The notes under the pieces are model-generated. The model was given only the letters and a program-made list of their open reading frames with translations, had not been told where the DNA came from and did not search any database. Below are positions 1 to 64,000 of a stretch of 64,000 nt of DNA, in pieces (the stretch's first letter is position 1; each line of letters begins with the position of its first letter). The stretch is from Bacteroidaceae bacterium (GTDB lineage: Bacteria > Bacillota > Clostridia > Lachnospirales > Lachnospiraceae), in NCBI GenBank assembly GCA_963596015.1, contig CAVBJS010000007.1, forward strand, positions 7,073 through 71,072, given 5' to 3'. A program made the position numbers and the translations under genes.

Positions 1-2
1 CC

Positions 3-395
3 ATCCTGGTCTCCCATATCACTTTCTGCATTCCCTACGTGATATTGAGCATTATGCCCCGGTTTCAGCAGCTGAATACCAGCAACTATGAGGCGGCCCT
101 GGATCTGGGCGCTTCCCCTGTCTATGCCTTTTTTCGTGTAGTGATGCCGGACCTGATGCCCGGTATCATCTCCGGTATGATCATGGCCTTTACCATGTCC
201 ATAGACGACTTTATCATCACCCACTTTACCAAGGGCGCCGGTGTGGATACCCTGTCTACCAAGATCTATACCGAAGTCAAAAAAGGCATTAAGCCGGAAA
301 TGTATGCCCTGTCCACCATTATCTTCGTGGTGGTACTGGTGCTGCTGATCCTGGTGAACTGGCCCAAAAATGAAAAAGGTAAACAGACGGCATAA
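3..395 (+). CDS. potC: Spermidine/putrescine ABC transporter permease (5' part outside window)
   Basis: Open frame from window edge (ILVSHITFCIPYV...), EAA motif EAALDLGA, SIDDF motif; directly upstream of a PotD-like gene. Confidence 0.9.
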   Translation: MLVSHITFCIPYVILSIMPRFQQLNTSNYEAALDLGASPVYAFFRVVMPDLMPGIISGMIMAFTMSIDDFIITHFTKGAGVDTLSTKIYTEVKKGIKPEMYALSTIIFVVVLVLLILVNWPKNEKGKQTA

Positions 396-400
396 AGAGG

Positions 401-545
401 AAAGTTTGAAAGAAATGCTTGATAGCATTTCTTTCAAACGACATTGATGACGTAAACGTCATCAATGCATATCGTATCGGAGAATTCGCCTACGCGAAAT
501 TCTCCTCACGTGCCGCAGACAAGCTGCGGCATAAAGAGGTAACCT
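401..545 (+). repeat. Four-hairpin dispersed element, full copy A
   Basis: H1 GTTTGAAAGAAATGC..GCATTTCTTTCAAAC; H2 CATTGATGACG..CGTCATCAATG; H3 GGAGAATTCGC..GCGAAATTCTCC; H4 TGCCGCAG..CTGCGGCA; then AAAGAGG; alignable to copies at 32615, 40449 and 50965. Confidence 0.95.
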
Positions 546-550
546 AAAAT

Positions 551-1687
551 ATGAGAAAAATTCCTTCAGACAGAATAAAAAACAGAAAGACAAGGCGGCG
601 TATACTCTCCCTTTTGACCTCTCTCCTGCTCCTTGTATCCCTCACGGCCTGCGGCAGTGCTGAGGCAGACGGTGAGGAACAGGTTTCCGACAGAAGCAAT
701 GTAGGCAAAAACGGCGTGGTCTATGTCTATAACTGGGGTGAATACATCGATCCGGATACCATCGATTCCTTTGAAGAGGAAACAGGGATCCGGGTGATCT
801 ATGATGAGTATGAGACCAACGAGACCATGTATCCCAAGGTAGCCTCCGGCGCCACCAGCTATGATGTGATCTGTCCTTCCGACTACATGATCCAGAAAAT
901 GATCGACAATGATCTGCTGCAGCCCCTGGATTATTCCCAGCTTCCCACAGCCCTGGCCAATATCGGTCAGCAGTATTTTGAGCAGTCGGAAGGCTTCGAT
1001 CCGGGAAACCTCTACTCCATCCCCTATTGCTGGGGTACCGTAGGTATTCTTTATAATAAAACCATGGTCTCCGATACCGTGGACAGCTGGTCCATTCTCT
1101 GGGATGAGAAATACAAGGACAATATCCTGATGCAGGATTCCGAACGGGATGCCTTTATGGTGGCTCTTAAACTGCTGGGCTATTCCATGAATACCACCGA
1201 TGAAAAAGAACTGGAGGAAGCCAAAGAGCTTTTGATAGAGCAAAAGCCTCTGGTACAGGCCTATGTAGTAGACCAGGTACGAGATAAGATGATCGGCGGC
1301 GAGGCTGCTCTGGGTGTTATCTACTCCGGTGAAGCCATCTATACCCAGCAGGAAAACCCTGATCTGGAATATGTCATCCCCAAGGAAGGCACCAACGTAT
1401 GGATCGACAGCTGGGTGATCCCGAAGAATGCACCCAACGTGGAGAACGCCCACAAGTTCATCGACTATATGTGCCGCGCCGACATTGCTCTTAAGAACTT
1501 CGAGTATATCACCTACTCTACCCCCAACGATGCGGCCAGAGCATTGATCGAAGACGAAAGCATCCGCAACTCTTCCATCGCCTTCCCGGTGCTCAGCGAC
1601 TATCAGCATCTGGAGACCTATGAGTATCTGGGAGACGTAATGGATAAGCTGTATTATGATCTTTGGAAGCAGTTAAAATCTGTATAA
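551..1687 (+). CDS. potD: Spermidine/putrescine ABC transporter substrate-binding lipoprotein
   Basis: Lipobox LTAC, VYNWGEYIDP, YDVICPSDYMI, WGTVGILYN motifs. Confidence 0.92.
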   Translation: MRKIPSDRIKNRKTRRRILSLLTSLLLLVSLTACGSAEADGEEQVSDRSNVGKNGVVYVYNWGEYIDPDTIDSFEEETGIRVIYDEYETNETMYPKVASGATSYDVICPSDYMIQKMIDNDLLQPLDYSQLPTALANIGQQYFEQSEGFDPGNLYSIPYCWGTVGILYNKTMVSDTVDSWSILWDEKYKDNILMQDSERDAFMVALKLLGYSMNTTDEKELEEAKELLIEQKPLVQAYVVDQVRDKMIGGEAALGVIYSGEAIYTQQENPDLEYVIPKEGTNVWIDSWVIPKNAPNVENAHKFIDYMCRADIALKNFEYITYSTPNDAARALIEDESIRNSSIAFPVLSDYQHLETYEYLGDVMDKLYYDLWKQLKSV

Positions 1688-1728
1688 GAAAGAAAATCTG
1701 TATAAAAAAGAAAATCTGTATAAGAAGC
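1675..1728 (+). repeat. 3 x 18 bp tandem repeat spanning the potD stop codon
   Basis: AAAATCTGTATAAGAAAG / AAAATCTGTATAAAAAAG / AAAATCTGTATAAGAAGC. Confidence 0.9.
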
Positions 1729-1747
1729 GGACTTCATCCTCTATGAA

Positions 1748-1790
1748 AAAGAGCCATCATTCGTGTGACCACGAATGATGGCTCTTTCTT
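1748..1790. terminator. Bidirectional intrinsic terminator
   Basis: Perfect stem AAAGAGCCATCATTCGTG-tgac-CACGAATGATGGCTCTTT between convergent potD and the LacI gene. Confidence 0.85.
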
Positions 1791-1882
1791 AAGCATACGT
1801 CTTTTATTTTCTGTTATCGTTCCCTGTTACCGTTCACATGCCATCCAGGCAGCAATTCCTGTCGGAAGTATCCGGGCCCGGG

Positions 1883-2890
1883 TTATCCCCGCACCGAGTC
1901 CCGTTCGATCAGCTGCGTGCAAACCTGCATTTTCAGATGGGATGATCCGGGGTTGGTGATGAGCTGTTTCATGCGGTTAACGGCTACGGCGCCCATTTCC
2001 TGTTTGGAGACCCGGATGGTGGTCAGTCTGGGGGAGACGATCTCGCAATAAGGCAAGTCGTCAAATCCGATAATGGAAACATCCTCCGGTATCCGATAGC
2101 CTTTTTCTTTCAAGGCCTTCATGGCACCGAAAGCAATCATATCGTTATCCGCAAAGAAGGCGCTGGGCAGATCCTTTAAGGAGGAGACTCTGTTCTCTAA
2201 CAGGGTCAGCATATCATGATAAGCGCCGTCCATGGTGGTGGACAGGGTATAGGTATAATGCTTATCCATGGCAATGCCCGCCTTATTAAGGCCCACCTGA
2301 AAGCCTACAGCTCTGGAACGAAAGGCTTTGATCCTCACATTGCCTCTTAAGTACCCGATCTTTTTATGACCTTTTTTCACCAGGTATTCCACAGCCATGC
2401 GGGCAGAATCCGCATTGTTGATCAATACACCGTCAAAGCTCATATCCGAGGACCAGTAGTCCAGGATCAGCACCGGACTCAGGGCCTGGCGGAAAGGGAT
2501 CAGGTCTTCGTCGGAAAGCTCTGTGCCCAGGATGATCATGGCGCAGGTCTTATCGCGGACCAACTGCTGGATCTGATTTTCATAGCCGTCCACTCTTCTG
2601 TCGATCATCATCACTGACATCTCCAGGCCGCAATTTCTGGCCTCCCGCTCTGCCCCGTCCATCATCATAGGGAAAAAGGGAGTGTCGTCCAGGATCTGCC
2701 CTGTCTTTTTGTAAACCACAAAGCGTACCTTGGTGATCCGGTTTTCCTCTATATAGCCCAGTTCTCTGGCCACTTCGAAAACCTTCGCCGCCGTATCTTT
2801 GTTGACACCCCGCTTATAATTCAAAGCATTGGATATGGTTGCCGGAGAGTAACCGGTGATTTCACTGATCTGTTTAAGACTAACCTTCAT
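1883..2890 (-). CDS. LacI-family transcriptional regulator
   Basis: N-terminal HTH SLKQISEITGYSPATISNALN, C-terminal IPEDVSIIGFDD..LTTI; start set at the ATG after GGAGG. Confidence 0.92.
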   Translation of the reverse strand: MKVSLKQISEITGYSPATISNALNYKRGVNKDTAAKVFEVARELGYIEENRITKVRFVVYKKTGQILDDTPFFPMMMDGAEREARNCGLEMSVMMIDRRVDGYENQIQQLVRDKTCAMIILGTELSDEDLIPFRQALSPVLILDYWSSDMSFDGVLINNADSARMAVEYLVKKGHKKIGYLRGNVRIKAFRSRAVGFQVGLNKAGIAMDKHYTYTLSTTMDGAYHDMLTLLENRVSSLKDLPSAFFADNDMIAFGAMKALKEKGYRIPEDVSIIGFDDLPYCEIVSPRLTTIRVSKQEMGAVAVNRMKQLITNPGSSHLKMQVCTQLIERDSVRG

Positions 2891-2972
2891 GGTTACCTCC
2901 TTAACTACTGCTTTTCGCACAACCTGGTGACGCGTGATGATATAGAGTCAGATACCGTAAATACAGGATGGG

Positions 2973-4454
2973 CTAGCGTAATGTTCTTGCCACGGCCTCT
3001 TTCCATCCACCGTACTTTTTCTCTCTGGTCTGCGCATCCATGACCGGCTCATAAGCAGTTCGCTTTGTTCCGGCAAAAATGGCATCCTTATCGAAGAATC
3101 CCATGGCCAGTCCTGCCGCATAGGCAGCACCCATGCCGGAAAGTTCCTCCGCATCCGGTACCATCACCGGAATATCCAGAATATCGCTCTGCATCTGCAT
3201 CAGATATTTGTTTCTGGTGGGACCGCCGTCTACCCGCAGCTGGGAAATAGCCACCGGTGCGCAGTCATTCATGACCTTGACGATATCGGCGATCTGATAG
3301 CAAATGCAGTCAAGGGCAGCCCGGACGATCTCATTTCTGCCGGTGGTACGGCTCATGCCGCACAGCATAGCTCTGGCATCGCTGTCCCAATAGGGAGCCC
3401 CCAGACCGGAAAAAGCAGGCACCAGATAGCTCTCATCACCGGGATTGGCTTCTCTGGCCAGTGCTTCCGTCTCGCCTGCGGAGGCGATCAATCCTACATT
3501 GTCTTTCAGCCAGGTGATCACGGCACCGGTATAGTTGATATTGCCCTCTAACACGTAATTGACACGGCCGTCGATCTTCCAAGCCAGGGAGCTGACTACG
3601 CCCTGATCGGAATAAACCGGCTGTTCTCCTACATTCATCATAATGGAAGATCCCGTACCGTAGGTAGCCTTGGTTGCGCCGGGCTCTAAGCATCCCTGTC
3701 CGAACAAAGCAGCATGGGAGTCTCCCAGTACGCCGTGCACAGGAATCTTCTTATCAAGATAGCCGCCTAAATCCGTCTCTGTGAACAGAGCATCGGAATC
3801 GCAGACCTGGGGCAGGCAATCCGAATGAATACCGAAAGCAGCGCATACCTCTTCATCCCAGCAAAGCTTTCCGATATTGAAAAGCTGTGTGCGGGAGGCA
3901 TTGGAATAATCCGTCTTAAAGTCCTTGCCGCCGCTTAATTTATATACAAGCCAGGCATCGATATTGCCCATGCAAAGGGAGCCCTTCGCCTGTAAATCTG
4001 CAGCCTCCGGCACATTCTGTAAGATCCATGACAGCTTTGCTGCACTAAAATAGGGAGAAAACCGAAGACCGGTAGCAGCCCGCACCATTTCCGGCACGGC
4101 AGGATTCTCTTCTTCCATCTTCTTGCAGATAGCCTCGGCTCTGGCGCACTGCCAAACGATGGCATTATATACCGACTTCCCCGTCTCTCTGTTCCAGGCC
4201 AGTGCCGTTTCCCGCTGGTTACTGATACCGATGCCGGCCAGTTCACTGCGGTCGATGCCGCTCTTTGTCACCAGATCTTTGATGACCTGCAGGGTATTTG
4301 CGTAAATTTCCTCCGGATCATGCTCTACCCAGCCCCGCTCGTCCACGATCTGTCTGTGCGGCAGGTCAGTACGAAGCAGGATCTTGCCTTCCTTGTCAAA
4401 GAGCAGTGCCTTGGTTCCCTGGGTGCTCTGGTCTATCCCCACGAAATATGCCAT
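2973..4454 (-). CDS. FGGY-family carbohydrate kinase (glycerol kinase-like; possibly apulose kinase)
   Basis: GIDQSTQGTK, SNQRET, TDYSNASRT, KATYGTG, LRVDGG motifs; GGAGG before the second ATG. Confidence 0.88.
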   Translation of the reverse strand: MAYFVGIDQSTQGTKALLFDKEGKILLRTDLPHRQIVDERGWVEHDPEEIYANTLQVIKDLVTKSGIDRSELAGIGISNQRETALAWNRETGKSVYNAIVWQCARAEAICKKMEEENPAVPEMVRAATGLRFSPYFSAAKLSWILQNVPEAADLQAKGSLCMGNIDAWLVYKLSGGKDFKTDYSNASRTQLFNIGKLCWDEEVCAAFGIHSDCLPQVCDSDALFTETDLGGYLDKKIPVHGVLGDSHAALFGQGCLEPGATKATYGTGSSIMMNVGEQPVYSDQGVVSSLAWKIDGRVNYVLEGNINYTGAVITWLKDNVGLIASAGETEALAREANPGDESYLVPAFSGLGAPYWDSDARAMLCGMSRTTGRNEIVRAALDCICYQIADIVKVMNDCAPVAISQLRVDGGPTRNKYLMQMQSDILDIPVMVPDAEELSGMGAAYAAGLAMGFFDKDAIFAGTKRTAYEPVMDAQTREKKYGGWKEAVARTLR

Positions 4455-4591
4455 ACCATCCTCCATAACTCTTCCTGATTCTGTTTGTGTCTGTACATTC
4501 CCCAGTCAAGGAAACGAAACATGACAGAGATGCTCATTCTCTTGACTGAAGAATGTACCGCAGCTATTTCTTTATTTATCACTTATGGAAA

Positions 4592-4626
4592 GCAGTCCTG
4601 CCGCAGGTTCACTGCTGCAGGACTGC
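4592..4626. other. Intergenic stem-loop
   Basis: GCAGTCCTGCcGCAG-gttca-CTGCtGCAGGACTGC between the transketolase and kinase genes. Confidence 0.6.
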
Positions 4627-4713
4627 AATTTACGTTTTATGTAATTCATGCTTTCAGTGATTCATAACTTCCAGCATTCACGAAAAAAGCCATCCCGATC
4701 CATTGTCAGATAT

Positions 4714-5697
4714 TTAAGCCAGGATCTCCTGTGCCTTCTTTACAAAACCTTCCACGCTCAGTCCGTAGTAATCAAAAACTTCCTGAGAAGTACCGGTGAT
4801 AACGGGTGCATCCGGCAGGGAGAGGTTTACTACCTTTCTGGGGCACTGCTCGCCTACTACCTGGCTGACCATGGAGCCAAGGCCGCCAAAGGGTGCATGC
4901 TCTTCTGCAGTCATCACTGCTGTGGAAATGGAAGCAGCCTTTACAACTGCATCAGCATCCAGAGGCTTTACACAGTACATATCCAGCACGATGACATGGA
5001 TGCCCTTCTCTTCCAGCTCTTTTGCAGCCAGAACCATGGGACGTACCATCTCGCCGCAGGCTACCATAGTAAGGTCAGCCTTTTTCTCCGGCAGAGCTGC
5101 CAGTGCCTGGTCGATATCTGCATAAGCCTTGCCGCCTACGGTAACTACGGCACGGTTCATGGTAAAAGGACAATCCTCTTCGGAATAGATATCTTCTACC
5201 GGATTTCTGCCCACACGGATGTAAGCGCACTTTTCATCTTCCAGTAAGCTCTCTGTCAGCTTGGCAGTCTGGAAGCGATCGCTGGGAAGATAAACACGCA
5301 TGTTGGGAATAGCGCTCATAGCAGCAATATCCTGTGCGGAGTGATGGCTCATGCCAAGGGCACCGTAGCTGACACCGCCGCTGATACCGATCAGCTTTAC
5401 ATTGGTATTGGAATAAGCGCAGTCTACCTTAGCCTGCTCATAGCTTCTGGTGGAAAGGAAGCTTGCGGGGGAAGCGGCATAAGCCTTCTTGCCGCAGCTG
5501 GCAAGACCTGCGGATATACCTACCAGATCCTGCTCGGCGATACCTACTTCCACGAACTGCTCCGGATAAGCCTGTGCAAAAGGTGCCAGAGAGGCGCTGC
5601 CACGGCTGTCACTGCAAAGAACTACGATGTCCTTGTCATTTTCTGCGTGCTTCATCAGCACCTCGCAGATGGCTGCACGATTGGGTATCTTATTCAT
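4714..5697 (-). CDS. Transketolase, C-terminal (pyrimidine-binding) subunit
   Basis: FVEVGIAEQ, GMSHHSAQD, YIRVGR, AEEH..GGLGS; start MNKIPNR overlaps the end of the upstream subunit. Confidence 0.92.
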   Translation of the reverse strand: MNKIPNRAAICEVLMKHAENDKDIVVLCSDSRGSASLAPFAQAYPEQFVEVGIAEQDLVGISAGLASCGKKAYAASPASFLSTRSYEQAKVDCAYSNTNVKLIGISGGVSYGALGMSHHSAQDIAAMSAIPNMRVYLPSDRFQTAKLTESLLEDEKCAYIRVGRNPVEDIYSEEDCPFTMNRAVVTVGGKAYADIDQALAALPEKKADLTMVACGEMVRPMVLAAKELEEKGIHVIVLDMYCVKPLDADAVVKAASISTAVMTAEEHAPFGGLGSMVSQVVGEQCPRKVVNLSLPDAPVITGTSQEVFDYYGLSVEGFVKKAQEILA

Positions 5698-6514
5698 GAA
5701 GTGCCTCCTTCCTCTCGGCAAAGTCCTTGATGATCTGTTCATATTCTTCCTGGGTGGGCACATGATGATGCCATGCAGCCTTATTTTCCATAACGGCGGA
5801 ACCGCATCCCTTGGTGGTATTGGCGATGATGAAGGTAGGCTTGCCCTTGCAGGCTGCAGCCTGTGCAAAAGCATCTTCCATAGCTGCTACGCTGTTGCCG
5901 TCGGCTTCTACTACATTCCAGCCAAAGGATCTGAGTCTGTCACCCAGATCATCCTCACCCATAACGTCCTCGGTATTGCCGGAGATCTGCAGACGGTTTC
6001 TGTCTACGATGGCGCAAAGATTGTCCAGCTTGTACTGATGAGCAGCCATAAAGCCTTCCCAGTTGCTGCCCTCGGCCAACTCACCGTCGCCCATTACTAC
6101 ATAGACGCGGTAAGGACGCTTGTCCATCTTGGCAGCCAAAGCCATGCCTACGCCTACCGGCATGCCGTGTCCTAAGGAACCGGAGTTTACTTCGATACCC
6201 GGCAGCTTGTTGTTGGGATGGCCGATGTAGGGAGAGCCGAACTTGGAATACTTCTCGATGACTTCCTCAATGGGGAAAAATCCCTTTGCAGCCAGTACCG
6301 CATAGAGCGTTTCCACGCAGTGGCCCTTACTCATGACAAAACGATCACGATCGGGATCGTTCTGATTCTCAGGGCTGATATTCATCACCTTGAAATACAG
6401 AGTAGCAATGGTCTCCATGATACTCATATCGCCGCCGATATGACCGCCATTGCCTGCCATGATCATGTCTACTACATCTTTTCGCAGATCGTAACACTTT
6501 TCTTGCAGATTCAT
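5690..6514 (-). CDS. Transketolase, N-terminal (TPP-binding) subunit
   Basis: GHIGG, DRDRFVMSKGH, GSLGHG, GDGELAEGSNWE TPP motif; GAGG before MNLQEK. Confidence 0.92.
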   Translation of the reverse strand: MNLQEKCYDLRKDVVDMIMAGNGGHIGGDMSIMETIATLYFKVMNISPENQNDPDRDRFVMSKGHCVETLYAVLAAKGFFPIEEVIEKYSKFGSPYIGHPNNKLPGIEVNSGSLGHGMPVGVGMALAAKMDKRPYRVYVVMGDGELAEGSNWEGFMAAHQYKLDNLCAIVDRNRLQISGNTEDVMGEDDLGDRLRSFGWNVVEADGNSVAAMEDAFAQAAACKGKPTFIIANTTKGCGSAVMENKAAWHHHVPTQEEYEQIIKDFAERKEALHE

Positions 6515-6629
6515 CTTGACCTCTTTTCTATAACGCTTAACTTCCTCTTTTATGGCCATACCGACCGCGACGGACCGGTATGGCCGTAAACAGACAGCAC
6601 CATACTTAACGCTGTTTCTTACCCTGGGA

Positions 6630-8030
6630 TCATTCGCCCCGCAGGTAAGCCTTTACATCCTCTTCGATAGGATCATAGAGATCCGGGGTGATACCGATGT
6701 ATTTGCATGCCTCATACATAACCGGCACTACATCCTGGTGAATACCTACGCAGTGGTGGATATAAGGTCCTTCTACGATCTTTGCTTCCAGACGCTTTAA
6801 GTTCTCTACTTCTACCCATACATAGGTGCCCTTGGTGTAAGGGCCTTCGATGCCCTTAGCGTGGCCAAGCAGCAGGGAGTACTCTCCGTTGTCGCCGTCG
6901 AAACGTGCCAGGGTCATATCGCCGTGCTTTGCTTCTGCCTCCACAGCACCGGGATCGTTGAAGGCCAGAGGATAACCGATGGTAGGCTTTTCCTTGGCAA
7001 CAGAGATGGGCCAGGGTCCGCAGTGCTGCAGCAGCTCGCCGTTTTCGTTGTCGGGATCCTTTACGGTCCAGTCTGCAAAGAAGGTTCTGTTCTCATCCAT
7101 GCCGGCAGCTTCCATCATCACTGCAGTGATGGCACCGTGGATATCGGTCTCACAAACTACCGGAAGTCCTTCTTCATTTAACAGGGAGTTGGCTGCGCAG
7201 GGCATGATATGGATCTCATCCTGCAATGCATTCCAGCACTGGATGGCTACGGCGTTGCAGCCGTACTTCTCGGCCAGATTCTTCATAGCCACCTTTAAAG
7301 CAGCTACGTTGGTCAGCTCGTCTTCCTTGATGCATACGTTCATGTTCTCGTGGCAGTAAGCAACTACCTTCTCTACTTCGGTCTTCTCTTCCTTGACCCG
7401 TGCCATTTCCTTGGTCAGCTCCGGGATCGGGATAGGGGAAAGCTGGATATTGAACTTCTCTAACAGCTCACCCTCGTTGCACATGGTGGACCAGAAATCG
7501 AAGGGTCTGGGTCCGATCTGGAGGATCCTGGTATGACGGAATACGTCTACGATATTACAGACTTTCAGGAAATCCCGAACGCCTCTCTCGAACTGAGGAT
7601 CCTGCAGGCGGCAGTTGGTCATGTAGGTAAAAGGTACCTGGAAGCGACGCAGCACCTTGCCGGTAGCGAAAAGGCCGCACTGGCTGTCGCGAAGACGGAC
7701 ACCATTCTCATCCGGGCGCTCATCGCGAGGTCCCCACAGAAGAACCGGTACACCTAAACGCTTTGCCAGTCTGGCACAGACATACTCAGTACCGAAATTG
7801 CAGTGCGGAAGGAATAATCCCTTAACACCTTCCTTCTGGAACTTTGTCACGATGGCATCCAGGTCGTGATCATCGTAGAGCAAGCCTTCTTCATTGATAT
7901 CATCGATGTCCACATAGTCGATGTTGAGCTCCTTGAGACGATCTCTTGTGAGATTTGCATACTTCACAGCATCCGGCGCACTGAAGATACTTCTTCTTGT
8001 GGGTGCAAAGCCGATCTTGATCTGCTTCAT
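6630..8030 (-). CDS. L-fucose/L-arabinose isomerase family protein
   Basis: AIQCW, VCETDIHG, FFAD, HCG and IHH motifs of the fucose-isomerase-like family. Confidence 0.82.
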   Translation of the reverse strand: MKQIKIGFAPTRRSIFSAPDAVKYANLTRDRLKELNIDYVDIDDINEEGLLYDDHDLDAIVTKFQKEGVKGLFLPHCNFGTEYVCARLAKRLGVPVLLWGPRDERPDENGVRLRDSQCGLFATGKVLRRFQVPFTYMTNCRLQDPQFERGVRDFLKVCNIVDVFRHTRILQIGPRPFDFWSTMCNEGELLEKFNIQLSPIPIPELTKEMARVKEEKTEVEKVVAYCHENMNVCIKEDELTNVAALKVAMKNLAEKYGCNAVAIQCWNALQDEIHIMPCAANSLLNEEGLPVVCETDIHGAITAVMMEAAGMDENRTFFADWTVKDPDNENGELLQHCGPWPISVAKEKPTIGYPLAFNDPGAVEAEAKHGDMTLARFDGDNGEYSLLLGHAKGIEGPYTKGTYVWVEVENLKRLEAKIVEGPYIHHCVGIHQDVVPVMYEACKYIGITPDLYDPIEEDVKAYLRGE

Positions 8031-8493
8031 GATGTCCTCCTTCCGGGTTTCCCCAATACAACGTTATGATTTGATCTGCTATCCTGTGTTTTTGTAAAAT
8101 TTATATCATTATTTTATATTTTTTTATATAAATCGGCAAGGTATTTTTTACCCGAATGGAGCCATTGGGTTATGTGAAAATGGAAACGACGAAGGAAGAA
8201 AAGTAATATAAAGACTTCAAAAACAAGTAAGGGAAGCTTTCAAATGCCGTTAAATAAAGGAATTCTACAGCATTACATGTTACAACGCACAACAGCATCC
8301 GTGTTCAACATACAGTTGATCAGATCCTGTTTTTTGTTGTAAAGAACTAAATATATGTAAATTTTTATATAAATTGATACTCTACATATAAAAAAAACCA
8401 CAGGAATCTATCATAAAAAAGCGGTGCTCCCATCCCTTCCTAAACAGAAAGGACCGGAAAGCACCACCCGAAAAAACTGTGTTATATGTAATT

Positions 8494-9129
8494 TTACATC
8501 TTGCAGTTCTTGCGAACTTCAATGTAGGCCAGGATAGCCTGTACCGTTCCCTCAAAGCCCAGTTTGGAGCTGTCTAAGGAAAGGTCGTAGTTTCTGGCAT
8601 CCATCCACTCCCGACCGGTGTAATACTTATAGTACTTTGCCCGGTACTCATCGATCTCGGCGATCTTCTTTTCCACTTCCTGCTCCGGCAGGCTGTTGAC
8701 CTTCATAGCCTCCTGAAGACAGAAATCAGCCGGCGCGTGAACAAATACCCGATATACATCCGGTTCGTCCTTAAGGACATCATCGGCGCAGCGACCGATC
8801 AGCACGCAGGAGCCCTCCTGGGCCAGCTTGCGGATAATCTTCTTCTGGTAATTAAAAAGATTATCGTCGCTGGTAAAATCGCTGCTCTCCGGAGAGAGGA
8901 TCTTGCTGCCGTGATAGCCTCCGGCTAAGAGAGAGCGCAGGCTGTTGGTCTTTTTCTCATCCTCGAAAAGACGGGGATTGACACCGCTCTCTTCTGCAGC
9001 CAGCTCTATGATCTCTCTGTCATAAAAGGGGATCCCCAATCGCTCAGCCAGCATCTTTCCCACGGTACGTCCGCCGCTTCCGTACTGTCTGGCAATGGTA
9101 ATGATCACCCTGTCTTTGCTGTTTTCCAT
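8494..9129 (-). CDS. Cytidylate kinase-like family protein
   Basis: ITIARQYGSGG, CVLIGRCAD, YKYYTGREW..NYDL motifs. Confidence 0.88.
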   Translation of the reverse strand: MENSKDRVIITIARQYGSGGRTVGKMLAERLGIPFYDREIIELAAEESGVNPRLFEDEKKTNSLRSLLAGGYHGSKILSPESSDFTSDDNLFNYQKKIIRKLAQEGSCVLIGRCADDVLKDEPDVYRVFVHAPADFCLQEAMKVNSLPEQEVEKKIAEIDEYRAKYYKYYTGREWMDARNYDLSLDSSKLGFEGTVQAILAYIEVRKNCKM

Positions 9130-9155
9130 AGAAACCTCCATTTCCCGGAAAAATA

Positions 9156-9866
9156 TTATTCTCCCAGATAAGCCTTTTTAATGGACTCATCGTTGAGAAG
9201 ATCGGCAGCCACGCCTTCCTTGACGATCTTGCCGGTCTCCAGCACATACGCGCGGTTGGCAATGGAAAGTGCCTTCTTCGCATTCTGCTCTACCAGCAGA
9301 ATGGTAACGCCCTGTTTATTGATCTCCTGGATGATATCAAAAATCTCTGTAACAAAAATAGGAGAAAGACCCATGGAAGGCTCGTCCATCAGGATCAGCT
9401 TAGGCTTAGCCATCAGGGCTCTGCCCATGGCCAGCATCTGCTGCTCGCCGCCGGAAAGGGTGCCGGCCATCTGCTTTAAACGCTCTTTAAGACGGGGAAA
9501 ACGCTCATAAACGATCTCCAGCGTTTCCTGGATCTCTGCCTTATCCTTTCTGGAATAAGCGCCCATCATCAGGTTTTCATAAACCGTCAGATTGGAAAAC
9601 ATGCGCCGTCCTTCCGGCACATGGGACATGCCGTGACGAACGATCTGATAGCCGGGGGTGTGGGTGATCTCTTTGCCATCAAATTCCACCGATCCGGACT
9701 TTGCACTCAAAAGGCCGCTGACGGTATGCAGCGTGGTGGTCTTTCCGGCACCGTTGGCACCGATCAGCGCCACGATCTCTCCCTGCTCAACTTCAAAAGA
9801 TACATCCTTTAAGGCATGGATCACACCATAATATACATTTAAATCTTTAACAGTAAGAAGTGCCAT
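9156..9866 (-). CDS. livF: Branched-chain amino acid ABC transporter ATP-binding protein
   Basis: GANGAGKTT, VPEGRR, LSGGEQQM, LVEQN. Confidence 0.93.
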   Translation of the reverse strand: MALLTVKDLNVYYGVIHALKDVSFEVEQGEIVALIGANGAGKTTTLHTVSGLLSAKSGSVEFDGKEITHTPGYQIVRHGMSHVPEGRRMFSNLTVYENLMMGAYSRKDKAEIQETLEIVYERFPRLKERLKQMAGTLSGGEQQMLAMGRALMAKPKLILMDEPSMGLSPIFVTEIFDIIQEINKQGVTILLVEQNAKKALSIANRAYVLETGKIVKEGVAADLLNDESIKKAYLGE

Positions 9867-9945
9867 AGTTTACCTTCCTTGACGCAATTTATTGCATAAA
9901 CAATCTACAACCTGCTACTGGAATGGGTACGAATAAGCAGTACTA

Positions 9946-10707
9946 TCAGTCACCCAGATAAGCGGTAATGACCGCCGGGTTATTCAATACTTCCTTGGGC
10001 GTACCTTCCGCTAACAGTCTGCCGAAGTTCAGCACATACAGGTACTCGCAGATGCCCTGCACCAGTTTCATATCGTGTTCGATCAGAAGAATCGTAACGC
10101 CATACTTCTCTCTCACCAGATGGATGGTCTCCATCAGTTCTTCTGTCTCATTGGGGTTCATGCCGGCGGCCGGCTCATCCAACAGCAAAAGCTTAGGATT
10201 GGTAGCCAGTGCTCTGGCGATCTCCAACTTACGCTGCTTACCATAAGGCAGGTTGGATGCCAAAGTAGTAGCCGCATCCTTATCCAAGTCAAATACCTTC
10301 AGGATAGAAAGGGCGCGCTCGTCCATTTCTTTTTCTTTCCGGCGATAGCTGCCTACATGGAGCATACTCTCTGCCAGAGAGTACTTTACCTGATTTTCCA
10401 GAGCTGCCTTTACATTGTCCAGCACAGAGAGCTTGGAAAAAAGACGGATATTCTGAAAAGTCCGGGCCACGCCGAGACGATTGATCTCAGAAGGGTTTTT
10501 GCCCACCAGGTTCTGGCCATCCAGGCGAATGCCGCCGTCTGTAGGACGATAAACGCCTGTAAGCATATTAAAGACGGTGGTCTTACCGGCGCCGTTCGGA
10601 CCGATCAGACCCACCAGGCCGCCTTTTTCTATTTTCATGGAAAGCTCATCGACAGCCCGCAGACCGCCGAAGGAAATTCCGAGACCTGTTACTTCTAACA
10701 TTGCCAT
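9946..10707 (-). CDS. livG: Branched-chain amino acid ABC transporter ATP-binding protein
   Basis: GPNGAGKTT, RTFQNIRLF, LPYG, DEPAAG, IEHDM. Confidence 0.93.
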   Translation of the reverse strand: MAMLEVTGLGISFGGLRAVDELSMKIEKGGLVGLIGPNGAGKTTVFNMLTGVYRPTDGGIRLDGQNLVGKNPSEINRLGVARTFQNIRLFSKLSVLDNVKAALENQVKYSLAESMLHVGSYRRKEKEMDERALSILKVFDLDKDAATTLASNLPYGKQRKLEIARALATNPKLLLLDEPAAGMNPNETEELMETIHLVREKYGVTILLIEHDMKLVQGICEYLYVLNFGRLLAEGTPKEVLNNPAVITAYLGD

Positions 10708-10708
10708 G

Positions 10709-11779
10709 TTAAGCGACCTCCTTCTTTGCTTCTTCCTTCTGTGCCTTCCGTGCTGCTCTCTTCTCGATCCAGTTGGTCTTAATGCCGGAATTGTTAAAGA
10801 TCATCAATACGATCAACAGAATCGCATAGATCAGCATACGATAATCGTTCATGGCACGAAGGAGCTCCGGCAATACGGTCAAAAGAGCTGCGGCAATGAT
10901 GGAGCCCCAGATATTGCCCAGTCCGCCCAGCACCACGAATACCAGGATCAGAATGGAAGTGTTAAAGTCAAATTTGGAAGCTGTGACCGTAGAGAAATTA
11001 AGGGCATACAGCGTGCCTGCCATACCTGCAAAAGCGGCGGAGATCACGAATGCCAGCAGTCTGCAGCGGGTCACCGGAATGCCGATGCTCTCTGCGGCGA
11101 TGCGGTTATCACGGACCGCCATGATAGAACGGCCGGTGCGGCTGTTGATCAGATTCAGGATCACGAAAAGAGTGATCAGGATCAGCACAAAACCGAATAC
11201 AAAGCTGGAAAGCTTGGTAACGCCGCTGACACCCATGGGGCCGTTGATGATCATCTTGCCTGTCTCATCCAGCTCAAAGGTCTGGTTCAGCAGGGAAAAA
11301 TGAAGGCCTTTACTGTCCATACCTACATAGAGCACGTTGATGATATTCTTAATGATCTCACCGAAAGCCAAAGTAACGATGGCCAGATAGTCACCCTTTA
11401 AGCGAAGTACCGGGATACCTACGATCACGCCGGCAATGGCTGCGCAAATGGCGCCGATCACCACGGCAATGGCCAGACGAAGAGGTGCGAAAGGCACAGC
11501 TTCTGCCAGATAGGTAGTGGTGACAATGCCCGCAAAGGCGCCTACAGACATAAATCCCGCATGACCTAAGGAAAGCTCACCTAAGATACCTACAGTCAGG
11601 TTCAGGGATACTGCCATGATAATATAGGCGCAGATGGGAACCAACTGTCCCTTCAAAGAGGAAGTGATATTTCCTGTGGACACCATGGTCTGCACAATAG
11701 CGAAAGCGATGATCACAATGCCATAAGAGATCACACTGTCCCGTCTGCTTCCTGCTAACAGGTTTTTGAATGCTTTCAT
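10709..11779 (-). CDS. livM: Branched-chain amino acid ABC transporter permease
   Basis: LSLGHAGF, LRLKGDYLAIVTLAFGEI, VLGGLG. Confidence 0.92.
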   Translation of the reverse strand: MKAFKNLLAGSRRDSVISYGIVIIAFAIVQTMVSTGNITSSLKGQLVPICAYIIMAVSLNLTVGILGELSLGHAGFMSVGAFAGIVTTTYLAEAVPFAPLRLAIAVVIGAICAAIAGVIVGIPVLRLKGDYLAIVTLAFGEIIKNIINVLYVGMDSKGLHFSLLNQTFELDETGKMIINGPMGVSGVTKLSSFVFGFVLILITLFVILNLINSRTGRSIMAVRDNRIAAESIGIPVTRCRLLAFVISAAFAGMAGTLYALNFSTVTASKFDFNTSILILVFVVLGGLGNIWGSIIAAALLTVLPELLRAMNDYRMLIYAILLIVLMIFNNSGIKTNWIEKRAARKAQKEEAKKEVA

Positions 11780-11795
11780 ATCTTATGACACCTCC

Positions 11796-12677
11796 TCAAA
11801 CCTTCTCGTTGACGTGCTTGCCCAACAGTCCGTCAGGCTTCACGATCAGGACGATGATCAATACCGCAAATACCACGGCATCCGAAAGCTGCGTGGAAAT
11901 ATATGCTTTGGAAAAGATCTCAATGATACCCAAAAGGATACCGCCGATCATAGCGCCGGGAATAGAGCCGATGCCGCCGAATACAGCTGCGGTGAAGGCT
12001 TTGATACCGGGCATGGAGCCGGTGGTAGGCATCAGGGTAGGATACGCGGAGCAAAGGAGCACACCTGCAATAGCTGCCAGACCGGAACCGATAGCAAAGG
12101 TCACGGAGATGGTGGTATTGACATTGATGCCCATGAGCTGTGCAGCGCCCTTATCCTCGGAAACAGCGCGCATAGCCGTACCGATCTTGGTCTTGGATGT
12201 AAAAAGAGAAAGAGCGATCATAATGATGATGCAGGCTGCCACCGTCACGATGGTGGTGCCGGAAATGGTGAGCTGGTTGTCAAAAAGACGCACCGACCAG
12301 TCTCCTACCACGGAGGTAAAAGTCTTCGGGCTTGATCCCCAGATCAGCAAAGCCGCATTCTGCAGAAAATAGGATACACCGATGGCTGTGATCAGAACTG
12401 CCAGGGAAGGTGCATTTCTAAGAGGCTTATACGCCAGCTTTTCCGTCAGCACACCCAGTGCCGTGCAGACGATGATGGCAAAGATCACCGAGATAAAGGG
12501 AGAAAGTCCCAGGTAGCTGGTGGTACAGAAGGAAATGTATCCGCCTACCATGATGATGTCACCATGGGCGAAGTTCAGCATCTTGGCAATTCCGTATACC
12601 ATGGTATAACCAAGGGCGATAATGGCATAAACACTTCCCAGACTAATACCGCTGATCAGATAAGATAAGAAGGTCAT
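11796..12677 (-). CDS. livH: Branched-chain amino acid ABC transporter permease
   Basis: YAIIALGYTMVYGI..NFAHG, KAFTAAVFGGIG; GAGGTG before MTFLSY. Confidence 0.92.
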   Translation of the reverse strand: MTFLSYLISGISLGSVYAIIALGYTMVYGIAKMLNFAHGDIIMVGGYISFCTTSYLGLSPFISVIFAIIVCTALGVLTEKLAYKPLRNAPSLAVLITAIGVSYFLQNAALLIWGSSPKTFTSVVGDWSVRLFDNQLTISGTTIVTVAACIIIMIALSLFTSKTKIGTAMRAVSEDKGAAQLMGINVNTTISVTFAIGSGLAAIAGVLLCSAYPTLMPTTGSMPGIKAFTAAVFGGIGSIPGAMIGGILLGIIEIFSKAYISTQLSDAVVFAVLIIVLIVKPDGLLGKHVNEKV

Positions 12678-12869
12678 GAGTTTCACCTCAATTCTAAAAG
12701 ATTTGTTTCCTGATAAAGGAAAGCGGCGGCTCGATGGCATTTCCAGAAGCCGACGTTCCTGTCAGTGACCGTCAAACAGCCGATTTTCTTCATCGTAATA
12801 AGATAAGGCGGCGCAAGGAAGACACGCTCCCTTGCGCTGCTCTCAATACTTACATGTAGTTGGTTCGTC

Positions 12870-14105
12870 TTACAGACCTACATAAGCACCGTTTTCGATG
12901 ACCATGCCCTTAGGGCTCTTGGATACGGCACCGGATGCATCCCAGGTCACGCCCTCACCGGTCAGACCATCAAAGGTGATGGTAGGGAATGTCTGCACCA
13001 TAAGCTCACACAGATCCTCAGCGGACATATCAGCGGTAGCGCCTGCTGCCTCTAAAGCTGCCTTGTATGCATATACGCAGTCATAAGCATCTGCTGCGAA
13101 CTGGTTCGGCACATCGCCGTACTGTTCTTTGTACTTGGTTACGAAGCTCTGGGTCTTCTCATCCTCTGCATCTGCATTGAAAGGTGTCAGCAGGATAACG
13201 CCCTCTGCTAAGGAAGTATCAAAGCCTTCCAGAGTCAGGATACCGTCCATACCGTCTACACCGAAGAAGGTAGGTGCATAATCCATATCCTTAGCCTGCT
13301 TCAGGATCAGGGATGCGGGCTGATAGTAGATAGGAAGGAACAGTAAGTCTGCCTCTGCCTTCTTAGCCTCGCCCAGCTGTACGGAGAAGTCGTTGGAGCT
13401 TGCGTCGGTGAAGGTACCTTCATAAACGATCTCTAAGCCCTTAGCCTCTGCCTCAGCCTTGAACTTTTCTTCAATGCCGCTGGAGTAAACATCGTCATTT
13501 CTGTAAATAACAGCGATCTTGGTGCCGAGGGACTTCTCTGCGATGTAATCAGCAGATGCGGTACCCTGGTTAGGATCTGCAAAGCACATCTGGAATACAT
13601 TGTCCTTGCCCTCTGTTACTGCGGTAGAGGATGCGGAAGGAGTCAGTGCGAAGATGCGATCTGCAAAGTTCTCGGTGGAAGTAGCCTCGCAAGGCTTGGT
13701 GGTTACGGAGCCCAGGGAGATCTGCATACCCCAGTCCTTTAAAGTATTGTATGCGGAAACGGCCTTCTCAGGATCGTTCTCATCATCTTCATACTTAAGC
13801 TCGAACTGAATAGCGCCGCCCTCTGCATTGATCTCATCAACTGCGATCTGTGCGCCGTTCTTTACGGCATTACCGTAAATAGCTGCTGCACCGGTCAAGG
13901 GTGCTGTGCCGCCGATCTTAAAGGTGCCGCCGGCTGCTGCGGTGCTCTCGGAAGACTCTGCCTCTGCGGCGTCTTCGCTGGTCTCTTCTGCTGCTGTGGA
14001 TGCAGCCTCATCGGAAGAGCCGGATGCAGATGAACTGCCACAGCCAACCAGAAGGCTTGCACACATAGCTGCAGCTAACAATACGCTTACTGCTGCTTTC
14101 TTCAT
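12870..14105 (-). CDS. livK: Branched-chain amino acid ABC transporter substrate-binding lipoprotein (LivJ/LivK-like)
   Basis: Lipobox LVGC, KIGGTAPLTGAAAIYG, FAADAYD; heads the liv operon; GAGGAGG before MKKAAV. Confidence 0.85.
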   Translation of the reverse strand: MKKAAVSVLLAAAMCASLLVGCGSSSASGSSDEAASTAAEETSEDAAEAESSESTAAAGGTFKIGGTAPLTGAAAIYGNAVKNGAQIAVDEINAEGGAIQFELKYEDDENDPEKAVSAYNTLKDWGMQISLGSVTTKPCEATSTENFADRIFALTPSASSTAVTEGKDNVFQMCFADPNQGTASADYIAEKSLGTKIAVIYRNDDVYSSGIEEKFKAEAEAKGLEIVYEGTFTDASSNDFSVQLGEAKKAEADLLFLPIYYQPASLILKQAKDMDYAPTFFGVDGMDGILTLEGFDTSLAEGVILLTPFNADAEDEKTQSFVTKYKEQYGDVPNQFAADAYDCVYAYKAALEAAGATADMSAEDLCELMVQTFPTITFDGLTGEGVTWDASGAVSKSPKGMVIENGAYVGL

Positions 14106-14352
14106 AATAGTTTCCTCCTCTTGGAACATATTCTCTGCCGGGACAATGGGCCACAAGTGTCCACCCAGCAAATACAAATGTACATATTACATGTACTTGA
14201 TGCATTATACACTACTTTGTTCTTATATAAAAGTGTTTTTTTGCATGTAAGACAAAAAATTAACGAGGGACCGTTGCAGCGCAGCTGCCGGACAGGCTCT
14301 GCTACCCGCCCCCGGCCGGCGGCTGAACAATGATCAAGACAGACACCATAAG

Positions 14353-14387
14353 TAAATCCCACCCGGTAAATAAACAGGTGGGATTTC
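14353..14387 (-). terminator. Intrinsic terminator after the hybrid kinase
   Basis: AAATCCCACC..GGTGGGATTT stem just past the stop at 14391. Confidence 0.6.
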
Positions 14388-14390
14388 TAT

Positions 14391-16565
14391 TTACAAACAC
14401 TTGCGGATAGCGTCCATGATCTTCCGACTGTCTAACGGCTTGGTGAGATGTTCATTCATACCTGCCAGCCAGCTTTTGATCGTATCATCTGCCAGGGCAT
14501 TGGCGGACATGGCTATGATAGGGATCTCCCGGGCATCCTGCCTCTGCATGGCCCTGATCCGGCGGGTGGCGTCAAGTCCGTTTAATTCCGGCATCATGAC
14601 ATCCATCAGGATCACGTCATAATAGCCCGGCGCCGATTCCTTAAATCTTCTTACACCTTCCAGACCGTTTACCGCGCCTTCCACCAGCATACCCTGGTCT
14701 TCTAAAATGAAGGTGGCGATCTCCATATTCAGTGCATTATCTTCCACCACCAGCGCTCGCCGTCCCTGCAGGGAAACAGCCTTGGAATCCTTCACTACGG
14801 GCAGTTCATCCGGGTCTCCTATCAGGAAAGGAAGCTCCACATATGCCGTGGTGCCTACGCCTTTTTCACTCTCCAGCCGTATGGTCCCGTGCATTCTCTC
14901 TGCCAGCTTTTTGGCGATGGCCAGGCCAAGACCCGTTCCTTCATACCGGGTACGGCTGCCTTCATCTTCCTGGGAAAACATATCAAAGGCGCGAGACACA
15001 AATTCCTTGCTCATGCCAATGCCCTGATCCTTGCAGAAAAAGGTGTACATTATGGTTTTCTCATCGCTCCGTCCGGCACTGCATCCCACGGTAATGGTAG
15101 TTCCGCTATGGGAAAACTTAATAGCATTGTCAGACAGGATAGATAAGATCCGTGATACATAAACGGGATTTCCCACCAGATATCGGTGATCCATTCTGCT
15201 GTTATCCCAGTCGATCACATAGTCAATGTTTTTCCTGGCAGCTTTCACTGCGGCATCCGTATTTACTTCCCGCAGCATGTTAGCTATATCAAATGTCACG
15301 GTATTGACTTTGAAATCATCCGTCTGTATCTTATTTATATCCAGAACATCATTTACCAAGGATACAAGATAGCCGGACAATTCCTTTATCTTTATACGAC
15401 ACTTGGTCTGCAGTTCCATATCTTCCGGATGCTGGTCCGCCATATTGATAAGGCCCACAATGCCGTTCATGGGTGTACGGATATCGTGACTCATGTTGGA
15501 TAGAAAGCGGGTCTTCTCCCGGGCCTCCCGGTTGGCCTCTGCAGCCTTTAACTTCAGCTGCACCTCTTTTCTTTTCTCATCACTGACGTTTCTGATGGCA
15601 CACAGCACATTAGTGACACGGCCCTGTTCATCTCTCTTCTTGACTATCAGCCGTGCCCTATGCCAGTCTCCGCTCTTTATACGGTATTCCATGGAAATGG
15701 ATTCCTCACTCTGCAGGCGCTCTGCCAATGTAGAGATATCGGAAAAGACCAGGAAATCCTCCAGATATTCATCGTCGACGATCTGCTCACAATTCCGGCG
15801 TGTATTTGGGCTGTAGCATCCTCCTTTTTCCATATTTTTCGGAAAATTCTCATACCCGGACACCACTTCATAACGATCCGCATCTATGTCGATCCTGGTA
15901 ATATAGAAATAACTTTTACCGATGGCCGAGATGATCTCATTCTTAATCTGCGTCTCGTCCAGGGCAGCCTGGATGCTTTGTTGGATATTCTTTTCTTTCT
16001 CGATGACATCATCAATGTAGCGCAGTCCGATCAGCGCCTTGCATTCCGATGGTTCTTCCTGCTGATGTACCTTTATAACCTGCGCCTCAAAATATCTCTG
16101 CCCGGCCGCGTTCGGGATACTTTCATAATGAAAAACTGTCCTGTCGCTGTCTTCCAACTGTTTTTTCAGATTAGCACAGGAAAACCAGTTCTTAAACGCA
16201 CCCCGGTTTTCTTCGGTAAGATATTTCTCTGCATACTGATCGGAATATGCATTAAAGTGAGTAAAGCCGGTCTGTTCCCTCTGCAGCATGCCCATGGCAT
16301 TGGTGGTCTCCGCCAGCTTCAAAGTCTCATATTTTCCGGTATTTAAGTCCACCGCATATACGGACGTAAAATCCATGCAGAGCCTGTCCAGGATATCCTT
16401 CTCCCCTTGCAGGCGCTTAAGAGCGATCTTTAATTCATCGTTGGACTTCTTTAACTGTGTATAAGCCTCGGAAAGCTGCTGCTGCATTTCCCGTATGGCA
16501 TCCTCATGCTGTGTCTCCTGAAGCTGAGGCATGTGATAATCTTTGCTATCATTTTTTTCTGTCAT
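14391..16565 (-). CDS. Hybrid sensor histidine kinase/response regulator (cytoplasmic, PAS-like input)
   Basis: H-box FLSNMSHDIRTPMN, NAIKF, GTGLGLAI, receiver ILMDVMMP; no obvious TM helix. Confidence 0.92.
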   Translation of the reverse strand: MTEKNDSKDYHMPQLQETQHEDAIREMQQQLSEAYTQLKKSNDELKIALKRLQGEKDILDRLCMDFTSVYAVDLNTGKYETLKLAETTNAMGMLQREQTGFTHFNAYSDQYAEKYLTEENRGAFKNWFSCANLKKQLEDSDRTVFHYESIPNAAGQRYFEAQVIKVHQQEEPSECKALIGLRYIDDVIEKEKNIQQSIQAALDETQIKNEIISAIGKSYFYITRIDIDADRYEVVSGYENFPKNMEKGGCYSPNTRRNCEQIVDDEYLEDFLVFSDISTLAERLQSEESISMEYRIKSGDWHRARLIVKKRDEQGRVTNVLCAIRNVSDEKRKEVQLKLKAAEANREAREKTRFLSNMSHDIRTPMNGIVGLINMADQHPEDMELQTKCRIKIKELSGYLVSLVNDVLDINKIQTDDFKVNTVTFDIANMLREVNTDAAVKAARKNIDYVIDWDNSRMDHRYLVGNPVYVSRILSILSDNAIKFSHSGTTITVGCSAGRSDEKTIMYTFFCKDQGIGMSKEFVSRAFDMFSQEDEGSRTRYEGTGLGLAIAKKLAERMHGTIRLESEKGVGTTAYVELPFLIGDPDELPVVKDSKAVSLQGRRALVVEDNALNMEIATFILEDQGMLVEGAVNGLEGVRRFKESAPGYYDVILMDVMMPELNGLDATRRIRAMQRQDAREIPIIAMSANALADDTIKSWLAGMNEHLTKPLDSRKIMDAIRKCL

Positions 16566-16808
16566 TTATGTCTCATTTCTTTTGCTTACTGTTTGCATGT
16601 ATGCAGCATACGCCATGTTATAAAACAAAATAAAATGCCTGCAGGGAATTGCTCTCTGCAATATGATGGACAGCATCCGGCTTTTTCGATGAAAAGCAAA
16701 ATTGTTTCTAAATATTTTTCTTCTTTATAATACCATATATTACACACTTTTTTTACGTTTTTTTTACCTTTCCCTTATGATGCGATACGTATTGGCTGTT
16801 TTCTAAGG

Positions 16809-16858
16809 GTTACGGTTCAGGCGCCGGGCAGGCTGCATAGTGGCACCTGAACGATAAC
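16809..16858. repeat. Imperfect palindrome GTTACGGTTCAGGCGCC..GGCACCTGAACGATAAC
   Basis: 14 of 17 arm positions complementary; related half-sites at 1813-1837. Confidence 0.55.
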
Positions 16859-17045
16859 TTGCAAAGAAGCTGCTGACAGGCAATACTGGCCGATCATGTC
16901 TTCGACGCTATCATAATATGGAAGCTGATGATCTCACATTCACAAATTCGCCTTTTTATATATAAAATCGTCTTGTTTGAAAAAATCTGTACAGACAATG
17001 ATCAGGTAAGTTTGTGACCGGCATAGTAATCTAAAAACAGTTGTG

Positions 17046-17105
17046 ATTTTTATTCGGCCACGTCCGAGTCAGGCATAGCCGAATAAAAATATATTATTTT
17101 TTAAG
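17046..17105. repeat. Palindromic site P1 (left of ATPase pair)
   Basis: ATTTTTATTCGGC-cacgtccgagtcaggcata-GCCGAATAAAAAT then ATATTATTTTTTAA; homologous to 19854-19907. Confidence 0.85.
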
Positions 17106-17174
17106 GTCTAACCTGAAAAACTTTATTATTCTACAAAGTTTTTATGTTATTATAATAAAAAGGAGGTATCTTCC

Positions 17175-18374
17175 ATGATTCCAAGACCTGATTATATCCA
17201 CGCCATTGAACCCTTTATAGACAAACCACTGGTTAAAATCCTTGCAGGCATCCGTCGCTGCGGAAAATCCACTATTTTTGAAATGCTGAAAAATGAACTT
17301 ATAGATCGCGGTATCTCTAAGGAACAGATCATCCAGAAACGTTATACGGAAATGGATATTCCCGAAAATATCACAGCCAGAGAAATGTATGACCAACTCA
17401 TTTCTGCCATGGCCGGAAAAAAGCACTGCTATCTGCTTCTGGACGAGATTCAGGAGGTCCCCGGGTGGGAAAAAGCCGTAAACAGTATCCTGGAGGAGGG
17501 AAATGCAGATATCTACATAACCGGCTCAAACTCCAAGCTGATGTCCAGTGAGATCTCCACTTATCTGACCGGACGTTACGTGCTGATTCCTGTCTACACC
17601 CTTTCTTTTCGTGAGTACCTGGATTTTAAATCCCACAGTACCCTGTCCCGCAATGAACTTCTGGATGAATATATCCGTCTTGGGGCCTTTCCCATTGTGG
17701 CACTGGGAGATTATGATAACGATCAAGCTTATCAGATCATAGATGGTATTTATCACACGGTCGTTTCCCGTGATATTGTAAAACGCCACCGCATCAACAA
17801 ACAGGATCTGTTCGACCGGGTCGTAAAATATATCATTGAAAATGTAGGGAAAACTTTTTCTGCTAATTCCATATCCAAATTTCTGAAAAGTGAAAACCGA
17901 AGTGTTTCGATAGAAAGCATTTACAATTACCTGCGCTGGCTGGAGCAAGCTTTTATCATCTATCCCTGTGCGCGCTATGATCTGCAAGGCAAAAGCATTC
18001 TGAAAACCCAGGAAAAATACTATCTGGGCGACATTTCTTTGAAATATGCGCTCCTGGGCTATAACCGCAAAATGTTGGACGGCGCTATGGAAAATATCGT
18101 CTTTCTGGAATTGAAACGTCGTGGCTATGCCGTTTATATCGGAAAAAATGATACGAAAGAAATTGATTTTATTGCCATTCGCCGAGACGAAAAGATCTAT
18201 GTGCAGGTTTGTGTGCAACTACCGGAGAATTCCGATCACGAAGTGGGAAATCTTATGGAAATACGGGATCACTATCCCAAATATGTGATCACCTTAAATC
18301 CTTTGGATGTTGGCATCGAAAATGGGATCCACATTGTGCATTTAGGGGATTTCCTGTTAGAAGAAAAGTGGTGA
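17175..18374 (+). CDS. AAA-family ATPase with DUF4143-type C-terminus
   Basis: Walker A GIRRCGKS, Walker B LLLDEIQ, ITGSNS, KYYLGD, ENIVFLEL, EIDF; AGGAGG RBS. Confidence 0.88.
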   Translation: MIPRPDYIHAIEPFIDKPLVKILAGIRRCGKSTIFEMLKNELIDRGISKEQIIQKRYTEMDIPENITAREMYDQLISAMAGKKHCYLLLDEIQEVPGWEKAVNSILEEGNADIYITGSNSKLMSSEISTYLTGRYVLIPVYTLSFREYLDFKSHSTLSRNELLDEYIRLGAFPIVALGDYDNDQAYQIIDGIYHTVVSRDIVKRHRINKQDLFDRVVKYIIENVGKTFSANSISKFLKSENRSVSIESIYNYLRWLEQAFIIYPCARYDLQGKSILKTQEKYYLGDISLKYALLGYNRKMLDGAMENIVFLELKRRGYAVYIGKNDTKEIDFIAIRRDEKIYVQVCVQLPENSDHEVGNLMEIRDHYPKYVITLNPLDVGIENGIHIVHLGDFLLEEKW

Positions 18375-18495
18375 CATTGCAGCGGTCACCGGCTATATAC
18401 ACCGGAGCCATTCTATTCGCCGGTTTAAAAAATACCGGCTTACCTCCGTCTGCTTATCGCAAGCAGGCGGCGAAAAACCGGCATTTTTATATGCG
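18374..18495 (+). pseudogene. Frameshifted copy of the 3' end of the AraC gene at 26662-27714
   Basis: Aligns to 27596-27719 with a 46 bp identical core (18444-18489 = 27668-27713); small indels break the frame. Confidence 0.88.
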
Positions 18496-18530
18496 CATTC
18501 AAGTTTTATAAAGAGGCCGGCTTTGCCGAC

Positions 18531-18560
18531 GCCGGAGGGTTAGCAGCTTAAACCTCCGGC
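18531..18560. terminator. Stem-loop between the convergent ATPase genes
   Basis: GCCGGAGG..CCTCCGGC. Confidence 0.5.
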
Positions 18561-18595
18561 TCATTTACTATACAGTTCCGCCAGATCGATCAAGA

Positions 18596-19756
18596 TCAGA
18601 TCATTCTGGGGCTCGCATGTAAATCCGGATCTGGAAAAGAAGCTTTTTCGAAGACCTCTTCCATTGATCCCTGTCTGTTTTTTCTGATGAGATACTGCTT
18701 GCAGATCCTCTCGAAACACTTCGGGACGTACTTTGTTTCAAAATCCTCTGCAATATATTTATCATAAAACACATCAGGATCCATAATGTTCATCCTGGAC
18801 ATATTTCTGAAAATATATTTGTAATAAAACAACGACAGATTATCTGAAATATAATATCCCGATTTTTTCTTATTATGTTCATCATTAATAGGCGCTTCTT
18901 TTGCCACCACATCCATACGCATCAACTTATCAAGGACATCGATCAAAGCCGGTCCGCTGGATACGTTGGACTGATCAAGAATATCCTTATATCTGGAATA
19001 TCCTCTTGCCAGGGCTTCAAAGACCTCATTTGCATTTGTGATCTTTGAGATCTCGGAATTAAGATACATAGAAACCTCATTTTCCAGACGTGCCCCGGGG
19101 GACGCAATAAGGTCTATCATATTCTCTCTAACACTTTTTTGTGCATCGATCAGTCGATTGTAATAGGGAATTCCTCCAAATACACTGAACAGCCTTACCT
19201 TGTCCTCATCTGTAAACGCAGGATAAAACAATGCAGATTCATAATAATCCATTGGTTTTAGATCAATCGTAAGATCGATCCTGCCAAATAGAGGATTCTG
19301 CTTTTCCAGAAGTGCTTTCATGGTATCTACGTAAGAGCCGCAGAGGATCAGCTTTATCCCGGAAGTATCTTTATAACAGTCTATAAGAGATTGCAAAATA
19401 CTATCCAGTCCCTTTGTGTTTTCCCGCAGATATGGATATTCATCCAGCACAAGGATCATCGGTTCTTTTTCTGCTATTTTAAAAAGAAATCGGAGCAGAT
19501 TCTCCATATTTTCAAAAGCAGGCCTGGGAAAGTCAAAGCTTTCGCCTATCAGTTCCGCCAGACTGGCCACGTTGTTATATTCACTGGTCTGTTTACATTC
19601 ATAGTAAATGCTTTTAAGCTCTGTTTCCTTCAGAGCCTGCTTGATCAGTTCGCTTTTTCCAATTCTGCGTCTGCCGTAAATCAGGGAAATCATCTGATGG
19701 TCGGAAAGGAACATGGCATGCAATTTTTTTCTCTCATTTTCTCTTCCGTAAAACAT
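18596..19756 (-). CDS. Archaeal-ATPase-domain AAA protein, probably C-terminally truncated (DUF234-type tail missing)
   Basis: MFYGRE, YGRRRIGKS, LVLDEYPY, LILCGS, GGIPYY, YYISDN; ends abruptly after FEK with an unrelated tail. Confidence 0.8.
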   Translation of the reverse strand: MFYGRENERKKLHAMFLSDHQMISLIYGRRRIGKSELIKQALKETELKSIYYECKQTSEYNNVASLAELIGESFDFPRPAFENMENLLRFLFKIAEKEPMILVLDEYPYLRENTKGLDSILQSLIDCYKDTSGIKLILCGSYVDTMKALLEKQNPLFGRIDLTIDLKPMDYYESALFYPAFTDEDKVRLFSVFGGIPYYNRLIDAQKSVRENMIDLIASPGARLENEVSMYLNSEISKITNANEVFEALARGYSRYKDILDQSNVSSGPALIDVLDKLMRMDVVAKEAPINDEHNKKKSGYYISDNLSLFYYKYIFRNMSRMNIMDPDVFYDKYIAEDFETKYVPKCFERICKQYLIRKNRQGSMEEVFEKASFPDPDLHASPRMI

Positions 19757-19853
19757 AGGCTGCACACTCCAGACTGAACAAAAGTCAAAGCTAACTTAAA
19801 ATCAGATAAAAGATGATATACCAAGTATAGTGAGCTTGTAAGCCAATGTAAAA

Positions 19854-19907
19854 TTTTATTCGGTCGCGTCCGAGTCATCCGTGACCGAATAAAAAATATA
19901 TTTTTAA
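19854..19907. repeat. Palindromic site P2 (right of ATPase pair)
   Basis: TTTTATTCGGTCGCG-tccgagtcatc-CGTGACCGAATAAAA then AATATATTTTTAA; same orientation as P1. Confidence 0.85.
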
Positions 19908-19936
19908 CGGTTCGATTGCTCCTCTGAACGAGGATC

Positions 19937-20008
19937 AAAAGAGCATCGAAAAAGGAACATCGTGTGGATGCTCCCTTTTTGATGCTCCTTTTTTGATGCT
20001 CCTTTTTT
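19937..20008 (-). terminator. Terminator with tandemly amplified arms after GH78
   Basis: 3 x 14 bp GATGCTCCYTTTTT (19967-20008) facing two complementary units AAAAGAGCATC / AAAAAGGAACATC. Confidence 0.65.
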
Positions 20009-20019
20009 GAGAGACAATA

Positions 20020-21555
20020 TCATTCCTCTTTTTTTCTGAAATACTTTCGCAGAAAATAAGCCGGTCCGCAGCTCCAGGCATGGCAATAACTGTTGACGAT
20101 GGTGCCGCCATAGGGAGACTCACTGCTGTTTTCCGGGTTATACAGCTCCCAGAAGGTATCGGCTCCCAAGTCCGCCATTTGCCCCCAGTATGTCTCCAGT
20201 TTCTGTAATGCTTTATCCCATTTTCCCACATGGATCAGGGCATCCACATAGTTGTGATACATATAAGGTGTCACCATCTGCTGCGCCTGCTGCAGGGTTT
20301 CGATCCGCTCCATCAGTTCTGCCGCCGCCTGGCCTTCTATGGCTTCTCCCAATACCATCCAGACCTGGGACGCCGCGGATACCTGCTTAGCTTCTCCGCT
20401 TATATAACACTTTTTCTGTTCATCCCACAACCATTCATTGGCTGCAATCCTGCAGTCGCAATACAGCCCGGAGAGATACTCTTCCGTCATCACATCCCCC
20501 AATGCCTGGGCAAGCTGGATGGCGGCCGAAAGCGCATACAGCAGAATGCCCTGGGCAGAGGCCTGCTTGTTTAAGTGCAGGTTCCAATCCACAAAACACC
20601 AGCCCAATTGTTCGCTGTCCTGTACCAGATATTTCTCATCCAGAGATCCTCTGGCCAGTTCGATCTGCCGCAGGGCTGTGGGCCATAATTCCCGCAGCGT
20701 TTCCTCATCCTTTGTCTCCTCATAATAATCCCGGAGAATATTGATAAAAAACAACGCATAGTCAAACATCTGGGTGTCGTCCACGGCCGGCTCCGGCTCT
20801 AAGAAAAGGCATGCCCCCACCTTGCCGTTTTCCATGGGAAGGGCGGCGAAAAGATACAGACAGGCTTTTACCATGTCGTTTTTCCGGTAGGTTTCATAAT
20901 TGGCCAGCGCCTGGATCCGCAGGTCACCGATCCAGAGCCGGCGGTCTCTCTTAGGTCCATCTTCAAAGACGTTCTGCATGCAGTTATGCAAGGTCCGGCA
21001 GGCGATCTTATCTAACTTCGCCAGACGTTCACTTTGGGGCTCGAAATCCCGCAGCTCCTCTTCTTTTACACAGGAGACGGCTCTGCAGCACGCCTGTTCT
21101 ACAATGAGCTGGAATTTACTGCTTATATCCAACACCTCTATCATGACATACCGGAAGGCATACCGTCTGGGCAGCTTCACCTGCGAAGGGATCACATCCA
21201 CGTGGATCTGCTCCTCTTCGATCCAGGAAGAACAGATCCATCCCTTATAGCTTCGGGCATCTTCCAAAAGCTCTGCGGGATTTTCCGCAAAATGGAGCCT
21301 TAGCCAGACCGGTGCATCCGGATGGCTTCCGGTATATCCTAATTTCAGATCCAGATAGCCCACCTGGTGATCTCCGAAATCCAGACAGATCCTGCTTCCC
21401 TTTTTAAGGCACTGCGTGTCATAGGGCCGGTCCGGCAAGATCGTCACTGCATCCTGTTCTTTCCCGATCTGCACGGTCCGCTTTACTTCCACCTCTGTCT
21501 CATGCAAGGCCGGCAGCAATTGCAAGGCCTTCTCTAAAAATCTCTCATTCTTCAT
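20020..21555 (-). CDS. Alpha-L-rhamnosidase (GH78-like, six-hairpin domain)
   Basis: DGPKRDRRLWIGD catalytic region, TFWE and CHAWS motifs; no signal peptide. Confidence 0.88.
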   Translation of the reverse strand: MKNERFLEKALQLLPALHETEVEVKRTVQIGKEQDAVTILPDRPYDTQCLKKGSRICLDFGDHQVGYLDLKLGYTGSHPDAPVWLRLHFAENPAELLEDARSYKGWICSSWIEEEQIHVDVIPSQVKLPRRYAFRYVMIEVLDISSKFQLIVEQACCRAVSCVKEEELRDFEPQSERLAKLDKIACRTLHNCMQNVFEDGPKRDRRLWIGDLRIQALANYETYRKNDMVKACLYLFAALPMENGKVGACLFLEPEPAVDDTQMFDYALFFINILRDYYEETKDEETLRELWPTALRQIELARGSLDEKYLVQDSEQLGWCFVDWNLHLNKQASAQGILLYALSAAIQLAQALGDVMTEEYLSGLYCDCRIAANEWLWDEQKKCYISGEAKQVSAASQVWMVLGEAIEGQAAAELMERIETLQQAQQMVTPYMYHNYVDALIHVGKWDKALQKLETYWGQMADLGADTFWELYNPENSSESPYGGTIVNSYCHAWSCGPAYFLRKYFRKKEE

Positions 21556-22549
21556 TTCTATTGTTATGTCCTTTAAACAGCATTTTTCTCAGCAGCGTTT
21601 CATTGTTCAGATAGATCAAAAAGACCACCAGCAAAACCGCATTTATGATAGACTGGGTGGACGCTGTCACCACATTGGACAGAACGGCAAAGGTAGAATT
21701 CAGCAAGGACATACATATGCCTGCCAGCAAAAAACCTATTTTTTCATTACTGAATCTCCCTATATAAGACCCGATAAACATGGGTAAAAATGCAGTAAAC
21801 ATAATGGAAATAGAACCGAAATTCAGCTGTCCGCCGTTAATGGTGGTATTTCTCGCCGCATTTAAAAAACCGACGATCCCCATCAACCCGCCGCAAAAGG
21901 TATAACATACCAGTGCGTTTGGCACTTCCTTTATGCCGGTATTGACAGCAACCTTCTGACCGTTTTTCAAAGCCCTGTAATCATAACCAAAGCCTGTATG
22001 GTCAAAAAGTATGATGGTCAGGGCCAGTACAGCTGCGATCAGCAGCGCCCCATAGATCCATGTGCCAGCAAATCCGGACATGGAGGAATTCTGCACCTCT
22101 GTCATCACATATTTTCCATTGGTGATGGTATACAGGATCCCTTCATAGAGAAGTGTCACGCCCAGGGAGGTAATAATGGGCGGGATCCGAAGGAGCACAT
22201 AGATGGCTCCCGATAACAGTCCCAGCACCGCACCTGCCGCTGCCGTAACAGCCAGCATTAAGACTGCACTTCCGGCGCCGCCGCCCAACACGGCGAAGCT
22301 GACTTTAGCCCCGATGACAGAGGACAGGGCCGCCATGGCACCCAGGGAAAAATCGAATCTTCCGCTGTTTAGATTCACAGACAGGGCGATGGTAGTAAGT
22401 ATGACGATCGCCGCATATATTACAAAATTGTCAAAGCTCTTTGCATTTGAGATGATATGGCTCCCGTGTATCAGGCATATCACTTCCAGAATGACAAATG
22501 CCAGCACAGGGATCACCATTGTCCCTGCTATTTTCTTAGGGGTACTCAT
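21545..22549 (-). CDS. Sugar ABC transporter permease (CUT2/RbsC-like)
   Basis: Highly hydrophobic, GRFDFSLG, IPPIITSLG. Confidence 0.85.
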   Translation of the reverse strand: MSTPKKIAGTMVIPVLAFVILEVICLIHGSHIISNAKSFDNFVIYAAIVILTTIALSVNLNSGRFDFSLGAMAALSSVIGAKVSFAVLGGGAGSAVLMLAVTAAAGAVLGLLSGAIYVLLRIPPIITSLGVTLLYEGILYTITNGKYVMTEVQNSSMSGFAGTWIYGALLIAAVLALTIILFDHTGFGYDYRALKNGQKVAVNTGIKEVPNALVCYTFCGGLMGIVGFLNAARNTTINGGQLNFGSISIMFTAFLPMFIGSYIGRFSNEKIGFLLAGICMSLLNSTFAVLSNVVTASTQSIINAVLLVVFLIYLNNETLLRKMLFKGHNNRNEE

Positions 22550-22573
22550 AGCCTGCCGCCTCCTGTTGGTAGC

Positions 22574-23803
22574 TTATTTGGATGCAACCAGGGTCTTTAC
22601 CGCATCAAAGGTAACATCACTGCCGATCACGCCATCCAGTGTCGCTTTGTCATAGATAGGCGCATCGCCGCTGTCGGAGACAAAGTACTTGTCAAATGTC
22701 TCTACATCGGTTGCAACAAGATATTTCTGGCTCAGAGAAGGTGCATTTCCCTCTTCATCCCGGATAACATTGCCGTTAATGGCATTCATTACCAGGGCAA
22801 ATACCGGGCCGATGGAGGAGGAATACTTGCCGGCAAGGTAAGTGAGCTTGCCGTCTTTCATGGCTGCCTCGTTGGCAGAGGTAAAGGAATCGATATCAGA
22901 GAAGGAAATACCAGCCTCGTTTAATGACTGCGCAAAGAAGGTAGTGGCCATACCCACGGAAATAAAGGCATCGGGGGCTTTCTGAATGGCTGCATTTAAC
23001 TCATCTGTAGTGGTATCGCCGTATCCCTGCAGATAGGAAACCACTTCCACATCACCGGAGATCTTTGACAGATCCACACTCTGATCCTGGAAGATCTGGC
23101 CTACAATACCGTTCATATCATCGGCACCGCCGTAGGTACAGCCAAGGCCTGCCAACACACCTGCCACCCGGTAGACATGCATGGGATTGGGAATGAAGGC
23201 TCCGTAAATGGCTACCTTTGCAACACCCTGGTCCTTATAATATGCGCCCATCTCCTGACCGGCTTCATACTCCGTTTCATTGCTGGGTCCCACCTGGCCG
23301 ACAAAATACTCATAGTTTTTGTAAGTTTCATACTGCTCATCATCCAATACGCCGGACGCCACCGCATAATATACACCGTATTTTTCACAGGTCTCGATCT
23401 GCTGGGCCCGGTCGCTGCTGGAGAAGGAAATAATGGCCTGACATCCCTGGGATGCGAATTTTTCGATGGCGGCTTTCTCCTCCTCTGCGCTGGCAAGCGC
23501 GTCGGTATAGGTAAAGGTCACATCGTAATTTTCTGCAATGTAGTTCTCATAATAATTGCGAAATCCCTGGGCTTCCTCGCCGCTGACATCCGCTACCAGC
23601 ACGCCGATCTTCGCGGCATCTTTGCTCTCCGTTTCCTTCTCTGCGCCGGCATCTGCGCTCTCGCCATCGGCTGTCTTTTCAGACGATGTCTCAGAAGAAA
23701 CAGCCCCAGTGCTTCCTGCATCGGCAGCAGAACCGCATCCGGCTAACATGGAAAGCGCCATCGCTCCCACCATCAATGTACTGATCAGTTTTTTAAATCT
23801 CAT
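22574..23803 (-). CDS. ABC transporter substrate-binding lipoprotein
   Basis: MRFKK signal peptide with lipobox LAGC; lies between two permease genes; ORF extension to 23875 is repeat-derived. Confidence 0.8.
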   Translation of the reverse strand: MRFKKLISTLMVGAMALSMLAGCGSAADAGSTGAVSSETSSEKTADGESADAGAEKETESKDAAKIGVLVADVSGEEAQGFRNYYENYIAENYDVTFTYTDALASAEEEKAAIEKFASQGCQAIISFSSSDRAQQIETCEKYGVYYAVASGVLDDEQYETYKNYEYFVGQVGPSNETEYEAGQEMGAYYKDQGVAKVAIYGAFIPNPMHVYRVAGVLAGLGCTYGGADDMNGIVGQIFQDQSVDLSKISGDVEVVSYLQGYGDTTTDELNAAIQKAPDAFISVGMATTFFAQSLNEAGISFSDIDSFTSANEAAMKDGKLTYLAGKYSSSIGPVFALVMNAINGNVIRDEEGNAPSLSQKYLVATDVETFDKYFVSDSGDAPIYDKATLDGVIGSDVTFDAVKTLVASK

Positions 23804-23876
23804 CTTTTTCCCCTTTCCTGTCTGCGGCACGTGGGGAGAATTTCCCAAAGGCGGATTCTCCGATACCATACGCACC
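23804..23876 (-). repeat. Four-hairpin element, partial copy B (H3 + 5' half of H4)
   Basis: Minus strand GGTATCGGAGAATCCGCCTTTGGGAAATTCTCCCCACGTGCCGCAGACA followed by the RBS. Confidence 0.85.
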
Positions 23877-23973
23877 CAGACGTTAAAAAAATATATCTTC
23901 TATGCAGATGTTTTGTTTCCATCCGCATGGAATATCGTTTCCGTTTTGTACTTTAAATACCTCTGCCATGCTC

Positions 23974-24975
23974 TTATCGCGGCAATAATGAGGACCGGTA
24001 ATTCATACTGGTAATGCATACGATCAGCAGGAAAAACAGGGCGCTGATCAGCTGGGTAATGCCATATGCGGCACTTCCGTCGATCAAAAGCTCCATAATG
24101 TCATTTAAGAGCATGAAGGAAAAACCGCCCACCAGCGCCGCATGGATGCGGGAACGGGCACCGCCGGAGATAGGCATGCCGCCAAATACGATAGCGATAA
24201 AGATATTCATACCTATGCTGGAGGCCGTAGAGGTGGTAACAGACGGTGTATAGACCAGTGTCAGGAACGCCCCCAACCCTACGCCAAGGCCGGCCATCAC
24301 AAAGGCAATGATGGTATATTTACCGGATTCAATGCCTGTCAGTGCCGCACACAGGGGATTGCCGCCGATAAATTTCTGTCGTCTTCCGGTTTTGGTCAGA
24401 TTAAAGATCACATAGCAGATACCAAAAAACAAAAGCAGCAGCATGATCTTAAAAGGCATGTTGTCGAAGGGCTTTACCACTGCGCTGGGAATGCTGATGC
24501 CCCCCAGTGCACCGCCCTTTGTGGTAATGATCTTTCCTGCCACCGCCGACAATACGGACATCATGGCCACCGTTGTCACGAAGGCCGGAATGTGAAAGAC
24601 CGAGGCCAATACCGAATTAAACAAAGAACAGGCAATCCCTGCCGCAAACATGACCAGGATCATCAGGAAGACACTCTCGGTCCCATTGTAGGTAAGTACT
24701 CCCATGGTGGCGGAAAACAATGTGGCCGCTCCCAGGCTGATATCAAAGGTTCCCAGCGTATAGATAAAAATAGCCCCCGTTGCCACCACCGACAGGACAA
24801 CGCCTTCATTAAACACGATCTGCAGATACATATCCAGGCGATAGCCTTTCATCGACACCACCGCCACAAATATGACAAATAAAACCGCCAGTGCTGCAAA
24901 GGGAAGTACGGTTATTACAAGCTGAGAGACTTTGTATCTGTCAACTTTCTGTTTTGCTTTCTGTTCTGCATCCAT
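23974..24975 (-). CDS. Sugar ABC transporter permease (CUT2/RbsC-like)
   Basis: GTFDISLG, IPAFVTT, IVFGGMPISGG. Confidence 0.87.
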   Translation of the reverse strand: MDAEQKAKQKVDRYKVSQLVITVLPFAALAVLFVIFVAVVSMKGYRLDMYLQIVFNEGVVLSVVATGAIFIYTLGTFDISLGAATLFSATMGVLTYNGTESVFLMILVMFAAGIACSLFNSVLASVFHIPAFVTTVAMMSVLSAVAGKIITTKGGALGGISIPSAVVKPFDNMPFKIMLLLLFFGICYVIFNLTKTGRRQKFIGGNPLCAALTGIESGKYTIIAFVMAGLGVGLGAFLTLVYTPSVTTSTASSIGMNIFIAIVFGGMPISGGARSRIHAALVGGFSFMLLNDIMELLIDGSAAYGITQLISALFFLLIVCITSMNYRSSLLPR

Positions 24976-24989
24976 AACAAATTTCTCTC

Positions 24990-26492
24990 CTATATCATGT
25001 ACCCGATAACATCCGCATCCGTCAGAGAGGCACTGCGCATAAATTCATGGGTGATCTCTCCATCCTTCATGATCAGCATGCGGTCGCTCATGCCTAAAAG
25101 CTCCGGCAACTCCTCGCTGATCAGAAGGATCGCTTTTCCCTCGTTTTTAAGCTGTATCATCAGCCGGTACATAGCCTGCTTTACGCCGATATCCACCCCG
25201 CGGGTGGGGCAGTCGAGAATAAGAATCTCACTTCCGCAGCCGATCCATTTGCCGAATACCACCTTCTGCTTGTTTCCACCGGATAACTGACCGGTAAGCT
25301 GGTTTTCATCGGCACATTTGATGGAAAGTGCTTTGATCTGCCTTCTGACATACTTCTTTTCTTTTCTGTTGGTAATAAAATGTTTTTTTACCGCATAGCA
25401 GTCCATTCCCGCAACGGCAATGTTGTCCTTGATGCTTGCAGATAAACACAGGGATTCCACATCCCGATCCTTGGATACGTAGCCGATCTTATGTTCCACG
25501 GCTGTATGCGGATCGGTAATGGCCTCTCCCGTTTCTGTCACAACCCTTCCGCTTTCCAGGGCCAGTGCGCCAAGCATGGCTTTTCCAAGCTCATGCATGC
25601 CACAGGAGGAAAGGCCTCCTATGCCCAGGATCTCCCCCTTCCTTAAAGTAACAGTGACATTTCTTAACTGTGCCTTATAGCAGAGGTCCTCTGCCTGCAA
25701 CGCTGTCTCCTTAAGGCCTCCCGGTTCGAAATCACTTCTGTAATAATCCCCCTGCAACGCTCGTCCGATCATGCTGGTACGAATGGCATCGGCATCAAAT
25801 TCTTCCTTTCGGAAAGTCCGGATCAGGTTTCCGTCCCGCAAAACCGTAAGGGTGTCGCATACCTGCATAATCTCCTCCAGATCATGGGAAATGAAAATGA
25901 CCGCTTTTCCCTCGTCCCTGATCTTTCGGATCAAGCGGTACATAAGAGTTCTTCCATCCTGGGACAGGGCAGTACTGGTCTCATCGATGACTAAGATCTT
26001 AGGATCTTTCATCATGACCTTTCCGATCTCTACCAGCTTTCGCTTCTGAAAATCCAGCATTTCCATAGGCATGTCCCCTGTGACATCCTCCACACCGATA
26101 GCCTTCATCACCTGGGTGGCCTCTGCAAACATCCGCTTTCTGTCCACGATCCCCAACCTATTTTTAAAGGATTCCAGCTCTGCCAGAAAAATATTCTCCG
26201 CCACAGTGATCCCCGGAATGGTTCCGCTCTCCTGCACCACCATGCCGATCCCATGCTGCAGGGCATCGATCATACTGGAAGGCTGCCAGGGCTGTCCCAG
26301 GAATACCATCTCCCCTTCTGTCGCTTTCTGCATGCCCGCCGCAATGGAAGAAATGGTGGATTTCCCGGAGCCATTCTCTCCGATCAGACCTCTGATCTCC
26401 CCCGGATATACTTCCAGATCCACATGCTTAAGTGCTGTCACACTTCCAAACTGTTTGGAAATATGTCTCATCTCCAGAACCGGTTCTGCCAT
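24990..26492 (-). CDS. Sugar ABC transporter ATP-binding protein (tandem NBD, RbsA/MglA-like)
   Basis: GENGSGKST, FISHDLEE, LSGGNKQKV, PTRGVDIG, ISEELPEL. Confidence 0.92.
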   Translation of the reverse strand: MAEPVLEMRHISKQFGSVTALKHVDLEVYPGEIRGLIGENGSGKSTISSIAAGMQKATEGEMVFLGQPWQPSSMIDALQHGIGMVVQESGTIPGITVAENIFLAELESFKNRLGIVDRKRMFAEATQVMKAIGVEDVTGDMPMEMLDFQKRKLVEIGKVMMKDPKILVIDETSTALSQDGRTLMYRLIRKIRDEGKAVIFISHDLEEIMQVCDTLTVLRDGNLIRTFRKEEFDADAIRTSMIGRALQGDYYRSDFEPGGLKETALQAEDLCYKAQLRNVTVTLRKGEILGIGGLSSCGMHELGKAMLGALALESGRVVTETGEAITDPHTAVEHKIGYVSKDRDVESLCLSASIKDNIAVAGMDCYAVKKHFITNRKEKKYVRRQIKALSIKCADENQLTGQLSGGNKQKVVFGKWIGCGSEILILDCPTRGVDIGVKQAMYRLMIQLKNEGKAILLISEELPELLGMSDRMLIMKDGEITHEFMRSASLTDADVIGYMI

Positions 26493-26661
26493 ATTCCTTT
26501 CCTCCGTTCCATCAAAACTGAATATGCTTCTATTTTATTCCGGGCAAGAAATCTTTAAATTCACAATTCAGCTCTGTTTCGTTGACCTATTTAATAGCGT
26601 TTGTTAATATAGATCATATAAATTAGTTTTTTTTGATATTTTAAAAGGAGACGTTACTTCC

Positions 26662-27912
<1,251 letters not shown>

Positions 27913-27977
27913 CTATAATCAAGCAGCCACACAGATGTTCTTTCGTACACATCCGTGTGGCTGTCTGCCATTATTTA

Positions 27978-29327
27978 TCAGTTACTGCTCTGTGCTTTGC
28001 TTGCAGCTTCCTGGAAGATCTCTGTTGCTTTGGTAAAGTATTCTTCCGCTGCTTCCTCCGGTGTGATCTCACCGTACTGCACCTTCTGGTCTATTTTTCT
28101 GAGCATATCCTGCTGCTCATTGTAGCCATCCTCTGTAGGCGCGCCGATAGGAGAACAATTGGGGGTAACTACCTCATTTACAAAGGTCGTTGCCTTCTGA
28201 TCCTCTTCCGAAAGCTGTGACATGATCTCTTCTGAGATCTTCTGATTTACGGGAATGCCTCTGTCGGCAAGCATAATATTGTAGAAATCAGAAGAATTGA
28301 TCAGATAATTTAAGAATGCAACTGCCTCATCCGGATGCTGTGTATTGGCACTGATGGAAAACAGCATGCTGGGCTTTAAGTAGTTGGACTTTTTCGGGTT
28401 TGTTGTGGGAATGGTGGTAATTCCGATTTCCGTTCCTTCCGGTGCTGCATTCTGGAAAGCTGCCAGTGTATTAGAGCCGTTGGTCTTGCACCAGGACATG
28501 GTCTCCGGGCTGGAACCGTATACCATAGGATCCTGCTCTAAAGCACTGTTCTGGCCTGCAATATCGGGGGAAAGCTGCCACCCTTCATCAATTCCCTGCC
28601 TCTCCAGCTGGAAGTAAGCAAGATAATCATCCGCACTCTTGCCTCCCAAAGACTGTCCTTCGATCCAAATGTCATTTGCTCTTGCATAAGGCTCCATGTA
28701 ATTGGAGTAGGTATCTACCATGTTGGATCTGTAACCGGTTTTCTCGGTTACTTCCTTGGCGATCTCAATGAAGGTATCCAGTGTCATGTTATCCTCCATT
28801 GTGATTCCGATGCTATCCAGTAAGGTCTTGTTATAGAAGAGTGCCATTGCATTGACACCGGCGGCAATGCCGTAAGTACCGTCTCCGATCTTACCCATCT
28901 CCAGAACGGTTTCGTCGATGTTGGAAACATCCAGCGCACCGCTCTCAATATAGGGTGTCAGATCTAACAGCTGCTCCTTATCGGCATACTGCTTTATGTA
29001 GGAATAATCCATCTGGATCACGTCAGGAAGAGTCTTTCCTGCTGCTGAGGTTGCCAGCTTGTTCCAGTAATCATCCCAGGAGAAGAACTGGGTATTTACT
29101 TTGATGCCTTCATTCTGTTCCTGGTACAGGTCAACACCTTTTTGCGTTGCCTCATTTCTTACCTGATTCCCCCACCAGGAAAAATTTAATTCTGTCTGTC
29201 CGGTGGCACTGGCCGCAGACTCTCCACCTGATGCAGAATCGGTACTGCTCCCACAGGCGCACAGCATAGATGCCGCCAACAGGGTTGCCATGATCTTTGC
29301 TCCCGTTTTTAAAGCTTTGTTTTTCAT
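27978..29327 (-). CDS. Carbohydrate ABC transporter substrate-binding lipoprotein (CUT1, YesO-like)
   Basis: Lipobox LCAC, FSWWGNQ, LPDVIQMD, LFYNK, RGIP. Confidence 0.88.
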   Translation of the reverse strand: MKNKALKTGAKIMATLLAASMLCACGSSTDSASGGESAASATGQTELNFSWWGNQVRNEATQKGVDLYQEQNEGIKVNTQFFSWDDYWNKLATSAAGKTLPDVIQMDYSYIKQYADKEQLLDLTPYIESGALDVSNIDETVLEMGKIGDGTYGIAAGVNAMALFYNKTLLDSIGITMEDNMTLDTFIEIAKEVTEKTGYRSNMVDTYSNYMEPYARANDIWIEGQSLGGKSADDYLAYFQLERQGIDEGWQLSPDIAGQNSALEQDPMVYGSSPETMSWCKTNGSNTLAAFQNAAPEGTEIGITTIPTTNPKKSNYLKPSMLFSISANTQHPDEAVAFLNYLINSSDFYNIMLADRGIPVNQKISEEIMSQLSEEDQKATTFVNEVVTPNCSPIGAPTEDGYNEQQDMLRKIDQKVQYGEITPEEAAEEYFTKATEIFQEAASKAQSSN

Positions 29328-29364
29328 TTCCCGAACCTCCCGTTATTTGGTTTCTTGATGGTTT

Positions 29365-29461
29365 TAGTATATGATCTTTATCCCCACGATTGAATTCACA
29401 AAAGCCACTTGCATTTACAAAATCTATTCTTTTTTCGTAAAAACGTGTCTTTTGGTAAAAA
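29365..29461 (-). promoter_or_regulatory. Promoter with candidate activator site (copy 1)
   Basis: TATACT -10 on minus strand (29366-29371) and GTGTCTTTTGGTAAAAA (29445-29461); same layout as 34643-34740. Confidence 0.65.
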
Positions 29462-29470
29462 TGTGTTTTT

Positions 29471-30478
29471 TCATTCCGATACGATCACCGTTTCGTTTTT
29501 TTGGGACGATGTCTGTATGGCATCGATCAGTTTAATACTCATCCAGGCATCCCGCACATGGATGTAATGATCGTTATTTTTTTCCAGTGCATCATAAAAC
29601 TCATGGATTAGCTTCCGATGGCTTGCTCCGTAATAAAAACGGCTTCCCGGAAGCTTTTCATCCTCACAGATCCTGGTTTTTTCCCCGTTTTTATCGATCC
29701 TGTACAGGCAGCTTTCTTCTATGGAAAAATCTGCTTTTTCCATAGAAACGCTGATCTGTACACTTTCATTTTGGCTGTTTGCATTGGTGGCAAAAAACAG
29801 TCCCTGTGCCTGATCGGCAAATACCAGCCTGGCGGCAACGGTATCTTCCACTTCGATTCCATACTCCAGAAGCTGTGAAACCGACGACTTCAGGGAATGC
29901 ACATTCCCGCATAGATAGTACAAAAGATCCAGCGTATGCACGGACTGATTGATCATGCATCCGCCGCCGGCCGTCTCCCACTTGCCTCTCCAGGGACTTT
30001 CTTCATAATAAGACTTGGGTCTTGCCCATAATACCAGCCCTCTGCAACCTGTTATGCGGCCGTATTGACCGCTTTCAATCAGTTCTTTTAAGTACTCTAC
30101 AGTCCGGTTTCTTCTGTTCTGCAGACAAATACCAATGTGTATGTCAGGATTTTCCTGCTCAAATTCCACAAATCTTTCGGCTTCCTGCGCATTTAAGGCT
30201 ACCGGCTTTTCACAGAATACATGGATCCCCAGCCCGGCCGCCTCCATGCTGACCGGCACATGAAGATAATGGGGCAGGCAGATATGGACACAGTCCGGCT
30301 GCTCCTGCCGCAGCATGACGTGATAATCCTCGTAAAAAGGAATATCGAAAGGCAACTGCTTTTGCTTTTCCGGATCACTGTCACATGCAGCACACAACTC
30401 TACGTTCGGATCTGCCAGGATAGCATCGATATGGGTTTTACTGATGGTCCCAAGACCAATGACTGCTGCTCTCTTCAT
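29471..30478 (-). CDS. Gfo/Idh/MocA-family oxidoreductase
   Basis: GLGTIS Rossmann, CLPHYLH, CEKP, GGGCMINQSVHTLD. Confidence 0.9.
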   Translation of the reverse strand: MKRAAVIGLGTISKTHIDAILADPNVELCAACDSDPEKQKQLPFDIPFYEDYHVMLRQEQPDCVHICLPHYLHVPVSMEAAGLGIHVFCEKPVALNAQEAERFVEFEQENPDIHIGICLQNRRNRTVEYLKELIESGQYGRITGCRGLVLWARPKSYYEESPWRGKWETAGGGCMINQSVHTLDLLYYLCGNVHSLKSSVSQLLEYGIEVEDTVAARLVFADQAQGLFFATNANSQNESVQISVSMEKADFSIEESCLYRIDKNGEKTRICEDEKLPGSRFYYGASHRKLIHEFYDALEKNNDHYIHVRDAWMSIKLIDAIQTSSQKNETVIVSE

Positions 30479-30500
30479 AATAATTTACCACTGCGCAGGA

Positions 30501-31694
30501 TCATTCCCTGGGCGGGAATAATCCTTCCTCCATGATACGCTTATTTAACTCCCGGGCATACAGCTCCGGATCTACAGGATTATTTACTTCCCGGTGTAAC
30601 CAGCTGGAGAGCTGGCTGGCATTGGCCAGGTTCACGCCGTTGATGCCATCGGAACCGGGTGCTAAAAGAGGAGTTCCTTCCAGGATATGGGATGCAAAAT
30701 TTTCCATGACGGTGGTATGCTGATACCCCCATGCATCTTCACTTTCGAAGGTTTCCACGGTATACAGGCCACCGCTTTCATTGCTGGAGAGCAGATTGGC
30801 CACTTCCATCATGGTCATGGTACTGTTCAGCTCCTCTTCCGGTTTTTTCAATCTGTAAACCGTCGCCTTCTTACTGTTCTCTACCACGATCTTTCCGCCG
30901 TCCAGATCGATCTCCAGTCGGTCTGTTCCGCATGCGTCGTGGGTGCAGGTAACAAAGGTTCCCACGGCCCCGTTGGCATATTCCGTGATCATGGTAACAT
31001 CGTTTTCCGTATTGATCTTCCGATGGGCCCCATTGATATTCTTGGAATAAACTTTTGTAGGGATCCCGCATATCCACTGCCACAGATCCAACTGATGGGG
31101 TGCCTGATTTACCAGAACGCCTCCGCCTTCACCGCCCCAGGTGGCGCGCCATTCACTTTGCCGATAATAGCTGTCCGGTCTCCACCATGTATTGATGATC
31201 CAGCTTGATCTGCGGATCTCACCCATCTCTTTTGAGTCCACGATCTCTTTTACCTTCTGGTACAGTTTGTTGGTCCGTTGGTTGAACATGATCCCAAACG
31301 CCGTCTCCGGATGCTTCTTAGCACATGCATTCATGGCTGCCACATCTTTAGCCCGAACCCCTGCCGGCTTTTCCACCAGCACATTCATTCCATGCTCCAG
31401 GCAATAAATAGCGATCTCGTGATGCAGATAATGAGGAACGGTAGTGATCACCGCATCTACTTTTCCGGAAGCGATCATGTCCTTCCAATCGGTAAAGAAC
31501 GGATAATCCGGATAATTCTGTTCACAGAATTCCTTTCTCTTCGGATCGATGTCACACAGTGCTCCTAATGCACAATGGTCTAAATTTAAGGTTGCATGGG
31601 GCATGTTCGGAGCATCTTTCCCGCTCAGGAAACATGCGTAATTATTTCCCTGCCCGCCTACACCAATAATACCAAATCGAATTTTGTCTGCCAT
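30501..31694 (-). CDS. Gfo/Idh/MocA-family oxidoreductase
   Basis: GIIGVG, VPHYLH, VEKP, WRATWGGEGGGVLVNQAPHQLD. Confidence 0.9.
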   Translation of the reverse strand: MADKIRFGIIGVGGQGNNYACFLSGKDAPNMPHATLNLDHCALGALCDIDPKRKEFCEQNYPDYPFFTDWKDMIASGKVDAVITTVPHYLHHEIAIYCLEHGMNVLVEKPAGVRAKDVAAMNACAKKHPETAFGIMFNQRTNKLYQKVKEIVDSKEMGEIRRSSWIINTWWRPDSYYRQSEWRATWGGEGGGVLVNQAPHQLDLWQWICGIPTKVYSKNINGAHRKINTENDVTMITEYANGAVGTFVTCTHDACGTDRLEIDLDGGKIVVENSKKATVYRLKKPEEELNSTMTMMEVANLLSSNESGGLYTVETFESEDAWGYQHTTVMENFASHILEGTPLLAPGSDGINGVNLANASQLSSWLHREVNNPVDPELYARELNKRIMEEGLFPPRE

Positions 31695-31768
31695 TTTAAT
31701 CTCCGTTTCTGCGCAGCTTTTACTGCGAAAACTGTCACATTAGTCCGTCTTTTCACTCTGATCTGCAT

Positions 31769-32614
31769 TCACGCCAATATTATTTCCTGCAGTCTGCCGT
31801 AGGCTGCCTTGTAGGCTGCCACCTTATCTGTCCGTATCTTGTCTGCGCCTGCTTTTTCCAGTTTTTCAAAGCCTGCAAATAAAGTAAGGTGGGGCTCTAA
31901 GCTTAAAAATCCGTCATAGCCGCTTCTCTCCAGCTCTCCAAGGATCTTTCTTACATTTCCATCGCCGTCACCGGCAAGGACCACTTCACCGTTTTCCCCC
32001 AGTGCATCCTTTACATGCACATAGGCAATGTACGGCTTCAGCATTTCATAGGCCTCTATGGTATCCTGGCCGCACTGCACGAAATTGGCGAAATCGAATA
32101 CTGCTTTATAATATGCACTGCTGAATTCTTCCATCAGCTTTTGGCATCTGATGGCTTTATCTCCGTAGATTCCTTTCTCATTTTCATGCAAAAGAATGAT
32201 CCCCTTCTTTTCTGCTGCGGAGATCATTTTTTCCGTCCGTCTGCATACTTCATCCGTATAACGTTCCGGATCCTCTCCCTCCGGAATATAGAAGCTGAAC
32301 ATGCGGATATAGGAAGTCTCAAACAGCTGTGCCAGCTCTAAGGTGTGCGCCAGCTTCTCCATATGAGGTTCAAAGTCATCCAGGATCCCGATCTTTCCAA
32401 TAGGGGAACCCAAAGAGGATACGCGGATGCCTGCCTTATTTAATTTTTCCTTTACGCTTTGTGCCTGCGGGATCGTCAGATCCGATACATTGATCTCGTC
32501 TGCACTTCGCAGTTCAATATAGGTCTGTCCCAATTCTTTTAATACTTCGATCTGTCTGTCCAGGCTGCCATCGATTTCGTCGGCAAATCCCGATATTTTA
32601 CAATCCTTCAGCAT
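31769..32614 (-). CDS. Sugar phosphate isomerase/epimerase (AP endonuclease 2 / xylose-isomerase-like TIM barrel)
   Basis: ISGFADEI, LLHENEK, FDFANF, YVHVKD, LSLEPH; extension to 32791 is repeat-derived. Confidence 0.88.
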   Translation of the reverse strand: MLKDCKISGFADEIDGSLDRQIEVLKELGQTYIELRSADEINVSDLTIPQAQSVKEKLNKAGIRVSSLGSPIGKIGILDDFEPHMEKLAHTLELAQLFETSYIRMFSFYIPEGEDPERYTDEVCRRTEKMISAAEKKGIILLHENEKGIYGDKAIRCQKLMEEFSSAYYKAVFDFANFVQCGQDTIEAYEMLKPYIAYVHVKDALGENGEVVLAGDGDGNVRKILGELERSGYDGFLSLEPHLTLFAGFEKLEKAGADKIRTDKVAAYKAAYGRLQEIILA

Positions 32615-32796
32615 AATTTCCCTTTCTTGCCACAGCTTACTGTCTTGCCACAGCTTACTGCGGCGCCGTGAGGAGAATCTCGCGCAGGCGGATTCTCCGA
32701 TATGATATGTATCTATGCGATGTGATCTGTACCTATGTCGTTTAGGGTATAGGTACTGTTTGAAAGAAATGCTCCTGCGCATTTCTTTCAAACTTT
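32615..32796 (-). repeat. Four-hairpin element, full copy C with internal duplications
   Basis: H1-H4 all present on minus strand; 18 bp duplication (32625-32660) and ~20 bp imperfect duplication (32698-32737). Confidence 0.92.
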
Positions 32797-32797
32797 C

Positions 32798-32851
32798 TTA
32801 TCCTTTCAGTCCTGCTTATCCTTTCTGTCCTACTCATCCCTTCAGGCCGGA
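32798..32851 (-). repeat. 3 x 18 bp tandem repeat of the permease 3' end
   Basis: Minus strand encodes SGLKG*, VGQKG*, AGLKG* consecutively. Confidence 0.8.
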
Positions 32852-33679
32852 TGTTGCCACACCTTCTACCAGATACTTCTGGAAGAAGACAAAGAGTAAG
32901 AAAATGGGGATCAGGGAAACGGTGGCCATGGCAAACATTGCGCCGTAATCCGATGACGATCCCGGATCGCTGAATAATTTCAGCGCCAGTGATGCCGGAT
33001 AGCTGGCCGGTTCATCTATATATAACAGTGCCGACATGAAATCATCCCATCTCCACATAAAGGAGAAAATGGTAGTCGTGATAAGAGAAGGTGTCATCAG
33101 CGGAAAGATGATCTTGCAGAAGATCCCAAAGTAGGAACAGCCGTCAATTTTGGCTGCCTCGTCCAGTTCTTTGGGAATTCCGTTGATGAAATTCATCATC
33201 AGATACACGAAGAATCCCTGTATGGCAAACCAGAAAGGAATGATCAAAGGCTTATAACTTCCGACCCATCCCAGTTTCTGGTACCACAGATATTGCGGCA
33301 CCATGAGGATCTGGCCCGGTATCATCATAGAAAGCAGCATTGCCGTAAACAGCAACTTTTTCCCCGGAAACTTACACCTAGAAAATGCATAGGCAACACA
33401 GGCAGAAGACAATACGGTTCCAACGGTGGCCGTAACGGCGATAAACAGGGAATTGGCAAAGAATTTGGCAAAGGATACACCCGCAAATCCCTTCCAGCCA
33501 TTGATGTAATTCTGCAACGTAAATTTGTCCGGGATCAGTTTCTCCGCGGTGGTAAAGATGGTATTGGATTCCTTAAAAGAACTCATGACCATCCACACCA
33601 ACGGATAGATCATCATCAGACCGATGCCGCAGACCAGCACATGGTAAATAATATTTAAAGCTCTTCTCTTCTCTTTCAT
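32834..33679 (-). CDS. Carbohydrate ABC transporter permease (YesQ-like)
   Basis: YPLVWM, ELDEAAKIDG, WDDF, FQKYLVEGVATSGLKG. Confidence 0.92.
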   Translation of the reverse strand: MKEKRRALNIIYHVLVCGIGLMMIYPLVWMVMSSFKESNTIFTTAEKLIPDKFTLQNYINGWKGFAGVSFAKFFANSLFIAVTATVGTVLSSACVAYAFSRCKFPGKKLLFTAMLLSMMIPGQILMVPQYLWYQKLGWVGSYKPLIIPFWFAIQGFFVYLMMNFINGIPKELDEAAKIDGCSYFGIFCKIIFPLMTPSLITTTIFSFMWRWDDFMSALLYIDEPASYPASLALKLFSDPGSSSDYGAMFAMATVSLIPIFLLFVFFQKYLVEGVATSGLKG

Positions 33680-33700
33680 TGTTTTCCTTTCTTGCCACAG
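33680..33700 (-). repeat. Minimal remnant of the element 3' end (H4 arm + RBS)
   Basis: CCTTTCTTGCCACAG (33686-33700) is identical to 32621-32635. Confidence 0.5.
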
Positions 33701-33701
33701 G

Positions 33702-34595
33702 TTAGTTTTCTTCATAAACCCAGAATTTCTTTGTGGCGAACAAAACAAGTGTGACGGCACCGATGATCACCAGCATGACCCACGCCATTGCAGAGGCATA
33801 TCCCGCTTTATTAAACATAAAGGACTGCTTGTACATATATACGGCATAAAACAGTGTGGAATCCATGGGTTTGCCGTCGGTGATGATAAGGCTCTGGGTA
33901 AATGCCAGAAATCCGCTGATCATCTGCATCACCAGGTTAAAGAAGATCGTAGGAGTCAAAAGAGGCAGGGTTATCTTGAAAAACCGCTTGGTCCAGTTGG
34001 CACCGTCTACGGAAGCTGCCTCGTAAAGGGTGGTGGGGATCTGCTTTAATGCCGACAAAAAGATCAGCATGGAAGAACCGAACTGCCATACGGCAAGAAT
34101 GATCAATGTCCACATGGCCGTATTCTTAGAGCCCAGCCAGGCATAACTACAATCGATTCCCACGGCCTGCAGCAGGCTGTTGACCACACCGTCTGTTGCG
34201 AACATTCTTTTCCATAAGATCGCCACAGCCACAGAACCACCGATAATAGAAGGAAGATAATACGCTGCTCTGTAAAAGGCAGTGGCCTTTGTGGTCTTAA
34301 AAAGGATCAACGCTACGATCAATGCGAACAAAAGCCGCAGCGGCACAGATACCAATGCAAAGTAAAGGGTTGCCTTTAATGAAGTAAAAAAGGTTTCATC
34401 ATTAGTAAACATGGTAATGTAATTCTTAAGCCCCACAAACCTGGGTGCAGACAAGATGTCATAATCGCACAAGGAATAGTAAAATGACATCACCATAGGC
34501 ACCAACATAAACACGAAGAAACCGATGATAAACGGCAGACTCATTATGATCCCCGCCGTACTTTCTTTATTACATAATTTCCGCAACCTGTTCAT
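33702..34595 (-). CDS. Carbohydrate ABC transporter permease (YesP-like)
   Basis: YYLPS, LYEAASVDGA, ITLPLLTP, GYASAMAW; GGAGG before the second ATG. Confidence 0.92.
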   Translation of the reverse strand: MNRLRKLCNKESTAGIIMSLPFIIGFFVFMLVPMVMSFYYSLCDYDILSAPRFVGLKNYITMFTNDETFFTSLKATLYFALVSVPLRLLFALIVALILFKTTKATAFYRAAYYLPSIIGGSVAVAILWKRMFATDGVVNSLLQAVGIDCSYAWLGSKNTAMWTLIILAVWQFGSSMLIFLSALKQIPTTLYEAASVDGANWTKRFFKITLPLLTPTIFFNLVMQMISGFLAFTQSLIITDGKPMDSTLFYAVYMYKQSFMFNKAGYASAMAWVMLVIIGAVTLVLFATKKFWVYEEN

Positions 34596-34642
34596 AATCC
34601 TCCCATCCTTTCTGTTCATTGCCAGTTGCTTTTATCTGGCTG

Positions 34643-34740
34643 TAGTATAGTATTTCCATTCCGGCAACAGAATTCAAAAAAACCACTTCCCATCGCAAAA
34701 ACATGGTCATTTTTGGTAAAAAAGTGTCTTTTGGTAAAAA
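34643..34740 (-). promoter_or_regulatory. Promoter with candidate activator site (copy 2)
   Basis: TATACT -10 on minus strand and GTGTCTTTTGGTAAAAA (34724-34740) preceded by a second TTTTGGTAAAAA. Confidence 0.65.
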
Positions 34741-34855
34741 ATAGACTTGATCTTCAAAATCTTGAATCCCCATTTTTCGTCTGCTATATTTTTTATAGTA
34801 AGGTTGTTTCCAAAGGGGATACAGAAGACAAGCTTCAACTAGAAAGGAAAACACG

Positions 34856-36631
34856 ATGCACTCTGCTTTCAACAGACTTTCCATCAAACAGAAATTCCTG
34901 TATATCTTATCCGGAGGCATCCTTTTTCTGTCTGTCATCAGTTTTCTGTGCTTTCACAGTATTTCAAAAACATACGAAAAGGCACTGTATCAATCCGTAT
35001 CCAATACACTTTCCTATTCTTCCGAAAATATTTTATTGAAAACGAAGAACATTGAAGCTGTCAGCGAACAGATCCTCGGAGACCAGAGCATCCAGACCTA
35101 TCTCTCCGATCTTTGCAGCGAAGATACACTTTCCGGACAAAATGTGCTGATGGGCTCTCTTTATCGTAAGCTGACCAATTATCTTTTCAGCTATGACAGG
35201 ACCATCAACATCTCCAGTATTTCCATCCTGACAACCAATGATTTTTTTGTCAGCACTGCTTCCAACCAGGCCAAAACCCTGCCGGAAGAAGTTTTAAATG
35301 CACTGGTGGAGAAGGCCGTCAGCGGCGATGGCGCCTCGGTCTGGTTTACCGGCTATGCAGACAGCTATGGCGTTTTTCTCGTAAAAGAAATAAAGCAGAC
35401 CGATGGATTGAGTCTGCTTCCTCTTGGATATCTTATGATCAAAGTAGATATTTCTGCCCTGATGGAGCAATCGGTTTCTTATCTGGATTCCGACCACAGC
35501 GCCTATCTGCTTTCTGCCGGGGCAGATACGCTTTATAAGAGCAGCTCCTTTTCTCCTGCATTGTCGGATTTTCTGGACCGGAAGATTTACGGTTACCGGA
35601 TCATGAATCTTGACCATACAAAGTATTTTGCGGTTTATCACCGAATTTCCGGTCTGGGCTGGGATTATTTTTGCATGTTACCCTACAATTCCATTTTCCT
35701 GACCATCCGCATCGCCAAAGCACTCTGCATTTTTGCCTTTGTATTCTGTCTTTTCAGCACTCTTTTTGTATCATCCAGGCTGCTTGGCTCCCTACTGTAC
35801 TCTATTGATCTTCTTGTGAAAAAGATGAAGGCATTTGGAAACAATACCTATTCCGCCTCCGATTTTACGGACAACGCTTCGGAACGCCCTGACGAGATCG
35901 GCCTTCTGCACCGCACCTTTGATGACATGGTATCCCGGATCAATACCCTTGTTTTTGACAATTATGCCAATGAGCTCTTACGGCGGGATGCGCAGATCAA
36001 GGCCATGGAAAATCAGATCAATCCCCACTTTTTATATAACACGCTGGACACCATCAACTGGAAGGCAAAGGCAATAGGTGCCCAGGATATCATGAAGATC
36101 TCCCAGTCCCTTGGCAGTCTCCTGCGGGTTACTTTAAAAAGCACAGACAGTCCCTATACCATTTCCGAGGAGCTGGCTGTCCTTCAGAGCTATATAACCA
36201 TTCAGCAGCAGCGCTACGGGGAGAAACTGGATTTTCAGAGTTCCGTTCCCCAGGAATATTACGGATACCGTATCCCCAAGCTGATGCTGCAGCCTTTACT
36301 GGAAAATGCCATTTACTACGGACTGGAAGAAAGCACGGATATCTGCCATATATCTTTAAAGGCCTTTCGGACACAGGAATTTCTTGTATTTCAGGTAAAA
36401 AACAGCGGATCCTCTTTCGAAGAAGATCTTCTGGAGAAGCTCCGCACAAAAGAAATCCTTCCCCATGGACACGGCATAGGCCTTCTGAACATTGATAAAC
36501 GGTTAAAGCTTACTTACGGAGATGCTTACGGATTGAGATTGTATAACAGAGATGATCTTGTATTAGCGGAAGAATATGCCGTTGCGGAGCTTTGCCTGCC
36601 CTTACCGGATAAGGAGGATCCTACATGTTAA
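34856..36631 (+). CDS. Sensor histidine kinase, YesM-like (HAMP + His_kinase)
   Basis: Two TM segments, QINPHFLYNTL, LQPLLENA, GIGLLNI. Confidence 0.92.
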   Translation: MHSAFNRLSIKQKFLYILSGGILFLSVISFLCFHSISKTYEKALYQSVSNTLSYSSENILLKTKNIEAVSEQILGDQSIQTYLSDLCSEDTLSGQNVLMGSLYRKLTNYLFSYDRTINISSISILTTNDFFVSTASNQAKTLPEEVLNALVEKAVSGDGASVWFTGYADSYGVFLVKEIKQTDGLSLLPLGYLMIKVDISALMEQSVSYLDSDHSAYLLSAGADTLYKSSSFSPALSDFLDRKIYGYRIMNLDHTKYFAVYHRISGLGWDYFCMLPYNSIFLTIRIAKALCIFAFVFCLFSTLFVSSRLLGSLLYSIDLLVKKMKAFGNNTYSASDFTDNASERPDEIGLLHRTFDDMVSRINTLVFDNYANELLRRDAQIKAMENQINPHFLYNTLDTINWKAKAIGAQDIMKISQSLGSLLRVTLKSTDSPYTISEELAVLQSYITIQQQRYGEKLDFQSSVPQEYYGYRIPKLMLQPLLENAIYYGLEESTDICHISLKAFRTQEFLVFQVKNSGSSFEEDLLEKLRTKEILPHGHGIGLLNIDKRLKLTYGDAYGLRLYNRDDLVLAEEYAVAELCLPLPDKEDPTC

Positions 36632-38142
36632 AACTGCTTCTTGTTGATGATGAAGAAATCATTCGCAATACCATTGCCTCTTCTGTAGACTGGGAGTCCT
36701 ATGGCATCAGCCTGATCGGCACCTGCCCGGATGGGGTTGAGGCCTATCATACTATTCTGGATGAGATTCCGGATATTGTAATGACGGACATCCGTATGCC
36801 GGGTATTTCCGGTCTGGAACTGGTAGAACGTATCGCAAAGACCGATCTGAATGTGCACTTTATCATTCTTTCCGGATACGGTGAATTTGAATATGCCAAG
36901 CGGGCCATGAAATGCGGCGTAAAGCATTATCTGCTCAAGCCCTGCGACACTACCCAGATTGAAGACTGTCTGAAAGAAGTGGCCACAGAATGCAGAAACG
37001 ATCATTGGCAAAGCAATGCTCCTTCCAATAGTATGTTTGGGCAGCTGCGCCAGACGCTGCTCCGGAACATTATCAGTGACGGCTGTTCTCTGGATGAACT
37101 CACCCCTGCATTCTATGATCGCTTTGAGCAATATCTGGACCTGCATGATACGCCCTATCAGGTCTGTTATATCTATTATCTGGAACAGAATAATCTGGAT
37201 ATCGCATTGGTTCAGATCAACCGGTTTCTGACCAATATAGCACCGGATCTGGAAGTAGGAAAACTGTACGTCCGCAATACGCTGATCTTTTATTTTCCCA
37301 ATTTTGATCCTGATTACAAAGCCTTTGATTCCTTTTTCAAAAGCCTGTCCATTTCAGGGCAGTCTGTAGAAACGGAATATCAGCGGGTTTCTTTTCCGGA
37401 TCTGCAGTCCGTTTTGGATACCATCATCCAGAAGCTGCGAAGATATGATATGTTTTGGTTTCTCACGAAGGAAGGCATGAAGGAGAATTTTAACTACGGA
37501 AAGATCACCATGCAATGCAGTCACATGATCGCAGCACTGCTTCGCGCCTCCGCCGAAAAGCGCCCGGCGATCATCGCCGACTTTACAGAACTGTTAGGCA
37601 GCATTACCAATGTACATTTTCTCCTCCAGCTGACAGATACTGCCCTCATCCAGATCACCTCTTCCCTGAACGGTGAATCCATGGACAATATAGTCAGTTT
37701 CCTGCTTTCCCTTCATAAGCTGGAAGATGCTCCCGACATTATCAAGGCGTTTACGGAGAAACTGAAGGAAGTGCTCGGCGCAGCCCCTGCATTGGAAAAC
37801 TCCTACAGTCCGTTTATAGAAAAGACCATCGCATACCTGAACACTCACTTATCCAATCCGGACCTTACCTTAAAATGGATCTCGGAAAACTATCTGTATA
37901 TGAATGTAAACTATGTCAGCCGCTGCTTTTATAAAGAAACAGGGGAAAAGTTTTCTACGTATCTTATGAACCTGCGGATCGAAAAAGCCAAACAGATCTT
38001 TATGGAAACGCCGGATATTCCCATTCATGAGGTAGCGGAGCAGGTAGGCTGCGGAAACAATCCGTACTATTTTAACCGTATTTTTAAAAAAGGCACCGGC
38101 ATGTCTCCCAGCATGTGTGTAAAACGCCTGCATGACCGTTAA
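36625..38142 (+). CDS. Response regulator, YesN-like (receiver + AraC HTH)
   Basis: LLVDDE, TDIRMP, YLLKP; C-terminal AraC HTH. Confidence 0.92.
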   Translation: MLKLLLVDDEEIIRNTIASSVDWESYGISLIGTCPDGVEAYHTILDEIPDIVMTDIRMPGISGLELVERIAKTDLNVHFIILSGYGEFEYAKRAMKCGVKHYLLKPCDTTQIEDCLKEVATECRNDHWQSNAPSNSMFGQLRQTLLRNIISDGCSLDELTPAFYDRFEQYLDLHDTPYQVCYIYYLEQNNLDIALVQINRFLTNIAPDLEVGKLYVRNTLIFYFPNFDPDYKAFDSFFKSLSISGQSVETEYQRVSFPDLQSVLDTIIQKLRRYDMFWFLTKEGMKENFNYGKITMQCSHMIAALLRASAEKRPAIIADFTELLGSITNVHFLLQLTDTALIQITSSLNGESMDNIVSFLLSLHKLEDAPDIIKAFTEKLKEVLGAAPALENSYSPFIEKTIAYLNTHLSNPDLTLKWISENYLYMNVNYVSRCFYKETGEKFSTYLMNLRIEKAKQIFMETPDIPIHEVAEQVGCGNNPYYFNRIFKKGTGMSPSMCVKRLHDR

Positions 38143-39017
38143 GACACCGGTATGTTCATCACGGTCTCCTGCCATTCCTTCGGAGATAAACCGTACTCTT
38201 TGCGGAAGGCCTTATAGAATCCGGAATAATCCTTGAAGCCAAACAGCAGATAAACCTCGCTGATCTTCCCATTATTCCGGATGGCTTCCCTGCACGCCTC
38301 CAGTCTCTTTTTCTGAATATACCGGTGGATGGACATGCCGATATGATCCTTAAAAAGATGGGCGATATGATATTTACTGACATAGAATTCAGCCGCCATC
38401 TGATCCAGAGAAAGTTCCTCTTCCAGATGCTCTTCTATATATTCTATCAGTCTTTCTGACAACTGCTGCTCTTCTCCCACACTGCGCTCATGTCTCTCGT
38501 TATAAACCGTCCGGTTCAGATGTAAAAGCAGGTCCTGCACACACAGAGAAATCTTGGCTGCCTTTCCAAAACGGTTGGAATAGATCTCCTCCAGCAGATG
38601 GAACACTTTGGTCTGGATCGCATTAAAGGTGATCCGGTCGTGGTGAAATATGTACTCTCCCTTTGTCTGGGCCAACTGCATCAGATAGCCGTACTCCGGA
38701 GCTTCTTCCATCAGTCGGCTTAGGTAGTCTACCGTGATCCAGAACACAAATCTTCTGTAGGGTGTGCCCTCCCCATGGATGACGGCATGATGCTCCAATC
38801 CGGGAGGCACTACCGCCACATCGCCGTATTGCAGCGGATATTCCCTTCTATCGATCGCAAGAGACACATCCCCTTCCAGAAAAAAATAGATCTCGTAGTA
38901 ATCGTGGGTGTGGCTGGCCACCTGCTTCATATGTTGGTCTTTGTAATAGTAGATCTCAAAGTCCCTGGAGAGCATGTACTGTCTGGTATTAAATTTGGTA
39001 TTTAACTGTTTTTTCAT
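38139..39017 (-). CDS. AraC-family regulator with cupin sensor
   Basis: HTHDYYEIYF cupin; SKYHIAHLFK, GFKDYSGFYKAF. Confidence 0.9.
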   Translation of the reverse strand: MKKQLNTKFNTRQYMLSRDFEIYYYKDQHMKQVASHTHDYYEIYFFLEGDVSLAIDRREYPLQYGDVAVVPPGLEHHAVIHGEGTPYRRFVFWITVDYLSRLMEEAPEYGYLMQLAQTKGEYIFHHDRITFNAIQTKVFHLLEEIYSNRFGKAAKISLCVQDLLLHLNRTVYNERHERSVGEEQQLSERLIEYIEEHLEEELSLDQMAAEFYVSKYHIAHLFKDHIGMSIHRYIQKKRLEACREAIRNNGKISEVYLLFGFKDYSGFYKAFRKEYGLSPKEWQETVMNIPVS

Positions 39018-39370
39018 ACAGATCCTCTTTCACCCTAATCCACATTTCTGCGCAGATTTTTGCTGCGAAGCGACGATTAAAACCGCGGTTTCTCGTTTGC
39101 TTACAGGCATCTTTTTCACACCTTGCTCCCTGTCACCTTCCATTACATTTCATTCATCTTATAAATTCAGCCTACCATTTCACCGCAATTTTGGCAATGT
39201 GTACAACAACTCTGCCAATCGTTTTTTCCATAGGATTTTTCGATAATAAGACCAACGAAACTATTACAACGTAACTGTTGTTGCTGCGCAGTCGCCGACC
39301 AGAGAGCAAAGCGGCGACTGCCTCGTAACGAATTCTGTTTGCCATGTGCAAAGAAAGGATCTTATCTACT

Positions 39371-40447
39371 ATGGAAATGACACTTAGATGGTACGGCTCT
39401 AAATTCGATACCGTAACCTTAAAGCAGATCCGGCAGATCCCCGGCGTAACCGGCGTGATCACCACCCTGTACGACACTGCACCGGGAGAGGTCTGGAGCA
39501 GAGAGCGCATCCGCGCCATGAAAGAAGAAGTAGAAGCAAACGGCCTTCATGTAGCCGGCATTGAAAGCGTCAATGTCCATGATGCCATCAAGATCGGCAA
39601 TGCAGATCGGGATCTCTATATCGATCATTATATCGAAACTCTGGAAAATCTGGGAAAAGAGGACATTCATCTGGTCTGCTACAATTTCATGCCGGTCTTC
39701 GACTGGACCCGGACGGAGCTGGCCAGAAAACGTCCCGACGGCTCTACCGTCCTGGCCTATACCCAGGCTGCCGTGGACGCCTTAAACCCGGAGGATATGT
39801 TCCACTCCATCGCCGGTGATACCAACGGTTCCGTCATGCCGGGCTGGGAGCCGGAACGCATGGAGCATATCAAAGAGCTTTTTGCCATGTACAAGGATGT
39901 GGATGAGGAGAAGCTCTTTGAAAATCTGAAATATTTCCTGGAGCGCATCATGCCGGTCTGCAATAAATATGACATCAATATGGCTATCCATCCCGATGAT
40001 CCCGCCTGGAGTGTGTTCGGCCTTCCCAGGATCATCATCAATCAGAAGAATATCCTGCGCATGATGGAAATGGTGGATGATCCCCACAACGGCGTCACCT
40101 TCTGCTCCGGTTCCTACGGGACCAACCTGGAAAATGATCTGCCCGGTATGATCCGTGCCTTAAAGGGAAGAATCCACTTCGCCCATGTGCGCAACCTGAA
40201 ATTCAATTCTCCCACGGATTTTGAAGAAGCGGCCCATCTGTCCAGTGACGGCTCCTTTGATATGTATGAGATCATGAAGGCCCTGTACGACATTGATTTT
40301 CAGGGCCCCATCCGTCCGGATCACGGCCGCATGATCTGGGATGAAGTGGCCATGCCCGGATACGGACTCTACGACAGAGCCCTTGGCGCCACCTACTTAA
40401 ACGGACTCTGGGAAGCCATCAGTAAGTCTTCCGGAAAGGATCGGTAA
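39371..40447 (+). CDS. uxuA: Mannonate dehydratase
   Basis: MEMTLRWYG, CYNFMPVFDWTRT, AIHPDDP, RPDHGR, GYGLYDRALG. Confidence 0.95.
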   Translation: MEMTLRWYGSKFDTVTLKQIRQIPGVTGVITTLYDTAPGEVWSRERIRAMKEEVEANGLHVAGIESVNVHDAIKIGNADRDLYIDHYIETLENLGKEDIHLVCYNFMPVFDWTRTELARKRPDGSTVLAYTQAAVDALNPEDMFHSIAGDTNGSVMPGWEPERMEHIKELFAMYKDVDEEKLFENLKYFLERIMPVCNKYDINMAIHPDDPAWSVFGLPRIIINQKNILRMMEMVDDPHNGVTFCSGSYGTNLENDLPGMIRALKGRIHFAHVRNLKFNSPTDFEEAAHLSSDGSFDMYEIMKALYDIDFQGPIRPDHGRMIWDEVAMPGYGLYDRALGATYLNGLWEAISKSSGKDR

Positions 40448-40448
40448 T

Positions 40449-40593
40449 AAAATTTGAAAGAAATACCTGATGGCATTTCTTTCAAACTGCATTGATGTCG
40501 AAAACGACATCAATGCATATCGCATCGGAGAATTCGCCTTCGCGAAATTCTCCTCACGGTGCCGCAGACAAGCTGTGGCATAAGGAGGAAACC
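40449..40593 (+). repeat. Four-hairpin element, full copy D
   Basis: H1-H4 between the uxuA stop and the next ATG, ending TAAGGAGGAAACC-ATG. Confidence 0.95.
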
Positions 40594-42210
40594 ATGAAAT
40601 TAAACAGTGAAGGATTACAAAACAGAGCATTTTGGCAGGAGGCTGGCTATCAGCTTCCCTCTTTTGACCATACCGCAGTTTCCGATAAGACAAAGGGAGC
40701 TCCCTTCTGGATCCATTTCGGCGCCGGGAATATCTTCCGCGCGTTTCAGGCCAACGCCCTTCAGAGACTTTTAAACGACAATACCCTGGACCGGGGACTG
40801 ATCGTGGCGGAGGGCTATGATTATGAGATCATCGAAAAGATGTACCACCCCCATGACAATTACTCTATTCTCGCCACTTTAAAAGCAGATGGCTCTATCG
40901 AGAAAACGGTGGTGGGAAGTATCACAGAATCTCTTATCCTGGACAGTCAGGATGTGGCATCCTACAGCCGTTTGAAAGAGATCTTCGCCAATGCCTCCCT
41001 GCAGCTTGCCTCTTTTACCATTACCGAAAAAGGCTACTGCTTACAGGACAGTCAGGGCCGTCCGCTCCCAGATGTCTCCACTGATCTTGCCCAGGGCCCG
41101 GAGGCACCCATCAGTTACATGGGAAAAGTGGCCGCCCTTTTATACCATCGCTTTACCAAGGATGCGCTCCCTCTTGCCATGGTCAGCATGGACAACTGCT
41201 CTCACAACGGGGACAAGCTGAAAGCTGCCATTGTCACCTTTGCAGAAAAATGGGTGGAAAACCATCTGGCAGAGCCTGCCTTTTTAACCTATGTGACCTC
41301 CGATAAAGTATCCTTCCCCTGGACCATGATCGATAAGATCACCCCTCGTCCCAATGCCTCTGTGGAGGAGCTTTTAAGAAAAGACGGCATCGAGGACCTT
41401 GATCCGGTCATTACCGACAGGCATACCTATGTGGCCCCCTTCGTCAACGCAGAGGAATGTGAATATCTGGTCATCGAGGATACCTTCCCCAACGGCCGTC
41501 CTGCCCTGGAAAAAAGCGGCTTTATCTTCACCGACCGGGAAACCGTAGACAAGGTAGAGCGGATGAAGGTATGCACCTGCTTAAATCCTCTCCATACAGC
41601 TCTGGCTGTCTTCGGCTGCCTGCTGGACTACCAACTGATCGCCGAGGAAATGAAGGATCCCACTCTTAAGAAGTTAGTGGAAAGACTGGGCTATCAGGAA
41701 GGACTGCCTGTAGTGACAGATCCCGGCATTTTAAATCCGAAGGAATTTCTGGATACGGTACTTACGGTCCGCATTCCCAATCCTTTTATGCCGGATACGC
41801 CCCAGCGGATCGCCACCGATACTTCCCAGAAAATGGCTATCCGCTATGGGGAAACCATCAAAGCCTACCGGAACTCCTCTGCACTGCAAACCACAGATCT
41901 AAAGATGATCCCTCTTGTATTTGCCGGATGGCTCCGGTATCTCACCGGCCAAAATGACCGCCTGGAAGCATTTTCCATCAGCCCGGATCCCATGGCAGAG
42001 ACTCTTGGCGCCATCGTCTCCGGTGTAAAACTGGATGGTACCTGCGACGCCGTTCAGGCGGAAAGCTTACTGCATCCTATTCTGGAGAATGAAAAGATAT
42101 GGGGCGTCAACCTGTACGAGGCAGACTTAGCCCTTCCCGTCTGCCGTTACTTTGCGGAAATGACCAGCGGTGCCGGTGCCGTCGCTGCCACACTTAAAAA
42201 ATACGTTTAG
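40594..42210 (+). CDS. uxuB: Mannitol dehydrogenase family protein (likely D-mannonate oxidoreductase)
   Basis: WIHFGAGNIFRAF, FTITEKGY, SMDN, MIDKITP, LNPLHT; true start MKLNSE after AGGAGG. Confidence 0.8.
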   Translation: MKLNSEGLQNRAFWQEAGYQLPSFDHTAVSDKTKGAPFWIHFGAGNIFRAFQANALQRLLNDNTLDRGLIVAEGYDYEIIEKMYHPHDNYSILATLKADGSIEKTVVGSITESLILDSQDVASYSRLKEIFANASLQLASFTITEKGYCLQDSQGRPLPDVSTDLAQGPEAPISYMGKVAALLYHRFTKDALPLAMVSMDNCSHNGDKLKAAIVTFAEKWVENHLAEPAFLTYVTSDKVSFPWTMIDKITPRPNASVEELLRKDGIEDLDPVITDRHTYVAPFVNAEECEYLVIEDTFPNGRPALEKSGFIFTDRETVDKVERMKVCTCLNPLHTALAVFGCLLDYQLIAEEMKDPTLKKLVERLGYQEGLPVVTDPGILNPKEFLDTVLTVRIPNPFMPDTPQRIATDTSQKMAIRYGETIKAYRNSSALQTTDLKMIPLVFAGWLRYLTGQNDRLEAFSISPDPMAETLGAIVSGVKLDGTCDAVQAESLLHPILENEKIWGVNLYEADLALPVCRYFAEMTSGAGAVAATLKKYV

Positions 42211-42222
42211 GGGGAAATAGCC

Positions 42223-43632
42223 ATGAAAACCTTTATGGATCAGGATTTTCTGTTGGAAACACAAACGGCACAGGCGCTTTTTCATACCGCTGCCAAAGAC
42301 CTTCCCATCATTGATTTTCACAACCATTTAAATCCAAAGGAAATCTGGGAAGACCGGTGCTATGACGATCTAACCCAGGTCTGGCTCTCCGGGGATCATT
42401 ACAAATGGCGGGCCATGCGGGCCAACGGTATTTGTGAAGATCTGATCACCGGCGACGGGGACCCTTACGAAAAATTCCTTGCCTGGGCCGATACCGTTCA
42501 GAATTGCATCGGCAATCCCCTCTATCACTGGACGCACCTGGAGCTGCAGCGATACTTTGGCATACATACGCCCCTGTCTCCCGCTACTGCCAAAGAGATC
42601 TGGGAGAAGTGCAACGAAAAGCTCCGTTCTCCGGCCTATTCTGTACAGAACCTTCTGCGGATGCAGCATGTAGAGATCCTGTGCACCACCGATGATCCGG
42701 CAGATTCCCTGGAATGGCATCAAAAACTGGCAACACAAAGGGATGCGATCGGATTTCGGGTACTTCCCTCCTTCCGTCCGGGCAATGCACTGGATATTGA
42801 AAAGAGCGGCTTCTCTGGGTATGTCTCTCTTTTGAAAGAGCTTACCGGCATTGATACCTGCTGTCTTTCCGGCCTTCTTGGTGCACTGGAAAAACGACTG
42901 GATTTCTTTATACAGCAGGGCTGCCGCGTCACTGACCATAGCCTGGAAAAGAAATTCTTTCTCCCGGCTTCCGAAGAAAAGATCGAAGAGATCTACCGCC
43001 GTGCCCTGCGCATGGAATCCATAACCGAAGACGAAGGTGCTATGTACAGAGGTTATCTGCTGACGAAGCTGGGAGAATTGTATGCAAAGCGGGGACTGGT
43101 CATGCAGCTGCATATCGGTGCCATCCGCAATAATTCCTCCAGACTGTATGAAAAGCTGGGGGCCGATATCGGCTGTGACAGCCAGAATGACTTTTCCTAT
43201 GCTCCCCAGTTATCCGGCCTTTTTAATGCCATGGATCAGCATGACCTGCTGCCCCGCACGATCCTGTATTACTTAAATCCCAAAGACGCCGCCATGCTTG
43301 CCACCATGGCAGGCAATTATCAGGGAAATGCGCAGCAGATCCGCGGAAAAGTACAGCTGGGCAGTGCCTGGTGGTTCTGCGATCACAAGAACGGCATGGA
43401 GCAGCAAATGGATACTCTGGCAGATGTAGGACTTCTTTCCACCTTTGTAGGTATGCTGACGGACTCCAGAAGCTTCCTCTCCTTCCCCAGACATGAGTAT
43501 TTCCGCAGGATCCTCTGCAATAAGGTCGGAACCTGGGTGGAAAACGGGGAATATCCCTATGATCCGGCGTATCTGGAAAAATTGGTGCAGGATATCTGCC
43601 ACGATAATGCTAAGACTTTCTTTCAATTTTGA
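42223..43632 (+). CDS. uxaC: Uronate (glucuronate) isomerase
   Basis: IIDFHNHL, DHYKWRAMR, GNPLYHW, WWFCDH, LTDSRSFLS. Confidence 0.95.
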   Translation: MKTFMDQDFLLETQTAQALFHTAAKDLPIIDFHNHLNPKEIWEDRCYDDLTQVWLSGDHYKWRAMRANGICEDLITGDGDPYEKFLAWADTVQNCIGNPLYHWTHLELQRYFGIHTPLSPATAKEIWEKCNEKLRSPAYSVQNLLRMQHVEILCTTDDPADSLEWHQKLATQRDAIGFRVLPSFRPGNALDIEKSGFSGYVSLLKELTGIDTCCLSGLLGALEKRLDFFIQQGCRVTDHSLEKKFFLPASEEKIEEIYRRALRMESITEDEGAMYRGYLLTKLGELYAKRGLVMQLHIGAIRNNSSRLYEKLGADIGCDSQNDFSYAPQLSGLFNAMDQHDLLPRTILYYLNPKDAAMLATMAGNYQGNAQQIRGKVQLGSAWWFCDHKNGMEQQMDTLADVGLLSTFVGMLTDSRSFLSFPRHEYFRRILCNKVGTWVENGEYPYDPAYLEKLVQDICHDNAKTFFQF

Positions 43633-43652
43633 TCTTAGAAATGAGGATTATT

Positions 43653-44315
43653 ATGAACGCAATATTTGAACAGATAAAAAAGATCGGCATCGTCCCCGTG
43701 GTGGTACTGGACGATGCCAAGGATGCCCTGCCTTTGGCAAAGGCTTTAACAGAAGGCGGGCTGCCCTGCGCGGAAGTCACCTTTCGCACCGATGCGGCGG
43801 AAGAATCTATCCGGCTTATGACAGAGCATTATCCGCAGATGCTGGTAGGCGCCGGCACGGTACTGACCATCCAACAGGCTGACCGCGCCATTGGAGCCGG
43901 GGCGAAATTCATCGTCAGCCCCGGGTTTAATCCCCGCATTGTAAAATACTGTATTGATAAAAATATTCCCGTTATCCCCGGCTGCTCCACCCCCAGTGAT
44001 ATGGAGCAGGCGTTGGAACTCGGGCTTGACGTGGTAAAGTTCTTTCCGGCAGAGGCTGCCGGGGGATTAACCTATATCAAGGCCGTCGCAGCGCCCTATA
44101 CCAAGCTTTCCTTTATGCCCACCGGCGGCATCTCTCCTTCCAATGTAAAAGACTACCTTTCCTATGACCGCATTCTCGCCTGCGGCGGAAGCTGGATGGT
44201 CAAGGATGCACTTATAAAGCAGGGAAATTTTGCGGAAATAGAGAAACTGGTCCGGGAAGCCTCTGATCTGGTGACCTCCATCCGACCGACCCGGTCTGCA
44301 AAGGAGGGAAACTAA
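43653..44315 (+). CDS. eda: KDPG/KHG aldolase
   Basis: EVTFRT, GAGTV, FIVSPG, KFFPAE, MPTGGI. Confidence 0.93.
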   Translation: MNAIFEQIKKIGIVPVVVLDDAKDALPLAKALTEGGLPCAEVTFRTDAAEESIRLMTEHYPQMLVGAGTVLTIQQADRAIGAGAKFIVSPGFNPRIVKYCIDKNIPVIPGCSTPSDMEQALELGLDVVKFFPAEAAGGLTYIKAVAAPYTKLSFMPTGGISPSNVKDYLSYDRILACGGSWMVKDALIKQGNFAEIEKLVREASDLVTSIRPTRSAKEGN

Positions 44316-44318
44316 ACC

Positions 44319-45347
44319 ATGGCTAAGGTTGTAACAATGGGTGAGATCATGCTCCGCTTATCTCCTCCCGGATACCAGCGTTTTTCCCAGGCCGCTTCTT
44401 TTAACGCCTGCTACGGCGGCGCGGAGGCCAATGTGGCAGCTTCTCTGGCCCAGCTGGGACATACTGTTTCTTTCCTGACAAAGGTTCCTGCCAATCCTAT
44501 TGGGGACGCTGCCCTTTACTCTCTCCGTAGCCTTGGAGTAGACTGCTCTCACGTGGCCCGGGGCGGAGATCGCCTTGGCATCTATTTTCTGGAAAACGGC
44601 GCTTCTGTCCGCCCTTCCAGCGTCATCTATGACCGAAAAGATTCTGCCTTTACCAAGGCCGGTGCAGAGGAATTTGATCTTGATGCTATTTTCCGGGACG
44701 CTGCCCTGTTTCATTTATCCGGCATCAGCCCCGTCCTTAGTCCCCAGGCAGGTGCCTTATGCCTGGCAGCGGTAAAGGCAGCGAAAGAACACCATGTAAC
44801 GGTTTCCTTTGACTTAAATTACCGAAGCCGCTTATGGGAATCACAGGTAAAGGAAAATCAGCGATTGCTTTCCGAGATCATCTCCTATGCGGACATCTGC
44901 TTCGGCAATCCCAGAGATGCTGCTAACTGTCTGGGCTATACTGTCCCGGAGCTGGATCTGCTTCACTGTGAGTATGACGACTGCATCAGCCGGGAACAGC
45001 TGGAAAAAATGGCAGATCATTACCACCTGGATACCATCATAACAACCCAACGGAACAGCATCAGTGCCTCCGACAATGGCTGGTCTGCCAGACTGTATAC
45101 AGACCAAAAGCTTTATACCGGCTCTGCCTATCAGCTTCACATCGTGGACCGGGTCGGCGGAGGCGATGCCTTTGCCGCCGGCGTATTGCACGGTCATCTG
45201 CAGCATATGTCCCCCCAGGATTCCCTGGAATTCGGCATTGCCGCCGCTGCGATCAAGCATACCATTCCGGGAGATGTCAATTATATTTCTGAGGCGGAAG
45301 TATTGCAGCTGATGGAAAGCCGGGGAACCGGACGGGTACAGAGATAG
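44319..45347 (+). CDS. kdgK: 2-dehydro-3-deoxygluconokinase (PfkB family)
   Basis: GEIMLRL, GGAEANVA, DLNYR, DRVGGGDAF; uronate operon context. Confidence 0.88.
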   Translation: MAKVVTMGEIMLRLSPPGYQRFSQAASFNACYGGAEANVAASLAQLGHTVSFLTKVPANPIGDAALYSLRSLGVDCSHVARGGDRLGIYFLENGASVRPSSVIYDRKDSAFTKAGAEEFDLDAIFRDAALFHLSGISPVLSPQAGALCLAAVKAAKEHHVTVSFDLNYRSRLWESQVKENQRLLSEIISYADICFGNPRDAANCLGYTVPELDLLHCEYDDCISREQLEKMADHYHLDTIITTQRNSISASDNGWSARLYTDQKLYTGSAYQLHIVDRVGGGDAFAAGVLHGHLQHMSPQDSLEFGIAAAAIKHTIPGDVNYISEAEVLQLMESRGTGRVQR

Positions 45348-45462
45348 CGTCGGCCCGGCAACGTTTCTTTCACGCTTCATGTAATATATTGTGAATAAAA
45401 GAAACAATTCAACACCCATATGGATTTCTCTTCAGAAGACCTCCATACGGCTGTACAGAAAC

Positions 45463-45503
45463 ACATTACCCGAGGTGACGGAAATCAACCCCGGGTAATA
45501 TGT
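45463..45503. terminator. Stem-loop between convergent kdgK and ABC exporter
   Basis: ATTACCCGaGG..CCcCGGGTAAT. Confidence 0.55.
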
Positions 45504-45517
45504 ATCATACTGTATAA

Positions 45518-47356
45518 TTAAGCAATTCCCTGCTTTTCAAACTGGCTGTTATACAGATCTGCATAGAAGCCTTTCTTTGCCAGCAATTCCTCATGGTTTC
45601 CCTGTTCGATGATATCGCCATCCTTCATCACCAGGATCAGATCCGCATCCTTGATGGTGGAGAGCCGGTGGGCAATGACAAAGCTGGTCCTGCCCTTCAT
45701 CAGATTATCCATGGCTTTCTGGATCTGCACCTCGGTTCTGGTATCCACCGAAGAGGTGGCTTCGTCCAGGATCAGGATCTTATTATCCGCCAGAATAGCC
45801 CTTGCGATGGTGAGCAGCTGTTTCTGTCCCTGGGAAATGTTGCTGGTCTCCTCATCCAGGACCATGTTATAGCCTCCCGGCTGCTGCATGATAAAGTTAT
45901 GCACGTGGGCCGCCTTAGCCGCCGCGATCACTTCCTCATCGGTGGCATCAAGACGCCCGTACCGGATGTTTTCCATAATGGTTCCGGAGAACAGCCAGGT
46001 ATCCTGCAGCACCATGCCAAACATTTCCCGCAGATCTCTTCTGTTGAAATCCTTAATGTCGTAACCATCCACCTTAATCTGTCCGCCGTTAAGATCATAG
46101 AACCGCATAAGCAGCTTCACCATAGTGGTCTTTCCTGCGCCGGTAGGACCTACGATGGCGATCTTCTGCCCGTCTTTTACATCGGCGGAGAAGTCATTGA
46201 TGATGATCTTATCCGGGTTATAACCGAATTTTACGTGCTCAAATTCCACATTGCCCGAAAGGCTATCGATCACTGCCGGATTGATATCCTTTTCCACTTC
46301 CTCCGGCTCCTCTAAGAACTCAAAGACACGCTCGGAAGCTGCGGCGGAGGACTGCAGCAGATTAGTCACCTGGGCGATCTGCTGGATCGGGGTCGTAAAG
46401 TTGCGGATGTACTGGAAGAAGGACTGAATATCACCCACTTCAATGCTTTTCTTAATGACGAAGATACCGCCTAAAAGCGCCACCATAACATAGCCTAAAT
46501 TTCCCACGAATTGCATGACCGGCATCATCATGCCTGAGAAAAACTGGGATTTCCATGCAGATTCGTAGAGTATCTGATTGTCCTTTTCAAATTCCGCTAC
46601 TGCATCCTCTTCTTTATTGAAGACCTTTACCACATTGTGGCCGCCGAAGTTCTCCTCGATCTGGCCGTTTACCTTTCCCAGATAGCTTTGCTGTGCCTGG
46701 AAATATTTCTGGGAATGCTTCATTACCGTCTGGATAATAGCCATGGAAACCGGCAGGATCAACACCGCCGCCAGGGTCATCCATACATTGATGGACAGCA
46801 TCATGATGAACACGCCGATCAGGGTGGTGACAGAGGTGATCAGCTGGGTCAGGCTCTGGTTTAAGCTCATCTGCAGGGTATCCACATCGTTGGTGATGCG
46901 GGAGAGAATCTCGCCGTTGGTCCTGCTCTCAAAATACTGCAGGGGCAGTCGATTGATTTTCTGTGAGATCTCCTTTCTCAGGTTATAAGTGACGTCATTG
47001 GAGATTCCTGTCATAACGAATCCCTGAATAAAGGAAAAGCAGGCACTTGCCAGATACAGTCCAAAGGTAAACAGAAGGATCGTTCCGATCTTTTTAAAAT
47101 CAATCTCTCCGGTGCCGTTGATCTTCGCCACCAGGCCTGTATAAAGCTCCGTGGTGGCTTTACCGAGGATCTTAGGCCCTACAATACTAAAGATGGTGCC
47201 GGCTATGGCAAAGACAACCATCAGGGCAAACCGGAATTTGTACCGTTCCATGTAACGGAAAAGCTTCGCCATGGAACCTTTAAAGTCTTTCGCTTTTTCG
47301 TCGGGCATCATTCCCCGGCCCCGTCCTGTCATAGGCCCTCTTTTACGTTCACTCAT
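45518..47356 (-). CDS. ABC exporter, fused permease/ATPase subunit B
   Basis: TM domain + GPTGAGKT, ISQGQKQ, LDEATSSVD. Confidence 0.92.
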   Translation of the reverse strand: MSERKRGPMTGRGRGMMPDEKAKDFKGSMAKLFRYMERYKFRFALMVVFAIAGTIFSIVGPKILGKATTELYTGLVAKINGTGEIDFKKIGTILLFTFGLYLASACFSFIQGFVMTGISNDVTYNLRKEISQKINRLPLQYFESRTNGEILSRITNDVDTLQMSLNQSLTQLITSVTTLIGVFIMMLSINVWMTLAAVLILPVSMAIIQTVMKHSQKYFQAQQSYLGKVNGQIEENFGGHNVVKVFNKEEDAVAEFEKDNQILYESAWKSQFFSGMMMPVMQFVGNLGYVMVALLGGIFVIKKSIEVGDIQSFFQYIRNFTTPIQQIAQVTNLLQSSAAASERVFEFLEEPEEVEKDINPAVIDSLSGNVEFEHVKFGYNPDKIIINDFSADVKDGQKIAIVGPTGAGKTTMVKLLMRFYDLNGGQIKVDGYDIKDFNRRDLREMFGMVLQDTWLFSGTIMENIRYGRLDATDEEVIAAAKAAHVHNFIMQQPGGYNMVLDEETSNISQGQKQLLTIARAILADNKILILDEATSSVDTRTEVQIQKAMDNLMKGRTSFVIAHRLSTIKDADLILVMKDGDIIEQGNHEELLAKKGFYADLYNSQFEKQGIA

Positions 47357-49515
47357 GCCAATTCCTCCTCTGATAACTGCGACCTTGCGATCTGTTCATA
47401 TACCTGGCAGTTGGCCAGAAGCTCTTTGTGGGTTCCGATACCGGCCACGTGACCATCCTCCAGCACAATGATCTGGTCCGCTGTAAGAATGGTGCTGATC
47501 CTCTGGGCAACGATAATGGTGGTGGCATTTCGGGTATGCTCTTTTAAGGCCTTGCGCAGCATACTGTCGGTCTTAAAGTCCAGAGCCGAAAAGCTGTCAT
47601 CGAAGATAAAGATCTCCGGATCCTTGGCGATGGCTCTGGCAATGGATAACCGCTGCTTTTGGCCACCGGAAACATTGGTACCTCCCTGTGATACCGTAGC
47701 TTTGTATTTCTCCGGCTTGGCGAAAATGAATTCTGTGGCCTGGGCTACCTCTGCAGCCTGCCCTACCTGGGTATCGGAGATCTCCGGCTTACCGTAACGG
47801 ATATTGGAATCAATGGTCCCGGAGAAAAGCACGCCTTTTTGAGGCACATAGCCCAGCTTATCCCTAAGCTCTTTCTGGGTCATCTGACGGACATCTACGC
47901 CGTCTACTTTTACAGATCCTTCCGTCACATCATAGAATCGGGGAATCAGATTCACCAAAGTACTCTTTCCGCTTCCAGTACTGCCTATGATGGCCACAGT
48001 CTGGCCCTTCTTTGCCTTAAAGGAAATATCGGTAAGTACGTTTTCTCCCGCATCCGGATAGGCGAAGCTTACGTGGTCGAATTCGATCTCCCCTCTGACA
48101 TCCTCTGCCGGGAAAACCGGTGCCTTGGGATCTTCTATGGAAACTTCTGTTTTCAGTACCTCGTCGATACGGCCGGCTGCCACATTGGCTCTCGGAAGCA
48201 TAATGGAGATGGCGGTGATCATAAGAAATGCCATAATGATCTGCATAGCATACTGGATAAAGGCCATGACATTTCCCACCTGCATGGTGCCGTTATCTAC
48301 CGCATAAGCGCCGCTGTAAATGATCAGCACGGAAGTACCGTTCATGATCAGCATCATGATCGGCATCATGAAGGTCATGCATCTGTTTACAAACAGGTTG
48401 GTCCTGGTAAGATCCAGATTTGCTTTTTCAAAGCGTTCTTCCTCATGTTTTTCTCTGCTGAAGGCGCGGATCACGGGAATGCCTGTCAGGATCTCGCGGG
48501 ATACCAGATTCAGACGGTCGATCAAGGTCTGCAGCTTGGTAAACTTAGGCATAGCTACCTGAAACAGTACGATGATGACCATAAAGATCAGCACCACTGC
48601 CACCCCTAAGATCCAGGTCATGGAGGCATCGGTCTTTAAGACCTTGATCACGCCGCCGATTCCCAGGATAGGCGCATACAGAACGATACGAAACATCATG
48701 GACATCACCTGCTGCACCTGCTGTACGTCATTGGTGCTGCGAGTGATCAGGGAAGCGGTGGAGAACTTATGGTACTCCTTGCTGGAGAAGCTCATCACCT
48801 TCCGGTAAATGCTGTTTCGAAGATCATGGCCCAGTCTGCCTGCCACAATGGAAGACATAAAGGTGACGCTTACCGACGCCAGCATGATCACCAGCGCCAT
48901 GGCCAGCATCTTAAGACCTGCCATGAGAATATAGTGCATCTGCATGGCATCCACATCCATTCCCAGAGCCTCATACTCGGAAGCCACAAAGGAGACACCT
49001 GCCTGGGTCACAATGGATTCCGGCATATCCTCCAGTTTCTCCTCTACCTGGTCCATGATCTGCGCCAGTGCCTCCTCCGGCATCCGAGACAACACTTCCA
49101 AGGGATCCGTCCCCTCCGGGATCCCCATCTGTGCCATTACCTGCTGTCCCTGTTCACTGTCACCGGAGAAGACTGTCAGCAGCATCATAGCCTTGGAAAA
49201 ATCCTCATTCAGAGATTCTCTGGTGTCTTTGGAAATATCCTCCTTTAATACCCAGGTGTCATCCTCCTGCGTATAGTTAGCCAGGACCTCTTCCCGTTGT
49301 GCTTCGTCCATAAACAGCCGAAGACTTTGCATGGTGGAATCCCGGAGTTTTTCCGGAACACTGTCTTCTATACCTTTCTGCTGGATACCTACGTTAACGA
49401 TCTTGGAGGTAAAATCCGGCAGAGAAAGATCACAGTACGCCTGCACAAACAGAAGTGCTGTGATCAAAACAATGTAGGGTGCTGACTTTTTCAGATAACC
49501 CATCAGTTTTATCAT
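47353..49515 (-). CDS. ABC exporter, fused permease/ATPase subunit A (degenerate site)
   Basis: GSTGSGKS, VSGGQKQR, FDDSFSALD, VAQR. Confidence 0.92.
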   Translation of the reverse strand: MIKLMGYLKKSAPYIVLITALLFVQAYCDLSLPDFTSKIVNVGIQQKGIEDSVPEKLRDSTMQSLRLFMDEAQREEVLANYTQEDDTWVLKEDISKDTRESLNEDFSKAMMLLTVFSGDSEQGQQVMAQMGIPEGTDPLEVLSRMPEEALAQIMDQVEEKLEDMPESIVTQAGVSFVASEYEALGMDVDAMQMHYILMAGLKMLAMALVIMLASVSVTFMSSIVAGRLGHDLRNSIYRKVMSFSSKEYHKFSTASLITRSTNDVQQVQQVMSMMFRIVLYAPILGIGGVIKVLKTDASMTWILGVAVVLIFMVIIVLFQVAMPKFTKLQTLIDRLNLVSREILTGIPVIRAFSREKHEEERFEKANLDLTRTNLFVNRCMTFMMPIMMLIMNGTSVLIIYSGAYAVDNGTMQVGNVMAFIQYAMQIIMAFLMITAISIMLPRANVAAGRIDEVLKTEVSIEDPKAPVFPAEDVRGEIEFDHVSFAYPDAGENVLTDISFKAKKGQTVAIIGSTGSGKSTLVNLIPRFYDVTEGSVKVDGVDVRQMTQKELRDKLGYVPQKGVLFSGTIDSNIRYGKPEISDTQVGQAAEVAQATEFIFAKPEKYKATVSQGGTNVSGGQKQRLSIARAIAKDPEIFIFDDSFSALDFKTDSMLRKALKEHTRNATTIIVAQRISTILTADQIIVLEDGHVAGIGTHKELLANCQVYEQIARSQLSEEELA

Positions 49516-49549
49516 TGCTTTTTCCCTCTTTTCTTATTGCCCTGTTTTC

Positions 49550-50020
49550 TTAGTTATCTACTGGCGCGTGCTCTATGTTATCCAGGATCTGCTCAAAGAA
49601 TCTTCTCATGAGACACAATTCCGTATCGCTGAAATTGCTGAACATGACCTCTTCCACAGATCTGCTGGCCTGCCTGATCTCCCGGACCAGGCTCTCTCCC
49701 TTTTCGGTAAGATAAACCCGCATGATCCGTTGGTCCTTTTCATCCCGCCTCCGGCACACGAAACCTACTTTTTCCAAACGCTGGATACTGACGTTCACGG
49801 TGGGCGGGGTGACGCCTATTTTGTCGGCTATCTCCTTCTGACTGCATCCATTGTTATCATGCACGATCATGATAAAGGGGATCTGCGCATTTTGAATGCC
49901 CATCTCCCGCATGGGAATATAGCTCATGCATCGCATGCCGTATCTTTTGTTGATCTCCATAAAAAGAGCCGGCATACTTTTCTCCTTTAATTCCTTTTTT
50001 TCCTCTTCTTCCGAAAACAT
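49550..50020 (-). CDS. MarR-family regulator
   Basis: SQKEIA..LEKVGFVCRRRDEKDQR..LTEKG. Confidence 0.9.
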   Translation of the reverse strand: MFSEEEEKKELKEKSMPALFMEINKRYGMRCMSYIPMREMGIQNAQIPFIMIVHDNNGCSQKEIADKIGVTPPTVNVSIQRLEKVGFVCRRRDEKDQRIMRVYLTEKGESLVREIRQASRSVEEVMFSNFSDTELCLMRRFFEQILDNIEHAPVDN

Positions 50021-50187
50021 TCCCTGTGATCATCTCCTTTGCTATTTAATTAGCCAAGCTAAGCATATGATATATAGATTTACACAATGAATGCAAGTCG
50101 TTTTTGTGTATTTTATATTATTTTTAGATTTATTATGACTGAAATCCCCCTGTTTTTCTTTTGTATTCTCTTATTTTTGATTTGCCC

Positions 50188-50280
50188 GGCTATTCTATTT
50201 TATCGTTGTATTAATTGTCAGGCTGTTCTATTTTGGCGTTGTACTAATTGTCAGGCTGTTCTATTTTATTGTTGTATTAA
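50188..50280. repeat. ~3 x 33 bp tandem repeat
   Basis: GGCTRTTCTATTTTRKYGTTGTAYTAATTGTCA units at 50188, 50221 and 50254 (last one partial). Confidence 0.88.
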
Positions 50281-50287
50281 ATTTAAT

Positions 50288-50341
50288 AAAGCAGAAAAAG
50301 AGAGAGGAACCCCATTGGTATCCTCTCTCTTTTTCTGCTTT
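50288..50341. terminator. Intrinsic terminator
   Basis: AAAGCAGAAAAAGAGAGAGGA..TCCTCTCTCTTTTTCTGCTTT. Confidence 0.85.
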
Positions 50342-50412
50342 TATGATTTTATATTTTTTGTTTCTCTGTTTTATCTTTCCGGCAAAGACAGCAGGTTCGC
50401 TGTTCACTATTT

Positions 50413-50964
50413 CTACTGCTGCCCTTCCGGGAATATGATCTTATAGATCGGGAAGTAGATCACCATCTGCACGCCGCCGTTGATGACGGTAATCAGGATG
50501 TTGTACAACGCCGGCGGAAAGAACTGCTTGCACAGGGGCACATAAATGCCCATCAAAAAGCTGCAGGCGATGGTGATAAGCACAAAGGCCACCACATACC
50601 ATGCGATCTGATACCATACATTACCCTTGGACTTAAAGGTGATATTGCGCTGCATAGGGAAATTGACACACTGGGCCAAAAACAGGGTGACGGCAAAGGA
50701 CGCAAAGTAGCCCATGCCGCCGGTGGCATCCCCGGTCACAGGGTAGTTGAACACATACGTATCCACCGGTCCTAAATTTAAATGGATCAGCTGGCAGGGA
50801 ATGCTGCACCAGTCTGTCAGGCTGTAAAATAATCCCGGCAAAAAAGTCAGCAGCAGATATTGCAATACGGTGACGAACAGTGAAAAGGCATAGAACTTTG
50901 CAAACTGTGCCACCAGCTTATGCTTTTTGGAAAAAGTAGTCCACCAATTCTGGATTGCTTTCAT
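50413..50964 (-). CDS. Four-TM membrane protein (GtrA-like)
   Basis: QFAKF..; NFPMQRNITF resembles the GtrA motif; extension to 51045 is repeat-derived. Confidence 0.65.
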   Translation of the reverse strand: MKAIQNWWTTFSKKHKLVAQFAKFYAFSLFVTVLQYLLLTFLPGLFYSLTDWCSIPCQLIHLNLGPVDTYVFNYPVTGDATGGMGYFASFAVTLFLAQCVNFPMQRNITFKSKGNVWYQIAWYVVAFVLITIACSFLMGIYVPLCKQFFPPALYNILITVINGGVQMVIYFPIYKIIFPEGQQ

Positions 50965-51108
50965 AGTTACCTTTCTATGCCGCAGCTTGTCTGCGGCAAC
51001 GTGAGGAGAATTTCGCGCAGGCGAATTCTCCGATGCGATCCGCACCTATGACGTTTACGGCATAGGTGCCGTTTGAAAGAAATGCTATCAAGCATTTCTT
51101 TCAAACTT
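50965..51108 (-). repeat. Four-hairpin element, full copy E
   Basis: H1 identical to copy A; H2 GCACCTATG..CATAGGTGC; ends AGAAAGGTAACT-ATG. Confidence 0.95.
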
Positions 51109-51175
51109 GCCTTTCTATGCCGCAGCTTGTCTGCGGCAACGTGAGGAGAATTTTCGCGCAGGCGAATTCTCCGAT
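51109..51175 (-). repeat. Four-hairpin element, partial copy E' (H3+H4), head-to-tail with E
   Basis: 51110-51175 matches 50970-51034 apart from one extra base. Confidence 0.93.
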
Positions 51176-51186
51176 AAAATCTAAAC

Positions 51187-53574
51187 TTATTTCTGAACAG
51201 GTACTGTCAGAGAAGTACTATATTTACCGTCAGATGCCGTCAGCGTCAGAGGCTCCCCCTCTCCCATGCGGACGATGGCAAGGGCTTCGCCGTAGTAGGT
51301 GTCGGTCTCGGTTCCTAAATAACTGTATTTGTTAAAGGGGCAGGCACTGCCAAGTCCCACCAGTGTGCCGCCCTGCACCTGCACCTTGATAACGCCTCTC
51401 TCTAAAGGCTTGGTAATGCCGTTTTCGTCGGTATAGCGCAGGCGAATGTAACACAGATGTCCCGGTGCAGTAGTGGGCTGCTCTGCCTCTGCCCGCAGGC
51501 AGGTCGTGACGTCAGCACTTTGCAGTTTGCACCGGCCCCTTTCCTTACCGGCAGCGTCGTAGCTGACCGCTTCCAGAATGCCGCTTTCATAGGGAATGCT
51601 GAATTTGGCAAGGCAGTCGTTTTTCAATGCTTTGCTGCCTACTGTGCGGCCGTTCAGCAGCAGCTCTACCCGGACACCCCGGGCGTAGACTTCCACATTG
51701 GCCTTGCGTCCCTCACAGCCACGCCAACTCCAACTGGCCATAGCGTTGGTCATCTTCCAGGCACTGGGACTGTGTCGCTCACCGGTATGGTTCACCGGGC
51801 ACACGGCAATATAAGGCCCCTGTTCCGCTTCCAGTGCTACCCGGGTGTAAAGGGCTTCTCCTAAGGGTTTCCCCGTCAGATCGATGCGGCCGGAACCCGC
51901 TGTGATCCACCCCACGCCGGCATCAAACTTCTCGGCATAGTCCTTATACTCCCATGAGCCGATCATGACCTCCCCTAAGTAGTCCATGCCTGCCCAGACG
52001 AAATCTCCCACCAGACGAGGCTCCTTCTTAGCCAGCTCCCTGAATTTATAAGCATCGTTGCAAAAAGTCTCGCTCCCCAGGATCAATCGTCCGGGATACT
52101 TTTTCAGGTCGTGTTTATAGCGATAGATGCCGTAGTTATAGCCTGCAATGTCCATATTGGCAAAGGCCCCCCGGGTCTTGACATCGCAGCCGTGCAACGT
52201 GGCCCCCCGCTTCATAAACTCATCCCCCAGAAGCCCTGCCAGGTTATTAAAGAACTGGCTGCCTACCGCCTTTTTCTTCGCTGCTTTTTGTCCTTTTTGC
52301 TTTGCCCTCTCGGCCCGCTTTGCCTCTTTTCTGGCCTTTTCATCGCTGTATACACCGAAGCCGATGGAACTTAAGAAGTTGAAAAAGATGTTTACGCCGC
52401 AGGTCACCGGCCGGGAAGCATCCAGACTGTGAAGGAAATCGGTCATCTCCTTTGTAAGGGCGATGCCCCGCTTCTGGGCCGTCTCGCTGACTTCGTTTCC
52501 GGTAGAGTAAAGTACCACACAAGGGTGGTTGTAATCTTTTTCCACCATGTCCGTCAGATCCTGCCGCCACCACTTATCAAAATAATTTACGTAGTCATAT
52601 TCTGTCTTGTGAATGTACCAGTGATCGATATACTCGTCCATCACCAACATTCCCTGCCGGTCGCAGGCATCCAGTAACGCCTTGGAGCAGGGATTGTGGG
52701 CCGAGCGGATGGCGTTGTAGCCGTTTTCCTTCAGCAAACGCACCCTGCGATCCACCGCATCCGGATCGCAGACGGCGCCCAGCAGACCATTGTCGTGGTG
52801 GATGCAGGCACCCTGCATGATATAACGCGAGCCGTTGAGCAGAAAACCATCTTTGCCCCACTCCACCATGCGTACACCGAAGGTCTCGGTCACTTCATCG
52901 TCGCCAAAGCGAACCAGGCAGGAATACAGATTCGGCGTCTCAGGGGTCCATAGCTTAGCATCCTCCATAGACAAGGTGAACACCGCCTCGCCGTCACTTT
53001 CCTGCTGCATGGCAGCCAGACCATCCACGGTCAGTTGTACCATGCCGGGGGCCGTAGTTTTTACCCGCACCTCCACCACTGCCGGATGCAGTGATAATGT
53101 GCGGATCTTCACGCCATTTAACCGGATATACGCCCCCCTTGCTGTCCAAAGCTGCACCGGACGGTAGATGCCTGCGCCGGAATACCACCGGCTGTTGGGC
53201 TGATCGGCGTTGCGGGCGATCACCCGCAGTTCATTTTCCCCTGCGTGCAGATAAGGAGCGCAGTCCACATAAAAATTAGTATAGCCATAGGGACGAAATG
53301 CCGCCTTTTGGCCATTGATCCAGACCTCGGCGTTATGATAAACGCCCTCAAATTCCAGAATATGGGTATCCTCCAACTCACTTTCGGGAATAATCAGGAT
53401 GCGTTGGTATTCATAGTCGTGGCCCTCAAACCAACCGGTATTGGTGCCCCCTGCACTTAAAGCCGTGCGGGGCTCCGCCAGCATGGCATCGTGGGGCAAA
53501 GTCACCGGTTTGCCGGTGGCGGTATCGCCTAAGTGACGACAGGTCCAACCGGTGAGAAGTGGGGTTTTGTTCAT
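51187..53574 (-). CDS. Glycoside hydrolase family 2 (beta-galactosidase-like)
   Basis: LEFEGVY, SRWYSGAGIYR, NAIRSAHNP, YSTGNE, GSET. Confidence 0.9.
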   Translation of the reverse strand: MNKTPLLTGWTCRHLGDTATGKPVTLPHDAMLAEPRTALSAGGTNTGWFEGHDYEYQRILIIPESELEDTHILEFEGVYHNAEVWINGQKAAFRPYGYTNFYVDCAPYLHAGENELRVIARNADQPNSRWYSGAGIYRPVQLWTARGAYIRLNGVKIRTLSLHPAVVEVRVKTTAPGMVQLTVDGLAAMQQESDGEAVFTLSMEDAKLWTPETPNLYSCLVRFGDDEVTETFGVRMVEWGKDGFLLNGSRYIMQGACIHHDNGLLGAVCDPDAVDRRVRLLKENGYNAIRSAHNPCSKALLDACDRQGMLVMDEYIDHWYIHKTEYDYVNYFDKWWRQDLTDMVEKDYNHPCVVLYSTGNEVSETAQKRGIALTKEMTDFLHSLDASRPVTCGVNIFFNFLSSIGFGVYSDEKARKEAKRAERAKQKGQKAAKKKAVGSQFFNNLAGLLGDEFMKRGATLHGCDVKTRGAFANMDIAGYNYGIYRYKHDLKKYPGRLILGSETFCNDAYKFRELAKKEPRLVGDFVWAGMDYLGEVMIGSWEYKDYAEKFDAGVGWITAGSGRIDLTGKPLGEALYTRVALEAEQGPYIAVCPVNHTGERHSPSAWKMTNAMASWSWRGCEGRKANVEVYARGVRVELLLNGRTVGSKALKNDCLAKFSIPYESGILEAVSYDAAGKERGRCKLQSADVTTCLRAEAEQPTTAPGHLCYIRLRYTDENGITKPLERGVIKVQVQGGTLVGLGSACPFNKYSYLGTETDTYYGEALAIVRMGEGEPLTLTASDGKYSTSLTVPVQK

Positions 53575-53748
53575 GCTTGTATCATTCCTTTCGCTTCATG
53601 CAGACACAAACAAGGTTTTTAAATTCGGTCTGCATCGCTTTTTTACACTACTCTTTTTCTGAGATTTTTCATTGTTTATTTAAAAGCAACTAAAATTATC
53701 CATGGCAAAACCGCAGGCGACTTTCATCGCCGCCTGCGGCTCATATAC

Positions 53749-54171
53749 TTAAGCTACATTCTGCTGCTTACAGAAAGCTGCGATCACACTGGTTAAAATT
53801 GCTGCTGCCAAAAGCACGATCGTTACAAAGAATGCAGTATGCATCTGTGCCAGGCTTGCATTATGGGCAGCCAGTCCGCCCAGCCATTCCAAACGCCCGA
53901 TCAGCATCTGCTCCAACGCTAATGCACTCAGCACCGTGGTCAGTAAGGATGAACAGTTATACAGCTTTGCGCCTTTCGTTGTGTGATTTATTGCGATCAA
54001 TACCCCCTGCATAAGCGCTGCCGCAGCCACCAGAAAGTATACAACCACAGGGGAATTTACGCCGTCTTTTGACAGAACATAGTAGGAAATTGCCGAGGCT
54101 ATACACAGCACCAAAGAAGCCAGTGCCCAATACATACCGGCCGCGGGCCGTGTTTTGATGGATTCGCTCAT
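53749..54171 (-). CDS. Small four-TM hypothetical membrane protein
   Basis: Hydrophobic ORF coupled to the GH3 stop, with GGAGG RBS. Confidence 0.75.
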   Translation of the reverse strand: MSESIKTRPAAGMYWALASLVLCIASAISYYVLSKDGVNSPVVVYFLVAAAALMQGVLIAINHTTKGAKLYNCSSLLTTVLSALALEQMLIGRLEWLGGLAAHNASLAQMHTAFFVTIVLLAAAILTSVIAAFCKQQNVA

Positions 54172-54173
54172 TG

Positions 54174-57100
54174 CTACTGTTCCTCCTTCTTACGTTTCAT
54201 CATTGTGATGATAAACATCAGCAGGCAGATAACCATACCGATGCTGAACACTACAGTAGAAGCCTGGATCAACATCTTCCACCACGGGGTAACATGGACA
54301 ATCTGTGTACCGGAAGAAACACCATTCATGGCATTACTGTTGACATAGGTATACAGGATACGGTGCGTTGCCTCACGGGCAGCTGTCTTTAGCTTCAAAT
54401 CACTGTTCAGAGCATCTGCATTGATCGCGCTAAAGTCGCTGATCATATTATCAAAAGCATCTGTTCCGGCAGTAAGAGACGCATATGGATACATCAGATT
54501 ATTAAAAGCAAAGTCCGTGATGGTGTATCCATCAAATCCCCATTCATCCCGCAGTACCGTCGTCAGCAGAGATTCACAATATGCGGCCTGCTGTACACCG
54601 ATACGACTGAAAGATGTCATTGTACCATGAGCATTGCCTTCGTCCGGAACAAAAGCGCCCTCGAAGGCACGCAGTTGCAATTCCCGCAATCCCTGCTCAT
54701 TATAGAAAGTTGCAACACCGTTACGATTGGTTTCCTGATCATTGCCTGCAAAATGCTTGATACCGGTGACAGCGCCTTTTTCCTGAGTGCTGCGGGTAAT
54801 CTCTGCTGCCATCAGGTTAGACAGCATGGAATCCTCAGAGAAATACTCATAGTTACGGCCGGAGTACGGGGTTCGATGCAGGTTTGCGCCGGGTGCCCAG
54901 TTTTCCGTATATCCACTCCAGAGAGAGTCCTCGCCGTTCACATTGCCGCGTTCATTAGCAAGCTCTAAATTAAAGGATGCAGCCAGCGTCGGCTCTGTGT
55001 TTAAAGAGGCAAAATTATAAGTTTTCACCTCTTCGGAGGCAGAAGCATCAATGTAATAGGGCTTGCTGCTATCTGTATTGAAGGTTGCATCATAACCTAT
55101 AGGGCCATCCTTATCCAGGGTTCCCTGATAACTGACAGACATCACCGAATTTGTATGCTCACAGGCATCTGTCACCAGACTTGCCATCTCTTCCAGTGTG
55201 ATCTGGTTCAGTAAATCCTCCCACAGCGGATCTTCATACGCAGCACCGCGCAGCTGGATCAGTGAATACTGCGTGTCAGTGGATCCGGCGGTAACAGAAG
55301 ATGTATCACTCTCTCCCGCTTCGTATTGTTCCTCTTTCAGCCATGACAACATCTCTGTCGTAGCTTCCAGGCTGCTGTATGCCTCAGACCAGGTAGCTGC
55401 CCAGTCGCTGCGACTCAGATAGGTAATGGTATCCGGTGCATAAGTATTATAGTCTGCATCATCAAATGCGTTGGTAATGGGAGTTGTATTGTCATAGCCA
55501 ACAGCAAAAGTCGTGGTATCAAGGGTATCGTTGTTCCAGATAAAGGTCAGATCCCCATTGCCGTCCTGTGTCATACCGTCAGCCACGCTCTTACCCTTTG
55601 CAGCCAGAATATTGTTCAGAGCCTCATGGGCACCATTGCCGATGGAAAAGTAATAGTCGCCTGCATCCAGAATATACGTCTTTGCGCCCGTCCGATCATA
55701 GCTGGCAAGATACTTCATGTCCATGGTAACTTCCAGTGTCTGGGAAGCACCGGGCTCCAACGTATCCGTCTTACCAAAGCCCAACAGCTGCACGGCGGAT
55801 TTTTCCACACCGTTTTGCTTATCATAGTCGGTATAAGGGGACTGTGCGTAGACTTGTACTACGTCCTTGCCGGCCACATCGCCGATATTGGTGACAGTTG
55901 CCTTCACTGTGATAGTCTGCGCATTTTTATCTACGTTCACACTATCCAGTGTCTGGCTGAATGTGGTATAGGACAATCCATAGCCAAAGCTATAGCTTAC
56001 CTCCGAGGCATAATTCCAACCACCGTTGCTGACAAAACTGCCGATTTCAGAATCTGCATTGCCCTGGCCCAGCACAAAATCTTCATAGCGGGTCTCATAA
56101 TAACGATAGCCCAGGTAGATGTTCTCAGCCTGCACCAGGTAATGACTGCCAAAATTTTCCAGGCCTTCGCTCTCTGCATTGGCAAATGTAAAATCGCCGC
56201 TATTCTGGGCTGCCGGAGAAGAAATAGAATCGACTGCGTAGGTGTCAGGCAGATGCCCTGAGGGTGTCACGGTACCGTCCAGTACATCAACCAGTCCATA
56301 TGCACCGTGAGTGCCCAACTCGCCTACCCACAGGATAGCATCAATCTCAGGATCCCGTTTTAAACTGTCAATTTCAACAGCTGCTGAAGAATTGACAACA
56401 ACGATCACCTTATCAAAGTTTGCCTTAGCTTCGTCGATAAGCGCCTGCTCATTGGCAGAAATTGCCAGCGAACCGGCGGGCAGATCCGCACCCTCTCCCT
56501 CGTAACGGCAAAGTACCACGATGGCAGCATCGCCATAGGATGCATAACTGTCCTTCCACCCCGCAAATGCTGCTGCGGCATCTGCCTCAGTCACACCGGC
56601 GCTACGGGTAGCAACCTCGTTAGCCTCGTTGTCCCAGGGTCCGCTGGTGATTTCATTGCCGCTAAAATCGGTGCCTGTAACGACACAGCTGGAAGGGATA
56701 CCTGTTTTAACATACCAGTCATGTACCGTGGGATTCACCGTAAAACCAGCTTCACTGAGCACATTGGTAAAGGGAACGATCTGATTCTGATTTTTGATAA
56801 CACCGCCGCCGGATGCGCCTGCATAAACGGGGCTGACGCCGCCAATACCAAACATGGTGATATTGGCAGGTGCAGCTAAGGGCAACACATCATTTTCATT
56901 TTTCAGAAGGACCGTTCCCTCCGAGACCATGGTGCGATTGAAATTATTCCGGTAGTTGATCAGCTCCTCTGCACTGGAAAAATCGGATGTGTAATAGGTT
57001 GTGTCCTGATTTTCACCGGTTTCCACCAGTTTGGTAGAACTGGTGCCAAGCATTGAATTGATGCGGGTCTCCAGCGTGCCGGCCACATTGCCGATGCCGA

Positions 57101-57176
57101 TCGAAACAACCAGCAAAGCACAGCAACTGGCTGCCATGCCATGCCATACCCTGCCGGAATTATGGATTGTTTTCAT
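54174..57176 (-). CDS. GH3 beta-glycosidase, permuted domain order, membrane-anchored
   Basis: GH3 C domain first (EGTVLLKNE, PSGHLPDT), Fn3-like (GKDVVQVY), then catalytic barrel (GRNYEYFSED, KHFAGN, ITDF); N- and C-terminal hydrophobic helices. Confidence 0.9.
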   Translation of the reverse strand: MKTIHNSGRVWHGMAASCCALLVVSIGIGNVAGTLETRINSMLGTSSTKLVETGENQDTTYYTSDFSSAEELINYRNNFNRTMVSEGTVLLKNENDVLPLAAPANITMFGIGGVSPVYAGASGGGVIKNQNQIVPFTNVLSEAGFTVNPTVHDWYVKTGIPSSCVVTGTDFSGNEITSGPWDNEANEVATRSAGVTEADAAAAFAGWKDSYASYGDAAIVVLCRYEGEGADLPAGSLAISANEQALIDEAKANFDKVIVVVNSSAAVEIDSLKRDPEIDAILWVGELGTHGAYGLVDVLDGTVTPSGHLPDTYAVDSISSPAAQNSGDFTFANAESEGLENFGSHYLVQAENIYLGYRYYETRYEDFVLGQGNADSEIGSFVSNGGWNYASEVSYSFGYGLSYTTFSQTLDSVNVDKNAQTITVKATVTNIGDVAGKDVVQVYAQSPYTDYDKQNGVEKSAVQLLGFGKTDTLEPGASQTLEVTMDMKYLASYDRTGAKTYILDAGDYYFSIGNGAHEALNNILAAKGKSVADGMTQDGNGDLTFIWNNDTLDTTTFAVGYDNTTPITNAFDDADYNTYAPDTITYLSRSDWAATWSEAYSSLEATTEMLSWLKEEQYEAGESDTSSVTAGSTDTQYSLIQLRGAAYEDPLWEDLLNQITLEEMASLVTDACEHTNSVMSVSYQGTLDKDGPIGYDATFNTDSSKPYYIDASASEEVKTYNFASLNTEPTLAASFNLELANERGNVNGEDSLWSGYTENWAPGANLHRTPYSGRNYEYFSEDSMLSNLMAAEITRSTQEKGAVTGIKHFAGNDQETNRNGVATFYNEQGLRELQLRAFEGAFVPDEGNAHGTMTSFSRIGVQQAAYCESLLTTVLRDEWGFDGYTITDFAFNNLMYPYASLTAGTDAFDNMISDFSAINADALNSDLKLKTAAREATHRILYTYVNSNAMNGVSSGTQIVHVTPWWKMLIQASTVVFSIGMVICLLMFIITMMKRKKEEQ

Positions 57177-57261
57177 ACTTACCTCCTTGTGCCACATTGA
57201 TGACGTTCACCGCATCAATGCTGTTTGAAAGAAATACCATAGAGAATTTCTTTCAAACTTT
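57177..57261 (-). repeat. Four-hairpin element, internally deleted copy F (H1+H2 joined to H4 tail)
   Basis: Minus strand GTTTGAAAGAAAT..ATTTCTTTCAAAC AGCATTGATG..CATCAATG TGGCACAAGGAGGTAAGT-ATG. Confidence 0.9.
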
Positions 57262-57527
57262 TCCCTCATTTATGGCGGAAATCCCAGCAGCAACTGCAGA
57301 ACTGCGTATTTCCGTTCTTGTTGTCCGTACTGTAACACATAGCATGACGAAAATGTGCATTTCGTTCGTAAACGGTCGCTTATTGCGCGCAAGCAGCACA
57401 CAACATTGACAATATTCACAACATTAGATAATATATTTTGTGCATTTTACCGATAGTAGCGATTGAAACCTACTTGTTTTACTCTTATTATTCAGTCTGC
57501 CGGCGCAGGAGAAATACGCCAACATAT

Positions 57528-57564
57528 AAAAAGACAGTCCACTACGTCAATGGACTGTCTTTTC
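57528..57564 (-). terminator. Intrinsic terminator after the GHKL sensor
   Basis: AAAAAGACAGTCCA..TGGACTGTCTTTTT. Confidence 0.85.
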
Positions 57565-57573
57565 TTTATTTCT

Positions 57574-58884
57574 TCATTTCTTTATGGGGAACAGCACTTT
57601 CAGCGTAAAGGTATTTCCCCGGGTGCTGATCTCGGCGGTGCCGCCGTATTTTTCTGCCGTATCATAAATGCTCTTTAAACCATAGCCATGACTACGGGTG
57701 TCGGCCTTGGTGGTCTTTGGCAGCGTGCCGTCTGTCCGGAAGCTGCCGTCATAGGTGTTTTCGATCCGGATCCACAAAAAGCCTTTTTGCCGGGTCACCA
57801 CCAGATGGATGAGCCGCTGCTCGTCGCGGGGCAGCTTCTCTACACTCTCTATGGCATTATCCAGTGCATTGCCAAAAAGGGAACACAGATCCATGGTGTC
57901 CATAAATGCCAGTGCCTCGCCTTCCGCCACACAAGTCAGTGTAATGCCGTGCTGCTGGCAGTACAGGCTTTTGCTGGTAAGGATTGTATCCAGCACCTCG
58001 TTGCCGGTCTTGTTCTGGGCCTCGTAGCTGCGGATCTCCTGCTCCATGGTGTCTAAGTAGTGGGCCTTTTCCTCCGATGTCTCACTGCGCAGCACCGCGA
58101 TCTGATGCTTTAGATCGTGATACTTTTTATTGATCAGATCGATGCTGTCCTGGGCCGAACGATATTGGGCATACTGAGCTTGTAATACATTTTGCAGGGC
58201 GTCCCGCTCCTTTTTGCGGCGGTACTCCACCAGCTGCATATGATGGGCAAACAAAATCGCCATGCCCCCTAAGTCCACCAGCGTGCGGATGTTATAGATC
58301 TCCGCCGTCAGTTTACCGGAAAAGGGGGTGTTGGGGCTGACATAGCTTAGATTGCTGGCAGCATAGACAGCTACCCCAATAAATAAGGTACTGAAAAACT
58401 CCTTTTTATGAACATGCAGAGGAGATTCTGTATCATTATAATTGCGCTCCAGTGCAAATACCGCTGCATAAACTGCCCCATAGACAAGCGCCAAAGTGCC
58501 CACTCGCACACCAGGCCCCAGAGTACTCAGCCGAGCTGCCGTAAAATAGTAGATCTGCCATTCCAAAGAAGCCGCCAGCTCTCCTAAAATAAATGCACGA
58601 ATGCAATAATAAGCCGTACATCTGGCGGATACACCGGTCTGCATCCGCATATACAGATACATGATCAGTGTGGAGATCCCAATGCAGGGAAGGAACCAAA
58701 GCTGTGGCACGTTTCCCGTCGTCTCCATGAAAATGCAAAGAAACAGCAAAAACACACCGTGAATGGCATACCGGCGCCATCCCGTGGTCCGTTTCGGTAA
58801 AAAATACAGGTACAAAAGACAAGCCAACCAGTCTGCCAACGCGGTATACAATCGAGGAATATTACCCAAAGTTTCCGTTTCCAT
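57574..58884 (-). CDS. Polytopic GHKL sensor kinase (AgrC/VirS-like)
   Basis: Multiple TM helices, YHDLKHQ, GNALDNAIE, HGYGLKSI. Confidence 0.9.
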   Translation of the reverse strand: METETLGNIPRLYTALADWLACLLYLYFLPKRTTGWRRYAIHGVFLLFLCIFMETTGNVPQLWFLPCIGISTLIMYLYMRMQTGVSARCTAYYCIRAFILGELAASLEWQIYYFTAARLSTLGPGVRVGTLALVYGAVYAAVFALERNYNDTESPLHVHKKEFFSTLFIGVAVYAASNLSYVSPNTPFSGKLTAEIYNIRTLVDLGGMAILFAHHMQLVEYRRKKERDALQNVLQAQYAQYRSAQDSIDLINKKYHDLKHQIAVLRSETSEEKAHYLDTMEQEIRSYEAQNKTGNEVLDTILTSKSLYCQQHGITLTCVAEGEALAFMDTMDLCSLFGNALDNAIESVEKLPRDEQRLIHLVVTRQKGFLWIRIENTYDGSFRTDGTLPKTTKADTRSHGYGLKSIYDTAEKYGGTAEISTRGNTFTLKVLFPIKK

Positions 58885-59591
58885 CAGATATTTTCCCCCA
58901 TGTAATGATTCAGTGCCGCCAAAAATGTTTTTCGCTTGGCGCGGCTGATCTGTACTCTGTCCCCATGGACGATGGCGTCCTCTTCCCGGATACCGTCCAC
59001 GTGCTCTAAGTTAACGAGGTAAGCCTTACTGCTGCGGAAGAAACTTTCCGGCGACAGCTTTTCCTCAATGCTGCGCATGGAACCGGTGGAATGGATCTCC
59101 CCCTGCCTGGTATGAAACAGCAGGTCGTGATTGCAGACCTCCACATAATAGATGTCGGAGGTCTCCAGCTTTTGCACCCCGCCCTGACAGGGCACCGTCA
59201 GATAGTGCTTTTGGTGATTGTCCAAAAGTTCCCGCACACGGTCCATCCGCTGACAGAAAGCATAGTAGCTCAGAGGTTTTAAGATATAATCCAGTGCCTG
59301 CACGGCATATCCCTTGATGGCATACTGGGGCGAGTTGGTGATAAAGATAATGAGTACCTCCGGATCGGCCCGGCGGATCTCTTCCGCCGCCGACATACCG
59401 TCCATAAAGGTCATCTCAATATCCATCAAGATCACGTCATAATCGCCCTTATACCCAAGCGCGATCTCATCTCCATCGGTAAAATGGGTGATCTGAAAAT
59501 GGCAGTTTTTCTCCTGTTGGTATTTTTCCAGATAGGAATCCAGTACCGCCCGATCCCGGGCACTGTCCTCCACTACTGCGATGTGGTTCAC
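58884..59591 (-). CDS. LytTR-family response regulator
   Basis: Receiver ILMDIEM..YILKP; LytTR FFR...YLVNL; GTG start after AGGAG. Confidence 0.92.
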   Translation of the reverse strand: MNHIAVVEDSARDRAVLDSYLEKYQQEKNCHFQITHFTDGDEIALGYKGDYDVILMDIEMTFMDGMSAAEEIRRADPEVLIIFITNSPQYAIKGYAVQALDYILKPLSYYAFCQRMDRVRELLDNHQKHYLTVPCQGGVQKLETSDIYYVEVCNHDLLFHTRQGEIHSTGSMRSIEEKLSPESFFRSSKAYLVNLEHVDGIREEDAIVHGDRVQISRAKRKTFLAALNHYMGENI

Positions 59592-59821
59592 GAGAGCTCT
59601 CCTTTTGCAGAACCGGCCAATACTTCCATGTGCCGATTCCTGTGTTTTTTGTATGGCTCTATTCTATCATCCGATTCTCACAACTGCCACATCATTTGAT
59701 AATAACGAAAACGCTTCGGGGAAAAGCAACACTTTTTTCAAACAAGGCACTTCCGCCGTCGACAGTGCACACCGATCATTTGGCAGCTGCAAGGCAACGC
59801 ACTGATTAAAAAAATTACAGT

Positions 59822-60307
59822 TCAGACACCGGACAGCCGGCATTTAGTCTCAGCGATGTCTACTGCCAGCGCACGGATGCCCAAACGGAGATCACGGCTG
59901 TGCAGCAACTGATCTTTACCATGGCTATGGATTTCTGTCGTCACGTGGCAGATGCCAGAGAAGGCGCTCTGCAGAGCAATGTAGTAAAGAAATGTATCGC
60001 CTACATCAGTACTCATCTCCACGAGGATCTGCGGTTAGATGATCTCTCCCGTCACTGCGAGATGTGCAGCCGCAGCTTATCCATCAAGTTCAAAGCGGAA
60101 GTCGGCTGCGGCATCCCGGAATATATTCACCGGGAAAAAATGCGGGAGGCCCGCTATCTGCTGACAAACCCCGATCATACACTGGCCAATATCACCAGTT
60201 TTTTAAATTATCCGACACAATGCTACTTTACGCAGATCTTCAAACGCTATGAGGGATGCACACCGCAGCAGTACAGGGATGGAAATCCCCACAAGGCAGT
60301 GCGATAA
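59822..60307 (+). pseudogene. 5'-truncated AraC-family regulator
   Basis: AraC HTH intact; frame extends upstream through AFSLSDVYCQ to a stop at 59807 with no convincing start or RBS; sensor domain missing. Confidence 0.75.
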
Positions 60308-60324
60308 AGGATGCACTTATAAAT

Positions 60325-60373
60325 AAAAGAATGCTAAGTCGCAGGTTTTCGTCCTGCGCTTAGCATTCTTTTT
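60325..60373. terminator. Bidirectional intrinsic terminator
   Basis: AAAAGAATGCTAAGtCGCAGG..CCTGCGCTTAGCATTCTTTT. Confidence 0.85.
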
Positions 60374-60377
60374 TATC

Positions 60378-60584
60378 TTAATCCCTTCTTAAATTCTGTT
60401 TAAATCTGTCTTGCTTCTGCCTTAATTCTATCTTGAATCCACCTTGATTCTATCTTGATTCTGTCTGGAATCCACCTTGATTCTATCTTGTTTCTGTCTG
60501 GAATCCACCTTGATTCTATCTTGTTTCTGTCTTGAATCCATCTTGATCCTGTCTTGGATCCATCTTGTTTCTGTCTTGATCCTG
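60378..60584. repeat. 11 bp-unit tandem array with 33 bp higher-order period
   Basis: GAATCCACCTTGATTCTATCTTGWTTCTGTCTK at 60435, 60468 and 60501, plus degenerate 11-mers on both sides. Confidence 0.9.
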
Positions 60585-60628
60585 AAAGTCAGATCAGGCT
60601 TCTATCCGTGGCTCTCATATCAATAAAA

Positions 60629-61810
60629 TTAATAATTCTCCTCATGTACTTCAAAATAGCTCTGGGGATGATTGCATACAGGACATACTTCCGGTGCCTT
60701 GGTACCTACCACGATATGGCCGCAGTTACGACATTCCCATACCTTCACTTCGCTCTTTTCAAACACCTGCGCGGTTTCAATATTCTTAAGCAGGGCACGA
60801 TATCTCTCTTCATGATGCTTCTCGATGGCACCTACTGCTCTGAACTTTGCAGCCAGCTCCGGGAAGCCTTCTTCCTCGGCGGTCTTGGCAAAGCCTTCAT
60901 ACATATCCGTCCACTCGTAATTCTCACCCTCTGCAGCGGCTGCTAAGTTTGCTTTGGTATCGCCGATGCCGGCCAGTTCCTTGAACCACATCTTGGCATG
61001 CTCTTTCTCATTGTCAGCGGTCTTTAAGAATAATGCGGACATCTGCTCATAGCCTTCCTTCTTGGCCACAGATGCAAAATAGGTATACTTATTTCTTGCC
61101 TGAGACTCTCCTGCAAATGCCTCCTGTAAATTCTTCTCTGTCTGTGTTCCTGCGTACTTGTTTGCTGCCATTTTTGTTTCCTCCGTTTTCTTTACTATTT
61201 TTTCAAAATCTGACGCCGGGTGCTTGCACAAAGGACATATGAAATCCTCCGGCAATTCTTCCCCTACATATTCATACCCGCAGATCCTGCACCGCCATAT
61301 GGTCTGTCCGTCCTGGGTTTTCCCAACTGCCTGAGGCTGGGGTTTAATATTACTCTGATAATATTCATAGGTGACTGAAGGAATATCGCTCAGGACCTCC
61401 ATATCCGTGATCTCACCGATGAACATGGTATGAGATCCTAAATCCTCTGTTTTATTTACGGTTACGGAAATATAAGCATTGGTGCCTTCCGTAATGTAAT
61501 AAATGCCATTGGTACCTCTTGCGCATTTTTCAAATGATGCAAACTTATCTGTCTCTTTGCCGGACTGAAAGCCGAAATGTTTGAACAGGTCAAAGGATGC
61601 TTTCCGGCTTAAGACAGAAACGGTAAATTTACCGGTCCTCTCGATCATATCATGGGTGTAATTTGCCTTGTTGACACAGATACTGAGCTGGTTTGGCTCG
61701 GAAGCCGCCTGAATGGCAGTATTGATGATACAGCCGTTGTCTTTTTCCGCTTCCCTGGCCGTCAGCACAAAAAGGCCGTAGCTCAGCTTATACATTGCTT
61801 TTTTATCCAT
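60629..61810 (-). CDS. Flavin reductase - rubredoxin - rubrerythrin fusion
   Basis: [16 protein letters not shown] (flavin reductase), CRICGY..CPLC (rubredoxin), [16 protein letters not shown] + CRNC..CPVC (rubrerythrin). Confidence 0.9.
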
Positions 61811-61876
61811 ACTTTTCCTTTCTTGCCGCTATATATTACGACAGTGTGAGGAGAATTTTGTGAAGAAAGATTTCCT
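61811..61876 (-). repeat. Four-hairpin element, degenerate copy G (H3/H4 + RBS)
   Basis: Minus strand AAAATTCTCCTCACACTGTCGTAATATATAGCGGCAAGAAAGGAAAAGT-ATG. Confidence 0.65.
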
Positions 61877-61939
61877 CTTACACATTCTCCCTATATTATG
61901 CTTTACATTTTACCTTCTATTTTCTTCCTTCATTGTGCA

Positions 61940-62341
61940 TTATATTTTATCTTGCGTTTTCTCCCTGCATTTCGGACAAATGCCTTTAAATGCGATATCG
62001 TACTCCAAAAATTCCATTCCGTGGGTGTCATGGATCTTATCCAGCAGATCCGGTATCTCATCCATGTCTACGTCGGATACTTCCCCACACTTTATACACC
62101 TGACGTGGTAATGGTTTCTCAGGGTAAAATCGAACCGGTTCGGTCCCTCCGGGACCTCCACCTTTCTCAATTCGCCTTCCTGGACCAATATTTCAAGGTT
62201 TCTGTATACCGTTCCTTTTCCGATGGCAGGATACGTTTCCTTTATATATTCATAGACTTCATTTGCTGTAACATGCCTTCGCATCTCACATACAGCATTT
62301 CGTATCATATCCTTTTGAATGGTATTTCTTCTGTTGATCAT
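61940..62341 (-). CDS. Fur-family regulator, likely PerR
   Basis: RRNTIQK, HVTANEVY, TVYRNL, HYHVRCIKC, GICPKC; directly upstream of the rubrerythrin fusion. Confidence 0.88.
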   Translation of the reverse strand: MINRRNTIQKDMIRNAVCEMRRHVTANEVYEYIKETYPAIGKGTVYRNLEILVQEGELRKVEVPEGPNRFDFTLRNHYHVRCIKCGEVSDVDMDEIPDLLDKIHDTHGMEFLEYDIAFKGICPKCREKTQDKI

Positions 62342-62375
62342 TGTGATTCTCTCTGACGATCATTCGTGTTTCTTG

Positions 62376-62392
62376 TTAGGAATAATTCTTAA
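62376..62392. promoter_or_regulatory. Candidate Fur/PerR box
   Basis: TTAGGAAT-A-ATTCTTAA, an 8-1-8 inverted repeat with one mismatch, 35 bp upstream of the Fur-family start. Confidence 0.6.
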
Positions 62393-62855
62393 TTAGGATT
62401 ATATATCCCTTTGCATAAAATATCAAGAGAAAAATGCTTACTTGTGTACTTTCCGCAAAATTAACACTCGTTTTGGAAGATTGGCTTGGTTGCGCACTTA
62501 TCCGTCTGCGAGCGTTAGATCATCAGGAAGATCACCTTACTTCTATTCGTCACAGAAGCAGAGACCCCTGCGATATTACTGTACAGATGCCGGTCAGGCA
62601 GCGGGATGACGGCATGTATCCAACTACCGACCATCGTCTACGCGATAACATATACCTCTTATTTTTAGTAGAAAGCGACATAGAAAATGGCAGTTTTATC
62701 GCCAAATGATCCTACAGAGATATTAAAAATGGCGCCGATCCAGTGTTACAGATAATATCACTTTGCGAATCGAAGCGTTATTTTTTATGCCGCTTTTGCG
62801 ATCCGAATATCAATTTTACATACAATCAAGAAAAAGCTATCACGAGGTGATTACT

Positions 62856-63257
62856 ATGCTGGGTGAACGTTTACAGGAAATTCGCAGAGATCATAAAGAA
62901 ACACAGCAGCAGCTGGCTTCTTACCTGCATGTATCGGTAGGTGCTGTGCGTACATGGGAAAGAAATATTTCCTCTCCCGACCATGAGACCTTGGCAAAGA
63001 TCTGTCGCAAATACGGCGTCTCTGCAGACTATCTCTTGGGATTGATCGACGATGATCAGGAGGCAGTAAGCAAGATCAATCTTCTCCCACCAAAGCTTAG
63101 AGAAGAATTATACAGATATATGCAATATCTGTTCTACGTAGAAAAAAGAGATCGTCTTATGACAAATAAGGACAAGCAAAAACATCCTTCTAAAAGTACG
63201 CAACTGAAGCAAAAAAATAAAAAGGTCCCTACAGCGAAAGAAACAAAAGAAAGATAA
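62856..63257 (+). CDS. XRE-family HTH regulator
   Basis: LGERLQEIR..TQQQLA..WE..P..VSADYLLG; GAGGTG RBS. Confidence 0.85.
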   Translation: MLGERLQEIRRDHKETQQQLASYLHVSVGAVRTWERNISSPDHETLAKICRKYGVSADYLLGLIDDDQEAVSKINLLPPKLREELYRYMQYLFYVEKRDRLMTNKDKQKHPSKSTQLKQKNKKVPTAKETKER

Positions 63258-63299
63258 TAAAACAGTCCGGTTAGGCTACTGTTCTCTTATCTTTAAGTC

Positions 63300-63339
63300 A
63301 GTCATGCAGATGGTATCTACCGTCTGCATGACTTATTTC
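63300..63339 (+). terminator. Intrinsic terminator
   Basis: AGTCATGCAGAtGG..CCgTCTGCATGACT followed by TATTT. Confidence 0.7.
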
Positions 63340-63878
63340 GTGATACTCACAATTTATATAATCTTAGTAATTTACGAAGCCTCACTGCATTTCGATGAGA
63401 TCATAGTGATTTGCAAAACCTTCATTGAATTTCAATGAGATCATAACGCTTCTGCGTTCCCGCTAGTCTTTCGTTTAACTTTTTAATGACGCGCGCACAA
63501 TTATACCCAAAGCCCATTTTTCATTATTGAGGAAGTCTGTGCGAAAGGTAAAGAGGGCACAATCCAGAACATCTGTGTTCCTGCTGTATGATCCTGATGC
63601 AGTTCCCTGGTGGAACGGAGAGTGCTATTCGTCATGCCCTCTTAGACATGATGTTGTTGCGAATAAACAGATATGATGGCATTACCGGAAGCTGTTATGA
63701 AAAACAGTGATATGTTGTACTTTATTATGGTATATTTTCAGACAGCTTGCAATTGTAATAGCGTAAAGTGTTATTTTCTATTTCATTTTTTTCTGTCACT
63801 CTTATAAGCTATGGCAGTATTGCTTGTGAACCAAAATCGACCATTTAACGCAACAGCATTGTCGGATTTATACCAGGT

Positions 63879-64000
63879 TTAATCCCTGCCGAACAGATCC
63901 CTGGTATAAACCTTATCCTTCACATCATCCAGACAAGCATTATACCTGTTAGCTATGATCGCCTGACTCATTTCCTTAAATTTTTCCAGATCATTGATCA
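63879..64000 (-). CDS. ugd: UDP-glucose 6-dehydrogenase, C-terminal end (partial)
   Basis: Manual translation [39 protein letters not shown], the characteristic Ugd C-terminus; absent from the ORF track. Confidence 0.85.

Follow-up and report, generated by a model that had tools for sequence, protein, structure and literature searches.

The window analyzed here, a stretch of 64,000 nucleotides, contains two adjacent genes separated by a compact structured element. The first, uxuA, encodes a mannonate dehydratase (39344–40447, + strand; PF03786, matched from residue 10 of the ORF), and the second is a uxuB-like gene of the mannitol dehydrogenase family (40594–42210, + strand; PF01232/PF08125). 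The interval between the uxuA stop codon and the uxuB-like ATG at 40594 is filled by one full unit of a repeat (copy D, 40449–40593, + strand), in which four hairpins are followed by an SD and a spacer in the order H1-H2-H3-H4-SD-spacer. Copy D was assigned from its sequence and from a covariance model match of 141 bits (40449–40588). H1 (40452–40487, +) is a 16-bp hairpin closed by a TGAT loop at 40468–40471, and its 5′ foot reads TTG-AAA-GAA, a mimic of a start codon in SD register. H2 (40489–40516, +) is a 12-bp hairpin with the strongest covariation of all the stems. The imperfect, sequence-conserved hairpin H3 (40521–40558, +) consists of an upper stem (40527–40553), a bulged A, a CTNC loop, a TC/TC internal loop and a covarying lower stem of 3 bp. 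H4 (40560–40580, +) is an 8-bp hairpin with a G40564·T40576 wobble on the + strand. The SD and spacer that precede the ATG at 40594 (TAAGGAGG; 40581–40593, +) are brought by the element itself. The four consecutive hairpins give a folding z-score of about −9.6 on either strand. No sigma70-like promoter site was found in copy D, the sole copy scanned for one.

Among 26 relatives in which uxuA and uxuB are adjacent, the two genes lie no more than about 40 nt apart in 14 and 65–188 nt apart in the other 12. Several relatives (L045–L056) carry other structured inserts of 100–190 nt before the uxuB start, some of which end in GCGGCATGGAGG, suggesting that they represent further repeat families.

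Other copies of the repeat in the window vary in completeness. Copy A (401–539, +; covariance model match) is full, has a 13-nt H4/SD tract repeated upstream, and leads the gene of an ABC solute-binding protein (ATG at 551). The remaining copies lie on the − strand. Copy B (23800–23880) is truncated at its 5′ end and retains H3, a partial H4 and the SD. Copy C (32618–32796) contains an internal duplication and a doubled H4 arm. Copy E (50970–51109) has a partial H3-H4-SD copy ahead of it, head-to-tail, the two together spanning 50970–51176. In copy F (57182–57261), H1-H2 is fused to an H4 remnant and SD, without H3. A decayed 3′ fragment (61811–61865) precedes a flavin-reductase/rubrerythrin gene, and a remnant consisting of the H4 right arm and SD (33680–33704) lies ahead of an ATG. 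Unrelated repetitive features also occur in the window: a tandem array of ∼11-nt units (TCTRTCTTGAW-like; 60361–60613) adjoins the end of the gene at 60629–61810, and two small hairpin repeats are present in two copies each (18427–18498 and 27651–27722; 17048–17089 and 19854–19895).

An initial annotation of the window had drawn attention to paired base changes in these hairpins. All of the arm sequences that it quoted were located in the window. The H2 arms are CATTGATGACG/CGTCATCAATG in copy A, CATTGATGTCG/CGACATCAATG in copy D, GCACCTATG/CATAGGTGC in copy E and GTACCTAT/ATAGGTAC in copy C, and the H3 arms of copy C are GGAGAATC/GATTCTCC. What it overlooked is the main feature, namely that the element is an oriented repeat, located at start codons and terminated by an SD.

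To describe the repeat across G000, the genome from which the window derives, a profile was built from 90 full copies. The search returned 336 matches, or 313 once overlaps were removed, at 271 loci (237 single, 26 double and 8 triple), and all multiple copies are arranged head-to-tail. The unit is ∼140 nt long and modular in the order H1-H2-H3-H4-SD. Its 3′ end is intact at 240 loci and absent at 31. At 215 of the 240 intact loci, a start codon that opens an ORF of at least 60 aa lies 4–31 nt past H4, and in 164 of these 215 the distance is 12–14 nt. The corresponding rate is 7.4% at random positions and 21/254 on the antisense side. Overall, the repeat occupies about a tenth of the gene starts of G000 (∼2,060 genes, crudely called). 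The genes that it leads are mutually unrelated. They include smpB, as well as genes that we take to be clpP and dapB from sequence resemblance. Of the 142 copies that bear H3 and lie clear of contig edges, both H1 and H2 are present in 76, only H2 in 15, only H1 in 6 and neither in 45. By structure, 60 of the 142 therefore lack H1, so the 5′ truncation is real.

The H3 pattern is present in 30 of 86 genomes of the genus, with 151, 126 and 156 matches in G000, G002 and G015, respectively, and covariance model matches occur in at least 60 of the 86 (with up to 37 candidates scored per genome). The H3 pattern had no match in 399 genomes of the same order outside the genus. Viral contigs, searched with two patterns, and plasmids gave no match to the repeat. 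No Rfam family matched the window at gathering level, and the matches near copy D are chance matches.

Covariation was quantified in 232 distinct copies (from the 236 of 313 matches that score at least 45 bits). Alternative Watson-Crick pairs fill 269 of 1823 pair cells in H2 (14.8%), 169 of 1836 in H1 (9.2%), 65 of 1700 in H4 (3.8%) and 26 of 2451 in upper H3 (1.1%), with 121 of 599 in the lower stem of H3. In a set of 50 copies from multiple genomes, 39 of 50 pairs vary on both sides, a value reached by none of 500 shuffles; the invariance of H3 in this set is partly built in, since the set was chosen partly by the H3 pattern. On a tree of 97 loci, in which recombination among copies was ignored, pair-to-pair changes number 65 over the 16 pairs of H1, 33 over 10 in H2, 13 over 7 in H4 and 7 over 11 in upper H3. 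The mean frequency of the top base is 0.83–0.86 in H1 and 0.95–0.96 in H3. Genus-wide, the H1, H2 and H4 stems are almost wholly replaceable, while the GAT loop of H1 and H3 are kept (again in a set chosen partly on H3). The paired changes are real, and covariation across the genomic copies far exceeds chance. The proposal in the initial annotation that H2 is constrained in shape and not in sequence is supported. Its view of H1, as a hairpin with near-invariant arms and a variable loop that may be a sequence-constrained protein site, needs to be revised. Near-invariance of the arms holds for the window copies only, as H1 covaries heavily genome-wide; the loop, YGAT, is conserved (GAT in 103 of 130); and the fixed part of the element is H3 together with the H1 loop.

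The manner in which the paired changes arise is informative. In H1, the terminal branches carry 48 double changes vs. 118 single breaks, and many double changes are blocks of 2–5 bases; TTTGA, for example, becomes TCAGA and the other arm mirrors it perfectly. This proportion of double changes exceeds what two separate point mutations would give, and copying of one arm from the other is the likely source of the block-wise paired changes. According to the initial annotation, arm copying with no strand bias, if it fully explained the paired changes, would refute the maintenance of the hairpins as structure. This is borne out in part: there is no wobble bias and there is an excess of double changes, but features of H3 escape correction. 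The bulged A is present in 204 of 217 copies and the two sides of the TC/TC internal loop in 198 of 217 and 196 of 222, while a C·T mismatch in H2 is found in 48 of 156. As H3 and these irregularities persist despite correction, selection is still needed to explain them. No long-range, pseudoknot or H3 loop-SD covariation was detected in 351 copies from several genomes, where the top-scoring columns fall within hairpins or between neighbours. Capture of the H1 left arm from the local gene start was considered and rejected (58 matches vs. 58.5 expected). More generally, strong covariation in palindromic repeats can reflect arm copying and is, by itself, no proof of a functional RNA.

Which strand folds was addressed by counting wobbles, as suggested in the initial annotation. 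G·T and A·C events counted on the tree stand at 149:129 (p = 0.25), indicating no bias. An A·C excess in the lower H3 stem of the G000 copies (50:5) is due mostly to a single variant, and folding of the minus strand, as judged by lower-H3 wobbles, did not replicate in two partly overlapping sets (12:11 and 14:14). H3 folds better on the minus strand, and H4 does so on the plus strand, the latter in 112–135 of 181 copies. For H4, the change from CTGCGGCA to CTGTGGCA places the G(40564)·T(40576) wobble on the transcribed strand and not on the opposite one; the strand had been inverted, since in RNAfold the stem survives on + and is lost on −. The conserved loops read on the minus strand as YTTR, GNAG and tandem GA, motifs that stabilize hairpins, a hint in favour of antisense folding.

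Evidence for mobility comes from orthologous gene starts, which were compared between G000 and 1.2 Mb of the ∼2.6 Mb (∼46%) of G002. Both orthologues are occupied at 34 of 73 and 31 of 89 starts, and no copy was detected in the other genome at 39 of 73 and 58 of 89, some of these holding H4 remnants. In three clean cases (C3:84717, C6:43537 and C9:24687), a full unit stands a few bases before the ATG and the old SD remains upstream. At L162, L210 and L191, a truncated or multiple unit is found in place of 3–33 nt of the leader. The junctions are not base-exact, because the empty sites belong to a different species (∼78–97% identical in coding sequence). Across the clean pairs (66 out of 93), filled and empty sites are 65% identical at position −1 and agree at random level by −10, vs. 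69–81% between two empty sites (353 controls), which places the 3′ junction within the SD-ATG window. The junction is scattered over ∼10 nt and the 5′ end is variable. Targets share certain features. A G is present at −7 in 74% of the empty targets vs. 40%, the target SDs match the register of the element, and an A is present at +3 in 95 of 154 targets vs. 157 of 353 controls (p = 5×10−4). The 5′ end of the unit lies in a similar context: an SD-like 4-mer directly precedes H1 at 80 of 107 loci, vs. 32 and 34 of 107 farther upstream, and the foot of H1 is TTG in 51 of 91. The junction between units thus resembles a gene start.

The repeat has been active recently. Seven full copies are 98.5–100% identical at unlinked loci, and one truncated copy that does not adjoin a contig end is likewise identical. 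The seven youngest sites are C30:18684, C3:88810, C5:33367, C66:11496, C6:32316, C26:12431 and C50:17076. At 66 of 130 full loci (raw count), the copy's own 3′ tract is repeated upstream (8–103 nt); these upstream tracts begin mostly at model positions 110–129 (42 of 66), and young truncated copies begin mostly at positions 69–81 (39 of 62). In 19 of 30 tandem pairs, the neighbours are each other's closest match among all loci, and some array variants, including a unit without H4, are confined to one locus. Copies at co-occupied orthologous starts are similar only at random level (mean rank 0.51; top in 2 of 34), so these starts have been rewritten since the species split. Young copies also occur before ATGs that do not belong to genes, including two of the youngest (C6:32316 and C5:33367); at 9 of 15 non-gene, non-array loci an ATG lies 11–15 nt past H4, vs. 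a background of 15% (p = 7×10−5, hand count). Selection alone would not be expected to give this pattern, which favours targeting. A preference for genes on the leading strand is weak (123/140 vs. 1226/1505, p = 0.065, by a crude proxy). There is no target duplication of fixed length, the unit ends are not complementary, and terminal inverted repeats are lacking. A MITE of a DDE-type IS was rejected on the last and first of these grounds. Taken as a whole, we consider it very probable that the element is a mobile repeat targeted to gene starts.

Copies appear to leave translation signals accessible. Compared to 150 control genes, both the SD (0.62 vs. 0.48) and the start codon (0.68 vs. 0.48) are predicted to be more open. 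Pairing between the right arm of H3 and the SD is predicted to be possible in 11 of 64 copies and is part of the lowest-energy fold of copy D. A relay ORF of the MIRU type was rejected: the stop codons reached from the H1 codon are scattered, with 14 of 91 within −20 to +3 and 11 of 91 in-frame fusions.

We propose, with a probability of roughly 0.5, that the element is a non-autonomous repeat whose folded single strand, probably antisense DNA, anneals to start regions and overwrites the native leader. A trans-acting protein would recognize the invariant H3, which its sequence conservation makes a likely candidate for the recognition site, and would release or copy a unit or a multimer, probably as the antisense DNA strand. 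The unit junction, SD-AAGT-TTG-AAA, would mimic a gene start, SD-AANN-ATG-AAA, and the strand could anneal there over ∼15 imperfect bases. A full unit would result where the other end is joined to the native SD upstream; where it is joined at a short homology within a single-stranded linker, the product would be a 5′-truncated copy with native leader deleted. An occupied site would offer longer homology and might be targeted again, giving rise to arrays and rewriting. Fold-back during copying, in which one arm of H1 or H2 complements the other, may generate most of the 'compensatory' changes, and H3 would be maintained by selection for recognition. Since translation could continue from the newly exposed SD, insertions would be tolerated.

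No mobilizing enzyme that adjoins or tracks with the repeat was found by targeted family searches of the draft assemblies. Y1_Tnp, RVT_1 and GIY-YIG domains do not track with the repeat across the 86 genus genomes, as judged by eye. Rpn, the IS110 C-terminal domain, HNH and Rep_trans have no match in G000; nor does Y2_Tnp, whose control likewise matched nowhere. Ordinary host genes, or no gene at all, were found at 20 low-copy loci and at 15 pairs with close spacing.

One explanation, which we regard as unlikely, is SINE-like retroposition, in which a borrowed reverse transcriptase, primed at the start region, copies the mRNA. It would account for the fixed 3′ end, the 5′ truncation at the feet of hairpins and the fold-back correction of arms, and has the same geometry as the single-strand annealing model. 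Within operons the repeat is found on the sense strand, and the truncation points (69–81 and 110–129) are where a polymerase starting from the 3′ end reaches the next stem. However, these points also coincide with single-stranded linkers and are blurred by the variability of H2, and reverse transcriptases fail to track with the repeat, with no match in G002 or G018. Those of G000 comprise only a prophage enzyme of the DGR type and a group II intron-like fragment. The fragment (L007:1393–1875; G000:C69) is located 3′ of smpB, ∼1.2 kb from the copy that leads smpB. The prophage enzyme belongs to a likely diversity-generating retroelement (L006:850–2391; G000:C95), which has a 332-aa ORF ending in a variable region, a template-like repeat and a reverse transcriptase of 365 aa. 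By analogy, the msDNA-like repeats of Nannocystis, known here from titles cited in PMC6868368, are a possible precedent for retroposition.

It is also improbable that the element is a REP/BIME- or NTS-like repeat cut precisely at the foot of H1 by a single-stranded DNA enzyme (HUH TnpA/RAYT or Ssn GIY-YIG) that has been lost or lies outside the assembled sequence. The conserved imperfect hairpin with its bulge is in keeping with such an enzyme, as are the locally identical arrays, including the single-locus unit without H4. Several results oppose it. The 3′ junction spans ∼10 nt, which is not expected for one cut. RAYT-like matches are absent from G000 and G002, and the RAYT-like genes of the genus (L248–L266; 190–315 aa) are flanked by their own unrelated repeats, for example the ACCCCAGAGGTC and GACAGGGGACGG families. 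Among 20 RAYT-like and 31 IS200-like loci, none has the repeat on both sides of the gene; a copy lies ∼130 nt upstream of one RAYT (L251) and 1.6 kb from another (L249). In the draft assemblies, the search for a single-domain GIY-YIG protein (PF01541) found only a 659-aa match in G000 and matches of UvrC length in G002 and G015. G000 encodes a single IS200 TnpA, where a contig ends, and a single TnpB, and the repeat accompanies neither of them. These two (L005:430–540 and L328, at the end of G000:C15 and the start of C54) are possibly parts of one broken IS605-type element.

We think it quite improbable that no dedicated factor exists and that host recombination or slippage shifts leaders through the similarity between SD and ATG contexts, the copies being kept for an open SD and for protection of the mRNA 5′ end. 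The empty enzyme search, the predicted accessibility of the SD and the presence of core genes such as smpB among those led are consistent with this. It does not explain why the sequence of H3 is fixed or why some genomes of the genus have no detected copy and others hundreds, and young copies before non-gene ATGs bring no benefit to translation. Finally, a cis-regulatory RNA (a riboswitch or protein-bound leader) with stems under selection for RNA structure, close to the view taken in the initial annotation, would fit the strong covariation and the possible pairing of H3 with the SD, but is very improbable in light of the unrelated downstream genes, the truncated copies, the rapid gain, loss and rewriting, and the lack of loop-SD or long-range covariation, of a sense-strand wobble bias and of an Rfam match.

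A literature search, with subscription journals mostly outside its coverage, found no published account of this repeat. The closest known systems are MIRU and the Neisseria REP2. MIRUs, described in Supply 1997 according to PMC12548453 and PMC3184786, are outlined in the same two sources as elements of 40–100 bp that carry an ORF coupled at −4, together with 4-bp direct repeats and imperfect terminal inverted repeats. As in our repeat, small multicopy units sit at start codons in the orientation of the gene, which they affect little; both filled and empty sites occur, and no enzyme of their own is known. Our repeat differs in its 140-nt length, its own SD and its variable 5′ end, and it has neither a relay ORF nor a duplication of fixed length. 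REP2 is presented in PMC3184786 as a repeat of ∼25 copies with two hairpins and a promoter, linked to co-regulation. Going by the descriptions there, REP2 and the Borrelia IR-A/IR-B resemble our repeat in size (120–150 bp), internal stem-loops, a 3′ RBS and a position directly before ORFs, and neither is described as having terminal inverted repeats, which are also lacking here. The present repeat, in contrast to REP2, has ∼300 copies, four hairpins, arrays and truncations, and copy D lacks a promoter-like site.

Other families are less similar. REPs, per PMC3733652, are 20–40 bp long, tagged at one end and found mostly 3′ of genes, and those of the CGTC group are reported there without a linked transposase. 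Our repeat shares with REP/BIME elements the high copy number, the hairpins and the tandem arrays, and with CGTC REPs the lack of a linked transposase. It differs in its 140-nt unit, in the absence of a terminal GTAG/CGTC tag (CGTC occurs only inside H2), in its strictly 5′ position and in the absence of RAYT from the high-copy genomes G000 and G002. The NTS/SRM repeats associated with Ssn are likewise oriented hairpin repeats in hundreds of copies (PMC11893778), and the strand-specific single-stranded DNA site of Ssn, as given there, could serve as a model for H3. No small GIY-YIG gene accompanies our repeat, however, and no tie to start codons is described in the account of NTS drawn from PMC11893778. 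The pneumococcal BOX, RUP and SPRITE elements, as characterized in PMC3049150, are similarly modular, transcribed and interspersed, with variable arrays, but that source describes IS-like terminal inverted repeats (BOX) and over-representation between convergent genes, the opposite of what is seen here. The Clostridiales-1 RNA (RF01699) is a repeat-like motif with several stems from gut clostridia, but is depicted in PMC2864571 with a closed multi-way junction and a GCUUGC loop. Its Rfam model fits a separate locus of G000 and not the repeat (49.5 bits; L028:1501–1625, G000:C19:21363–21487).

By targeting the RBS and bringing a replacement, a selfish repeat would gain a nearly costless route into operons. 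About 10% of gene starts depend on SDs derived from the element, and the turnover of these SDs between sister species could retune translation across the genome. A more far-reaching interpretation, doubtful at present, is that the element is a bacterial SINE-like parasite: an orphan that homes to translation starts via a built-in decoy start, is copied from its 3′ end with truncation at the 5′ end and keeps rewriting the RBSs of some 10% of genes, among them core genes. If so, its copying system would be a natural tool for writing DNA at start codons. For the question of how orphan repeats such as MIRU, REP2 and CGTC REPs spread when no enzyme is linked to them, the repeat offers a tractable system, as its dated copies number in the hundreds and empty orthologues are available for comparison.

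A sister family with the same four-hairpin plan is present in G000 (C1, C4, C13, C33, C41, C43, C55 and other contigs) and in G002, with one metagenome match. Its H1 loop is mostly YGAT and a GTG is found at the H1 foot. Its H3 differs, with a GAGAAT/ATTCTC core in common, and its 3′ end reads CTGCTC[AG]GAAA[AT]G. A start codon follows 42 of 44 anchors of this family.
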